DNA from: Escherichia coli
Lineage (GTDB): Bacteria > Pseudomonadota > Gammaproteobacteria > Enterobacterales > Enterobacteriaceae
Reading direction: 5' to 3' (one strand)
NCBI RefSeq assembly: GCF_051903065.1
Contig: NZ_CP178438.1
Length of the DNA stretch: 64,000 bases
Shown here: piece by piece, positions 1 to 64,000 of the stretch
How positions within the stretch are numbered: the stretch's first letter is position 1
Layout: the number at the start of each line of letters is the position of its first letter
Notes under the pieces: generated by a model
Database searches by the model: none
Told to the model about the DNA's origin: nothing
Seen by the model: only the letters and a program-made list of their open reading frames with translations
Translations under genes and position numbers: made by a program

Positions 1-233
1 ATAACCTTAATGAATGTGACGATACATTCTGGAATGGCAGTATTCTCGGCTATTGGCTGAAGTATACCCATACCCGGAAAGAGTTACTCCTTATTTGCCG
101 TGTGGTTAGTCGCTTTACATCGGTAAGGGTAGGGATTCTACAGCACCGTGAAAAATCTCATAATTTTTATGAAATCACTGTACTCACTATGGGTAATGAT
201 AAATATCAATGATAGATAAAGTTATCTTATCGT

Positions 234-247
234 TTGATTTACATCAA
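234..247 (+). promoter_or_regulatory. FNR box (TTGAT-N4-ATCAA) of the narK promoter
   Basis: Perfect TTGATttacATCAA at 234-247, centred about 66 bp upstream of the narK ATG; TACCCAT/TACTCCT NarL-type heptamers lie further upstream around 65-90. Confidence 0.6.
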
Positions 248-306
248 ATTGCCTTTAGCTACAGACACTAAGGTGGCAGACATCGAAACGAGTATCAGAG
301 GTGTCT

Positions 307-1698
307 ATGAGTCACTCATCCGCCCCCGAAAGGGCTACTGGAGCTGTCATTACAGATTGGCGACCGGAAGATCCTGCGTTCTGGCAACAACGCGGTCAAC
401 GTATTGCCAGCCGCAACCTGTGGATTTCCGTTCCCTGTCTGCTGCTGGCGTTTTGCGTATGGATGTTGTTCAGCGCTGTTGCGGTGAACTTACCGAAAGT
501 CGGTTTTAATTTTACGACCGATCAGCTATTTATGTTGACTGCGCTGCCTTCGGTTTCTGGCGCGTTATTACGTGTTCCATACTCCTTTATGGTTCCTATC
601 TTCGGTGGTCGTCGCTGGACGGCGTTCAGCACCGGTATTCTGATTATTCCTTGCGTCTGGCTGGGGTTTGCCGTGCAGGATACCTCCACGCCTTATAGCG
701 TCTTCATCATCATCTCTCTGCTGTGCGGCTTTGCTGGCGCGAACTTCGCTTCCAGTATGGCAAACATCAGCTTCTTCTTTCCGAAACAGAAGCAGGGTGG
801 CGCGCTGGGTCTGAATGGTGGTCTGGGCAACATGGGCGTCAGCGTCATGCAGTTGGTTGCTCCGCTGGTGGTATCACTGTCGATTTTCGCAGTATTTGGT
901 AGCCAGGGCGTCAAACAGCCGGATGGGACTGAGCTGTATCTGGCGAATGCGTCCTGGATATGGGTGCCGTTCCTTGCCATCTTCACCATTGCGGCGTGGT
1001 TTGGCATGAACGATCTTGCTACCTCGAAAGCCTCCATCAAGGAGCAGTTGCCGGTACTCAAACGGGGTCATCTGTGGATTATGAGCCTGCTGTATCTGGC
1101 AACCTTCGGCTCCTTTATCGGCTTCTCCGCGGGCTTTGCGATGCTGTCAAAAACGCAGTTCCCGGATGTTCAGATTCTGCAATACGCTTTCTTCGGGCCG
1201 TTTATTGGTGCGCTGGCGCGTTCTGCAGGTGGTGCATTATCTGACCGTCTGGGCGGAACTCGTGTCACGCTGGTGAACTTTATTCTGATGGCGATTTTCA
1301 GCGGCCTGCTGTTCCTGACCTTACCGACTGACGGGCAGGGCGGAAGCTTCATGGCGTTCTTCGCGGTCTTCCTGGCGCTGTTCCTGACAGCTGGGCTGGG
1401 TAGTGGTTCCACTTTCCAGATGATTTCAGTGATCTTCCGTAAACTGACAATGGATCGCGTGAAAGCAGAAGGGGGGTCTGACGAACGTGCGATGCGTGAA
1501 GCGGCAACCGACACGGCGGCGGCGTTGGGTTTCATCTCTGCGATTGGCGCGATTGGTGGCTTCTTTATCCCGAAAGCGTTCGGTAGCTCGCTGGCATTAA
1601 CGGGTTCGCCAGTCGGCGCAATGAAAGTATTTTTGATTTTCTATATCGCCTGCGTAGTGATTACCTGGGCGGTATATGGTCGGCATTCTAAAAAATAA
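307..1698 (+). CDS. narK: Nitrate/nitrite antiporter NarK (MFS)
   Basis: 463-aa ORF from the ATG at 307 (track ORF 301..1698 starts two codons earlier at GTG); protein recognised as NarK (MSHSSAPERATGAVITDW...). Confidence 0.93.
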   Translation: MSHSSAPERATGAVITDWRPEDPAFWQQRGQRIASRNLWISVPCLLLAFCVWMLFSAVAVNLPKVGFNFTTDQLFMLTALPSVSGALLRVPYSFMVPIFGGRRWTAFSTGILIIPCVWLGFAVQDTSTPYSVFIIISLLCGFAGANFASSMANISFFFPKQKQGGALGLNGGLGNMGVSVMQLVAPLVVSLSIFAVFGSQGVKQPDGTELYLANASWIWVPFLAIFTIAAWFGMNDLATSKASIKEQLPVLKRGHLWIMSLLYLATFGSFIGFSAGFAMLSKTQFPDVQILQYAFFGPFIGALARSAGGALSDRLGGTRVTLVNFILMAIFSGLLFLTLPTDGQGGSFMAFFAVFLALFLTAGLGSGSTFQMISVIFRKLTMDRVKAEGGSDERAMREAATDTAAALGFISAIGAIGGFFIPKAFGSSLALTGSPVGAMKVFLIFYIACVVITWAVYGRHSKK

Positions 1699-1721
1699 AT
1701 CTTAATATTTGATTATCCTTT

Positions 1722-1747
1722 GCGCGGCATGATGTCGCGCTTTTTTT
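1722..1747 (+). terminator. narK rho-independent terminator
   Basis: GC-rich hairpin gcgcggcat..atgtcgcgc followed by T7 run, 24 bp after the narK stop. Confidence 0.6.
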
Positions 1748-1858
1748 ATACGTTATTTAGTTACAACATACTAATGTTATATAGCTTATTTCGCCGGATT
1801 TCAGGTGATGCTGCCAACTTACTGATTTAGTGTATGATGGTGTTTTTGAGGTGCTCCA

Positions 1859-2134
1859 GTGGCTTCTGTTTCTATCAGCTGTCCCTCCTGTTCAGCTACT
1901 GACGGGGTGGTGCGTAACGGCAAAAGCACCGCCGGACATCAGCGCTATCTCTGCTCTCACTGCCGTAAAACATGGCAACTGCAGTTCACTTACACCGCTT
2001 CTCAACCCGGTACGCACCAGAAAATCATTGATATGGCCATGAATGGCGTTGGATGCCGGGCAACAGCCCGCATTATGGGCGTTGGCCTCAACACGATTTT
2101 ACGTCACTTAAAAAACTCAGGCCGCAGTCGGTAA
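1859..2134 (+). CDS. insA: IS1 InsA (transposition regulator, N-terminal part of InsAB' transposase)
   Basis: 91-aa [26 protein letters not shown]... recognised as IS1 InsA; A6C slippery motif for the -1 frameshift at 2110-2116. Confidence 0.93.
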
Positions 2135-2556
2135 CCTCGCGCATACAGCCGGGCAGTGACGTCATCGTCTGCGCGGAAATGGACGAACAGTGGGGCTATG
2201 TCGGGGCTAAATCGCGCCAGCGCTGGCTGTTTTACGCGTATGACAGGCTCCGGAAGACGGTTGTTGCGCACGTATTCGGTGAACGCACTATGGCGACGCT
2301 GGGGCGTCTTATGAGCCTGCTGTCACCCTTTGACGTGGTGATATGGATGACGGATGGCTGGCCGCTGTATGAATCCCGCCTGAAGGGAAAGCTGCACGTA
2401 ATCAGCAAGCGATATACGCAGCGAATTGAGCGGCATAACCTGAATCTGAGGCAGCACCTGGCACGGCTGGGACGGAAGTCGCTGTCGTTCTCAAAATCGG
2501 TGGAGCTGCATGACAAAGTCATCGGGCATTATCTGAACATAAAACACTATCAATAA
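2053..2556 (+). CDS. insB: IS1 InsB (transposase C-terminal part)
   Basis: 167-aa ORF in the -1 frame relative to insA, overlapping its 3' end; recognised as IS1 InsB. Confidence 0.9.
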
Positions 2557-2598
2557 GTTGGAGTCATTACCGGATTTCATTAAGAGCCATTAATATGT

Positions 2599-2628
2599 TA
2601 CCCATGGGGAATACTCCTTAATACCCAT
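2599..2628 (+). promoter_or_regulatory. NarL heptamer cluster upstream of narG (about -200 region)
   Basis: TACCCAT (2599-2605), TACTCCT (2613-2619), TACCCAT (2622-2628) match the NarL TACYYMT heptamer; position roughly 180-210 bp upstream of the predicted narG start site. Confidence 0.55.
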
Positions 2629-2761
2629 TTGCATAAAAATCTTAATAGTTTAAATAGCTACAGGTATAAAACGTCTTAATTTACAGCATGTTATGCTGTA
2701 ACTGTTAATTATCCTAAAGGGGTATCTTAGGAATTTACTTTATTTTTCATCCCCATCACTC

Positions 2762-2775
2762 TTGATCGTTATCAA
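2762..2775 (+). promoter_or_regulatory. FNR box of the narG promoter
   Basis: TTGATcgttATCAA at 2762-2775, about 92 bp upstream of the narG ATG, consistent with a class II FNR site at -41.5. Confidence 0.65.
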
Positions 2776-2866
2776 TTCCCACGCTGTTTCAGAGCGTTAC
2801 CTTGCCCTTAAACATTAGCAATGTCGATTTATCAGAGGGCCGACAGGCTCCCACAGGAGAAAACCG

Positions 2867-5800
2867 ATGAGTAAATTCCTGGACCGGTTTCGCTACTTCA
2901 AACAGAAGGGTGAAACCTTTGCCGATGGGCATGGCCAGCTTCTCAATACCAACCGTGACTGGGAGGATGGATATCGCCAGCGTTGGCAGCATGACAAAAT
3001 CGTCCGCTCTACCCACGGGGTAAACTGCACCGGCTCCTGCAGCTGGAAAATCTACGTCAAAAACGGTCTGGTCACCTGGGAAACCCAGCAGACTGACTAT
3101 CCGCGTACCCGTCCGGATCTGCCAAACCATGAACCTCGCGGCTGCCCGCGCGGTGCCAGCTACTCCTGGTATCTTTACAGTGCCAACCGCCTGAAATACC
3201 CGATGATGCGCAAACGCCTGATGAAAATGTGGCGTGAAGCGAAGGCGCTGCATAGCGATCCGGTTGAGGCATGGGCTTCTATCATTGAAGACGCCGATAA
3301 AGCGAAAAGCTTTAAGCAGGCGCGTGGACGCGGTGGTTTTGTTCGTTCTTCCTGGCAGGAGGTGAACGAACTGATCGCCGCATCTAACGTTTACACCATC
3401 AAAAACTACGGCCCGGACCGTGTTGCTGGTTTCTCGCCAATTCCGGCAATGTCGATGGTTTCTTACGCATCGGGTGCACGCTATCTCTCGCTGATTGGCG
3501 GTACTTGCTTAAGCTTCTACGACTGGTACTGCGACCTGCCTCCTGCGTCTCCGCAAACCTGGGGCGAGCAAACTGACGTACCGGAATCTGCTGACTGGTA
3601 CAACTCCAGCTACATCATCGCCTGGGGTTCAAACGTGCCGCAGACGCGTACCCCGGATGCTCACTTCTTTACTGAAGTGCGTTACAAAGGGACCAAAACT
3701 GTTGCCGTCACGCCGGACTACGCTGAAATCGCCAAACTGTGCGATCTGTGGCTGGCACCGAAACAGGGCACCGATGCGGCAATGGCGCTGGCAATGGGCC
3801 ACGTAATGCTGCGTGAATTCCACCTCGATAACCCAAGCCAGTATTTCACCGACTATGTGCGTCGCTACACCGACATGCCGATGCTGGTGATGCTGGAAGA
3901 ACGCGACGGTTACTACGCTGCGGGTCGTATGCTGCGCGCTGCTGATCTGGTGGATGCGCTGGGTCAGGAAAACAATCCGGAATGGAAAACTGTCGCCTTT
4001 AATACCAATGGCGAAATGGTTGCGCCGAACGGTTCTATTGGCTTCCGCTGGGGCGAGAAGGGCAAATGGAATCTTGAGCAGCGCGACGGCAAAACTGGCG
4101 AAGAAACCGAGCTGCAACTGAGCCTGCTGGGTAGCCAGGATGAGATCGCTGAGGTGGGCTTCCCGTACTTTGGTGGCGACGGCACGGAACACTTCAACAA
4201 AGTGGAACTGGAAAACGTGCTCCTGCACAAGCTGCCGGTGAAACGCCTGCAACTGGCTGACGGCAGCACCGCTCTGGTGACCACCGTTTACGATCTGACG
4301 CTGGCAAACTACGGTCTGGAACGTGGCCTGAACGACGTTAACTGTGCAACCAGCTATGACGATGTGAAAGCTTATACCCCGGCCTGGGCCGAGCAGATTA
4401 CCGGCGTTTCTCGCAGCCAGATTATTCGCATCGCCCGTGAATTTGCCGATAACGCTGATAAAACGCACGGTCGTTCGATGATTATCGTCGGTGCGGGGCT
4501 GAACCACTGGTATCACCTCGATATGAACTATCGTGGTCTGATCAACATGCTGATTTTCTGCGGCTGTGTCGGTCAGAGCGGGGGCGGCTGGGCGCACTAT
4601 GTAGGTCAGGAAAAACTGCGTCCGCAAACCGGCTGGCAGCCGCTGGCGTTTGCCCTTGACTGGCAGCGTCCGGCGCGTCACATGAACAGCACTTCTTATT
4701 TCTATAACCACTCCAGCCAGTGGCGTTATGAAACCGTCACGGCGGAAGAGTTGTTGTCACCGATGGCGGATAAATCCCGTTATACCGGACACCTGATCGA
4801 CTTTAACGTCCGTGCGGAACGCATGGGCTGGCTGCCGTCTGCACCGCAGTTAGGCACTAACCCGCTGACTATCGCTGGCGAAGCGGAAAAAGCCGGGATG
4901 AATCCGGTGGACTATACGGTGAAATCCCTGAAAGAGGGTTCCATCCGTTTTGCGGCAGAACAACCAGAAAACGGTAAAAACCACCCGCGCAACCTGTTCA
5001 TCTGGCGTTCTAACCTGCTCGGTTCTTCCGGTAAAGGTCATGAGTTTATGCTCAAGTACCTGCTGGGGACGGAGCACGGTATCCAGGGTAAAGATCTGGG
5101 GCAGCAGGGCGGCGTGAAGCCGGAAGAAGTGGACTGGCAGGACAATGGTCTGGAAGGCAAGCTGGATCTGGTGGTTACGCTGGACTTCCGTCTGTCGAGC
5201 ACCTGTCTCTATTCCGACATCATTTTGCCGACGGCGACCTGGTACGAAAAAGACGACATGAATACATCGGATATGCATCCGTTTATTCACCCGCTGTCTG
5301 CGGCGGTCGATCCGGCCTGGGAAGCGAAAAGCGACTGGGAAATCTACAAAGCCATCGCGAAGAAATTCTCCGAAGTGTGCGTCGGCCATCTGGGTAAAGA
5401 AACCGACATCGTCACGCTGCCTATCCAGCACGACTCTGCCGCTGAACTGGCGCAGCCGCTGGATGTGAAAGATTGGAAAAAAGGCGAATGCGACCTGATC
5501 CCAGGCAAAACTGCACCGCACATTATGGTCGTAGAGCGCGATTATCCAGCGACTTACGAACGCTTTACCTCTATCGGCCCGCTGATGGAGAAAATCGGTA
5601 ATGGCGGTAAAGGGATTGCATGGAACACCCAGAGCGAGATGGATCTGCTGCGTAAGCTCAACTACACCAAAGCGGAAGGTCCGGCGAAAGGCCAGCCGAT
5701 GCTGAACACCGCAATTGATGCGGCAGAGATGATCCTGACGCTGGCACCGGAAACCAACGGTCAGGTAGCCGTGAAAGCCTGGGCTGCCCTGAGCGAGTTT

Positions 5801-6610
5801 ACCGGTCGTGACCATACGCATCTGGCGCTGAATAAAGAAGACGAGAAGATCCGCTTCCGCGATATTCAGGCACAGCCGCGCAAAATTATCTCCAGCCCGA
5901 CCTGGTCTGGTCTGGAAGATGAACACGTTTCTTACAACGCCGGTTACACCAACGTTCACGAGCTGATCCCATGGCGTACGCTCTCTGGTCGTCAGCAACT
6001 GTATCAGGATCACCAGTGGATGCGTGATTTCGGTGAAAGCCTGCTGGTTTATCGTCCGCCGATCGACACCCGTTCGGTGAAAGAAGTGATAGGCCAGAAA
6101 TCCAACGGCAACCCGGAAAAAGCGCTCAACTTCCTGACGCCGCACCAGAAGTGGGGTATCCACTCCACCTACAGCGACAACCTGCTGATGCTGACTTTAG
6201 GTCGCGGTGGTCCGGTGGTCTGGTTGAGTGAAGCCGATGCCAAAGAGCTGGGTATCGCCGATAACGACTGGATTGAAGTCTTCAACAGCAACGGCGCTCT
6301 GACTGCCCGTGCGGTTGTCAGCCAGCGTGTTCCGGCAGGGATGACCATGATGTACCACGCGCAGGAACGTATCGTTAACCTGCCTGGTTCGGAAATTACC
6401 CAACAGCGTGGTGGTATCCATAACTCGGTCACCCGTATCACGCCGAAACCGACGCATATGATCGGCGGCTATGCCCATCTGGCATACGGCTTTAACTACT
6501 ACGGCACCGTAGGTTCTAACCGCGATGAGTTTGTTGTAGTGCGTAAGATGAAGAACATTGACTGGTTAGATGGCGAAGGCAATGACCAGGTACAGGAGAG
6601 CGTAAAATGA
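2867..6610 (+). CDS. narG: Respiratory nitrate reductase A, alpha (molybdopterin) subunit
   Basis: 1247-aa ORF recognised as NarG; first gene of the narGHJI block with overlapping stop/start junctions. Confidence 0.96.
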   Translation: MSKFLDRFRYFKQKGETFADGHGQLLNTNRDWEDGYRQRWQHDKIVRSTHGVNCTGSCSWKIYVKNGLVTWETQQTDYPRTRPDLPNHEPRGCPRGASYSWYLYSANRLKYPMMRKRLMKMWREAKALHSDPVEAWASIIEDADKAKSFKQARGRGGFVRSSWQEVNELIAASNVYTIKNYGPDRVAGFSPIPAMSMVSYASGARYLSLIGGTCLSFYDWYCDLPPASPQTWGEQTDVPESADWYNSSYIIAWGSNVPQTRTPDAHFFTEVRYKGTKTVAVTPDYAEIAKLCDLWLAPKQGTDAAMALAMGHVMLREFHLDNPSQYFTDYVRRYTDMPMLVMLEERDGYYAAGRMLRAADLVDALGQENNPEWKTVAFNTNGEMVAPNGSIGFRWGEKGKWNLEQRDGKTGEETELQLSLLGSQDEIAEVGFPYFGGDGTEHFNKVELENVLLHKLPVKRLQLADGSTALVTTVYDLTLANYGLERGLNDVNCATSYDDVKAYTPAWAEQITGVSRSQIIRIAREFADNADKTHGRSMIIVGAGLNHWYHLDMNYRGLINMLIFCGCVGQSGGGWAHYVGQEKLRPQTGWQPLAFALDWQRPARHMNSTSYFYNHSSQWRYETVTAEELLSPMADKSRYTGHLIDFNVRAERMGWLPSAPQLGTNPLTIAGEAEKAGMNPVDYTVKSLKEGSIRFAAEQPENGKNHPRNLFIWRSNLLGSSGKGHEFMLKYLLGTEHGIQGKDLGQQGGVKPEEVDWQDNGLEGKLDLVVTLDFRLSSTCLYSDIILPTATWYEKDDMNTSDMHPFIHPLSAAVDPAWEAKSDWEIYKAIAKKFSEVCVGHLGKETDIVTLPIQHDSAAELAQPLDVKDWKKGECDLIPGKTAPHIMVVERDYPATYERFTSIGPLMEKIGNGGKGIAWNTQSEMDLLRKLNYTKAEGPAKGQPMLNTAIDAAEMILTLAPETNGQVAVKAWAALSEFTGRDHTHLALNKEDEKIRFRDIQAQPRKIISSPTWSGLEDEHVSYNAGYTNVHELIPWRTLSGRQQLYQDHQWMRDFGESLLVYRPPIDTRSVKEVIGQKSNGNPEKALNFLTPHQKWGIHSTYSDNLLMLTLGRGGPVVWLSEADAKELGIADNDWIEVFNSNGALTARAVVSQRVPAGMTMMYHAQERIVNLPGSEITQQRGGIHNSVTRITPKPTHMIGGYAHLAYGFNYYGTVGSNRDEFVVVRKMKNIDWLDGEGNDQVQESVK

Positions 6611-8145
6611 AAATTCGTTCACAAGTCGGCATGGTGCTGAATCTCGATAAGTGCATCGGCTGCCACACCTGTTCAGTTACCTGTAAAAACGTCTGGACCA
6701 GCCGTGAAGGCGTGGAATACGCGTGGTTCAACAACGTGGAAACCAAGCCGGGCCAGGGCTTCCCGACTGACTGGGAAAACCAGGAAAAATACAAAGGCGG
6801 CTGGATCCGTAAAATCAACGGCAAACTGCAGCCGCGCATGGGTAACCGTGCCATGCTGCTGGGTAAAATCTTCGCTAACCCGCATCTGCCGGGGATCGAC
6901 GATTATTACGAGCCGTTCGATTTTGACTATCAGAACCTGCATACCGCGCCGGAAGGCAGCAAATCGCAGCCGATTGCCCGTCCGCGTTCGCTGATTACCG
7001 GGGAACGGATGGCGAAAATCGAAAAAGGGCCGAACTGGGAAGATGACTTGGGCGGTGAGTTTGACAAACTGGCGAAAGACAAGAACTTCGACAACATCCA
7101 GAAGGCGATGTATAGCCAGTTCGAAAACACCTTCATGATGTATTTGCCGCGCCTGTGCGAACACTGCCTGAACCCGGCATGTGTGGCGACCTGCCCGAGC
7201 GGTGCGATTTACAAGCGTGAAGAAGATGGCATCGTCCTGATCGACCAGGATAAATGCCGTGGCTGGCGTATGTGCATCACCGGATGCCCGTACAAAAAAA
7301 TCTACTTCAACTGGAAGAGCGGTAAGTCTGAGAAGTGCATCTTCTGCTATCCGCGTATTGAAGCGGGTCAGCCGACCGTGTGCTCAGAAACCTGTGTCGG
7401 TCGTATCCGTTATCTTGGCGTGCTGCTGTACGATGCCGACGCGATTGAACGTGCAGCCAGCACCGAGAACGAGAAAGATCTCTACCAGCGTCAGCTGGAG
7501 GTGTTCCTCGATCCGAACGATCCGAAAGTCATCGAGCAGGCGATTAAAGACGGTATTCCGCTGAGCGTTATTGAAGCTGCACAGCAGTCGCCGGTTTATA
7601 AAATGGCAATGGAATGGAAACTGGCGCTGCCGCTGCATCCAGAATATCGCACACTGCCGATGGTCTGGTACGTGCCGCCTCTGTCTCCGATTCAGTCTGC
7701 AGCAGACGCGGGTGAGCTGGGTAGCAACGGCATTCTGCCAGACGTCGAAAGCCTGCGTATTCCGGTACAGTATCTGGCGAATCTGCTGACCGCCGGTGAT
7801 ACCAAACCGGTACTGCGCGCGCTGAAACGTATGCTGGCGATGCGTCATTACAAACGTGCTGAAACCGTTGACGGTAAAGTTGATACCCGTGCGCTGGAAG
7901 AGGTCGGTCTGACCGAAGCCCAGGCACAGGAGATGTACCGTTATCTGGCGATTGCTAACTACGAAGATCGCTTTGTGGTGCCGAGTAGTCATCGTGAACT
8001 GGCACGGGAAGCCTTCCCGGAGAAAAATGGCTGCGGCTTTACCTTTGGTGATGGCTGCCACGGTTCAGATACCAAATTCAATCTGTTCAACAGCCGCCGT
8101 ATCGATGCCATCGACGTAACCAGCAAAACGGAGCCGCACCCATGA
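6607..8145 (+). CDS. narH: Respiratory nitrate reductase A, beta (Fe-S) subunit
   Basis: 512-aa ORF with multiple Cys clusters (CIGCHTCSVTC, CEHCLNPAC...); ATGA overlap with narG stop. Confidence 0.95.
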   Translation: MKIRSQVGMVLNLDKCIGCHTCSVTCKNVWTSREGVEYAWFNNVETKPGQGFPTDWENQEKYKGGWIRKINGKLQPRMGNRAMLLGKIFANPHLPGIDDYYEPFDFDYQNLHTAPEGSKSQPIARPRSLITGERMAKIEKGPNWEDDLGGEFDKLAKDKNFDNIQKAMYSQFENTFMMYLPRLCEHCLNPACVATCPSGAIYKREEDGIVLIDQDKCRGWRMCITGCPYKKIYFNWKSGKSEKCIFCYPRIEAGQPTVCSETCVGRIRYLGVLLYDADAIERAASTENEKDLYQRQLEVFLDPNDPKVIEQAIKDGIPLSVIEAAQQSPVYKMAMEWKLALPLHPEYRTLPMVWYVPPLSPIQSAADAGELGSNGILPDVESLRIPVQYLANLLTAGDTKPVLRALKRMLAMRHYKRAETVDGKVDTRALEEVGLTEAQAQEMYRYLAIANYEDRFVVPSSHRELAREAFPEKNGCGFTFGDGCHGSDTKFNLFNSRRIDAIDVTSKTEPHP

Positions 8146-8852
8146 TCGAACTCGTGATTGTATCGCGTCTCCTTGAATATCCGGATGCTGCCTTATGGCA
8201 GCATCAACAAGAGATGTTTGAGGCGATTGCCGCGTCGAAAAATCTGCCAAAAGAGGATGCCCATGCGCTGGGCATTTTCCTGCGCGATTTAACGACGATG
8301 GATCCGCTCGATGCCCAGGCGCAGTACAGCGAACTGTTCGACCGTGGCCGCGCCACGTCACTGTTGCTGTTTGAACATGTGCACGGCGAATCCCGCGACC
8401 GCGGCCAGGCGATGGTGGACCTGCTGGCGCAGTACGAGCAGCACGGCTTGCAGTTAAACAGCCGCGAATTGCCGGACCATCTGCCGCTGTATCTGGAGTA
8501 CCTGGCGCAGCTACCGCAAAGCGAAGCCGTGGAAGGTTTGAAAGATATCGCGCCGATTCTGGCATTGCTGAGCGCGCGTCTGCAACAGCGTGAAAGCCGT
8601 TATGCCGTGCTGTTTGATCTGCTGCTGAAACTGGCGAATACCGCTATCGACAGCGACAAAGTGGCGGAAAAAATTGCCGACGAAGCGCGCGATGATACGC
8701 CGCAGGCGCTGGATGCTGTCTGGGAAGAAGAGCAGGTTAAATTCTTTGCTGACAAAGGCTGCGGTGATTCAGCAATCACTGCTCATCAGCGTCGCTTTGC
8801 CGGTGCCGTCGCGCCGCAATATCTGAATATCACCACCGGAGGACAGCACTAA
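8142..8852 (+). CDS. narJ: Nitrate reductase assembly chaperone
   Basis: 236-aa ORF recognised as NarJ; 4-nt overlap with narH. Confidence 0.93.
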
Positions 8853-9529
8853 TGCAATTCCTGAATATGTTCTTCTTTGATATCTACCCGTACATAGCCG
8901 GGGCGGTCTTCCTGATTGGTAGCTGGCTGCGTTATGACTACGGGCAGTACACCTGGCGCGCGGCGTCCAGCCAGATGCTGGATCGCAAAGGGATGAACCT
9001 GGCGTCGAACCTGTTCCATATCGGTATTCTGGGGATTTTTGTCGGTCACTTCTTCGGTATGCTGACGCCGCACTGGATGTATGAAGCCTGGCTGCCGATT
9101 GAAGTGAAACAGAAAATGGCGATGTTTGCTGGTGGTGCCAGCGGCGTGCTGTGTCTGATTGGCGGCGTACTGTTGCTTAAGCGTCGTCTGTTCAGCCCAC
9201 GCGTGCGTGCAACCACTACCGGAGCGGATATCCTGATCCTGTCGCTGCTCGTTATCCAGTGCGCGCTGGGCCTGTTGACCATTCCGTTCTCCGCCCAACA
9301 TATGGACGGTAGCGAGATGATGAAACTGGTTGGCTGGGCGCAGTCGGTGGTGACCTTCCACGGTGGCGCTTCTCAACACCTCGATGGTGTGGCGTTTATC
9401 TTCCGTCTACACCTGGTGCTGGGGATGACGTTATTCCTGCTGTTCCCGTTCTCGCGTCTGGTACACATCTGGAGCGTACCGGTGGAGTATCTGACACGTA
9501 AGTACCAGCTGGTGCGCGCTCGTCACTAA
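8852..9529 (+). CDS. narI: Respiratory nitrate reductase A, gamma (cytochrome b) subunit
   Basis: 225-aa membrane protein recognised as NarI; start overlaps the narJ stop (TAATG). Confidence 0.93.
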
Positions 9530-9550
9530 GCGAATTTTAGTTCACATAGA

Positions 9551-9573
9551 CCCTGCTTCGGCGGGGTTTTTTT
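9551..9573 (+). terminator. narGHJI rho-independent terminator
   Basis: Hairpin ccctgc-ttcg-gcgggg followed by T7, 22 bp after the narI stop. Confidence 0.65.
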
Positions 9574-9596
9574 ATGGGCACGGTGCGGGGTGAGTT

Positions 9597-9668
9597 GTCG
9601 GATGCGCTTCGCTTATCCGACCTACAGGGGAGGATATTGTAGGTCCGGTAAACGCGGTGCCATCGGGC
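9597..9668. repeat. REP/BIME-type extragenic palindromic repeat pair
   Basis: gtcggatgcgcttcgcttatccgacctac followed by an inverted, REP-like copy ggtccggtaaacgcggtgccatcgggc; resembles the enterobacterial REP consensus. Confidence 0.5.
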
Positions 9669-9699
9669 AAAATTAGCTCGGAGTAACAGGTTTTGAGTA

Positions 9700-9882
9700 T
9701 TTCAGGAAGTAATGGTGGTGGGGGAAGGATTACTAGCGCTTCGCCCTTCGGGTCGTTGCCTGCGGCAACGCTTTCTCGCTGGCGCTCGAGTCGAACCTTA
9801 GTCGAAGCTTCTCATCCTTCCCCGCTTGGGCAGAATATTTAATTACGGATTCGTTTGAGAGTTCAGGGACTTTTGAAAGTGA
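9700..9882 (-). repeat. tyrT operon 3' trailer repeat region (tpr/rtT-like), about one unit
   Basis: Contains a copy of the last 19 nt of tRNA-Tyr (tggtggtgggggaaggatt at 9713-9731) about 170 bp downstream of the second tRNA, plus a tpr-like ORF (minus-strand ATG at 9815) interrupted by TAA after 5 codons. Confidence 0.6.
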
Positions 9883-9967
<85 letters not shown>

Positions 9968-10001
9968 AGGGGTAATTCAAATTTCGAGGTAATGCTTGAG
10001 A

Positions 10002-10086
<85 letters not shown>

Positions 10087-10129
10087 ACGGGGTAATGCTT
10101 TTTACTGGCCTGCTCCCTTATCGGGAAGC

Positions 10130-10170
10130 GGGGCGCATCATATCAAATGACGCGCCGCTGTAAAGTGTTA
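10130..10170 (-). promoter_or_regulatory. tyrT promoter
   Basis: Minus-strand -35 TTTACA (10159-10164) and -10 TATGAT (10137-10142) with 16-bp spacer; GC-rich discriminator; predicted start about 43 nt upstream of the mature tRNA 5' end; matches the classic tyrT promoter sequence. Confidence 0.8.
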
Positions 10171-10245
10171 CGTTGAGAAAAATGAACTGGTTGCGTAATT
10201 TTCATCCGTAACGGATTAAAGGTAACCAGTTATTTTTGCTGGCGA

Positions 10246-11088
10246 TTAAAGAATAATCGTCCGATTACCGTAAACAAAGACGCGCTGCGCCAGTACTTTG
10301 TAGAGCGCGCGACTTAAGACGTTTTTCTCGACGTCACGACCTGCACGCATCATATCTTCAGCTGTGTAGGTATGATCGACATGAATAACGTCCTGCATGA
10401 TGATTGGGCCTTCGTCCAGATTGTCATTAACATAGTGAGCTGTTGCGCCAATAATCTTCACGCCACGTTCATAGGCCTGGTGATAAGGACGTGCGCCGAT
10501 AAACGCTGGCAGGAAGGAATGGTGAATATTGATGATCTTATTCGGGAAGCGTGACACAAATTCCGGTGTTAATACCCGCATATACTTCGCCAGCACCACG
10601 TAGTCAGGTTGATAAGCATCAATGGCATCCGCCATCTTTTGATCGTGCTCGTTGCGGCTTAACCCTTCATGGCTTACCAGCTCAAACGGTATATCAAAAC
10701 GCTCAACCAGAGAACGTAAAGTATCGTGGTTACCAATCACTGCCGCGATTTCGACATCCAGGCCGCCGTAATTGGCTTTCATCAACAAATCGCCAAGGCA
10801 ATGCGCTTCTTTAGTGACCAGAATCACTATCCGGCGACGACCGGCAGGATTCAGCTCACGCACGGAGCCTTCTGGCAATGCGCTATCGAGATCCGCCAGC
10901 AGGGTGGAATCATTAAAAATCCCTTCCAGTTCCGTGCGCATAAAAAAGCGCCCGGTACGGTGATCAACAAATTCATTGTTCTGTACGATATTTAACTCGT
11001 GCTTGTAGCAAATATTGGTAATACGTGCGATCAGACCTTTTTGGTCCGGACAAATAGTACGCAGAACTTTACGTTGGAGTGAATGCAT
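10246..11088 (-). CDS. purU: Formyltetrahydrofolate deformylase
   Basis: 280-aa ORF recognised as PurU (ACT domain plus formyltransferase domain). Confidence 0.93.
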   Translation of the reverse strand: MHSLQRKVLRTICPDQKGLIARITNICYKHELNIVQNNEFVDHRTGRFFMRTELEGIFNDSTLLADLDSALPEGSVRELNPAGRRRIVILVTKEAHCLGDLLMKANYGGLDVEIAAVIGNHDTLRSLVERFDIPFELVSHEGLSRNEHDQKMADAIDAYQPDYVVLAKYMRVLTPEFVSRFPNKIINIHHSFLPAFIGARPYHQAYERGVKIIGATAHYVNDNLDEGPIIMQDVIHVDHTYTAEDMMRAGRDVEKNVLSRALYKVLAQRVFVYGNRTIIL

Positions 11089-11137
11089 TGCTGGAAAAAC
11101 CTTGTTGAGAGTGTTTGCTAAACCGTACCGTCAACCA

Positions 11138-11596
11138 TTATTGGCCGCAGCACTTTTTAAATTTTTTACCTGAACCACAAGGGCAGGGATCGTTGCGGCC
11201 AAACTGCGGACGTGTACCGTCAATATAGTACCATTGACCGTTTTCTTTCAAAAATCGCGAACGTTCAATTATTGCACCTGTTTTGCCACCTTCGGTAAAT
11301 CGAGCAACAAAACTGACGAATCCGATATTGTCGGCGTCCTGCCAACAATGTTCAAATACGGTCAATCCCAACCATTCAGTATGCGCAAATCCGGCAATCA
11401 ATTCGGCACGTAACGCCGCTGCTCCACAAGATGGATGCCAGGTCTTTATTAAATAATCTGCGTCTTGCATCACAAAAGCGCAGTAACGCGAACGCATGAG
11501 ATGTTCTGGATCAGGTGCAACCTTTTCACCAGACACATAAGGGTGGCAACATAGGCTATACTCGACAGCACTACCACAGGGACAAAGCTGAGACAC
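11138..11596 (-). CDS. ychJ: SEC-C/UPF0225 family protein YchJ
   Basis: Track ORF 159 aa; likely GTG start at 11596 giving 152 aa (MSQLCPCG...); Cys-rich N- and C-terminal SEC-C-like motifs. Confidence 0.85.
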
Positions 11597-11708
11597 AAAT
11601 AATCTCCCTGGAAACAATAACGGCGTATTAACCGCCTGAGTAGCACTATGTTAACCGAGCAGTAGCGATGTGGCTACGATTGCATTCCAGGGGAATCTTG
11701 CGGGAATA

Positions 11709-12614
11709 ATGAGAAAGATAAAAATAGGGCTGGCGCTGGGATCTGGCGCGGCGAGAGGTTGGTCGCATATTGGCGTTATTAATGCGCTAAAAAAAGTGGG
11801 TATTGAAATTGATATCGTTGCAGGATGTTCAATTGGTTCGCTGGTGGGCGCTGCCTATGCATGCGATCGATTATCTGCGCTGGAAGATTGGGTGACCTCT
11901 TTCAGTTATTGGGATGTTTTACGCCTGATGGATCTCTCCTGGCAGCGCGGTGGGTTACTGCGTGGCGAGCGTGTCTTCAATCAATACCGCGAAATAATGC
12001 CGGAAACAGAGATCGAAAATTGTTCCCGTCGCTTCGCGGCTGTTGCCACCAATTTAAGTACTGGGCGTGAATTATGGTTTACTGAAGGCGATCTCCATCT
12101 TGCTATTCGCGCATCATGCAGTATTCCAGGACTAATGGCACCCGTTGCGCATAACGGCTACTGGCTGGTTGATGGGGCAGTCGTTAACCCAATTCCTATT
12201 TCGCTCACGCGTGCATTGGGTGCTGATATTGTGATAGCGGTCGACCTGCAGCACGATGCTCATTTGATGCAACAAGATTTGCTCTCCTTTAATGTCAGTG
12301 AAGAAAATAGCGAGAATGGTGATTCTCTGCCGTGGCATGCGCGTCTGAAAGAAAGGTTAGGCAGCATAACGACACGTCGGGCGGTGACAGCACCAACGGC
12401 AACAGAGATTATGACCACTTCTATCCAGGTGCTGGAGAACCGCCTTAAAAGGAACCGCATGGCAGGTGATCCGCCCGATATTCTGATTCAACCTGTTTGC
12501 CCGCAAATATCTACGCTTGATTTCCATCGCGCGCACGCTGCCATTGCGGCCGGACAGCTGGCAGTGGAAAAGAAAATGGACGAACTTTTGCCGTTGGTAC
12601 GCACCAACATTTGA
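11709..12614 (+). CDS. rssA: Patatin-like phospholipase RssA
   Basis: 301 aa from the ATG at 11709 (MRKIKIGLALGSGAARG...); GxSxG motif (GCSIGS); track ORF extends 13 codons upstream. Confidence 0.9.
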   Translation: MRKIKIGLALGSGAARGWSHIGVINALKKVGIEIDIVAGCSIGSLVGAAYACDRLSALEDWVTSFSYWDVLRLMDLSWQRGGLLRGERVFNQYREIMPETEIENCSRRFAAVATNLSTGRELWFTEGDLHLAIRASCSIPGLMAPVAHNGYWLVDGAVVNPIPISLTRALGADIVIAVDLQHDAHLMQQDLLSFNVSEENSENGDSLPWHARLKERLGSITTRRAVTAPTATEIMTTSIQVLENRLKRNRMAGDPPDILIQPVCPQISTLDFHRAHAAIAAGQLAVEKKMDELLPLVRTNI

Positions 12615-12705
12615 CCAGAATTTTTATCTACACTTAAGTTAATTCTGACAGGCGCAGGTGGCAATAGCATGCCACTATTGAGTAAAGCCAGTCAGGGGAG
12701 AGAAC

Positions 12706-13719
12706 ATGACGCAGCCATTGGTCGGAAAACAGATTCTCATTGTTGAAGATGAGCAGGTATTTCGCTCGCTTCTGGATTCGTGGTTTTCCTCATTGGGAGC
12801 GACAACGGTACTGGCGGCTGATGGGGTGGATGCCCTTGAGTTGCTGGGAGGTTTCACTCCAGACCTGATGATATGTGATATCGCGATGCCACGAATGAAC
12901 GGGCTTAAACTGCTGGAGCATATACGTAACAGAGGCGACCAGACCCCAGTTCTGGTGATATCTGCCACTGAAAATATGGCAGATATTGCCAAAGCGTTAC
13001 GTCTGGGCGTTGAAGATGTTTTGCTGAAACCAGTTAAAGATCTGAATCGCTTGCGCGAGATGGTTTTTGCCTGTCTCTATCCCAGCATGTTTAATTCGCG
13101 CGTTGAGGAAGAGGAAAGGCTTTTTCGCGACTGGGATGCAATGGTTGATAACCCTGCCGCAGCGGCGAAATTATTACAGGAACTACAACCGCCGGTTCAG
13201 CAGGTGATTTCCCATTGCCGGGTTAATTATCGTCAATTGGTTGCCGCGGACAAACCCGGCCTGGTGCTTGATATTGCCGCACTTTCGGAAAACGATCTGG
13301 CATTTTATTGCCTTGATGTAACCCGAGCTGGACATAATGGCGTACTTGCTGCCTTGTTATTACGCGCATTGTTTAACGGATTATTACAGGAACAGCTTGC
13401 ACACCAAAATCAACGGTTGCCAGAGTTGGGCGCGTTATTGAAGCAGGTAAACCATTTACTCCGTCAGGCCAATCTGCCGGGGCAGTTTCCGCTATTAGTT
13501 GGCTATTATCATCGCGAACTGAAAAATCTCATTCTGGTTTCTGCGGGTCTGAATGCGACGTTAAATACCGGCGAACACCAGGTGCAAATCAGTAATGGTG
13601 TTCCGTTAGGCACTTTAGGTAACGCTTATTTGAATCAATTGAGCCAGCGATGCGATGCCTGGCAATGCCAAATATGGGGAACCGGTGGTCGGCTGCGCTT
13701 GATGTTGTCTGCAGAATGA
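12706..13719 (+). CDS. rssB: RpoS-degradation adaptor response regulator RssB (SprE)
   Basis: 337-aa ORF with N-terminal receiver domain (ILIVEDEQ...D58-like) recognised as RssB. Confidence 0.93.
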   Translation: MTQPLVGKQILIVEDEQVFRSLLDSWFSSLGATTVLAADGVDALELLGGFTPDLMICDIAMPRMNGLKLLEHIRNRGDQTPVLVISATENMADIAKALRLGVEDVLLKPVKDLNRLREMVFACLYPSMFNSRVEEEERLFRDWDAMVDNPAAAAKLLQELQPPVQQVISHCRVNYRQLVAADKPGLVLDIAALSENDLAFYCLDVTRAGHNGVLAALLLRALFNGLLQEQLAHQNQRLPELGALLKQVNHLLRQANLPGQFPLLVGYYHRELKNLILVSAGLNATLNTGEHQVQISNGVPLGTLGNAYLNQLSQRCDAWQCQIWGTGGRLRLMLSAE

Positions 13720-13920
13720 GCAAACGATAACGCGGGCTAAATTTGCATTACCAGCTAATGTCGGCTGGTGGTACTATCGTCGCCATTCGTATAAGTAATT
13801 GTCTTAATTATGCTAACTCGCATCCTTTTCAGAACTTAGCCCCTCCGGTGTGCTGATATACTGGGATGCGATACAGAAATATGAACACGTTCAAAACACG
13901 AACAGTCCAGGAGAATTTAA

Positions 13921-14829
13921 ATGGCTGCCATTAATACGAAAGTCAAAAAAGCCGTTATCCCCGTTGCGGGATTAGGAACCAGGATGTTGCCGGCGACGAA
14001 AGCCATCCCGAAAGAGATGCTGCCACTTGTCGATAAGCCATTAATTCAATACGTCGTGAATGAATGTATTGCGGCTGGCATTACTGAAATTGTGCTGGTT
14101 ACACACTCATCTAAAAACTCTATTGAAAACCACTTTGATACCAGTTTTGAACTGGAAGCAATGCTGGAAAAACGTGTAAAACGTCAACTGCTTGATGAAG
14201 TGCAGTCTATTTGTCCGCCGCACGTAACTATTATGCAAGTTCGTCAGGGGCTGGCGAAAGGCCTGGGACATGCGGTATTGTGTGCTCACCCGGTAGTGGG
14301 TGATGAACCTGTGGCTGTTATTTTGCCTGACGTTATTCTGGATGAATATGAATCCGATTTGTCACAGGATAACCTGGCAGAGATGATCCGCCGCTTCGAT
14401 GAAACGGGTCATAGCCAGATCATGGTTGAACCGGTTGCTGATGTGACCGCATATGGCGTTGTGGATTGCAAAGGCGTTGAATTAGCGCCGGGTGAAAGCG
14501 TACCGATGGTTGGCGTGGTTGAAAAACCAAAAGCGGATGTTGCGCCGTCTAATCTCGCTATTGTGGGTCGTTACGTACTTAGTGCGGATATTTGGCCGTT
14601 GCTGGCAAAAACCCCTCCGGGAGCTGGTGATGAAATTCAGCTCACCGACGCAATTGATATGCTGATCGAAAAAGAAACGGTGGAAGCCTATCATATGAAA
14701 GGGAAGAGCCATGACTGCGGTAATAAATTAGGTTACATGCAGGCCTTCGTTGAATACGGTATTCGTCATAACACCCTTGGCACGGAATTTAAAGCCTGGC
14801 TTGAAGAAGAGATGGGCATTAAGAAGTAA
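13921..14829 (+). CDS. galU: UTP-glucose-1-phosphate uridylyltransferase
   Basis: 302-aa ORF recognised as GalU ([24 protein letters not shown]...). Confidence 0.95.
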
Positions 14830-14853
14830 CATCCGTATCGGTGTTATCCACGA

Positions 14854-14885
14854 AACGGCGTTGAGCAATCGACGCCGTTTTTTTA
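14854..14885 (+). terminator. galU rho-independent terminator
   Basis: Stem aacggcg / cgccgtt with T-run, 25 bp after the galU stop. Confidence 0.6.
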
Positions 14886-14927
14886 TAGCTTATTCTTATT
14901 AAATTGTCTTAAACCGGACAATAAAAA

Positions 14928-14946
14928 ATCCCGCCGATGGCGGGAT
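14928..14946 (-). terminator. hns terminator hairpin (bidirectional, A/T-flanked)
   Basis: aaaaaatcccgcc-gatg-gcgggatttta between convergent galU and hns. Confidence 0.6.
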
Positions 14947-14972
14947 TTTAAGCAAGTGCAATCTACAAAAGA

Positions 14973-15386
14973 TTATTGCTTGATAAGGAAATCGTCGAGG
15001 GATTTACCTTGCTCATCCATTGCTTTTTTGATTACAGCTGGAGTACGGCCCTGGCCAGTCCAGGTTTTAGTTTCGCCGTTTTCGTCAACGTAGCTATATT
15101 TTGCCGGACGCTGAGCACGTTTAGCTTTGGTGCCAGATTTAACGGCGGCAAGGCTATTCAGCAGTTCGTTCGGGTCAATACCGTCAGCGATCAGCATTTC
15201 GCGATATTGCTGCAGTTTACGAGTGCGCTCTTCAACTTCAGCAGCAGCCGCGCTTTCTTCTTCGCGACGTTCGTTAACAACAACTTCTAATTTTTCCAGC
15301 ATTTCTTCCAGCGTTTCAAGTGTACATTCTCTTGCCTGCGCACGAAGAGTACGGATGTTGTTCAGAATTTTAAGTGCTTCGCTCAT
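14973..15386 (-). CDS. hns: Nucleoid-associated protein H-NS
   Basis: 137-aa [44 protein letters not shown]... recognised as H-NS. Confidence 0.96.
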
Positions 15387-15989
15387 TGTAGTAATCTCAA
15401 ACTTATATTGGGGTGGTTTGTTGAGGTAATAATAGAGCCTTAAATTCAGTTGTGCAATAGCCAGGAATGTAAGGAATTCAAAATTGTTCTTTATTTTGTG
15501 CCGCCAATAAATATCTTTTCATAAAATTAGCCAGAAAAGACGCGGCATATAGCCCTATTTGTACCGATGATTTCGCAGCACGTGAGGTTAAAACTTCCTG
15601 ATTCATGTCACATTTTATGGGGAGATTATCGTAGGCTGACGACCTTTCAGTCTTCTGTATTAGTCGTGTTTACGAGAATTCCCTATTAAGCGAATGATGA
15701 AAAGTAGAACAGTCGCAATAAGAGCAGGGACTTAGTATTGCACTATCTCCTGGAGGTCAACAGAGGGCTATTACTTGCGCAACAGGTTAAAGATTGTGAA
15801 TAGTTACCAGCAGTCATTTACCCGCTTATAACAAGCGAGGCAGTTGTAATGATAGCTCAGAAGGATTATGCAAGGCTTCGTAAGGGAGAACGCATATACC
15901 ACTTCTGTGCATACTGTTGAGCTGAAAAACTGACGAATTATGATAAACTCCAGCCAACTTTATTTCATATCATTGAGGGCCTGTGGCTG

Positions 15990-16607
15990 ATGGCACAGCT
16001 ATATTTCTACTATTCCGCAATGAATGCGGGTAAGTCTACAGCATTGTTGCAATCTTCATACAATTACCAGGAACGCGGCATGCGCACTGTCGTATATACG
16101 GCAGAAATTGATGATCGCTTTGGTGCCGGGAAAGTCAGCTCGCGTATAGGTTTGTCATCGCCTGCAAAATTATTTAACCAAAATTCATCATTATTTGCCG
16201 AGATTCGTGCGGAACATGAACAGCAGGCAATTCATTGTGTACTGGTTGATGAATGCCAGTTTTTAACCAGACAACAAGTATATGAATTATCGGAGGTTGT
16301 AGATCAACTCGATATACCCGTACTTTGTTATGGTTTACGTACCGATTTTCGAGGTGAATTATTTATTGGTAGCCAATACTTACTGGCATGGTCCGACAAA
16401 CTGGTTGAATTAAAAACCATCTGTTTTTGTGGCCGTAAAGCAAGCATGGTGCTGCGTCTTGATCAAGCAGGCAGACCTTATAACGAAGGTGAGCAGGTGG
16501 TTATTGGTGGTAATGAACGCTACGTTTCTGTATGCCGTAAACACTATAAAGAGGCGTTAGAAGTCGGCTCATTAACGGCTATTCAGGAAAGGCATCGCCA
16601 CGATTAA
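15990..16607 (+). CDS. tdk: Thymidine kinase
   Basis: 205-aa ORF with P-loop (NAGKST) recognised as Tdk. Confidence 0.94.
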
Positions 16608-16870
16608 TAAGAATTTCTTTACTGACAGGGTGAGCAGGGCGTTTTTATCCTGTCAGTCCGTTTTACGCACTTCCTCTGGGTTATACACCCTTCGCGGTAG
16701 TTTTTAACGCCGCTATACGCCTCACAGAGCGTTTAAGCACCGATATGACCTGTAAAGTACACTATCGCTGTGTGTAGGCGTTATACATCGCTGCAATTAT
16801 GATGAAGGCTAATGCTGTCGGTTTATGGAATAGTTGCTTTGGGTAAACAAAAAAACGGCCCCAGAAGGGG

Positions 16871-18296
16871 TAATGCCGATCAGTTAAGGATCAGTTGACC
16901 GATCCAGTGGCTGTGTAAGAATCCGGAAACGCTCACTCGTTTCCGGATTTTTTTATGCACATTGGACAGGCTCTTGATCTGGTATCCCGTTACGATTCTC
17001 TGCGTAACCCACTGACTTCTCTGGGGGATTACCTCGACCCCGAACTCATCTCTCGTTGCCTTGCCGAATCAGGTACTGTAACGCTACGCAAGCGCCGTCT
17101 TCCCCTCGAAATGATGGTCTGGTGTATTGTTGGCATGGCGCTTGAGCGTAAAGAACCTCTTCACCAGATTGTGAATCGCCTGGACATCATGCTGCCGGGC
17201 AATCGCCCCTTCGTTGCCCCCAGTGCTGTTATTCAGGCCCGCCAGCGCCTGGGAAGTGAGGCTGTCCGCCGCGTGTTCACGAAAACAGCGCAGCTCTGGC
17301 ATAACGCCACGCCGCATCCGCACTGGTGCGGCCTGACCCTGCTGGCCATCGATGGTGTGTTCTGGCGCACACCGGATACACCAGAGAACGATGCAGCCTT
17401 CCCTCGCCAGACACATGCCGGGACCCCGGCGCTCTACCCGCAGGTCAAAATGGTCTGCCAGATGGAACTGACCAGCCATCTGCTGACGGCTGCAGCCTTC
17501 GGCACGATGAAGAACAGCGAAAATGAGCTTGCTGAGCAACTTATAGAACAAACCGGCGATAACACTCTGACGTTAATGGATAAAGGTTATTACTCACTGG
17601 GATTGTTAAATGCCTGGAGCCTGGCGGGAGAACACCGCCACTGGATGATCCCTCTCAGAAAGGGAGCTCAATATGAAGAGATCAGAAAACTGGGTAAAGG
17701 CGATCATCTGGTGAAGCTGAAAACCAGCCCGCAGGCACGAAAAAAGTGGCCGGGACTGGGAAATGAGGTGACAGCCCGCCTGCTGACCGTGACGCGCAAA
17801 GGAAAAGTCTGCCATCTGCTGACGTCGATGACGGACGCCATGCGCTTCCCCGGAGGAGAAATGGCGGATCTGTACAGTCATCGCTGGGAAATCGAACTGG
17901 GATACAGGGAGATAAAACAGACGATGCAACTGAGCAGGCTGACGCTGAGAAGTAAAAAGCCTGAGCTTGTGGAGCAAGAGCTGTGGGGTGTCTTACTGGC
18001 TTATAATCTGGTGAGATATCAGATGATTAAAATGGCGGAACATCTGAAAGGTTACTGGCCAAATCAACTGAGCTTCTCAGAATCATGCGGAATGGTGATG
18101 AGAATGCTGATGACATTGCAGGGCGCTTCACCGGGACGTATACCGGAGCTGATGCGCGATCTTGCAAGTATGGGACAACTTGTGAAATTACCGACAAGAA
18201 GGGAAAGGGCCTTCCCGAGAGTGGTAAAGGAGAGGCCCTGGAAATACCCCACAGCCCCGAAAAAGAGCCAGTCAGTTGCTTAACTGACTGGCATTA
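16871..18296 (+). mobile_element. IS4 insertion sequence, complete 1426 bp
   Basis: Imperfect 18-bp terminal inverted repeats (TAATGCCGATCAGTTAAG... / ...CTTAACTGACTGGCATTA); single intact transposase ORF; flanked by 12-bp direct repeat CCCCAGAAGGGG (16859-16870 and 18297-18308). Confidence 0.92.
16955..18283 (+). CDS. IS4 transposase (DDE), apparently intact
   Basis: 442-aa [43 protein letters not shown]... recognised as IS4-family transposase; no internal stops. Confidence 0.9.
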
Positions 18297-18337
18297 CCCC
18301 AGAAGGGGCCGTTTATGTTGCCAGACAGCGCTACTGA

Positions 18338-21013
18338 TTAAGCGGATTTTTTCGCTTTTTTCTCAGCTTTAGCCGGAGCGGCTTCTTTTTTCGCTGCAGT
18401 TTCACCTTCTACATAATCACGACCGTAGTAGGTATCCAGCAGAATCTGTTTCAGCTCGGAGATCAGCGGGTAACGCGGGTTAGCGCCAGTGCACTGGTCA
18501 TCGAATGCATCTTCAGACAGTTTATCCACGTTCGCCAGGAAGTCTGCTTCCTGAACGCCAGCTTCACGGATAGATTTCGGAATACCCAGTTCAGCCTTCA
18601 GCGTTTCCAGCCATGCCAGCAGTTTCTCGATCTTAGCAGCAGTACGGTCGCCCGGTGCGCTCAGACCCAGGTGGTCGGCAATTTCAGCATAACGACGGCG
18701 AGCCTGCGGACGGTCATACTGGCTGAATGCAGTCTGCTTGGTCGGGTTGTCGTTCGCATTGTAGCGAATAACGTTACAAATCAGCAGGGCGTTTGCCAGA
18801 CCGTGCGGAATATGGAACTGGGAACCCAGTTTGTGCGCCATTGAGTGACATACACCCAGGAAGGCGTTCGCAAACGCGATACCCGCGATAGTCGCTGCAC
18901 TGTGAACACGTTCACGCGCTACCGGATTTTTAGACCCTTCGTGGTAGGACGCTGGCAGATATTCTTTCAGCAGTTTCAGTGCCTGCAGAGCCTGACCATC
19001 AGAGAACTCAGATGCCAGTACAGAAACATAAGCTTCCATGGCGTGAGTTACTGCGTCCAGACCACCGAAAGCACACAGGGACTTCGGCATGTCCATAACC
19101 AGGTTGGCGTCGACAATCGCCATATCCGGGGTCAGCGCATAGTCCGCCAGCGGGTATTTCTGACCAGTAGCGTCGTCAGTTACAACCGCAAACGGAGTGA
19201 CTTCAGAACCTGTACCAGAAGTGGTGGTGACAGCAATCATTTTCGCTTTCACGCCCATTTTCGGGAACTTGTAGATACGTTTACGGATATCCATAAAGCG
19301 CAGCGCCAGCTCTTCGAAGTGAGTTTCCGGATGTTCGTACATAACCCACATGATCTTCGCGGCGTCCATCGGGGAACCACCACCCAGCGCGATAATCACG
19401 TCTGGTTTGAAGGAGTTTGCCAGTTCTGCACCTTTACGAACGATGCTCAGGGTCGGGTCCGCTTCTACTTCGAAGAAGACTTCAGTTTCAACGCCTGCTG
19501 CTTTCAGTACGGAAGTGATCTGATCAGCATAACCATTGTTGAACAGGAAGCGGTCAGTCACGATGAGCGCACGTTTGTGGCCATCAGTAATCACTTCATC
19601 CAGCGCGATTGGCAGGGAGCCACGGCGGAAGTAGATAGATTTCGGAAGTTTGTGCCACAACATGTTTTCAGCTCGCTTAGCAACGGTTTTCTTGTTGATC
19701 AGGTGTTTCGGACCAACGTTTTCAGAGATGGAGTTACCACCCCAGGAACCACAACCCAGAGTCAGGGAAGGTGCGAGTTTGAAGTTATACAGGTCACCGA
19801 TACCACCCTGAGAAGCCGGGGTGTTAATCAGGATACGAGCCGTTTTCATTTTCTGACCGAAGTAAGAAACGCGAGCCGGTTGGTTATCCTGGTCAGTGTA
19901 CAGGCAAGAGGTATGACCGATACCACCCATAGCAACCAGTTTCTCTGCTTTTTCTACCGCGTCTTCGAAATCTTTAGCGCGGTACATTGCCAGAGTCGGG
20001 GACAGTTTTTCATGTGCGAACGGTTCGCTTTCATCAACAACGGTCACTTCACCGATCAGAATCTTGGTGTTTTCTGGTACAGAGAAGCCTGCCAGTTCAG
20101 CAATTTTATAGGCTGGCTGACCTACGATAGCCGCGTTCAGCGCACCGTTTTTCAGGATAACGTCCTGAACAGCTTTCAGCTCTTTACCCTGCAATAGATA
20201 GCCGCCGTGGGTTGCGAAACGTTCACGTACTGCGTCATAAACAGAGTCAACAACAACAACAGACTGTTCAGAAGCACAGATTACGCCGTTGTCGAAGGTT
20301 TTGGACATCAGTACAGATGCAACTGCACGTTTGATATCAGCAGTTTCATCAATAACAACTGGAGTGTTACCCGCGCCTACACCGATAGCTGGTTTACCGG
20401 AGCTGTATGCGGCTTTAACCATGCCCGGACCACCAGTCGCGAGGATCAGGTTGATGTCTGGGTGGTGCATCAGTGCGTTAGACAGTTCAACAGAAGGTTG
20501 ATCGATCCAGCCGATCAGATCTTTCGGAGCACCTGCAGCGATAGCAGCCTGCAGAACGATATCAGCCGCTTTGTTGGTGGCATCTTTTGCACGCGGGTGC
20601 GGGGAGAAGATAATGGCGTTACGGGTCTTCAGACTGATCAGCGATTTGAAGATAGCAGTTGAAGTCGGGTTAGTAGTCGGAACGATACCGCAAATAATAC
20701 CGATTGGTTCAGCGATAGTGATGGTACCAAAAGTGTCGTCTTCAGACAGAACACCACAGGTTTTTTCATCTTTATAGGCGTTGTAGATATATTCAGAAGC
20801 AAAGTGGTTTTTGATCACTTTATCTTCGACGATACCCATGCCGGATTCGGCAACGGCCATTTTCGCGAGTGGGATTCGAGCATCTGCAGCAGCCAGAGCG
20901 GCGGCGCGGAAGATTTTGTCTACTTGCTCTTGAGTGAAACTGGCATATTCACGCTGGGCTTTTTTTACACGCTCTACGAGTGCGTTAAGTTCAGCGACAT
21001 TAGTAACAGCCAT
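18338..21013 (-). CDS. adhE: Bifunctional aldehyde/alcohol dehydrogenase
   Basis: 891-aa [29 protein letters not shown]... recognised as AdhE. Confidence 0.96.
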
Positions 21014-21489
21014 AATGCTCTCCTGATAATGTTAAACTTTTTTAGTAAATCATCTGCTCGAATACGAGAGTATAGTCAGTGCGGTGATGATTTGCTTAAC
21101 CGATGAAAATCAAAAGCTTACTCGCGCTCACACTCACTGTGATTTACTAAAAGAGTTTAAACATTAGAGTTATTATCTCTAATGCGTCACTTCCAGGTGG
21201 CGTAAGCAAGATTACTCACTTCTGGGTACTGATTACGTGATCCAAATCAAATTTTTGCAAAGCTGACACCTTTCAGCATCGCTTTTCGCCATTATAGCTA
21301 ACAGTTAATAAATTGTAGTATGATTTGGTGGCTACATTAGCATGTTTTGCACAACTAGATAACAATAACGAATGATAGCAATTTTAAGTAGTTAGGAGGT
21401 GAAAAATGCTGTCAAAAGGCGTATTGTCAGCGCGTCTTTTCAACCTTATTTATGGCTAACATTATCCGGCTTTTGCTTCGGAGCTAACC

Positions 21490-22137
21490 GTGATTCAGAC
21501 CCTTTTTGATTTTCCCGTTTACTTCAAATTTTTCATCGGGTTATTTGCGCTGGTCAACCCGGTAGGGATTATTCCCGTCTTTATCAGCATGACCAGTTAT
21601 CAGACAGCGGCAGCGCGAAACAAAACTAACCTTACAGCCAACCTGTCTGTGGCCATTATCTTGTGGATCTCGCTTTTTCTCGGCGACACGATTCTACAAC
21701 TTTTTGGTATATCAATTGATTCGTTCCGTATCGCCGGGGGTATCCTGGTGGTGACAATAGCGATGTCGATGATCAGCGGCAAGCTTGGCGAGGATAAACA
21801 GAACAAGCAAGAAAAATCAGAAACCGCGGTACGTGAAAGCATTGGTGTGGTGCCACTGGCGTTGCCGTTGATGGCGGGGCCAGGGGCGATCAGTTCTACC
21901 ATCGTCTGGGGTACGCGTTATCACAGCATTAGCTATCTGTTTGGTTTCTTTGTGGCTATTGCATTGTTCGCTTTATGTTGCTGGGGATTGTTCCGCATGG
22001 CACCGTGGCTGGTACGGGTTTTACGCCAGACCGGCATCAACGTGATTACGCGTATTATGGGGCTATTGCTGATGGCATTGGGGATTGAATTTATCGTTAC
22101 TGGTATTAAGGGGATTTTCCCCGGCCTGCTTAATTAA
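21490..22137 (+). CDS. ychE: MarC-family inner membrane protein YchE
   Basis: 215-aa hydrophobic ORF with GTG start, recognised as YchE. Confidence 0.85.
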   Translation: MIQTLFDFPVYFKFFIGLFALVNPVGIIPVFISMTSYQTAAARNKTNLTANLSVAIILWISLFLGDTILQLFGISIDSFRIAGGILVVTIAMSMISGKLGEDKQNKQEKSETAVRESIGVVPLALPLMAGPGAISSTIVWGTRYHSISYLFGFFVAIALFALCCWGLFRMAPWLVRVLRQTGINVITRIMGLLLMALGIEFIVTGIKGIFPGLLN

Positions 22138-22874
22138 TTCCTTTCAAATGAAACGGAGCTGCCATGCTCCGTTTACTTCGTCATTATTTTTACTTTGTTC
22201 CCGCGCAGTTATCAAAAGCAAAAGGAATAGGTAAAAATATTCTTCTCAAATTACAGTTAGTTATAAGGATTTCCTTAACTGCTTCTCCTCACCATCATGT
22301 TATTTTCGCCACATCATAATCCTGGGCTTGCTGAAGAATAATTGAAATGATATTAGTAATTCCACTGCCTTTGGTAGAGGAAAGTGCTAAATAATAATCA
22401 ATTGTTAAATTATTGTGCATTTCACTGCTGGAACTGTAATCAGAAAAGATAGACATGCTTAACCAATCTCTATTTGATTGAATTTAAAGATGTTTGTTAA
22501 GACATGGAAGCAAGCTATAGATTCTGATACGGTCAATAAAAGAGAATTGCTTAACAATTTTGCAAAATGTATTGGCGAGTAAGAAGCGCATTTGGTACTT
22601 TCCGGGCAACCGCCAGGCGATTCTTTATTGGTAATGAGAATAATTAACAATTAAAGAGCGTCGCGAAAGAATAATGTGTCTCGACAGGGGAGACACAGTA
22701 CGAATCGACATAAGGTGATCGTCTGAATCACCAGAATAAATAAAGTCGGTGATAGCAATCCGTAACGATAAAGTAACCTGACAGCAGAAAGTCTCCGAGC
22801 CTGTGCAGGGTCCCATTCCGGGATTACACATGCTGGTTAATACCAGTAATTATAATGAGGGAGTCCAAAAAACA

Positions 22875-24506
22875 ATGACCAACATCACCAAGAGAAGTTT
22901 AGTAGCAGCTGGCGTTCTGGCTGCGCTAATGGCAGGGAATGTAGCGCTGGCAGCTGATGTACCCGCAGGCGTCACACTGGCGGAAAAACAAACGCTGGTA
23001 CGTAACAATGGTTCAGAAGTTCAGTCATTAGATCCGCACAAAATTGAAGGTGTTCCGGAGTCTAATATCAGCCGAGACCTGTTTGAAGGCTTACTGGTCA
23101 GCGATCTTGACGGCCATCCGGCACCTGGCGTCGCTGAATCCTGGGATAATAAAGACGCGAAAGTCTGGACCTTCCATTTGCGTAAAGATGCGAAATGGTC
23201 TGATGGCACGCCAGTCACAGCACAAGACTTTGTGTATAGCTGGCAACGTTCTGTTGATCCGAACACCGCTTCTCCGTATGCCAGTTATCTGCAATATGGG
23301 CATATCGCCGGTATTGATGAAATTCTTGAAGGGAAAAAACCGATTACCGATCTCGGCGTGAAAGCTATTGATGATCACACATTAGAAGTCACCTTAAGTG
23401 AACCCGTTCCGTACTTCTATAAATTACTTGTTCACCCATCAACTTCACCGGTGCCAAAAGCCGCTATCGAGAAATTCGGCGAAAAATGGACCCAGCCTGG
23501 TAATATCGTCACCAACGGTGCCTATACCTTAAAAGATTGGGTCGTAAACGAACGAATCGTTCTTGAACGCAGCCCGACCTACTGGAACAACGCGAAAACC
23601 GTTATTAACCAGGTAACCTATTTGCCTATTGCTTCTGAAGTTACCGATGTCAACCGCTACCGTAGTGGTGAAATCGACATGACGTATAACAACATGCCGA
23701 TCGAATTGTTCCAGAAGCTGAAAAAAGAGATCCCGGACGAAGTTCACGTTGATCCATACCTGTGCACTTACTATTACGAAATTAACAACCAGAAACCGCC
23801 ATTCAACGATGTGCGTGTGCGTACCGCACTGAAACTAGGTATGGACCGCGATATCATTGTTAATAAAGTGAAAGCGCAGGGCGACATGCCCGCCTATGGT
23901 TACACTCCACCGTATACTGATGGCGCAAAATTGACTCAGCCAGAATGGTTTGGCTGGAGCCAGGAAAAACGTAACGAAGAAGCGAAAAAACTGCTGGCTG
24001 AAGCGGGTTATACCGCAGACAAACCGTTGACCATCAACCTGCTGTATAACACCTCCGATCTGCATAAAAAGCTGGCGATTGCTGCCTCTTCATTGTGGAA
24101 GAAAAACATTGGTGTAAACGTCAAACTGGTTAACCAGGAGTGGAAAACGTTCCTCGACACCCGTCACCAGGGTACTTTTGATGTGGCCCGTGCAGGCTGG
24201 TGTGCTGACTACAACGAACCAACTTCCTTCCTGAACACCATGCTTTCGAACAGCTCGATGAATACCGCGCATTATAAGAGCCCGGCCTTTGACAGCATTA
24301 TGGCGGAAACGCTGAAAGTGACTGACGAGGCGCAGCGCACAGCTCTGTACACTAAAGCAGAACAACAGCTGGATAAGGATTCGGCCATTGTTCCTGTTTA
24401 TTACTACGTGAATGCGCGTCTGGTGAAACCGTGGGTTGGTGGCTATACCGGCAAAGATCCGCTGGATAATACCTACACCCGAAATATGTACATTGTGAAG
24501 CACTAA
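22875..24506 (+). CDS. oppA: Oligopeptide ABC transporter periplasmic binding protein
   Basis: 543 aa from the ATG at 22875 (MTNITKRSLVAAGVLAALMAGNVALA signal peptide); track ORF extends 24 codons upstream; long AT-rich leader upstream. Confidence 0.94.
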   Translation: MTNITKRSLVAAGVLAALMAGNVALAADVPAGVTLAEKQTLVRNNGSEVQSLDPHKIEGVPESNISRDLFEGLLVSDLDGHPAPGVAESWDNKDAKVWTFHLRKDAKWSDGTPVTAQDFVYSWQRSVDPNTASPYASYLQYGHIAGIDEILEGKKPITDLGVKAIDDHTLEVTLSEPVPYFYKLLVHPSTSPVPKAAIEKFGEKWTQPGNIVTNGAYTLKDWVVNERIVLERSPTYWNNAKTVINQVTYLPIASEVTDVNRYRSGEIDMTYNNMPIELFQKLKKEIPDEVHVDPYLCTYYYEINNQKPPFNDVRVRTALKLGMDRDIIVNKVKAQGDMPAYGYTPPYTDGAKLTQPEWFGWSQEKRNEEAKKLLAEAGYTADKPLTINLLYNTSDLHKKLAIAASSLWKKNIGVNVKLVNQEWKTFLDTRHQGTFDVARAGWCADYNEPTSFLNTMLSNSSMNTAHYKSPAFDSIMAETLKVTDEAQRTALYTKAEQQLDKDSAIVPVYYYVNARLVKPWVGGYTGKDPLDNTYTRNMYIVKH

Positions 24507-24518
24507 TGGCAATACGTG

Positions 24519-24537
24519 GGGCAGGAGTGTCCTGCTC
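24519..24537 (+). other. oppA-oppB intercistronic stem-loop
   Basis: gcagga-gtg-tcctgc hairpin 15 bp after the oppA stop; candidate partial terminator or mRNA stabiliser between the binding-protein gene and the permease genes. Confidence 0.35.
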
Positions 24538-24591
24538 CACGGTGTCTGATTTTTATCGCATTACAGAAGGCACAGGCCAGAAGGTAGGGCA

Positions 24592-25512
24592 ATGTTAAAA
24601 TTTATTCTACGTCGCTGTCTGGAAGCGATTCCGACGCTATTTATTCTTATTACTATTTCGTTCTTTATGATGCGCCTCGCGCCGGGAAGCCCTTTTACCG
24701 GCGAACGTACTTTACCGCCGGAAGTAATGGCCAATATCGAAGCGAAATATCATCTTAATGATCCGATCATGACACAGTATTTCAGCTACCTGAAACAACT
24801 GGCGCATGGCGATTTCGGTCCATCGTTTAAATATAAAGATTATTCGGTCAATGACCTGGTTGCATCCAGTTTTCCCGTTTCTGCCAAACTGGGAGCCGCA
24901 GCATTTTTCCTTGCGGTAATACTGGGTGTTAGTGCTGGCGTTATTGCCGCATTAAAACAAAACACCAAATGGGACTATACCGTGATGGGGCTGGCAATGA
25001 CCGGGGTTGTTATCCCCAGTTTTGTGGTTGCGCCATTATTAGTCATGATATTTGCGATCATTTTGCATTGGCTGCCGGGCGGTGGCTGGAATGGTGGGGC
25101 GCTTAAATTCATGATATTGCCGATGGTGGCGTTGTCACTCGCCTATATCGCCAGTATTGCGCGTATTACCCGTGGCTCTATGATTGAAGTATTACACTCC
25201 AACTTTATTCGTACTGCCCGGGCGAAAGGGTTACCTATGCGGCGGATCATTTTACGCCACGCATTAAAACCTGCTCTGTTACCCGTGCTCTCTTATATGG
25301 GCCCCGCATTTGTCGGCATTATTACCGGTTCTATGGTTATCGAAACCATTTATGGTTTGCCGGGGATTGGACAACTGTTCGTTAATGGCGCATTGAACCG
25401 TGACTATTCCTTAGTGTTAAGCCTGACCATCCTGGTTGGTGCTTTAACCATTTTGTTTAATGCCATTGTCGATGTGCTATATGCGGTTATCGACCCGAAA
25501 ATCCGTTACTGA
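24592..25512 (+). CDS. oppB: Oligopeptide ABC transporter permease
   Basis: 306-aa membrane ORF recognised as OppB. Confidence 0.93.
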   Translation: MLKFILRRCLEAIPTLFILITISFFMMRLAPGSPFTGERTLPPEVMANIEAKYHLNDPIMTQYFSYLKQLAHGDFGPSFKYKDYSVNDLVASSFPVSAKLGAAAFFLAVILGVSAGVIAALKQNTKWDYTVMGLAMTGVVIPSFVVAPLLVMIFAIILHWLPGGGWNGGALKFMILPMVALSLAYIASIARITRGSMIEVLHSNFIRTARAKGLPMRRIILRHALKPALLPVLSYMGPAFVGIITGSMVIETIYGLPGIGQLFVNGALNRDYSLVLSLTILVGALTILFNAIVDVLYAVIDPKIRY

Positions 25513-25526
25513 TACTGGAGCTCGCG

Positions 25527-26435
25527 ATGATGTTAAGTAAGAAAAACAGCGAGACGCTGGAAAATTTCAGTGAAAAGCTGGAGGTCGAAGGGCGCAGCTT
25601 GTGGCAGGACGCACGTCGACGTTTTATGCATAACCGTGCGGCGGTTGCCAGTCTGATAGTGCTGGTGCTGATCGCGTTATTTGTAATCCTGGCACCGATG
25701 CTTTCGCAGTTTGCCTATGACGATACTGACTGGGCGATGATGTCCAGCGCACCGGATATGGAGTCAGGTCACTACTTTGGTACTGACTCATCCGGTCGCG
25801 ACCTGCTTGTGCGCGTTGCGATTGGTGGGCGTATCTCACTCATGGTCGGTGTTGCTGCGGCACTGGTGGCAGTGGTCGTGGGGACACTTTATGGTTCGCT
25901 TTCCGGTTATCTGGGCGGTAAGATGGATTCGGTAATGATGCGTCTGCTGGAAATCCTCAACTCCTTCCCATTCATGTTCTTCGTCATTTTGCTGGTGACC
26001 TTTTTCGGCCAAAACATCCTGCTGATTTTCGTGGCGATAGGCATGGTTTCCTGGCTGGATATGGCTCGTATTGTGCGTGGGCAAACCCTGAGTCTGAAGC
26101 GCAAAGAGTTTATTGAGGCGGCACAAGTTGGCGGTGTATCGACGCCGGGCATTGTTATTCGCCACATTGTGCCGAACGTACTCGGTGTGGTGGTGGTCTA
26201 CGCATCGCTACTGGTGCCCAGCATGATCCTCTTTGAATCTTTCCTTAGCTTCCTGGGGTTGGGTACGCAAGAGCCGTTAAGCAGCTGGGGGGCATTGCTG
26301 AGTGATGGCGCGAACTCGATGGAAGTCTCTCCATGGTTACTGTTGTTCCCAGCGGGATTCCTCGTGGTGACGCTGTTTTGTTTCAACTTTATCGGCGATG
26401 GCTTGCGTGATGCCCTCGACCCGAAAGATCGTTAA
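25527..26435 (+). CDS. oppC: Oligopeptide ABC transporter permease
   Basis: 302-aa membrane ORF recognised as OppC. Confidence 0.93.
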   Translation: MMLSKKNSETLENFSEKLEVEGRSLWQDARRRFMHNRAAVASLIVLVLIALFVILAPMLSQFAYDDTDWAMMSSAPDMESGHYFGTDSSGRDLLVRVAIGGRISLMVGVAAALVAVVVGTLYGSLSGYLGGKMDSVMMRLLEILNSFPFMFFVILLVTFFGQNILLIFVAIGMVSWLDMARIVRGQTLSLKRKEFIEAAQVGGVSTPGIVIRHIVPNVLGVVVVYASLLVPSMILFESFLSFLGLGTQEPLSSWGALLSDGANSMEVSPWLLLFPAGFLVVTLFCFNFIGDGLRDALDPKDR

Positions 26436-26446
26436 GGAGTGCAGCC

Positions 26447-27460
26447 ATGAGCGTAATTGAAACTGCAACTGTGCCGCTCGCACAACAACAGGCTGACGCA
26501 CTGCTGAACGTGAAAGATTTGCGTGTCACCTTTAGTACCCCGGACGGCGACGTCACGGCGGTCAATGATTTAAATTTTTCCCTACGTGCCGGAGAAACGC
26601 TGGGCATTGTAGGTGAGTCTGGTTCGGGTAAATCGCAAACTGCATTTGCGTTGATGGGCCTGTTGGCTGCCAACGGACGCATTGGCGGATCGGCAACCTT
26701 CAATGGGCGTGAAATCCTCAATTTGCCAGAGCGTGAACTCAATAAACTGCGCGCTGAACAAATCTCAATGATTTTTCAGGACCCAATGACTTCGTTGAAT
26801 CCCTATATGCGCGTCGGTGAGCAGTTGATGGAAGTGCTGATGCTGCATAAGAACATGAGCAAAGCTGAGGCGTTTGAAGAGTCGGTGCGGATGCTCGATG
26901 CGGTAAAAATGCCGGAAGCGCGTAAACGCATGAAAATGTACCCGCACGAATTTTCTGGCGGCATGCGTCAGCGAGTCATGATTGCGATGGCATTGCTATG
27001 TCGGCCTAAGCTGCTGATTGCGGATGAACCCACTACTGCGCTGGACGTCACCGTACAGGCGCAGATCATGACGCTATTAAATGAACTGAAGCGGGAATTT
27101 AATACCGCCATCATTATGATCACCCACGATCTTGGCGTGGTGGCGGGGATCTGCGACAAAGTGCTGGTAATGTACGCCGGGCGCACGATGGAATATGGCA
27201 ACGCGCGCGATGTCTTTTATCAACCTGTTCATCCTTATTCTATCGGTTTGCTCAACGCGGTGCCTCGTCTCGATGCGGAAGGTGAAACAATGTTGACTAT
27301 TCCGGGTAATCCGCCAAACCTGCTGCGATTACCGAAAGGTTGCCCGTTCCAGCCACGTTGTCCGCATGCGATGGAAATTTGTAGTAGCGCACCGCCGCTG
27401 GAAGAGTTTACGCCTGGCCGTCTGCGTGCTTGCTTTAAACCGGTGGAGGAACTGTTATGA
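26447..27460 (+). CDS. oppD: Oligopeptide ABC transporter ATPase
   Basis: 337-aa ORF with Walker A (GESGSGKS) and ABC signature; recognised as OppD. Confidence 0.93.
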   Translation: MSVIETATVPLAQQQADALLNVKDLRVTFSTPDGDVTAVNDLNFSLRAGETLGIVGESGSGKSQTAFALMGLLAANGRIGGSATFNGREILNLPERELNKLRAEQISMIFQDPMTSLNPYMRVGEQLMEVLMLHKNMSKAEAFEESVRMLDAVKMPEARKRMKMYPHEFSGGMRQRVMIAMALLCRPKLLIADEPTTALDVTVQAQIMTLLNELKREFNTAIIMITHDLGVVAGICDKVLVMYAGRTMEYGNARDVFYQPVHPYSIGLLNAVPRLDAEGETMLTIPGNPPNLLRLPKGCPFQPRCPHAMEICSSAPPLEEFTPGRLRACFKPVEELL

Positions 27461-28461
27461 ATGCTGTAACCGAAGGAAGAAAAGTCCTCCTCGAAATCGC
27501 CGATCTGAAAGTGCACTTTGAAATCAAAGATGGCAAACAGTGGTTCTGGCAACCACCGAAAACTCTCAAAGCCGTAGATGGTGTAACTCTTCGCCTGTAT
27601 GAAGGGGAAACATTAGGTGTGGTAGGGGAATCGGGATGCGGTAAGTCCACCTTTGCTCGCGCCATCATCGGTTTGGTCAAGGCGACCGACGGTCATGTTG
27701 CCTGGTTAGGTAAAGAGTTGCTGGGCATGAAGCCCGATGAATGGCGTGCCGTTCGCAGTGATATTCAGATGATTTTCCAGGATCCGTTGGCATCGCTAAA
27801 CCCGCGTATGACCATCGGCGAGATCATCGCTGAACCACTGCGTACTTATCATCCGAAAATGTCACGCCAGGAAGTTCGCGAGCGCGTGAAGGCGATGATG
27901 CTGAAAGTCGGGTTATTGCCTAACCTGATTAACCGCTATCCGCATGAGTTCTCTGGTGGGCAGTGCCAGCGTATCGGGATTGCGCGTGCTCTTATTCTTG
28001 AACCGAAGCTGATTATCTGTGATGAGCCGGTATCGGCGCTGGACGTGTCAATTCAGGCACAGGTGGTCAACCTGCTCCAGCAGTTACAACGTGAGATGGG
28101 ATTGTCATTAATTTTTATCGCTCACGACCTGGCCGTGGTAAAACACATTTCCGATCGTGTGTTGGTGATGTATCTCGGCCATGCGGTAGAACTGGGGACC
28201 TATGATGAGGTCTACCACAATCCACTACATCCTTACACCAGGGCATTGATGTCGGCAGTCCCCATACCTGATCCGGATCTGGAGAAGAACAAAACCATCC
28301 AGTTACTGGAAGGGGAATTACCGTCGCCGATCAACCCGCCTTCCGGTTGTGTTTTTCGTACCCGTTGCCCGATTGCCGGTCCGGAGTGTGCCAAAACACG
28401 TCCTGTGCTGGAGGGGAGTTTCAGACACGCCGTTTCTTGCCTGAAAGTCGATCCGCTTTAA
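27457..28461 (+). CDS. oppF: Oligopeptide ABC transporter ATPase
   Basis: 334-aa ORF with Walker A (GESGCGKS); ATGA overlap with oppD. Confidence 0.93.
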   Translation: MNAVTEGRKVLLEIADLKVHFEIKDGKQWFWQPPKTLKAVDGVTLRLYEGETLGVVGESGCGKSTFARAIIGLVKATDGHVAWLGKELLGMKPDEWRAVRSDIQMIFQDPLASLNPRMTIGEIIAEPLRTYHPKMSRQEVRERVKAMMLKVGLLPNLINRYPHEFSGGQCQRIGIARALILEPKLIICDEPVSALDVSIQAQVVNLLQQLQREMGLSLIFIAHDLAVVKHISDRVLVMYLGHAVELGTYDEVYHNPLHPYTRALMSAVPIPDPDLEKNKTIQLLEGELPSPINPPSGCVFRTRCPIAGPECAKTRPVLEGSFRHAVSCLKVDPL

Positions 28462-28513
28462 ACACAAAAAGGGCTGACAGTTGTCAGCCCTTTTTCACGC
28501 CGAAAGTGATTAT

Positions 28514-30338
<1,825 letters not shown>

Positions 30339-30480
30339 AGATTAGAAATCCTTTTGAAAGCGCATTGTTATGAGTTTACGCATATGGATTCATCTGGCAA
30401 ATAAAAACGCGGGAAAAGCACTGGTCAGCGTCGGGGGCGGGGGTATAATGACCATTCTGTTATTGCATAGAGTAGTTAAC

Positions 30481-30654
30481 ATGAAGCGGAGTAGAACGGA
30501 AGTGGGGCGCTGGCGCATGCAGCGTCAGGCTAGCCGACGTAAATCGCGTTGGCTTGAGGGGCAATCGCGCCGAAATATGCGTATCCACAGCATCAGGAAG
30601 TGCATTCTAAACAAACAGCGTAACTCGTTATTGTTTGCGATCTACAATATCTAA
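30481..30654 (+). CDS. yciY: Small protein YciY
   Basis: 57-aa Arg/Lys-rich ORF from the ATG at 30481 (MKRSRTEVGRWRMQRQASRRKSRW...), matching my recollection of YciY. Confidence 0.55.
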   Translation: MKRSRTEVGRWRMQRQASRRKSRWLEGQSRRNMRIHSIRKCILNKQRNSLLFAIYNI

Positions 30655-30708
30655 ATGTACTGGGCACCATTGCGGTGCCCAATAAGTTTACTCTTCCGTC
30701 TTTAAACT

Positions 30709-31962
30709 CTATTTTTGCGCCGATTCTTTACTGTCAGCTTTCGTTTCTTGTTCATCGTTATCGCTGAAAATGCCATGACCGGAGTTCAACAACATTGAAA
30801 CGAGCATATCATTATTAATCTCTTCACCATTTAAAACTCGCGCCAGAATTTCGCTGCCAAACAGTTGCGGTGAGAGAATGATATCCGGATGTACCATCTT
30901 AATCTTATTCAGGTTTTTGCTATCACTGACGGCGAGAACTGTTTTGACATCACTGCTCATATCTTTTGCCGAGAGTACAACAAACGCGTTATCTGCATCG
31001 TTATCACTCAGCGCCAGAATGGCCCGGCAACGATCGATTCCCGCTTTCTTTAATACAGAACTGTCATTACTGTCACCGGGGATAACATCAGCGTTATCGC
31101 CTAAGCGTTGCTCAAGTTGCTTGATATCATCTTCAGGCAAGTTGCTGATAACCGTTACGTTTTGTCCGCGTTGATTCAGTTGCAGGATCGTATTGATAGC
31201 GAGAATCGAATGTCCGCAAACAATAAAATGATCTTTACGATGCATTGTATGATTGTTTCCTTTTACAAGTTTGTTGAATCCCCCGCGGATAAGCGGACCA
31301 AAAATTGAGGTCATAGATGTGGCAAAAACGGTAATGCCGGAAATAATGACCGAAATAGTGAACAATCGTGCTGATTCAGAAACAGGGACAATATCTCCAT
31401 AGCCGACGGTTGACATGGTTTCTATCGAAAAATAGAACGCGGTCATCAAACTTTCTATTCGCGGATTAAAACCTTCGCTTAAATAAAGCGCACCGTAGGT
31501 TGAGTAAAACAGTAATGTCGTGAAACTAATAAATGCAAAAATTGTCCCGGCTGCGGCGCTACTGTGGGAGAAGTCTTTGCGCAGTATCAGCAAAAACACC
31601 AGCGTAAAAATGCAAAATCCAATACTAAATTTCAGCCAGGGATAAAAATGCAGGGTGTAAATTAGCGCTATCAACAACAAAATGATACTGATTGCCCATG
31701 CGAGCTTTGCCCGGAACAGTAAGCCAATGGAGTTCAGGACAAGAAAGACGCCGAGCATAAATAGTGGGGCGTTTGCCAGCAAGGAGAGATCCAACTCTGA
31801 AAATGCTTTGATATGGAAAATATCAAGCAAATTGACCGACATACCATAGATTGTTTTAAAAATAAGCAATCCATTTAAAAAGACGGCCAGCGCGAGAATG
31901 TCGTGCCGTAGGGTCACCCATAAATTTGTTGCTGTTTGTTTGAATGTAGCCCAGTGACTCAC
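30709..31962 (-). CDS. kch: Voltage-gated K+ channel Kch
   Basis: Selectivity filter TVGYGD present; 417 aa if started at the GTG at 31962 (MSHWATF...), track ORF starts 6 codons earlier at 31980. Confidence 0.9.
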   Translation of the reverse strand: MSHWATFKQTATNLWVTLRHDILALAVFLNGLLIFKTIYGMSVNLLDIFHIKAFSELDLSLLANAPLFMLGVFLVLNSIGLLFRAKLAWAISIILLLIALIYTLHFYPWLKFSIGFCIFTLVFLLILRKDFSHSSAAAGTIFAFISFTTLLFYSTYGALYLSEGFNPRIESLMTAFYFSIETMSTVGYGDIVPVSESARLFTISVIISGITVFATSMTSIFGPLIRGGFNKLVKGNNHTMHRKDHFIVCGHSILAINTILQLNQRGQNVTVISNLPEDDIKQLEQRLGDNADVIPGDSNDSSVLKKAGIDRCRAILALSDNDADNAFVVLSAKDMSSDVKTVLAVSDSKNLNKIKMVHPDIILSPQLFGSEILARVLNGEEINNDMLVSMLLNSGHGIFSDNDEQETKADSKESAQK

Positions 31963-32262
31963 TGATACCTCTGTAACCACAATTTTGTTTAATTATCTTA
32001 GCGTGCACATTTTCTGAACATACATGCAGCGCGTGAATGTGTTAAACAATAGTAGATGACTTTATCCGCAGTAATCAAAGGTTTTGAGTGAGCAACTCTG
32101 CGTCAGGAAAGGGCATTTTTCCTGAATATGCTCACATCATATAAAGAAATACAGATAAAGTTATTATCTGCTTGTGGTGGTGAATGCACTGACCGACCTA
32201 TAAGGAAAGGCCAAACAAGAACACGGTTGCAAAAACCGTGCCCTTAAATATTGGCTCTCTAC

Positions 32263-32559
32263 TCAGAACACTTTCTTAAATGGTTTCACTGAAACGTGTT
32301 CATAGACTCCTGCCGCTACGTACGGGTCAGCATCGGCCCAGGCCTGAGCTGCTTCCAGCGATTCAAATTCAGCAATAACGGTTGAGCCAGTAAATCCCGC
32401 AGCCCCTGGATCGTTACTGTCTACCGCTGGCATTGGACCAGCTGTCAACAAACGACCTTCATCATGCAGTAACTGTAAACGTGCTAAATGTGCCGGACGA
32501 ACGGAAAGGCGTTTTTCGAGGCTATCAGCTTTGTCTTGAGCGTAAATAACATACAACAC
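32263..32559 (-). CDS. yciI: YciI-like protein (dimeric alpha/beta barrel family)
   Basis: 98 aa from GTG at 32559 preceded by AAGGAG 8 nt upstream ([22 protein letters not shown]...). Confidence 0.85.
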
Positions 32560-32711
32560 GGGCACAACTCCTTGTTCGGGAAAGTTGTAAAGTACGTTAT
32601 TTGAAAGGGCGAAGATCTGCAACGGAAAGATGATGTCTTTGTTAAGACCATGCATAAAGTAAGGTCAATTACGCCAAAAATGACATTTTCACTGATCCTG
32701 ATCGTCTTGCC

Positions 32712-32782
32712 TTATTGAATATGATTGCTATTTGCATTTAAAATCGAGACCTGGTTTTTCTACTGAAATGATTATGACTTCA
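32712..32782 (+). promoter_or_regulatory. tonB promoter region with Fur-box-like AT-rich dyads
   Basis: ttgaatatgattgctatttgcattt and tgaaatgattatgacttca resemble the GATAATGATAATCATTATC Fur consensus (about 11/19 each) immediately upstream of the tonB ATG. Confidence 0.4.
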
Positions 32783-33502
32783 ATGACCCTTGATTTACCT
32801 CGCCGCTTCCCCTGGCCGACGTTACTTTCGGTCTGCATTCATGGTGCTGTTGTGGCGGGTCTGCTCTATACCTCGGTACATCAGGTTATTGAACTACCTG
32901 CGCCTGCGCAGCCGATTTCTGTCACGATGGTTGCGCCTGCTGATCTCGAACCGCCACAAGCCGTTCAGCCGCCACCGGAGCCGGTGGTAGAGCCAGAACC
33001 GGAACCTGAGCCGATTCCTGAACCGCCAAAAGAAGCACCGGTGGTCATTGAAAAGCCGAAGCCGAAACCTAAGCCAAAACCGAAGCCGGTGAAAAAGGTA
33101 CAGGAGCAGCCAAAACGCGATGTCAAACCCGTAGAGTCGCGTCCGGCATCACCGTTTGAAAATACGGCACCGGCACGCCCGACATCAAGTACAGCAACGG
33201 CTGCAACCAGCAAGCCGGTTACCAGTGTGGCTTCAGGACCACGCGCATTAAGCCGTAATCAGCCGCAGTATCCGGCACGAGCACAGGCATTGCGCATTGA
33301 AGGGCAGGTTAAAGTTAAATTTGACGTCACGCCGGATGGTCGCGTGGATAACGTACAAATCCTCTCAGCCAAGCCTGCGAACATGTTTGAGCGTGAGGTG
33401 AAAAATGCGATGCGCAGATGGCGTTATGAGCCGGGTAAGCCAGGCAGTGGGATTGTGGTGAATATCCTGTTTAAAATTAACGGCACCACCGAAATTCAGT
33501 AA
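32783..33502 (+). CDS. tonB: Energy transducer TonB
   Basis: 239 aa from the ATG at 32783 ([11 protein letters not shown]...); (Glu-Pro)n and (Lys-Pro)n spacer repeats; track ORF extends 17 codons upstream. Confidence 0.95.
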
Positions 33503-33508
33503 GCAGAA

Positions 33509-33540
33509 AGTCAAAAGCCTCCGACCGGAGGCTTTTGACT
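33509..33540. terminator. Bidirectional terminator between convergent tonB and yciA
   Basis: Near-perfect palindrome agtcaaaagcctccg-ac-cggaggcttttgact directly after the tonB stop and 2 bp from the yciA stop. Confidence 0.8.
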
Positions 33541-33541
33541 A

Positions 33542-33940
33542 TTACTCAACAGGTAAGGCGCGAGGTTTTCCTTCAGGATCAACCGCGACATACTTAAATA
33601 ATGCTTCTGTCGCTTTATAGCGTTGCCCGATTGGTTCAGACGCTACTTTTTTCACCCACACTTCAATATTAATGCTGACCGATGTCGTCCCTTTCTGGAC
33701 ACAGCGTGCATAGCAGCACACCACATCGCCGACCGCAACCGGCCGTAAGAAAGTCATTCCTTCAACCCGCACAGTCACTACGCGACCGTGGGCAATTTCT
33801 TTCGCCAGAATAGCGCCGCCAATATCCATTTGTGACATTAACCAACCACCAAAGATGTCACCATTGGCATTGGTATCGGCGGGCATGGCTAAAGTACGTA
33901 AAACAAGATCGCCCTGAGGGACGTTATGTGTTGTAGACAT
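33542..33940 (-). CDS. yciA: Acyl-CoA thioesterase YciA
   Basis: 132-aa hotdog-fold ORF recognised as YciA. Confidence 0.9.
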   Translation of the reverse strand: MSTTHNVPQGDLVLRTLAMPADTNANGDIFGGWLMSQMDIGGAILAKEIAHGRVVTVRVEGMTFLRPVAVGDVVCCYARCVQKGTTSVSINIEVWVKKVASEPIGQRYKATEALFKYVAVDPEGKPRALPVE

Positions 33941-34044
33941 GGTAAAACCGACTTAAAAGGAAAATCACAGGCGCGATGCTACTATGATTTTCTTGAGGAG
34001 AACAGAGGAGATACAGCGCCAGCCCCGAAGGACTGGCAGTCTGG

Positions 34045-34584
34045 TTAGGATTTATCTTCCTGCGGCATGTGGCGGTAGATATAGATACCGCTTAACAATG
34101 TGAAGATTAAGGTAAGGGCGGTCAGGCCAAAGACTTTAAAGTTGACCCAAATATTTTGCGGCAGCCAGAATGCGATGTAGATGTTTGCCAGACCGCAAAG
34201 GATAAAGAAAACAGCCCAGGCCAGATTCAGCTTCGACCATACCGGTTGCGGCAGCGTGAGTTCTTTACCCAGCATCCGCTGAATTAGCGGCTTTTTCATC
34301 ACCCATTGGCTGACTAACAGGGCTCCCGCAAACAGAGCATAAATGACTGTAACCTTCCATTTAATAAACTCATCATTGTGGAAGAACAGCGTCAAGCCAC
34401 CGAAGACGACCACCAGAACAAAAGTGATCAGGGCCATCTTCTCAACCTTACGAAAGCGAACCCAGCTATAGATAAGCACAATCGCCGTGGCGACGATCAG
34501 CGCCGCAGTAGCCGCATAGATATCATAAATCTTGTAAAACGCGAAAAAGACAACCAGCGGTAAAAAATCAAGAAACTGCTTCAT
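34045..34584 (-). CDS. yciB: Inner membrane protein YciB (intracellular septation protein family)
   Basis: 179-aa hydrophobic ORF recognised as YciB. Confidence 0.88.
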
Positions 34585-34613
34585 TTTACGATTCCGTAAT
34601 CAAATGCTTAAGG

Positions 34614-35357
34614 TTATTGGCGAATCAACATATACAGACGGAACAGATAGATGAGCAATACGGCTGAAATCAGGTTGCTCAAGGTGTTCGCCAGTACGGC
34701 ACCAATTTCCGGGGTTAATGCGGCAAAAGAAGAGGCAAAAAGCAGCAACAGTGTTTTTGCCAGCAACCAGCTCAGTACTGCGGGTGCCACCAGACGCATA
34801 TTCGCCCAAGTCAGCCGCATACTGCTACGCATCGAGGCAAAAACGCCCATTTTGTCCTGTACCAACATCACCGGTGCCAGGGCCAGTAAAATGGCCATGA
34901 TAATTCCCGGAACGACCACCAGCATGATGCCAATCTGTACTAAAAGGGTAGTCAGAAAAATCAGAATAAATAACTTTGGCAATATCGGCGCACTGGCACC
35001 AATAGCTCGCAGCGCACTGACTCTCTGACCCGCAGACACCAGCTGGATAATTAATATTACGCCTCCGGCGAGAATGGCGTTACCGATTAATCCTGAAAAA
35101 GTGGACGCCGCTGAAGCCTGCAGCAAAATTTGTTGCTGTTCCGGTGACATATTCTGAACCAGGTCGAACAACCCACTACTGCCGCTAACGGGCACGCCGT
35201 CATTGAGCTGCGCAAGCTGTGCATCACTGGGTGAGAAAACATGCCCTAACACCACTGTGATAAACGCACATAGCAACGATACCAACAGAATGGTCATAAA
35301 TTGATTACGGAAGAAATTTCCGGTGTCACGGTATACGGACTGCGCCGTGATAGACAT
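34614..35357 (-). CDS. yciC: UPF0259 inner membrane protein YciC
   Basis: 247-aa hydrophobic ORF recognised as YciC. Confidence 0.88.
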
Positions 35358-35551
35358 GCACTCTCCTTGAGTTTTATGCAGGTGTTAATTAGCGGGCAAT
35401 TGTACCCTGGTTAAGCCTCGGGTGGCAGCATCAGGTCTTGTATGGAAAAGCATATCTTTGTAAAGCGGAGGTAATTGCTGGCCTTCAGGCGTGGGCAAAC
35501 CGCGGCAAGTGGCGATCGAGTTAATATTTGCGTAGCGAAAATATTTAAAAA

Positions 35552-35610
35552 TTGATTTAAATCACGTTAACCAGGATTCTCAATGCAACTTCTAAATTAA
35601 TCCAGATCAA
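35552..35610 (+). promoter_or_regulatory. Candidate FNR half-site pairs upstream of ompW
   Basis: TTGATttaaATCAC (35552-35565) and TTAATccagATCAA (35597-35610) resemble TTGAT-N4-ATCAA. Confidence 0.4.
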
Positions 35611-35713
35611 TAAAGGGTGAATTATCATATGTAATGTGATCTATGTAGGATCATTTGTTACTCCAATATAGGTATATTCGTCACGTTTTTATAACCATAA
35701 CGACGGAGCGGAT

Positions 35714-36352
35714 ATGAAAAAGTTAACAGTGGCGGCTTTGGCAGTAACAACTCTTCTCTCTGGCAGTACCTTTGCGCATGAAGCAGGCGAATTTTTTATG
35801 CGTGCAGGTTCTGCAACCGTACGTCCAACAGAAGGTGCTGGTGGTACGTTAGGAAGTCTGGGTGGATTCAGCGTGACCAATAACACTCAACTGGGCCTGA
35901 CGTTTACTTATATGGCGACCGACAACATTGGTGTGGAATTACTGGCAGCGACGCCGTTCCGCCATAAAATCGGCACCCGGGCGACCGGCGATATTGCAAC
36001 CGTTCATCATCTGCCGCCAACACTGATGGCGCAGTGGTATTTTGGTGATGCCAGCAGCAAATTCCGTCCTTATGTTGGGGCAGGTATTAACTACACCACC
36101 TTCTTTGATAATGGATTTAACGATCATGGCAAAGAGGCGGGGCTTTCCGATCTCAGTCTGAAAGATTCCTGGGGAGCTGCCGGGCAGGTGGGGGTTGATT
36201 ATCTGATTAACCGTGACTGGTTGGTTAACATGTCAGTGTGGTACATGGATATCGATACCACCGCCAATTATAAACTGGGCGGTGCACAGCAACATGATAG
36301 CGTACGCCTCGATCCGTGGGTGTTTATGTTCTCAGCAGGATATCGTTTTTAA
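35714..36352 (+). CDS. ompW: Outer membrane protein W
   Basis: 212-aa ORF with signal peptide and C-terminal aromatic residue, recognised as OmpW. Confidence 0.94.
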   Translation: MKKLTVAALAVTTLLSGSTFAHEAGEFFMRAGSATVRPTEGAGGTLGSLGGFSVTNNTQLGLTFTYMATDNIGVELLAATPFRHKIGTRATGDIATVHHLPPTLMAQWYFGDASSKFRPYVGAGINYTTFFDNGFNDHGKEAGLSDLSLKDSWGAAGQVGVDYLINRDWLVNMSVWYMDIDTTANYKLGGAQQHDSVRLDPWVFMFSAGYRF

Positions 36353-36411
36353 TTCCGCACAAAAACGACCCCGTAATATACGGGGTCAATAAGGACATGG
36401 CATAAAGGGTA

Positions 36412-36918
36412 TTATTTCTTCGCTTCTACGCCATCAGTTTCAGAGCGAATTAAAAATTTCTCAGTTGTTTGCGGAATATGCTGAATCAGCCAGTCGGCCA
36501 TTTGCTTTTCCTCATTTAAAATCGCTTCGATGATCGGAATTGAGGCTGTATCACCGGCATTTTTTGCTGCTGCTAATAGAGAGGTGTAACAGGCGATTTC
36601 AAATTGCTCGAAGACATATCCGCTAATAGAGCCTTTGACTATTTCATCAGAAGGGAATATACCACCGATTGACTGCCCAAGCGCAGCCATTTTACTCATG
36701 GAATCTTTAATGACTGAACGTGAAATGTCATTACGATCAAGAATAGTTTCCAGTTGAACAATCTGGTTTTTGGTTTCACTAAGATGTTGTTCAATACGAG
36801 CACGTAGTTCAGGATAATTATCTATACGGCTGGCCATGGATTCAAGCATAGATTCGGCTTGCTTTTCCATTGCATGGGCGTCACGTAACCAGTCATGATA
36901 ATGTTCAATACGATTCAT
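36412..36918 (-). CDS. yciE: DUF892 ferritin-like protein YciE
   Basis: 168-aa ORF recognised as YciE; in tandem with paralogous yciF. Confidence 0.88.
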   Translation of the reverse strand: MNRIEHYHDWLRDAHAMEKQAESMLESMASRIDNYPELRARIEQHLSETKNQIVQLETILDRNDISRSVIKDSMSKMAALGQSIGGIFPSDEIVKGSISGYVFEQFEIACYTSLLAAAKNAGDTASIPIIEAILNEEKQMADWLIQHIPQTTEKFLIRSETDGVEAKK

Positions 36919-36963
36919 GAAAATGTCCTCTTTATAAAATGACTAAAAGTTAAAGTTCATATT

Positions 36964-37464
36964 TCAGGCTTTATTTTCGGCTTTCTTATTTACGTTATTA
37001 AGGGCCAGATCAGTCAGTTTGATGTCGGTGGCCTTTTCTTCTTCCAGGGTCTCTTTCAGAAGCTTCGCTGCTTTACGGTAACCTAATTGTTCAGCCAGCG
37101 TCGCTAATGTCCCGTAACTGGCAATCTCATAATGCTCGACTTTCTGTGCTGCGGCAATCAGTGCGGCATCACGCACTTCGTTTTTCTCGGTACTTTCGAT
37201 GACCTCATTAGCTTCTTCAATAAGACCTTCCATTGCCACACATTTCATGCGCTTAATTTTCAGATTCGATTCTGATTCCACAACTTGATCAATACGTTCA
37301 ATCTGTCCATGTGTTTCCTCGAGGTGCGCATGAAAAGCCTGACTTAATTTTTCGTTTGATGTTGCTCTTGCGAGTTTTGCCAGTGCCCGGGTTAATTGTT
37401 TTTCTGCGCTGTAGGTATCTGAAAGTAGGTGAATAAATACATCTTCCATGGTCTTCATATTCAT
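36964..37464 (-). CDS. yciF: DUF892 ferritin-like protein YciF
   Basis: 166 aa from the ATG at 37464 (MNMKTMEDVFIHLLSDTYSAEKQ...); track ORF extends 16 codons upstream. Confidence 0.88.
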   Translation of the reverse strand: MNMKTMEDVFIHLLSDTYSAEKQLTRALAKLARATSNEKLSQAFHAHLEETHGQIERIDQVVESESNLKIKRMKCVAMEGLIEEANEVIESTEKNEVRDAALIAAAQKVEHYEIASYGTLATLAEQLGYRKAAKLLKETLEEEKATDIKLTDLALNNVNKKAENKA

Positions 37465-37549
37465 ATTTTTCTCCAGTGGAATCACTGCGAGCCATACGGC
37501 CCGCAGATGCAATTATCTTTATCAGCTGATATTAATAATTAACGGTGAA

Positions 37550-37729
37550 TCAGGATTTACCTGATTTATTACCACCGTTTTGTTGACCGCCTTTTTTACC
37601 CGCTTCAGATGCGCGTTGCGGATCATTTTTAAAATTACCGCCGCTATGCTGACCGCCTTTACGGCCTGCGTCGGATGCCTTCTCACGGTCTTCGGCGAAA
37701 TTTCCTGAACCACCACGATGTTCGGCCAT
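37550..37729 (-). CDS. yciG: KGG-repeat general stress protein YciG
   Basis: 59 aa from the ATG at 37729 (MAEHRGGSGNFAEDREKASDAGRKGGQHSGGNFKNDPQRASEAGKKGGQ...). Confidence 0.8.
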   Translation of the reverse strand: MAEHRGGSGNFAEDREKASDAGRKGGQHSGGNFKNDPQRASEAGKKGGQQNGGNKSGKS

Positions 37730-38074
37730 GTTATTTCTCCCGTTGCGTTGCATTGTTTCATTAATATGAGTGTTGTGTGTCGGCACTCATTAAAATTAGT
37801 CGCTAATGAGAATTAGTCAAATTAAGCGTAACGAGAAGAAAGTGGGAAAATATATTATGAGGAACGTTCTTGATATATTAACAATTGCCTGAGGAATAAG
37901 TGACTTAGAGAAAATTATTGATTTTACTGGTGTTATGTTGCGGGATTAATTTGTTTGATTATATTACTGTTGGGCGGAAAAATGACGTAAGTTGACGTTT
38001 GACAGGGGTAAGCGAAACGGTAAAAAGATAAATATTAAATGAATTTAGGATTTTTCCGGCTTCGTTAAAGAAAG

Positions 38075-38102
38075 TTAAAATGCCGCCAGCGGAACTGGCG
38101 GC
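38075..38102 (-). terminator. trp operon terminator (trp t) downstream of trpA
   Basis: Hairpin gccgccag-cggaa-ctggcggc immediately 3' of the trpA stop, followed by an A/T-rich tract on the minus strand. Confidence 0.6.
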
Positions 38103-38109
38103 TGTGGGA

Positions 38110-38916
38110 TTAACTGCGCGTCGCCGCTTTCATCGGTTGTACAAAAGCTTTCAGTGCCGCCAGCATTTTCTCTGGCTCATTAATATGTTGCTCGATGATT
38201 TTAACAATGGCCGAACCAGAAATCGCGCCCGCAGCTCCTGCATCAATCGCTGCTTTTACCTGATCCGGGGCGGAAATACCAAATCCCTGCAATGGAGGTG
38301 CAGCGTTGTACTCTTTCAGCTTCGCAATCAGATGATTGAGGGGTAACGCGGCGCGGTTTTCTGCGCCGGTCACGCCCGCTCGTGACAGCAAATATGTGTA
38401 ACCACGACCGTAAGAGGCTATCTGGCGCAGCAGGTCGTCATCGGCATTTGGCGGGCAGATGAAGATAGGTGCGACATTATGACGCAACGCGGCCTGGCGG
38501 AAGGGCGCGGACTCTTCAACTGGCACATCGGCAACCAGCACCGAATCGACGCCGACTTTCTCGCACTGGGCATAAAACTCATCAATGCCTTTGTTAAACA
38601 CCAGGTTGGCATACATCAGCAGGCCAATGGGAATGGTCGGGTGTTTCTGGCGAATGAGTGCCAGCATCTCAAAGCACTGCGCCGGGGTCACACCTGCCGC
38701 AAAGGCACGCAGTGTGGCGTTTTGAATCGTCGGGCCATCTGCCAGTGGGTCGGAGAAGGGGATGCCTAACTCCAGCGCGTCAGCACCGGCTTCAATTAGC
38801 GTATCGATAATTTTCAGCGACTGCTCAATGCCCGGATCACCGAGCGTGACGAAAGGAACAAATGCGCCTTCTTTGCGCTCCTTCAACTGGGCAAACAGAG
38901 ATTCGTAGCGTTCCAT
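38110..38916 (-). CDS. trpA: Tryptophan synthase alpha subunit
   Basis: 268-aa [32 protein letters not shown]... recognised as TrpA. Confidence 0.96.
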
Positions 38917-40109
38917 CAGATTTCCCCTCGTGCTTTCAAAATATCGTGAACGGTGAAGATGTCTTTATCGCCGCGACCGGAAAGGTTAACCACCAGTAGC
39001 TGCTCTTTTTCCGGGTTTTCGCGCATCATTTTCAACGCATGGGCCAGGGCGTGGGAGGATTCCAGCGCCGGGATGATCCCTTCATGCAGGCAGAGCGTTT
39101 TGAAGGCTTCAAGGGCTTCATCATCGGTAATAGACACGTAATCAGCGCGTCCAGTGCTGTTAAGATACGCGTGTTGTGGGCCGACAGACGGGAAATCCAG
39201 TCCGGCGGAGATGGAGTAAGATTCTTCAATCTGCCCGTCTTCGGTTTGCATCATCGGCGCTTTCATACCGAAATAAATGCCCACGCGACCATGTTTTAGC
39301 GGTGCGCCGTGCTCGCCAGTTTCGATACCGTGACCACCAGGCTCCACACCAATCAGGCCGACGTCGGTTTCGTTGATGAAATCTGCAAACATACCGATGG
39401 CATTCGAACCGCCGCCAACACAGGCGATAACGGCATCCGGCAGACGACCTTCTCTTTCCAGAATCTGTGCTTTGGTTTCTTCGCCAATCATCCGCTGAAA
39501 CTCACGGACAATGGTCGGATAAGGATGTGGGCCAGCTGCGGTGCCCAGCATATAGTGCGCGGTTTCATAACTGCCGGACCAGTCGCGTAGCGCCTCGTTA
39601 CAGGCATCTTTCAGCGTCGCGGAACCGCTATGTACCGGGATCACTTCCGCACCCATTAAGCGCATACGAAAAACGTTAGGCGACTGGCGTTCAACGTCTT
39701 TGGCCCCCATATAAATACGGCATTTCAGGCCGAGCAGGGCGCTGGCAAGGGCCGACGCCACGCCATGCTGACCGGCCCCGGTTTCGGCGATGATTTCGGT
39801 TTTACCCATCCGCTTCGCCAGTAAAGCCTGACCGAGCACCTGGTTAGTTTTATGCGCGCCGCCGTGCAGCAAATCTTCGCGCTTCAGATACAGCGTGGTT
39901 TTCGTCCCAGCCGTAATGTTCTGGCATTTGGTCAGTGCGGTTGGACGCCCGGCATAGTTTTTCAGTAGGTCGTTGAACTGGGCCTGAAATTCAGGATCTT
40001 TTTGCGCGCTGACAAAAGCTTCTTCCAGCTGGCGCAGAGCAGGCATCAGGATTTGTGGCACGTACATGCCGCCAAACTCACCAAAATAGGGATTAAGTAA
40101 TGTTGTCAT
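38916..40109 (-). CDS. trpB: Tryptophan synthase beta subunit
   Basis: 397-aa ORF recognised as TrpB; 1-nt stop/start overlap with trpA (TGATG). Confidence 0.96.
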
Positions 40110-40120
40110 TGTTCCTTTCC

Positions 40121-41482
40121 TTAATATGCGCGCAGCGTCTGGAAAACCGAGGCCAAAAGACGTGCGTCTTTGATGCCTGGTTGCGACTCTACAGCAGAAT
40201 TAAAATCAAGCCCGGCGCAGCCGGTTTGTGCCGCTTCCACGCAGTTATCTGCGCCTAAGCCACCCGCCAGCAGGACATTGCTAAGCGATTGACCGTTTAA
40301 CAGTGACCAGTCGAAACGTTGCCCACTCCCACCCTGGCCGTTATCAAAAACATATTTATCGACGTGCTGCAAATCGCGTGCGGGCAGGGTTTCACCGACG
40401 CTTAATGCTTTCCAGATGGCAACGTTTTCCGGCAATGCCTTACGTAGTTCATCGATATACTGCTGGTCTTCACTGCCATGCAGTTGTACTGCCGCCAGCG
40501 ATAACACCTTAGCGTTGTCCACCACATCGGCAATATTGTGATTGCGGAACACGCCAACGTATTGCAACGGTGCCGCAGCCATCACCGCCTGCGCCTGTTC
40601 AACATTGACGCAGCGCGGTGACGTTGTAACAAAAATCAACCCACCGTAAATCGCCCCGGCATCATAAGCGGCTTTAGCATCTTGCCCACGCGTCAGGCCA
40701 CACACTTTATTCTCACCCAGCAACACCCGGCGCACGGCGGCGTTCAAATCGTCATGGGCCATCAGCGCCGAACCAATCAGAAAACCGTTAGCGAAGTGGC
40801 TTAACTCGCGCACCTGAGCGTAAGTATTGATGCCGGATTCGCTGATCACCGTCACGTTGTGCCCCAGTTTCGGCGCAAGCTCGCGCGTGCGGTTGAGATC
40901 GATCGACAAATCACGCAGATCGCGGTTGTTGATACCGACAACTCTTGCCCCCAATGCAATGGCGCGCTCCAGTTCCTCGTCATTACTGACTTCGGTCAGC
41001 ACGCCCATCGACAGACTGTGGGCGACGGCGGCAAGCTGGCAATATTGTTCGTCGTCCAGCACCGACAGCATTAATAAGCAGGCATCGGCCTGGTAATAAC
41101 GCGCAAGATAGATCTGGTAAGGGTCGATAATAAAGTCTTTACATAAAATCGGCTGCGGGGCGATCTGGCTGACGATGGGGAGAAAATCAAAGCTTCCCTG
41201 GAAATATTTCTCGTCAGTCAGCACCGAAATTGCCGAAGCGTAATTTCTGTAGACGGTTGCAATGCGTGCCGGATCGAAATCATCACGGATCACGCCTTTT
41301 GACGGCGACGCTTTCTTGCACTCCAGAATAAACGCCGTGCGTGCACCCTGTAGCGCATCATAAAAATGTCTCGTGCTCGGCTGAACCTCATTCTGAAAAC
41401 TGGCCAGCGGTTGCTGCTGTTTGCGGGCTTCTACCCAAATCGCCTTGTCTGCGACGATTTTCGCTAAAACGGTTTGCATCAT
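40121..41482 (-). CDS. trpC: Bifunctional indole-3-glycerol-phosphate synthase / phosphoribosylanthranilate isomerase
   Basis: 453-aa ORF recognised as TrpC. Confidence 0.95.
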
Positions 41483-43078
41483 TTACCCTCGTGCCGCCAG
41501 TGCGGTTACTCTGTCGTAAGCGGAACCACTGCGCAGTACCTCAAGAACGGTTTGCGCATTGGCTTGCAGATCTTCATGGCCATGCAGGCGCATTAACATG
41601 GCGACATTCGCCGCGACGGCTGCTTCATGGGCGGCGTCGCCTTTACCTTGTAACAAGCGTGTTAAAATGTCACGGTTTTCTTCCGGTGTTCCGCCTGCCA
41701 GTTGCTCCTGGTGGTAAGGCGTCAGGCCAAAATCTTCAGCGGTCAGCTGATAGCTCTTAATTTCGCCATCATGCAGTTCGGCAACGATTGTCGGCGCGTG
41801 TAATGAAACTTCATCCATCCCGCCGCTGTGCACCACCGCCGCGCGTTGATATCCCAGCACGCGCAAGGTTTCGGCAATCGGCAGCACCAGCTCCGGGCTG
41901 TAGACACCAATTAACGCCAGCGGCGGATGCGCCGGGTTAATCAGTGGCCCCAGCACGTTGAACAGGGTGCGGGTTTTCAGTTGCTGGCGAACCGGCATTG
42001 CATGGCGAAATCCGGTGTGATATTTCGGCGCAAAGAGGAAACAAACACCTAACTCATCCAGCGCCTGGCGCGATTTATCGGCGTTCATATCAAGATTAAT
42101 ACCGAACGCCGCCAGCAGATCGGACGAACCAGATTTACTGGAGACGCTACGGTTGCCGTGTTTCGCCACTTTCAGCCCACAGGCCGCGGCGACAAACGCA
42201 CTGGCGGTAGAAATATTGATGCTGTTGCTGCCGTCACCGCCGGTGCCGACGATATCGGCAAACAGATAATCCGGGCGCGGGAACGGCGCGGCGTTTTCCA
42301 GTAGCGCGGTTGCTGCTCCGGCGATCTCGTTCGGGTGCTCGCCGCGAATTTTCATGCTCACCAGCGCCGCCGCCAGTTGTTCCGGCTTCAGCTCGCCACG
42401 TACCACCGCTGAAAACAGCTGGTGGCTTTCTTGTTGGCTAAGGGTCTGTGCCTGATACAGTTTTTCCAGAATCGGTTGCAGCGTGTTGGTTGGCTCTAGT
42501 TTCTGCTGCGTCCAGGCCAGCGTTTGTTCCAGCAGGCGAGCGCCCTGGGTAGTAAGAATGGACTCTGGATGAAACTGGAAACCGCAAACGCGATCTGCAT
42601 CGTGACGCACCGCCATCACCATGCCATTAAAATGGGCGTTGATGGTTAAACCGGCCGGAATATTACTGCCAACCAGCGAGTGATAACGCGCCACCAGCAG
42701 CGGGTTTGTTAATCCGGCAAACATCGCCTGACCGTCGTGTTCAATGCTGGAGGCTTTACCGTGGAGAATTTCGCCCGCCTGACCGACATAGCCCCCGTAA
42801 GCTTCGACAATCGCCTGATGACCAAGGCAAATGCCAATAATAGGCAGCTTACCGCGCAGGCGGGTAAGCAGTTCAGGCATACAACCAGCTTCGCTCGGCA
42901 CACCGGGTCCAGGAGAAAGCATCAGTACCGGATTGCTCATCGTCGCCAGGCGTTCAATTAAGGTCTGCGCCGGAATATGGTTGCGGTAAATCACCACGTT
43001 ATGACCATTGCTGCGCAACTGATCTGCCAGGTTGTAAGTAAAAGAGTCGATATTATCGAGCAGCAGAATGTCAGCCAT
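41483..43078 (-). CDS. trpD: Anthranilate synthase component II / anthranilate phosphoribosyltransferase
   Basis: 531-aa ORF with N-terminal glutamine amidotransferase domain, recognised as TrpD (TrpGD). Confidence 0.95.
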
Positions 43079-44640
43079 CAGAAAGTCTCCTGTGCATGGT
43101 GCGCGGTGGCGATAGCGCGCAGTACAGCGCGGGCTTTATTAAGGGTTTCGTCGGCTTCCGACTGCGGAACAGAATCAAGGACTACGCCAGCACCGGCTTG
43201 CACGGTAGCGATACCGTTTTCCACCAGCGCCGAGCGGATCACAATGCAGGTGTCGAGATCGCCGTGCGCGGTGAAATAACCTACCGCGCCGCCGTAGCTG
43301 CCGCGGCGACGACCTTCCGCCTCGGCAATTAACTGCATAGCACGCACTTTCGGCGCACCGCTTAACGTCCCCATATTCATACAGGCGCGGTAAGCGTGCA
43401 GGGCGTCGAGATCGTGGCGCAGCTCACCGACCACGCGGGAGACCAGGTGCATCACGTAAGAGTAACGGTCAACTTTGGTGAGATCGGCGACGTAGCGGCT
43501 GCCGGGGGTGCAAATGCGTGCCAGGTCATTACGGGCGAGATCCACCAGCATCAGATGTTCAGAAAGCTCTTTATGATCGGTACGCATTTCCAGTTCGATG
43601 CGGCTGTCGAGGTCTCTGTCCAGTGAACCATCGGCACGACGACCGCGTGGACGTGTTCCGGCAATCGGGTAGATCTCAATCTGGCGGCTGGTGGCGTCAT
43701 ACTTGAGCGAACTTTCCGGCGACGCGCCAAACAGGGTGAAATCATTATCCTGCATAAAAAACATGTACGGGCTGGGATTACTCTTTTTCAGCACGTAATA
43801 GGCCGCCAGCGGTGACGGGCAGGGCAGAGAGAAACGGCGAGATGGCACCACCTGGAAAATTTCTCCGGCGCGAATCGCTTTTTGCAACAAACGCACTACG
43901 CCACCGAACTCTTCATCGCTCTGATTACATTCACAACGCATATGCGGCACGGAAACCACCGGCAGCGGTGGCGCGGTTTCGGTCAGTTGCTGGCGAAGAT
44001 CGTTCAGGCGAGCAGTGAGACGTTGTTTTTCTTCTTCATTCGGAGCAAAAAGGCTGGCCTGAATGCGGGTGCTTTTTTTCTGATGGTCAATCACCATCAG
44101 CGTTTCAGCGAGATAAAAACAGAAATCAGGGCAGTTATTTTCCGCTGACAGTTGCGGTAAATCTTCAAACCCCGCCACAAGGTCATAAGAGAACAGGCCG
44201 CCGAAGAACATTGCTTCTCGTTCTTCCTTCGGTACATTCAACAGATTCTGCAATAAGCGGAAAGCGTCAAAAACCGAAAGGGAGCATAAGCGAGCGTCTT
44301 CATCCAGCAGTGGACTGACAGGGGGGAAGCGCAGCACACGGCAGTTTGGTGATTGTTCATTTTCCACACCCGCAGGCAGGGCGGTATCCAGTAGTGTCAG
44401 CAGGGCTTCACCATTGCCGGAAAGCGCCTGGATTGTGACGGTGTCACCTAAAGCTGTAATGCGCAGCGCACTGTCTACCAGCAGCAGGCTTTTTAAATCA
44501 TCTTTGCTGTCGATATCTGCGGATTCCAGCAGCAGCGTTGCCGGACGATCCCCACACAACTGGTGAAAAAGCGCGGTGGGATTGTCGCGATAAGCGCCTT
44601 CGCAGGTTAGCAGTTCGAGAGTCGGTTTTTGTGTTTGCAT
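43078..44640 (-). CDS. trpE: Anthranilate synthase component I
   Basis: 520-aa ORF recognised as TrpE; 1-nt overlap with the trpD start. Confidence 0.95.
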
Positions 44641-44661
44641 TGTTATTCTCTAATTTTGTTC

Positions 44662-44689
44662 AAAAAAAAGCCCGCTCATTAGGCGGGCT
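44662..44689 (-). terminator. trp attenuator (3:4 terminator hairpin)
   Basis: Minus strand agcccgcctaatgagcgggc followed by T8 between trpL and trpE; matches the classic trp attenuator. Confidence 0.85.
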
Positions 44690-44731
44690 GGGTATCTGAT
44701 TGCTTTACGCATGGTGAATACACTGCCCGTT

Positions 44732-44776
44732 TCAGGAAGTGCGCCACCAACCTTTCAGTACGAAAATTGCTTTCAT
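44732..44776 (-). CDS. trpL: trp operon leader peptide
   Basis: 14 codons ATGAAAGCAATTTTCGTACTGAAAGGTTGGTGGCGCACTTCCTGA ([14 protein letters not shown]) with tandem Trp codons. Confidence 0.9.
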
Positions 44777-44794
44777 TGTCGATACCCTTTTTAC

Positions 44795-44840
44795 GTGAAC
44801 TTGCGTACTAGTTAACTAGTTCGATGATTAATTGTCAACA
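44795..44840 (-). promoter_or_regulatory. trp promoter and TrpR operator
   Basis: Minus strand TTGACAATTAATCATCGAACTAGTTAACTAGTACGCAAG: -35 TTGACA at 44833-44838, palindromic operator CGAACTAGTTAACTAGTACG overlapping the -10. Confidence 0.88.
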
Positions 44841-44913
44841 GCTCATTTCAGAATATTTGCCAGAACCGTTATGATGTCGGCGCAAAAAACATTATCCAGA
44901 ACGGGAGTGCGCC

Positions 44914-45795
44914 TTGAGCGACACGAATTACGCAGTGATTTACGACCTGCACAGCCATACCACAGCTTCCGATGGCTGCCTGACGCCAGAAGCATTGGTG
45001 CACCGTGCAGTCGAGATGCGCGTCGGCACCCTGGCGATCACCGACCATGACACCACAGCTGCAATCGCGCCAGCAAGAGAGGAAATTTCACGTTCGGGAC
45101 TGGCGCTGAATCTTATTCCCGGCGTGGAAATTTCCACGGTCTGGGAAAATCATGAAATTCATATTGTCGGGCTGAATATTGATATTACTCATCCGCTAAT
45201 GTGTGAGTTCCTCGCGCAGCAGACAGAACGGCGCAATCAGCGGGCGCAGCAAATTGCCGAAAGACTCGAAAAAGCGCAAATACCTGGGGCGCTGGAAGGC
45301 GCACAACGACTGGCGCAGGGCGGCGCAGTGACGCGCGGTCATTTTGCGCGTTTCCTTGTTGAGTGCGGCAAAGCCAGTTCAATGGCGGATGTCTTTAAAA
45401 AGTATCTGGCGCGCGGGAAAACCGGATACGTTCCGCCACAGTGGTGTACAATAGAACAAGCTATTGATGTCATTCATCATTCTGGCGGTAAGGCGGTGCT
45501 TGCTCATCCTGGGCGGTACAATCTTAGTGCTAAATGGCTGAAAAGATTGGTTGCGCATTTTGCCGAACACCACGGCGACGCGATGGAAGTCGCGCAGTGC
45601 CAGCAATCGCCCAATGAACGTACCCAGCTGGCGACGCTTGCCCGCCAGCACCATTTATGGGCATCACAAGGATCTGATTTTCATCAGCCATGCCCGTGGA
45701 TCGAACTGGGTCGTAAACTCTGGCTGCCCGCAGGCGTTGAAGGCGTCTGGCAGCTATGGGAACAGCCGCAGAACACCACAGAGAGGGAATTATGA
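44914..45795 (+). CDS. yciV: PHP-domain 5'-3' exoribonuclease / phosphoesterase YciV (TrpH)
   Basis: 293-aa ORF with N-terminal HSHTTASDG PHP motif. Confidence 0.88.
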   Translation: MSDTNYAVIYDLHSHTTASDGCLTPEALVHRAVEMRVGTLAITDHDTTAAIAPAREEISRSGLALNLIPGVEISTVWENHEIHIVGLNIDITHPLMCEFLAQQTERRNQRAQQIAERLEKAQIPGALEGAQRLAQGGAVTRGHFARFLVECGKASSMADVFKKYLARGKTGYVPPQWCTIEQAIDVIHHSGGKAVLAHPGRYNLSAKWLKRLVAHFAEHHGDAMEVAQCQQSPNERTQLATLARQHHLWASQGSDFHQPCPWIELGRKLWLPAGVEGVWQLWEQPQNTTEREL

Positions 45796-46412
45796 GCCAG
45801 TTTTTTTATATTCATCCTGATAACCCACAGCAACGTCTGATCAACCAGGCGGTGGAGATCGTGCGTAAAGGCGGGGTGATTGTTTATCCAACTGATTCCG
45901 GCTATGCGCTCGGCTGTAAAATTGAAGATAAAAACGCCATGGAGCGTATTTGTCGTATTCGCCAGCTGCCGGACGGTCACAACTTTACCCTGATGTGTCG
46001 CGATCTTTCTGAACTCTCGACCTATTCATTTGTCGATAACGTTGCGTTTCGTTTAATGAAAAATAACACGCCGGGCAACTATACCTTCATCCTGAAGGGG
46101 ACGAAGGAAGTGCCACGCCGTCTGTTGCAGGAAAAACGCAAAACCATCGGTATGCGTGTGCCTTCTAACCCGATTGCGCAGGCGTTGCTTGAAGCACTGG
46201 GCGAACCGATGCTTTCCACTTCGCTAATGCTGCCAGGCAGCGAATTTACCGAATCCGATCCCGAAGAAATTAAAGACCGTCTGGAAAAACAGGTAGATTT
46301 GATTATTCACGGCGGCTATCTCGGGCAGAAACCGACAACGGTTATTGATCTTACCGATGATACGCCGGTCGTGGTGCGTGAAGGCGTAGGTGATGTGAAG
46401 CCTTTCTTATAA
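45792..46412 (+). CDS. yciO: YrdC/Sua5-family dsRNA-binding protein YciO
   Basis: 206 aa from the ATG at 45792 (MSQFFYIHPDNPQQRL...); ATGA overlap with the yciV stop. Confidence 0.88.
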   Translation: MSQFFYIHPDNPQQRLINQAVEIVRKGGVIVYPTDSGYALGCKIEDKNAMERICRIRQLPDGHNFTLMCRDLSELSTYSFVDNVAFRLMKNNTPGNYTFILKGTKEVPRRLLQEKRKTIGMRVPSNPIAQALLEALGEPMLSTSLMLPGSEFTESDPEEIKDRLEKQVDLIIHGGYLGQKPTTVIDLTDDTPVVVREGVGDVKPFL

Positions 46413-46439
46413 CAAATTGCGTTCCACGGATGGAAGACT

Positions 46440-48342
46440 ATGGCAGGGAAGTTTCGCTGCATTTTGCTGTTGATAGCAGGGCTGTTTGTATCATCTCTAA
46501 GTTATGCAGATAACACGGAGATCCCTTCTTATGAAGAAGGGATCTCGCTCTTTGATGTTGAAGCCACTCTGCAACCGGATGGGGTGCTCGACATCAAAGA
46601 GAACATTCATTTTCAGGCGCGAAATCAGCAGATTAAGCACGGATTTTATCGTGATTTACCACGACTATGGATGCAGCCTGATGGTGACGCGGCGCTGCTG
46701 AACTATCGCATTATTAGCGTCACCCGTGATGGTATTCCTGAACCCTGGCATCATGACTGGCATATCGGGTTAATGAGTATTGTCGTGGGCGATAAACAAC
46801 GTTTCTTGCCTCAAGGCGACTATCATTATCAAATTCATTATCAGGTTAAAAATGCTTTCCAGCGTGAGGGAGATTCAGATCTGTTAATCTGGAACGTGAC
46901 TGGTAACCACTGGCCGTTTGAAATCTATAAGACCCGATTTCCACTCAAGTTCCCTGATATCGCGGGTAATCCATTTAGCGAAATCGATCTCTTTACTGGA
47001 GAAGAGGGCGACACATATCGAAATGGCCGCATCCTTGAGGACGGAAGAATTGAATCCAGCGATCCGTTTTATCGTGAAGATTTCACGGTACTCTATACTC
47101 TACCGTTGGCCTCACTCGTTACTTAGCAATGCCCCGGCTCCGCAAACGACGAATATTTTCAGCCATCTTCTTTTACCCTCCACGTCATCGTTGTTAATTT
47201 GGTTTCCGTGTCTGTTCCTGGTTTGTGGATGGTTATATCTCTGGAAGCGCAGGCCGCAATTTACGCCGGTAGATGTGATTGAAACCGATGTCATTCCGCC
47301 AGATTACACGCCCGGCATGTTACGTCTCGATGCGAAGCTGGTTTACGACGATAAAGGTTTTTGTGCCGATATCGTAAATCTGATTGTGAAAGGAAAAATT
47401 CATCTGGAAGATCAGTCTGACAAGAACCAGCAAATCCTGATTCGTGTTAATGAAGGCGCGACCAGAAATAATGAGGTATTACTGCCCGCAGAGCAGTTAT
47501 TACTGGAAGCGTTATTTCGTAAAGGCGATAAGGTCGTTCTTACGGGGAGACGCAACAGAGTCTTACGCAGGGCATTTTTACGGATGCAGAAATTTTATCT
47601 GCCGCGTAAAAAGTCTTCGTTTTACCGGCCTGATACTTTTTTGCAATGGGGTGGACTGGCAATATTGGCGGTCATTCTTTACGGTAACCTGAGTCCTGTA
47701 GGCTGGGCAGGAATGAGTCTGGTGGGCGATATGTTTATTATGATCTGCTGGCTTCTTCCTTTTTTATTTTGTTCCCTTGAGCTTTTGTTTGCCCGCGATG
47801 ATGACAAGCCTTGCGTTAATCGTGTAATCATCACTTTGTTTTTACCGCTGATTTGTTCAGGCGTGGCCTTTTATTCTCTCTATATCAATGTCGGAGATGT
47901 ATTCTTTTACTGGTATATGCCAGCGGGTTATTTTAGCGCTGTTTTCCTGACCGGTTATCTCACTGGTATGGGGTATATTTTTCTGCCAAAGTTTACCCAA
48001 ACTGGGCAGCAACGTTATGCCCACGGTGAAGCTATCGTTAACTATCTTGCGCGTAAAGAGGCGGCAACACACAGTGGGCGGCGGCGGAAAGGGGAAACAC
48101 GGAAACTGGATTACGCGTTGCTAGGTTGGGCAGTCTCAGCAAACCTTGGAAGAGAATGGGTAGCACGTATCACCCCATCACTCACAGCGGCTGTTAGCGC
48201 CCCGGAAATTGCCCGTAGTGGCGTTTTGTTCTCATTACAGATGCACCTGAGTCTGGGGGCCAATACCAGTTTGTTGGGGCGAAGTTATTCCGGTGGTGGT
48301 GCTGGCGGCGGCGCGGGTGGCGGAGGCGGTGGTGGCTGGTAA
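46440..48342 (+). pseudogene. yciQ: DUF2207-type membrane protein YciQ, interrupted by an apparent +/-1 frameshift
   Basis: N-terminal 228 codons in frame 0 end at TAG 47124-47126; the remainder (to the Gly-rich C-terminus ...GGGAGGGAGGGGGGGW) continues in the +1 frame, which is open from 46900; the two frames overlap at 46900-47126. Confidence 0.6.
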
Positions 48343-48554
48343 TTAAGCTGATGATAATCGAAACAAGCTTTAACCATAAAGATAGTGTAGTATGTTGCGC
48401 CTCAAAGCCAGGCCAGTTAAAACGTCGAGTCGTTTACTTAAGGCCTGAAGAGTTCAAACAGACTTTACTATCAGTGAGTCAGATGTAAGTTCTGACTCAC
48501 TGTTGCACAAAAGCATATCAGACGCCTGGGAAGGCGACACCAAAAGGAAGCTCT

Positions 48555-49430
48555 ATGAGCGAAAAGCTACAGAAAGTGCTGGCGCGTGCCGGCCACGGTT
48601 CTCGCCGTGAAATCGAATCTATTATTGAAGCCGGTCGTGTGAGTGTTGATGGCAAAATTGCTAAACTCGGCGATCGCGTTGAAGTTACCCCTGGATTGAA
48701 AATCCGTATCGATGGTCACCTGATTTCGGTACGTGAGTCCGCTGAACAAATTTGTCGCGTTCTGGCCTATTACAAACCGGAAGGTGAGTTGTGTACCCGT
48801 AACGATCCGGAAGGACGTCCAACGGTGTTTGACCGTCTGCCAAAACTGCGTGGCGCACGCTGGATTGCCGTGGGTCGCTTGGACGTTAATACCTGTGGTC
48901 TGCTGCTGTTCACCACCGATGGTGAACTGGCAAACCGTTTAATGCACCCAAGCCGTGAAGTTGAACGTGAATATGCCGTGCGTGTATTTGGTCAGGTTGA
49001 CGACGCGAAACTGCGTGATTTGAGTCGTGGCGTGCAGTTGGAAGATGGTCCGGCAGCTTTTAAAACCATCAAGTTCAGCGGCGGCGAAGGGATCAACCAG
49101 TGGTACAACGTGACTCTGACCGAAGGCCGTAACCGTGAAGTTCGTCGTCTGTGGGAAGCGGTTGGTGTGCAGGTGAGCCGCCTGATCCGTGTTCGTTACG
49201 GTGATATCCCACTGCCAAAAGGTCTGCCACGCGGTGGCTGGACGGAGCTGGACCTCGCCCAGACTAACTATCTGCGCGAACTGGTGGAGCTACCGCCAGA
49301 AACCAGCTCTAAAGTCGCTGTAGAAAAAGACCGTCGTCGCATGAAGGCGAATCAGATTCGTCGTGCGGTGAAACGTCACAGTCAGGTGAGCGGCGGTCGT
49401 CGTTCTGGCGGACGTAATAATAACGGTTAA
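48555..49430 (+). CDS. rluB: 23S rRNA pseudouridine synthase RluB
   Basis: 291-aa ORF with S4 domain and Arg/Gly-rich C-terminal tail, recognised as RluB. Confidence 0.92.
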
Positions 49431-49469
49431 TCAAAGTATGCCGGACGTCATATCCGGCATTTTTACAGA

Positions 49470-50060
49470 TTAATAATCGATCCCTATCTGCGCTTTTACA
49501 CCGGCATCAAACGCATGTTTGATGGGGCGCAACTCACTCACCGTATCCGCCAGTTCAAGAATATCCCGATGACAGCCTCGACCCGTGATAATCACCGTCT
49601 GTTGATGTGGACGTTCATTTAACGCCTGCAACACTTCTTCCAGTGGCAAATAGTCATACGCCACCATATAAGTCAGCTCATCAAGCAAAATCATATCCAG
49701 TGAGGAATCAGCAAGCATCCGCTTTGCATGTTGCCAGACTTCGCGGCAGGCGGCGGTATCAGACTCGCGGTTTTGTGTATCCCAGGTAAAGCCCGTTGCC
49801 ATTACCTGAAACTCAACGCCATGTGGCTCCAGCAGATTGCGTTCGCCATTAGGCCAGGTGCCTTTAATAAACTGCACGACGCCCACTTTTTTTCCGTGAC
49901 CAACTGCGCGTGTTGCCGTACCAAATGCCGCGGTGGTTTTGCCTTTTCCATTGCCGGTAAAGACGATGATAATACCGCGTTCATCCTGGGCCTGGGCCAC
50001 ACGAGCATCTACTTTTTCTTTCACTCGCTGCTGACGCTGTTGGTAGCGTTCATCACTCAT
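49470..50060 (-). CDS. btuR: Cob(I)yrinic acid a,c-diamide adenosyltransferase
   Basis: 196-aa ORF with P-loop (GNGKGKTTAAFG) recognised as BtuR/CobA. Confidence 0.92.
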   Translation of the reverse strand: MSDERYQQRQQRVKEKVDARVAQAQDERGIIIVFTGNGKGKTTAAFGTATRAVGHGKKVGVVQFIKGTWPNGERNLLEPHGVEFQVMATGFTWDTQNRESDTAACREVWQHAKRMLADSSLDMILLDELTYMVAYDYLPLEEVLQALNERPHQQTVIITGRGCHRDILELADTVSELRPIKHAFDAGVKAQIGIDY

Positions 50061-50815
50061 TGGGAAATTCCTGGTTTACGGCCCGGTTGGGCGTCAAAGG
50101 TCATGCCGGTTTTACGGCGGCTGTCATCGCCCATCAGCCAGAGGTAGAGCGGCATGATATCAGCGGGTGTTTTAAGTTTCTGTGGATCTTCGGTCGGGAA
50201 GGCGCTGGCACGCATTGCGGTGCGCGTACCGCCTGGGTTAATGCAGTTGACGCGCAGGCGCTGCTGATATTCATCGGCCAGTACCTGCATCATCCCTTCG
50301 GTGGCAAATTTCGACGCTGCATATGCGCCCCAGTTGGCTCGTCCCTGACGTCCAACGCTTGATGAAGTAAAGACCAGTGAACCGGCGTCCGATTTGAGTA
50401 ATAAAGGAAGCAGTGCCTGGGTGAGCATAAAGGTAGCATTAACGTTGACCTGTATGACGTCCTGCCAGACCTGTGGATTTTGTTCGCTCATTGGGCAAAC
50501 ATCGCCGAGCAATCCGGCATTATGCAAAACACCATCCAGACGCGGATAATTAACGGCAATGCGCTGTGCCAGTTGTTGGCAATCTTCGGACCTGCAGGTC
50601 AGCAAATCGAGAATAAACCACTGTGGCTGACGCCCAGTTTCTTCGTTTATGTGGCTGGCTACCTGACGTAATTTTTCTTCATTACGGCCCAACAGAATCA
50701 CTGTCGCACCATAGCGTGCATACGTCATCGCGGCTTCACGACCAATACCATCACTGGCTCCCGTCACCAGGATAATGCGATCATTGAGTAAATCTTGTTT
50801 TGGCTGGTAATGCAT
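50057..50815 (-). CDS. yciK: Short-chain dehydrogenase/reductase YciK
   Basis: 252-aa ORF with TGASDGIG Rossmann motif; ATGA overlap with the btuR start. Confidence 0.9.
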   Translation of the reverse strand: MHYQPKQDLLNDRIILVTGASDGIGREAAMTYARYGATVILLGRNEEKLRQVASHINEETGRQPQWFILDLLTCRSEDCQQLAQRIAVNYPRLDGVLHNAGLLGDVCPMSEQNPQVWQDVIQVNVNATFMLTQALLPLLLKSDAGSLVFTSSSVGRQGRANWGAYAASKFATEGMMQVLADEYQQRLRVNCINPGGTRTAMRASAFPTEDPQKLKTPADIMPLYLWLMGDDSRRKTGMTFDAQPGRKPGISQ

Positions 50816-51034
50816 GGCTACTCCTCAACGACGTTGTCTGTCGCGCTGCCAGTGTACTTTATGACTTTGGGGCTTTATGCCTGAAACAGAAGGGCATTTC
50901 AATCAGCCTGGGGCGATAACACCGCAAAATGGATACTTTGTCATACTTTCGCTGCAATAACATCTCTGCGAGACGGCTTAACATGCCTGTTGTAAACTGT
51001 GAGCCAAAGCGTTGTTTAACCAAGGTGGGGACTC

Positions 51035-52084
51035 GTGGAATTGTTGTCTGAATATGGTTTGTTTTTGGCGAAAATCGTTACCGTTGTGCTAGCGATTGCG
51101 GCGATTGCCGCCATTATTGTCAATGTTGCTCAACGTAATAAACGCCAGCGTGGCGAGTTACGGGTCAACAATCTCAGCGAACAGTATAAGGAGATGAAAG
51201 AAGAACTGGCCGCGGCGCTGATGGACTCACATCAGCAAAAACAGTGGCACAAAGCGCAGAAGAAAAAGCATAAGCAAGAAGCGAAAGCAGCAAAAGCGAA
51301 AGCCAAACTGGGAGAGGTGGCAACTGACAGTAAACCCCGCGTCTGGGTGCTGGATTTTAAAGGCAGCATGGACGCCCATGAAGTGAACTCGCTACGTGAA
51401 GAGATAACGGCTGTACTCGCAGCATTCAAACCGCAGGATCAGGTTGTGCTACGTCTGGAAAGCCCTGGTGGCATGGTGCATGGTTACGGGTTGGCGGCTT
51501 CGCAGCTGCAGCGTCTGCGTGATAAAAACATTCCTTTAACTGTTACGGTAGACAAAGTCGCTGCCAGCGGCGGTTACATGATGGCCTGTGTGGCGGACAA
51601 AATTGTTTCCGCACCGTTTGCTATTGTGGGTTCCATTGGTGTGGTGGCGCAAATGCCCAACTTTAACCGCTTCCTGAAAAGCAAAGATATTGATATCGAA
51701 CTGCACACCGCCGGGCAGTATAAGCGCACGCTGACCTTGCTGGGTGAAAATACCGAAGAAGGGCGGGAGAAATTCCGCGAAGAGCTGAACGAAACGCATC
51801 AGTTATTTAAAGATTTTGTGAAGCGTATGCGTCCGTCTCTGGATATTGAACAGGTGGCAACGGGTGAACACTGGTACGGACAACAGGCGGTAGAGAAAGG
51901 CCTGGTTGATGAAATCAACACCAGTGATGAAGTTATTCTTAGCCTGATGGAAGGCCGAGAAGTGGTCAATGTACGCTATATGCAGCGTAAACGACTCATT
52001 GACCGATTCACCGGCAGCGCGGCAGAGAGCGCCGATCGATTATTGCTACGCTGGTGGCAGCGTGGGCAAAAGCCATTGATGTAA
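51035..52084 (+). CDS. sohB: Inner-membrane S49-family peptidase SohB
   Basis: 349-aa ORF with N-terminal TM segment, recognised as SohB. Confidence 0.9.
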   Translation: MELLSEYGLFLAKIVTVVLAIAAIAAIIVNVAQRNKRQRGELRVNNLSEQYKEMKEELAAALMDSHQQKQWHKAQKKKHKQEAKAAKAKAKLGEVATDSKPRVWVLDFKGSMDAHEVNSLREEITAVLAAFKPQDQVVLRLESPGGMVHGYGLAASQLQRLRDKNIPLTVTVDKVAASGGYMMACVADKIVSAPFAIVGSIGVVAQMPNFNRFLKSKDIDIELHTAGQYKRTLTLLGENTEEGREKFREELNETHQLFKDFVKRMRPSLDIEQVATGEHWYGQQAVEKGLVDEINTSDEVILSLMEGREVVNVRYMQRKRLIDRFTGSAAESADRLLLRWWQRGQKPLM

Positions 52085-52119
52085 AAGACAAACGCGAGGG
52101 TAAGACCTCGCGTTTTGCT

Positions 52120-52371
52120 TTAATCAACCAGGTGATATTTTTCTGAAAGCACATGGGCCAGGTGTTTGAACATATTAAACACCGCGGTGCTTTTGGCTGT
52201 TGGCAATCCTTGTTCATCTAAAAAGTAGTCGCCGGTAAATACCAGCACGCCATTACGCTGTGTGACGCCGGTGGCTTCAATCCCTGCGAGCGTATCCTCA
52301 TGCTCACGAATGATTTTGTTGGCCTCTTTCAACAGCGTTTCGCGGTCGATGGGTTGTGTCTCTTTGTTCAT
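52120..52371 (-). CDS. yciN: Small protein YciN
   Basis: 83-aa [39 protein letters not shown]... recognised as YciN. Confidence 0.85.
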
Positions 52372-52750
52372 TATTTACTCCTTAAACAAGGACATTAGTC
52401 TACGCCAGGCATGGCTTGCAGACAAATATACCACGCTGGTGGCAAGAGCGCCTTACTGGCAACTTTGGATTTTGCATGCTAATAAAGTTGCGTATCGGAT
52501 TTTATCAGGTACAGTGTGACGCTTTCGTCAATCTGGCAATAGATTTGCTTGACATTCGACCAAAATTCCGTCGTGCTATAGCGCCTGTAGGCCAAGACCT
52601 GTTAACTCAGTCACCTGAATTTTCGTGAACAGAGTCACGACAAGGGGTTGATATCCGCAGAGAACGAGTCCATATCGGTAACTCGTTGCCAGTGGAAGGT
52701 TTATCAACGTGCGACGCATTCCTGGAAGAATCAAATTAGGTAAGGTGAAT

Positions 52751-55348
52751 ATGGGTAAAGCTCTTGTCATCGTTGAGTCCCCGGCAAAAGCCAAAACGAT
52801 CAACAAGTATCTGGGTAGTGACTACGTGGTTAAATCCAGCGTCGGTCACATCCGCGATTTGCCGACCAGTGGCTCAGCTGCCAAAAAGAGTGCCGACTCT
52901 ACCTCCACCAAGACGGCTAAAAAGCCTAAAAAGGATGAACGTGGCGCTCTCGTCAACCGTATGGGGGTTGACCCGTGGCACAATTGGGAGGCGCACTATG
53001 AAGTGTTGCCTGGTAAAGAGAAGGTCGTCTCTGAACTGAAACAACTGGCTGAAAAAGCCGACCACATCTATCTCGCAACCGACCTTGACCGCGAAGGGGA
53101 AGCCATTGCATGGCACCTGCGGGAAGTGATTGGTGGTGATGATGCGCGCTATAGCCGAGTGGTGTTTAACGAAATTACTAAAAACGCGATCCGCCAGGCA
53201 TTTAACAAACCGGGTGAGCTGAATATTGATCGTGTTAATGCCCAGCAGGCGCGTCGCTTTATGGACCGCGTGGTGGGGTATATGGTTTCGCCGCTGCTAT
53301 GGAAAAAGATCGCTCGTGGTCTGTCTGCCGGTCGTGTGCAGTCGGTGGCGGTTCGTCTGGTGGTCGAGCGTGAGCGTGAAATTAAAGCGTTCGTGCCGGA
53401 AGAGTTCTGGGAAGTCGATGCCAGCACGACCACGCCATCTGGTGAAGCGTTGGCGTTGCAGGTGACTCATCAGAACGACAAACCGTTCCGTCCGGTCAAC
53501 AAAGAACAAACTCAGGCTGCGGTAAGTCTGCTGGAAAAAGCGCGCTACAGCGTGCTGGAACGTGAAGACAAACCGACAACCAGTAAACCTGGCGCTCCTT
53601 TTATTACCTCTACGCTGCAACAAGCTGCCAGCACCCGTCTTGGATTTGGCGTGAAAAAAACCATGATGATGGCGCAGCGTTTGTATGAAGCAGGCTATAT
53701 CACTTACATGCGTACCGACTCTACTAACCTGAGTCAGGACGCGGTAAATATGGTTCGCGGTTATATCAGCGATAATTTTGGTAAGAAATATCTGCCGGAA
53801 AGTCCGAATCAGTACGCCAGCAAAGAAAACTCACAGGAAGCGCACGAAGCGATTCGTCCTTCTGACGTCAATGTGATGGCGGAATCGTTGAAGGATATGG
53901 AAGCAGATGCGCAGAAACTGTACCAGTTAATCTGGCGTCAGTTCGTTGCTTGCCAGATGACCCCAGCGAAATATGACTCCACGACGCTGACCGTTGGTGC
54001 GGGCGATTTCCGCCTGAAAGCACGCGGTCGTATTTTGCGCTTTGATGGCTGGACAAAAGTGATGCCTGCACTGCGTAAAGGCGATGAAGATCGTATCTTA
54101 CCGGCAGTCGATAAAGGCGATGCTCTGACGCTCGTTGAACTGACACCAGCCCAGCACTTTACCAAACCGCCAGCCCGTTTCAGTGAAGCATCGCTGGTTA
54201 AAGAGCTTGAAAAACGCGGTATCGGTCGTCCGTCTACCTATGCGTCGATCATTTCGACCATTCAGGACCGTGGCTATGTGCGTGTAGAAAATCGTCGTTT
54301 CTATGCGGAAAAAATGGGCGAAATCGTCACCGATCGCCTGGAAGAGAATTTCCGCGAGTTAATGAACTACGACTTCACCGCGCAGATGGAAAACAGCCTT
54401 GACCAGGTGGCAAATCACGAAGCAGAGTGGAAAGCTGTACTGGATCACTTCTTCTCGGATTTCACCCAGCAGTTAGATAAAGCTGAAAAAGATCCGGAAG
54501 AGGGTGGTATGCGCCCGAACCAGATGGTTCTGACCAGCATCGACTGCCCGACCTGTGGTCGCAAAATGGGGATTCGCACAGCGAGCACCGGGGTATTCCT
54601 TGGCTGTTCTGGCTATGCGCTGCCGCCGAAAGAGCGTTGCAAAACCACCATTAACCTGGTGCCGGAAAACGAAGTGCTGAACGTGCTGGAAGGCGAAGAC
54701 GCTGAAACCAACGCGCTGCGCGCAAAACGTCGTTGCCCGAAATGCGGCACGGCGATGGACAGCTATCTCATCGATCCGAAACGTAAGTTGCATGTCTGTG
54801 GTAATAACCCAACCTGCGACGGTTACGAGATCGAAGAGGGCGAATTCCGCATTAAAGGTTATGACGGCCCGATCGTTGAGTGTGAAAAATGTGGCTCTGA
54901 AATGCACCTGAAAATGGGGCGTTTCGGTAAATACATGGCCTGCACCAACGAAGAGTGTAAAAACACACGTAAGATTTTACGTAACGGCGAAGTGGCACCA
55001 CCGAAAGAAGATCCGGTTCCGCTGCCCGAACTACCTTGCGAAAAATCAGATGCTTATTTCGTGCTGCGTGACGGCGCTGCGGGTGTTTTCCTGGCGGCCA
55101 ATACCTTCCCGAAATCGCGTGAAACGCGTGCGCCGCTGGTGGAAGAGCTGTATCGCTTCCGCGACCGTCTGCCGGAAAAACTGCGTTATCTGGCCGATGC
55201 GCCGCAGCAGGATCCGGAAGGTAATAAGACTATGGTTCGCTTTAGCCGTAAAACCAAACAGCAATATGTCTCTTCGGAAAAAGACGGAAAGGCGACTGGC
55301 TGGTCAGCATTTTATGTTGATGGCAAATGGGTTGAAGGGAAAAAATAA
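52751..55348 (+). CDS. topA: DNA topoisomerase I
   Basis: 865 aa from the ATG at 52751 ([22 protein letters not shown]...); C-terminal zinc-ribbon Cys motifs; track ORF extends 14 codons upstream. Confidence 0.96.
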
Positions 55349-55533
55349 CCTTTAATTCTGTCAGGTTTTTATAAACAAAGGGTCGCGAAAGCGGCCCTTT
55401 TTTATTGCATATTATTTTTTCTTCACACCTATACACTAAGGCTATAAATGATATAGTGGTTATAGTTAGCACCTTTTTTATTATTAAATCGTATTAGTCA
55501 CCCGCCATGTGTGACGAAAAAACGATGTTCTGA

Positions 55534-56532
<999 letters not shown>

Positions 56533-56850
56533 TTTCTTGCGTTATTATCGGCACCTTTTATGTAGCGAAGGTGCCGTAATATATTCTCTTTTGTTACTTA
56601 TTTGTATACCGTGCACAATATTTTTATCCCTCATATTTATAGGGTAAATTACCTGTAAAGTAGTGTCTAATTACCCGCCTCGCAAACTCCAGTTTTCAAA
56701 TATCTATTTCAGGTCAAAAGATTGAATTATTCACTGAAGACGATTCGTAAATTCGCTGGATTTTTGACTAAAGTTTCTTTAGGATTTGTCTTATCGTATG
56801 ATTAATTACACCAATCGTTCAACGTCTTGCTGATAAGTGATGGCGATTAT

Positions 56851-56991
56851 ATGAGGTTAGCAATGCCTTCTGGAAATCAGGAACCCCGCCGCGATCCTGA
56901 ATTAAAACGTAAAGCCTGGCTGGCGGTTTTTCTTGGTTCTGCACTTTTCTGGGTGGTTGTCGCACTGCTGATTTGGAAAGTGTGGGGATAA
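56851..56991 (+). CDS. ymiA: Small membrane protein YmiA
   Basis: 46 codons from the ATG at 56851 (MRLAMPSGNQEPRRDPELKRKAWLAVFLGSALFWVVVALLIWKVWG); alternative in-frame ATG at 56863; single predicted TM helix. Confidence 0.55.
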   Translation: MRLAMPSGNQEPRRDPELKRKAWLAVFLGSALFWVVVALLIWKVWG

Positions 56992-56993
56992 CT

Positions 56994-57161
56994 ATGGTTG
57001 GTCAGGAGCAACTGGAGTCGTCACCATTATGCCAGGATAGTGACAATGAACCAGAAACGAAACGGGAATGTTCCGTCGTTATTCCAGACGACTGGCAACT
57101 AACATCGCAGCAGCAAGCCTTTATAGAACTGTTTGCTGAAGATGATCAGCCGAAACAATAA
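56994..57161 (+). CDS. yciX: Small acidic protein YciX
   Basis: 55 aa from the ATG at 56994 (MVGQEQLESSPLCQDSDNEPETKRE...), starting 2 nt after the ymiA stop. Confidence 0.55.
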   Translation: MVGQEQLESSPLCQDSDNEPETKRECSVVIPDDWQLTSQQQAFIELFAEDDQPKQ

Positions 57162-57533
57162 TTATCATCATTCTTATTACCCATTTTTAATGAATTAAAG
57201 GGCTTTTAATACACCGCAGCAATAACAGGTTGAGTTATCTCAACACAAAGTAATAACCGTTAAGGGTGTAGCCTATGATCAACACAAATATGAAATATTG
57301 GTCCTGGATGGGTGCATTTTCTCTGTCGATTCTCTTCTGGGCCGAACTCCTCTGGATCATTACTCACTGATCCTTGACCCCGCTGCGGCGGGGTTGTCAT
57401 TTGCTTTGCCACAAGGTTTCTCCTCTTTTATCAATTTGGGTTGTTATCAAATCGTTACGCGATGTTTGTGTTATCTTTAATATTCACCCTGAAGAGAATC
57501 AGGGCTTCGCAACCCTGTCATTAAGGAGGAGCT

Positions 57534-60209
57534 ATGTCGTCAACCCTACGAGAAGCCAGTAAGGACGCGTTGCAGGCCAAAGATAAAACTTACCACTACT
57601 ACAGCCTGCCGCTTGCTGCCAAATCACTGGGCGATATCACCCGTCTACCCAAGTCACTCAAAGTTTTGCTCGAAAACCTGCTGCGCTGGCAGGATGGTAA
57701 CTCGGTTACCGAAGAGGATATCCACGCGCTGGCGGGATGGCTGAAAAATGCCCATGCTGACCGTGAAATTGCCTACCGCCCGGCAAGGGTGCTGATGCAG
57801 GACTTTACCGGCGTACCTGCCGTTGTTGATCTCGCTGCAATGCGCGAAGCGGTTAAACGCCTCGGCGGCGATACTGCAAAGGTTAATCCGCTCTCACCGG
57901 TCGACCTGGTCATTGACCACTCGGTGACCGTCGATCGTTTTGGTGATGATGAGGCATTTGAAGAAAACGTACGCCTGGAAATGGAGCGCAACCACGAACG
58001 TTATGTTTTCCTGAAATGGGGAAAGCAGGCGTTCAGTCGGTTTAGCGTCGTGCCGCCAGGCACAGGCATTTGCCATCAGGTTAACCTCGAATATCTCGGC
58101 AAAGCAGTGTGGGGCGAATTGCAGGACGGTGAATGGATTGCTTATCCGGATACACTCGTTGGTACTGACTCGCACACCACCATGATCAACGGCCTTGGCG
58201 TGCTGGGGTGGGGCGTTGGTGGGATCGAAGCAGAAGCCGCAATGTTAGGCCAGCCGGTTTCCATGCTTATCCCGGACGTAGTGGGCTTCAAACTTACCGG
58301 AAAATTACGTGAAGGTATTACCGCCACAGACCTGGTTCTCACTGTTACCCAAATGCTGCGCAAACATGGCGTGGTCGGGAAATTCGTCGAATTTTATGGT
58401 GATGGTCTGGATTCACTACCGTTGGCGGATCGCGCCACCATTGCCAATATGTCGCCAGAATATGGTGCCACCTGTGGCTTCTTCCCAATCGATGCTGTCA
58501 CCCTCGATTACATGCGTTTAAGCGGGCGCAGTGAAGATCAGGTCGAGTTGGTCGAAAAATACGCCAAAGCGCAGGGCATGTGGCGTAACCCGGGCGATGA
58601 ACCGATTTTTACCAGTACGTTAGAACTGGATATGAATGACGTTGAAGCGAGCCTGGCAGGGCCAAAACGCCCACAGGATCGCGTTGCACTGCCCGATGTA
58701 CCAAAAGCATTTGCCGCCAGTAACGAACTGGAAGTGAATGCCACGCATAAAGATCGCCAGCCGGTCGATTATGTTATGAACGGACATCAGTATCAGTTAC
58801 CTGATGGCGCTGTGGTCATTGCTGCGATAACCTCGTGCACCAACACCTCTAACCCAAGTGTGCTGATGGCTGCAGGCTTGCTGGCGAAAAAAGCCGTAAC
58901 TCTGGGCCTCAAGCGGCAACCGTGGGTCAAAGCGTCGCTGGCACCAGGCTCGAAAGTTGTTTCTGACTATCTGGCAAAAGCGAAACTGACACCGTATCTC
59001 GACGAACTGGGGTTTAACCTTGTGGGATACGGTTGTACCACCTGTATTGGTAACTCTGGGCCGCTGCCCGATCCTATCGAAACGGCAATCAAAAAAGGCG
59101 ATTTAACCGTCGGTGCGGTGCTGTCCGGCAACCGTAACTTTGAAGGCCGTATCCATCCGCTGGTTAAAACTAACTGGCTGGCCTCGCCGCCGCTGGTGGT
59201 TGCCTATGCGCTGGCGGGAAATATGAATATCAACCTGGCTTCTGAGCCTATCGGCCATGATCGCAAAGGCGATCCGGTTTATCTGAAAGATATCTGGCCA
59301 TCGGCACAAGAAATTGCCCGTGCGGTAGAACAAGTCTCCACAGAAATGTTCCGCAAAGAGTACGCAGAAGTTTTTGAAGGCACTGCAGAGTGGAAAGAAA
59401 TTAACGTCGCACGATCCGATACCTACGGATGGCAGGAGGATTCAACCTATATTCGTTTATCGCCTTTCTTTGATGAAATGCAGGCAACACCAGCACCTGT
59501 GGAAGATATTCACGGTGCGCGGATCCTCGCAATGCTGGGGGATTCAGTCACCACTGACCATATCTCTCCGGCGGGCAGTATTAAGCCCGACAGCCCGGCG
59601 GGTCGATATCTACAAGGTCGGGGTGTTGAGCGAAAAGACTTTAACTCCTACGGTTCGCGGCGTGGTAACCATGAAGTGATGATGCGCGGCACCTTCGCCA
59701 ATATTCGCATCCGTAATGAAATGGTGCCTGGCGTTGAAGGGGGGATGACGCGGCATTTACCTGACAGCGATGTTGTCTCTATCTATGATGCCGCGATGCG
59801 CTATAAGCAGGAGCAAACGCCGCTGGCGGTGATTGCCGGGAAAGAGTATGGATCAGGCTCAAGCCGTGACTGGGCGGCAAAAGGTCCGCGTCTGCTTGGT
59901 ATTCGTGTGGTGATTGCCGAATCGTTTGAACGAATTCACCGTTCGAATTTAATTGGCATGGGCATCTTGCCGCTGGAATTTCCGCAAGGCGTGACGCGTA
60001 AAACGTTAGGGCTAACCGGGGAAGAGAAGATTGATATTGGCGATCTGCAAAATCTACAACCCGGCGCGACGGTTCCGGTGACGCTTACGCGCGCGGATGG
60101 TAGCCAGGAAGTCGTACCCTGCCGTTGTCGTATCGACACCGCGACGGAGTTGACCTACTACCAGAACGACGGCATTTTGCATTATGTCATTCGTAATATG
60201 CTGAAGTAA
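57534..60209 (+). CDS. acnA: Aconitate hydratase A
   Basis: 891-aa [29 protein letters not shown]... recognised as AcnA. Confidence 0.96.
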
Positions 60210-60272
60210 CAAGTATTTGCTTGCCGGTTATTTTGCTTCCGGCAAGCAAATTAATTCCACAATGCAAGAGGG

Positions 60273-60863
60273 TTATTTGTTCAGCAAATGACCCATTTTC
60301 TCGGCTTTAGTATCGAGATAATGTTCGTTATTGGGGTTACGACCTACAATCAATGGTACGCGTTCAACAATATTAATCCCCGCTTCGGTCAGAATTTCGA
60401 CTTTTTTCGGGTTATTGGTTAACAAGCGGACTTCATTGACGCCAAGGAGTTTGAACATATCAGCGCAAAGAGTGAAGTCGCGCTCATCAGCGGCGAAGCC
60501 TAACTGGTGGTTAGCCTCTACAGTATCGTAACCTTGATCCTGCAGTGCGTAAGCGCGGATTTTATTCAGCAGACCAATGTTACGACCTTCCTGACGGTGA
60601 TACAGCAAAATACCACGGCCTTCCTCGGCAATTTGCGTCAATGCCGCTTCGAGCTGGAAGCCACAATCGCAGCGCAAGCTGAACAGGGCGTCACCGGTCA
60701 GACATTCGGAATGGACGCGCGCAAGTACCGGGGTATGCCCGGAAATATCGCCATAGACTAGCGCGACATGATCGTGTCCGGTTGCCAGTTCTTCAAATCC
60801 CACCATCAGGAAATCGCCCCATGGGGTTGGCAGTTTGGCTTCTGCCACACGTTTAAGCTGCAT
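60273..60863 (-). CDS. ribA: GTP cyclohydrolase II
   Basis: 196 aa from the ATG at 60863 ([18 protein letters not shown]...); Cys-x2-Cys-x-Cys zinc motif; track ORF extends 21 codons upstream. Confidence 0.94.
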
Positions 60864-61032
60864 GAAATTCTCCAGATAATGCTGGTTCTGTATTGGCTTA
60901 TTTTGCCATAACGAGAAGGGGTTCACCTAATCACGACGCGTCGATCGTTCACGGAATGGCACAAATCTGTCAATTTTTCCTGGAACTGGCATTTTCAGTT
61001 ATGATTGTGGGACTTATCAAAAAGGAGAGGCC

Positions 61033-61797
61033 ATGCGTTCGATTGCCAGACGTACCGCAGTGGGAGCTGCACTATTGCTTGTTATGCCAGTAGCCGTATG
61101 GATTTCTGGCTGGCGTTGGCAACCTGGAGAACAAAGTTGGCTACTAAAAGCGGCTTTTTGGGTTACTGAAACTGTCACCCAGCCCTGGGGCGTCATTACA
61201 CATTTGATTTTATTCGGCTGGTTTCTCTGGTGTCTGCGTTTTCGCATTAAGGCTGCCTTTGTATTATTTGCCATTCTGGCGGCCGCAATCCTTGTGGGAC
61301 AAGGCGTTAAATCCTGGATCAAAGACAAAGTCCAGGAACCACGACCTTTTGTTATCTGGCTGGAAAAAACACATCATATTCCGGTTGATGAGTTCTACAC
61401 TTTAAAGCGAGCAGAACGCGGAAATCTAGTGAAAGAACAGTTGGCTGAAGAGAAAAATATCCCACAATATTTGCGTTCACACTGGCAGAAAGAGACGGGG
61501 TTTGCCTTTCCTTCCGGTCACACGATGTTTGCTGCCAGTTGGGCACTGCTGGCTGTTGGTTTGCTGTGGCCGCGTCGGCGAACGTTAACCATTGCTATCT
61601 TGTTGGTCTGGGCAACTGGAGTCATGGGAAGCCGCCTGCTGCTCGGGATGCATTGGCCACGCGATCTGGTAGTAGCTACGTTGATTTCGTGGGCGCTGGT
61701 GGCGGTGGCAACGTGGCTTGCGCAACGAATTTGTGGGCCATTAACACCACCAGCGGAAGAAAATCGCGAAATAGCGCAACGAGAACAAGAAAGTTAA
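61033..61797 (+). CDS. pgpB: Phosphatidylglycerophosphatase B (PAP2 family)
   Basis: 254-aa membrane ORF with PAP2 motifs (PSGHT, SRLLLGMHWPRD), recognised as PgpB. Confidence 0.93.
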   Translation: MRSIARRTAVGAALLLVMPVAVWISGWRWQPGEQSWLLKAAFWVTETVTQPWGVITHLILFGWFLWCLRFRIKAAFVLFAILAAAILVGQGVKSWIKDKVQEPRPFVIWLEKTHHIPVDEFYTLKRAERGNLVKEQLAEEKNIPQYLRSHWQKETGFAFPSGHTMFAASWALLAVGLLWPRRRTLTIAILLVWATGVMGSRLLLGMHWPRDLVVATLISWALVAVATWLAQRICGPLTPPAEENREIAQREQES

Positions 61798-61945
61798 CGC
61801 TGGTTGATTTTCCGAATTTAGCCCTTAAATCATCAACAATGCGCGTGGATGCCATTTCGCAGACGGCGCGAAAATGGTACTTTAAAGGGCTATTGCGGTA
61901 AGTTGACCATAATTTATTCGCTCTAACCACATAACGGGAAGTAAT

Positions 61946-62254
61946 GTGAAATATTTACTCATTTTCTTACTGGTGTTAGCGATCTTCGTGATTTCGGTCA
62001 CGTTGGGTGCGCAGAACGATCAACAGGTGACGTTTAATTATCTGTTAGCGCAAGGGGAGTACCGTATTTCCACATTGCTGGCGGTATTGTTTGCTGCGGG
62101 TTTTGCTATCGGTTGGTTGATTTGTGGCCTGTTCTGGCTGCGAGTTCGTGTTTCCCTGGTGCGCGCTGAACGTAAAATAAAGCGACTGGAAAACCAGCTT
62201 TCACCCGCGACTGACGTGGCTGTAGTGCAGCACTCGTCAGCGGCGAAGGAATAA
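61946..62254 (+). CDS. lapA: LPS assembly protein LapA (YciS)
   Basis: 102-aa ORF with GTG start and two TM segments, immediately upstream of lapB. Confidence 0.85.
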   Translation: MKYLLIFLLVLAIFVISVTLGAQNDQQVTFNYLLAQGEYRISTLLAVLFAAGFAIGWLICGLFWLRVRVSLVRAERKIKRLENQLSPATDVAVVQHSSAAKE

Positions 62255-62260
62255 CTTTCT

Positions 62261-63430
62261 ATGCTGGAGTTGTTGTTTCTGCTTTTGCCTGTAGCCGCTG
62301 CCTATGGCTGGTATATGGGCCGCAGAAGTGCGCAACAAAACAAGCAAGATGAAGCCAACCGCTTGTCGCGTGATTACGTAGCGGGGGTTAACTTCCTGCT
62401 TAGTAATCAACAGGATAAAGCGGTAGACCTGTTTCTCGATATGCTTAAAGAGGATACAGGCACCGTTGAAGCCCACCTTACGCTCGGAAACCTGTTCCGT
62501 TCGCGTGGCGAAGTTGATCGCGCTATTCGCATCCATCAGACCCTAATGGAAAGCGCCTCGCTGACCTATGAACAGCGTCTGTTGGCGATTCAACAACTGG
62601 GGCGTGATTACATGGCCGCCGGGTTATATGACCGCGCGGAAGACATGTTCAATCAGCTGACCGATGAAACTGACTTCCGCATTGGCGCGCTGCAACAGTT
62701 GCTACAAATCTACCAGGCTACCAGTGAGTGGCAGAAAGCAATTGATGTTGCCGAACGCCTGGTGAAGCTGGGTAAAGATAAACAGCGCGTCGAAATTGCC
62801 CATTTCTACTGTGAGTTAGCCCTGCAGCATATGGCCAGCGACGATCTCGATCGTGCCATGACCTTGCTAAAAAAAGGGGCGGCGGCAGATAAAAACAGCG
62901 CCCGCGTATCCATCATGATGGGACGCGTGTTTATGGCGAAAGGAGAATACGCCAAAGCCGTCGAAAGTTTGCAACGCGTGATATCCCAGGACAGAGAACT
63001 GGTCAGCGAAACGCTGGAAATGCTGCAAACCTGCTATCAGCAGTTGGGTAAAACTGCCGAATGGGCAGAATTCCTGCAGCGCGCGGTGGAAGAGAACACC
63101 GGTGCCGATGCTGAATTGATGCTTGCTGATATCATCGAAGCGCGCGACGGTAGTGAGGCCGCACAGGTCTATATTACGCGCCAGCTTCAGCGTCATCCGA
63201 CCATGCGTGTGTTCCATAAGTTAATGGATTACCACTTAAATGAAGCGGAAGAAGGGCGTGCCAAAGAGAGCCTGATGGTGCTGCGTGACATGGTTGGCGA
63301 GAAGGTACGTAGTAAGCCTCGTTATCGCTGCCAGAAATGTGGTTTTACCGCATACACCCTCTACTGGCATTGTCCGTCTTGTCGTGCCTGGTCGACCATT
63401 AAACCGATTCGCGGTCTTGATGGCCTGTAA
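62261..63430 (+). CDS. lapB: LPS assembly protein LapB (YciM), TPR repeats plus C-terminal rubredoxin-like zinc finger
   Basis: 389-aa ORF with C-terminal CQKCGF...CPSC motif, recognised as LapB. Confidence 0.93.
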   Translation: MLELLFLLLPVAAAYGWYMGRRSAQQNKQDEANRLSRDYVAGVNFLLSNQQDKAVDLFLDMLKEDTGTVEAHLTLGNLFRSRGEVDRAIRIHQTLMESASLTYEQRLLAIQQLGRDYMAAGLYDRAEDMFNQLTDETDFRIGALQQLLQIYQATSEWQKAIDVAERLVKLGKDKQRVEIAHFYCELALQHMASDDLDRAMTLLKKGAAADKNSARVSIMMGRVFMAKGEYAKAVESLQRVISQDRELVSETLEMLQTCYQQLGKTAEWAEFLQRAVEENTGADAELMLADIIEARDGSEAAQVYITRQLQRHPTMRVFHKLMDYHLNEAEEGRAKESLMVLRDMVGEKVRSKPRYRCQKCGFTAYTLYWHCPSCRAWSTIKPIRGLDGL

Positions 63431-63621
63431 TTTTTAAAAAAATCCGACTTTAGTTACAACATACTTGTTATTGATGTTCCATTGTGCTCCGGCAACGACG
63501 GCGCAGAAAAGCCTGCCAGGGGAGAAATCGCAACTGTTAATTTTTTATTTCCACGGGTAGAATGCTCGCCGTTTACCTGTTTCGCGCCACTTCCGGTGCC
63601 CATCATCAAGAAGGTCTGGTC

Positions 63622-64000
63622 ATGACGTTAACTGCTTCATCTTCTTCCCGCGCTGTTACGAATTCTCCTGTGGTTGTTGCCCTTGATTATCATAATCGTG
63701 ATGCCGCGCTGGCCTTTGTCGACAAGATCGACCCACGCGATTGTCGTCTGAAGGTCGGCAAAGAGATGTTTACATTGTTTGGGCCACAGTTTGTGCGCGA
63801 ACTTCAACAGCGTGGTTTTGATATCTTTCTTGACCTGAAATTCCACGATATCCCCAACACTGCAGCGCACGCTGTCGCTGCTGCAGCTGACTTAGGCGTG
63901 TGGATGGTGAATGTTCATGCCTCTGGTGGGGCGCGTATGATGACCGCAGCGCGTGAGGCACTGGTTCCGTATGGCAAAGATGCACCGCTTTTGATTGCTG
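63622..64000 (+). CDS. pyrF: Orotidine-5'-phosphate decarboxylase (3' end beyond the window)
   Basis: ATG at 63622; N-terminal sequence [50 protein letters not shown]... recognised as PyrF; ORF runs off the window end. Confidence 0.9.

Follow-up and report, generated by a model that had tools for sequence, protein, structure and literature searches.

Locus organization and annotation

The window, a stretch of 64,000 nt of the Escherichia coli contig NZ_CP178438.1, carries the genes topA-cysB-ymiA-yciX-ymiC-acnA in this order. The features of the region are detailed in Table 1. In the sequence, ymiA starts with an ATG at 56851, shows a second in-frame ATG at 56863 and ends with a TAA stop codon at 56989–56991; this stop is followed by the dinucleotide CT and then by the ATG of yciX at 56994, whose stop codon, also TAA, is located at 57159–57161.

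Of 5426 complete E. coli genomes, 5421 contained the segment 56533–57533 of the window. It was 100% identical to that of NZ_CP083585.1, in which RefSeq annotates the same ymiA, yciX and ymiC coding sequences, with yciX at the equivalent of 56994..57161 recorded as WP_001295578.1 ("protein YciX"). The three genes are likewise annotated by RefSeq in strain BW25113. Both ymiA and yciX are already annotated E. coli genes, and the observation that started this work re-identifies known genes. The gene names, the lengths of 46 and 55 aa, the 2-nt spacer and the position between cysB and acnA given in the first-pass annotation match RefSeq exactly, and the two in-frame ATG candidates that it proposed for ymiA are correct. 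The third in-frame candidate, the TTG at 56827, and the third small gene, ymiC, had been omitted.

With respect to E. coli K-12, ymiA of the window is the same gene as b4522 (PF22868; NF000536), in the same place after cysB and with no sequence difference. The gene yciX corresponds to b4523 with the same coordinates, and a curated HMM is absent for it. The YciX protein of the window showed 96% identity to that of BW25113, with D15 in place of H and P20 in place of T of the K-12 allele.

Table 1. Genes and sequence features of the cysB–acnA region in the window. AF2, AlphaFold2; SD, Shine–Dalgarno.
Feature	Position	Strand	Characteristics
topA	ends 55348		
cysB	55558..56532		
Conserved promoter-proximal block	56768..56802	+	Palindrome CTAAAGTTTCTTTAG at 56768–56782, GGATTTGTC, candidate -10 TATGAT at 56797–56802
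ymiA upstream in-frame TTG	56827..56829	+	54-aa form, 2014 K-12 annotation; no SD
ymiA CDS	56851..56991	+	RefSeq; 46 aa from ATG1, stop included; single-pass small inner-membrane protein
GAGG SD-like element	56853..56856	+	6 nt before ATG2, inside codons 1–2 of the 46-aa form
ymiA second in-frame ATG (M5)	56863..56865	+	Start of the conserved 42-aa core; 56/56 loci
YmiA predicted transmembrane helix	56917..56976	+	WLAVFLGSALFWVVVALLIW; AF2 model; basic RRDPELKRK before, four-residue tail after
yciX SD-like UGGGG	56983..56987	+	Last two ymiA codons (W45-G46)
yciX CDS	56994..57161	+	RefSeq; 55 aa, stop included; predicted soluble protein
YciX conserved C-terminal module	57081..57158	+	Consensus [IV]PxSWxLTxQQQAFIDxFAEDExKKQ
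STnc180 (Rfam RF02079)	57202..57404	+	197.9 bits (gathering 50), E 7e-43, full model
ymiC CDS	57275..57370	+	RefSeq; 31 aa; third cistron, small membrane protein
Intrinsic-terminator-like hairpin and T-rich tail	57375..57406	+	TCATTTGCTT; 9-bp stem, 6 GC pairs
acnA	57534..60209		

Conservation and selection

The comparison was carried out on 58 species-level loci encoding a YmiA relative, from the genera Escherichia, Citrobacter, Enterobacter, Lelliottia, Leclercia, Kosakonia, Phytobacter, Trabulsiella, Yokenella, Franconibacter, Cedecea, Silvania, Pluralibacter and Salmonella, among others; dN/dS values (pooled Nei–Gojobori estimates) and junction statistics were calculated on 56 species-level loci. 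The gene cysB was located upstream of ymiA in 57 of the 58 loci, the sole one without a visible cysB (L049) being a locus that ends before it, and also in 7 further loci. A yciX-like ORF was detected by tblastn directly 3' of ymiA in 55 of the 58. The exceptions were two loci in which the frame is disrupted (L059 and L060) and that of Salmonella enterica subsp. arizonae (L040), deleted for most of yciX and retaining ymiA and ymiC; therefore, YmiA can exist without YciX.

The pair was also intact in Salmonella enterica, E. fergusonii, Atlantibacter, Pantoea and Izhakiella, and the order cysB-ymiA-yciX-acnA was retained in the loci of the last three genera. In two further loci (L062 and L065) ymiA-yciX follows cysB, though the next gene is not acnA. 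The non-coding DNA around the pair diverges and gains or loses sequence, while the adjacency of ymiA and yciX persists.

Across the 56 loci, dN/dS was 0.10 for the ymiA core (dS 1.05) and 0.22 for the whole of yciX (dS about 1.8). Constraint on the latter was uneven, with values of 0.35 for residues 1–29 (dS about 2.0) and 0.11 for residues 30–55, the C-terminal 26 codons (dS about 1.7). In both genes the third codon positions were the most variable, with the highest entropy. These low dN/dS values, together with the variability at third positions, indicate that ymiA and yciX are both under purifying selection at the protein level. Chance ORFs are abundant in this region, 70 of at least 20 aa overlapping a stretch of 4 kb; ymiA and yciX stand out from this background because their frames remain open and show purifying selection across 56 species-level loci, which upholds the expectation that both frames would be conserved across enterobacteria.

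YmiA protein

YmiA has 46 aa (MRLAMPSGNQEPRRDPELKRKAWLAVFLGSALFWVVVALLIWKVWG) and a single hydrophobic stretch. It matched Pfam PF22868 over residues 1–46 of 46 (125.9 bits, cut-off 27; E 5e-37) and NCBIfam NF000536 with residues 5–46 aligned to model positions 1–42 (96.8 bits, cut-off 30; E 4e-28). The invariant residues of the family are K, R, K, W, F, S, F and W. The AF2 model showed a helix over residues 12–41 of the 42-aa core, with a pLDDT of about 90 in the hydrophobic part. The one transmembrane helix predicted in the first-pass annotation, preceded here by the basic KRK motif, agrees with this model and with the published membrane localisation of the protein. Since the positive charges lie on the N-terminal side of the helix, the positive-inside rule points to a topology with the N terminus inside the cell.

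A GFP-YmiA fusion was located at the membrane, at the cell periphery; overexpression of YmiA caused a long lag and elongated cells, and deletion of ymiA gave no phenotype under the conditions tried (PMC11429745). By PRM, YmiA was detected at ~1000–3000 copies per cell (PMC12529367). Evidence for its translation is thus available in the literature (PMC4909307, 10.1101/511675, PMC12529367).

Start codon and leader of ymiA

Three starts have been annotated for ymiA: the TTG at 56827 (54 aa), the ATG at 56851 (ATG1; 46 aa) and the ATG at 56863 (ATG2; 42 aa). Databases disagree among them, the Pfam model having 46 aa, that of NCBIfam 42 aa, and older K-12 records 54 or 42 aa. By tetracycline-arrested ribosome profiling (TetRP) the start was placed at ATG1, giving MRLAMPSG..., and the supplement of that study lists the 2006, 2014 and TetRP starts; the tryptic peptide LAMPSGNQEPR was also detected, which implies translation upstream of M5 (PMC4909307). 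Initiation profiling with Onc112 and retapamulin by Weaver et al. likewise suggested MRLAMP as the N terminus of YmiA (10.1101/511675).

On the other hand, the GAGG element before ATG2 was invariant in 56 of 56 loci. At the position of ATG1 an ATG was found in 43 of the 56; the codon is otherwise ACG (Kosakonia, Phytobacter), AAG (Trabulsiella) or GTG (two loci). A further ATG seven codons upstream of ATG1, one codon 3' of the TTG, was present in 46 of 56 loci and is CTG in E. coli. The calculated duplex with the anti-SD sequence was -6.3 kcal/mol for ATG2 versus -3.1 kcal/mol for ATG1. For the 12 codons (36 nt) before ATG2, dS was 0.15 and dN/dS 0.8, and coding-type constraint begins at ATG2; to judge from these rates, the 36 nt evolve like a constrained non-coding element and unlike coding sequence. 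A structured leader or riboswitch was considered for this leader and rejected (z-score +1.15, no compensatory pairs, consensus energy -3 kcal/mol).

The ambiguity of the start is therefore real: experiments in E. coli favour ATG1, whereas only ATG2 and its GAGG are invariant across species, and the disagreement among databases can now be framed precisely in these terms. In our reading, the conserved protein is the 42-aa core, to which E. coli adds MRLA through the ATG1 start.

YciX protein and family

YciX of the window has 55 aa and a net charge of -10. The description of this ORF as acidic in the first-pass annotation is right for Escherichia and does not extend to the family, whose net charge has a median of +2; most genera have a basic N-terminal part. 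The ORF length was steady, from 54 to 59 aa across 56 species loci. In the AF2 model, obtained from an alignment of 50 sequences, the sole secondary structure was a helix at residues 38–51, with a mean pLDDT of 83–87 over residues 31–50; residues 1–30 had low pLDDT (52–64) and the N-terminal part was modelled as disordered. Residues P31, W34, L36, Q40, F43 and I44 were invariant in the 50 sequences; they are located in the helix or just before it, on one face.

The window protein carries IPDDWQLTSQQQAFIELF, which fits the motif P-x-S/D-W-x-L-T-x-x-Q-Q-A-F-I; this motif was derived in the present analysis, a curated model being absent, and it was kept in the distant members of the family. The peptide ECSVVIPDDWQLTSQQQAFIELFAEDDQPK also belongs to YciX. 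According to the models, YciX is best explained as a cytoplasmic protein of ~55 aa whose N-terminal part is disordered and evolves fast, and whose C-terminal part forms a conserved amphipathic helix.

Searches of YciX or its profile against Pfam, NCBIfam and PDB gave nothing significant; the best PDB match, Rrn3, with an E-value of 0.68, was judged to be due to chance. A word-indexed protein search returned Escherichia and Shigella only. The view of YciX as an orphan of these two genera was overturned by tblastn on the syntenic loci and by a profile search against 1.84 billion representative proteins, which retrieved 64 relatives. These have 20–100 aa, except for two long proteins rich in repeats (452 and 498 aa). 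Named members belong to Salmonella bongori, Atlantibacter and Mangrovibacter and, outside the Enterobacteriaceae, to Pantoea and Izhakiella (Erwiniaceae); members outside Escherichia are labelled "hypothetical protein". No tag, peptide or footprint evidence for the YciX protein was found in the accessible literature.

The lack of Pfam, NCBIfam or PDB relatives, the narrow result of the word-indexed search, the fast N-terminal part (dN/dS 0.35) and the lack of a published protein-level detection could be taken to mean that yciX is not a functional protein gene. It would then be a lineage-specific spurious ORF, or one kept open by non-coding signals that overlap it, for example a promoter within it that serves acnA or ymiC, or the 5' portion of the STnc180 transcript. 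One acnA promoter has been mapped about 400 bp upstream of acnA, which would place it close to where yciX ends. We consider this explanation highly improbable: homologues occupy the same position across Enterobacteriaceae and Erwiniaceae, the ORF length is conserved, dS is about 1.8 with a dN/dS of 0.22 for the whole ORF and 0.11 for its last 26 codons, and the invariant residues lie on one face of the predicted helix. Constraint at the nucleotide level would instead resemble that of the ymiA leader, with dS 0.15 and dN/dS 0.8. YciX thus constitutes a real, selected family, much wider than its database name suggests and without a curated model or a published study, and its conserved helix is a clearly defined target for mutation.

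The ymiA–yciX junction

The SD-like element of yciX is formed by the end of ymiA. In the window it lies 5–6 nt before the ATG, with a calculated anti-SD duplex of -5.5 kcal/mol, and every one of the 56 loci had UGGGG or UGGAG at 5–8 nt from the yciX start; the last ymiA codons are UGG GGN or, in the Cedecea group, UGG AGC. The spacer between the ymiA stop and the yciX start was 2 nt in 43 of the 56 loci, 1 nt in 10, 0 nt in two and 4 nt in one; when every intact locus examined is included, its limits are -1 and +4 nt. The sequence of the junction was variable: a TGATG overlap in L062 and L065, TAA-GTG in Salmonella enterica, TAA-C-GTG in Atlantibacter, TAA-TTG-ATG in E. fergusonii, and spacers of 3–4 nt followed by ATG starts in Pantoea and Izhakiella (Erwiniaceae).

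Because only 2 nt separate the ORFs, and a few database proteins of 91–98 aa present a YmiA-like sequence followed by YciX (P0002, P0005, P0006, P0041, P0175 and P0200), the two could be regarded as halves of one split ancestral gene, either as a pseudogene or as a fusion produced by programmed frameshifting or readthrough. We find this hardly credible. The ORFs were separate in every complete genome locus examined; the relative frame shows offsets of 0, 1 and 2 depending on the lineage, the ymiA stop is TAA, TGA or TAG, and the spacer goes from -1 to +4 nt, so that no single recoding event fits and a split pseudogene or a conserved recoding event is excluded. Most of the fused entries were taken from short metagenome contigs, and their scrambled junctions point to frameshift errors, and YmiA of about 46 aa has been detected as such. 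At the level of sequence comparison, separate genes with junctions of this kind show selection acting on the proximity of ymiA and yciX as such.

The junction has the classical layout for translational coupling, and coupling itself we infer from it. A ribosome that terminates on ymiA would most likely either start again at yciX or expose the yciX start codon, since this start lies within a few bases of the ymiA stop and the ribosome binding site is made of the last ymiA codons; either event would tie the output of YmiA and YciX together. Regarding the earlier proposal that the tight spacing reflects co-translation, the spacing itself proved to be conserved, from -1 to +4 nt, and coupling is supported, short of proof.

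Short intercistronic distances are common in bacterial operons, and the two genes might instead be co-transcribed and independently translated, with unrelated functions, the spacing being a product of genome compaction and of a ribosome binding site placed in the 3' end of ymiA. This would agree with the SD-like element of yciX, its own and at a normal distance, and with the presence of ymiA without yciX in Salmonella enterica subsp. arizonae. It would also agree with the AF2 results: a YmiA-GS30-YciX fusion, modelled with a species-paired alignment of 41 rows, gave a pTM of 0.26 and no confident complex, and the confidence of the YciX helix was lower in the fusion than when YciX was modelled alone. 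However, adjacency and the spacing of -1 to +4 nt hold in two families of Enterobacterales despite differing downstream neighbours, and meanwhile the flanking non-coding DNA diverges and gains or loses sequence. Independent translation is, in our opinion, a real contender, somewhat unlikely when compared with coupling. The near-touching junction, found in two bacterial families, constitutes a clean natural case for tests of coupling between microproteins.

Promoter and regulation

Promoter activity that is PhoQ-dependent and induced by low Mg2+ has been described upstream of ymiA, being negligible just upstream of ymiC, and the unit was named the ymiA-yciX-ymiC operon (PMC11429745). Reporter data and RNA-seq support a single mRNA (PMC11429745; 10.1101/2020.05.05.079178). 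Additionally, a Salmonella study includes a gene labelled "yciX" among the members of the Cpx regulon (PMC6374596).

In an alignment of 26 species, the ~230 nt 5' of ymiA contained several near-invariant blocks. The promoter-proximal block listed in Table 1 is a putative promoter, with TATGAT as its candidate -10 element. A consensus promoter scan of the + strand found nothing, a result consistent with an activator-dependent promoter. The PhoP box, searched as (T/G)GTTTA-N5-(T/G)GTTTA at the -35 region, was not found with up to 2 mismatches; matches with 3 mismatches only, at 56765, 56776 and 56788, occurred at background frequency in the window, and the conserved AGTTTC-TTTAG-GATTTG is PhoP-box-like at best. 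In view of the lack of a good PhoP box, the PhoQ dependence may be indirect. Scanning with a CpxR-box pattern gave weak matches only, at background frequency and none of them convincing.

ymiC, the terminator and STnc180

YmiC matched Pfam PF23694 and NCBIfam NF041484. Alignment of the YmiA and YmiC profiles with hhalign gave a probability of 92.6% and an E-value of 4.7e-7 over 22 columns, with the shared invariant pattern K..W...F..S.LFW. The two proteins look paralogous by this profile similarity, so that in the operon YciX may be flanked by a pair of paralogous membrane microproteins.

No terminator-like sites were found on the + strand between ymiA and ymiC, and the hairpin after ymiC, at 57375–57396, is likely the end of the operon. 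The Rfam scan of positions 56400–57700 gave no match over ymiA or yciX; its only match was STnc180, an enterobacterial sRNA candidate, over ymiC. STnc180 thus corresponds to the 3' part of the same transcription unit, comprising ymiC and the terminator, and not to ymiA or yciX. As the match holds a conserved coding ORF, the transcript is here at least partly an mRNA.

The ymiA-yciX-ymiC operon

Taking all data together, the best explanation, to which we assign a probability of about 85%, is that ymiA and yciX are separate translated genes, the first two cistrons of a stress-induced ymiA-yciX-ymiC operon. YmiA would span the inner membrane once, its N terminus lying inside the cell. More speculatively, YmiA and YciX, possibly together with YmiC, may act jointly on the cytoplasmic side of this membrane in response to envelope stress or low Mg2+.

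A broader proposal is that Enterobacteriaceae and Erwiniaceae share ymiA-yciX-ymiC as a conserved module of three microproteins, in which the paralogous single-pass membrane proteins YmiA and YmiC flank a cytoplasmic partner, YciX. The invariant C-terminal amphipathic helix of YciX would dock on YmiA and YmiC or on a shared membrane target, coupling would set the stoichiometry, and YciX would be an overlooked effector or adaptor of the envelope/Mg2+-stress response, overlooked for being just above the 50-aa cut-off of small-protein studies. We put this forward tentatively and regard it, in its complete form, as unlikely. The re-identification of ymiA and yciX by itself changes little; its by-products may be useful to specialists in bacterial small proteins.

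The closest parallels are the pairs mgtS-mgtT and yriA-yriB, described under low Mg2+ (PMC11429745). As in ymiA-yciX, they consist of short, touching or near-touching ORFs on one PhoQ-dependent transcript, which encodes a membrane microprotein alongside another small product; YciX, being above the 50-aa cut-off, was outside the scope of that study. These pairs are unrelated in sequence to ymiA-yciX, and in E. coli ymiA and yciX abut with no overlap.

Coding content of the ymiA-yciX-ymiC operon

The YmiA and YmiC profiles were aligned with hhalign over 22 columns (Prob 92.6%, E 4.7e-7), a score to be read with caution given the biased composition of transmembrane segments, and every invariant YmiC residue of the pattern K..W...F..S.LFW coincided with an invariant YmiA residue. 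On the basis of this profile similarity, YmiA and YmiC may be paralogous membrane microproteins encoded in one operon. The full-length match to STnc180 (Rfam RF02079, 198 bits) overlies the ORF of ymiC together with the terminator of the operon, and the catalogued "sRNA" thus includes a conserved coding ORF; STnc180 probably corresponds to the 3' portion of the ymiA-yciX-ymiC mRNA.

In the representative of Salmonella enterica subsp. arizonae (locus L040) most of yciX is deleted, leaving a remnant of 15 codons after a GTG, and both ymiA and ymiC are retained. Salmonella enterica subsp. enterica (locus L063) retains a YciX homologue of 56 aa, whose GTG start abuts the TAA of ymiA.

Features of the locus (window coordinates, unless a fetched locus is named)
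Feature	Position	Strand	Remarks
topA	52709-55348		ORF list entry, 879 aa, GTG start
Conserved region	56620-56862		stretch of about 230 nt, upstream of ymiA
Conserved blocks	within 56620-56862		AAAGTAG, GCAAAT, TCAAATATCTATTTC..GTCAAAAGATTGAAT, CGTAAATTCGCTGG
Palindrome CTAAAGTTTCTTTAG	56768-56782		in the conserved region
ymiA	56851-56991
STnc180 match	57202-57404	+	RF02079
ymiC	57275-57370
Region of the yciX deletion	L040 3139-3330		subsp. arizonae
yciX homologue	L063 1663-1833		subsp. enterica
Inverted repeat TGTCGCAAATTTGCGACA	about 200 nt 5' of ymiA		L010, L011, L014, L017, L024, L027, L031 and other fetched loci

Regions flanking ymiA

The region 5' of ymiA showed unusual conservation across genera, with several conserved blocks and a palindrome. 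In the 36 nt preceding the second in-frame ATG of ymiA (56863) the dS, pooled over 56 loci, was 0.15, versus 1.05 within ymiA. This region yielded no RNA structure and no clear box for PhoP or CpxR. In the 26-species upstream alignment, many genera other than Escherichia carry a perfect inverted repeat directly 3' of cysB, which is missing from the E. coli window; this repeat might act as an operator or represent the terminator region of cysB.

Further upstream, the GTG given for topA in the mechanical ORF list lies 14 codons 5' of the start of the 15-letter protein sequence; this offset is an artefact of the listing rule, under which an ORF begins at the first start codon to follow a stop, and not a feature of the sequence.

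Among natural E. coli isolates the cysB-acnA interval is occasionally disrupted, as observed in two records, NZ_AP023230.2 and NZ_CP189662.1. In one strain of this pair an IS1A element sits inside the interval, and in the other the match spans no more than 57% of the region, divided between two places.
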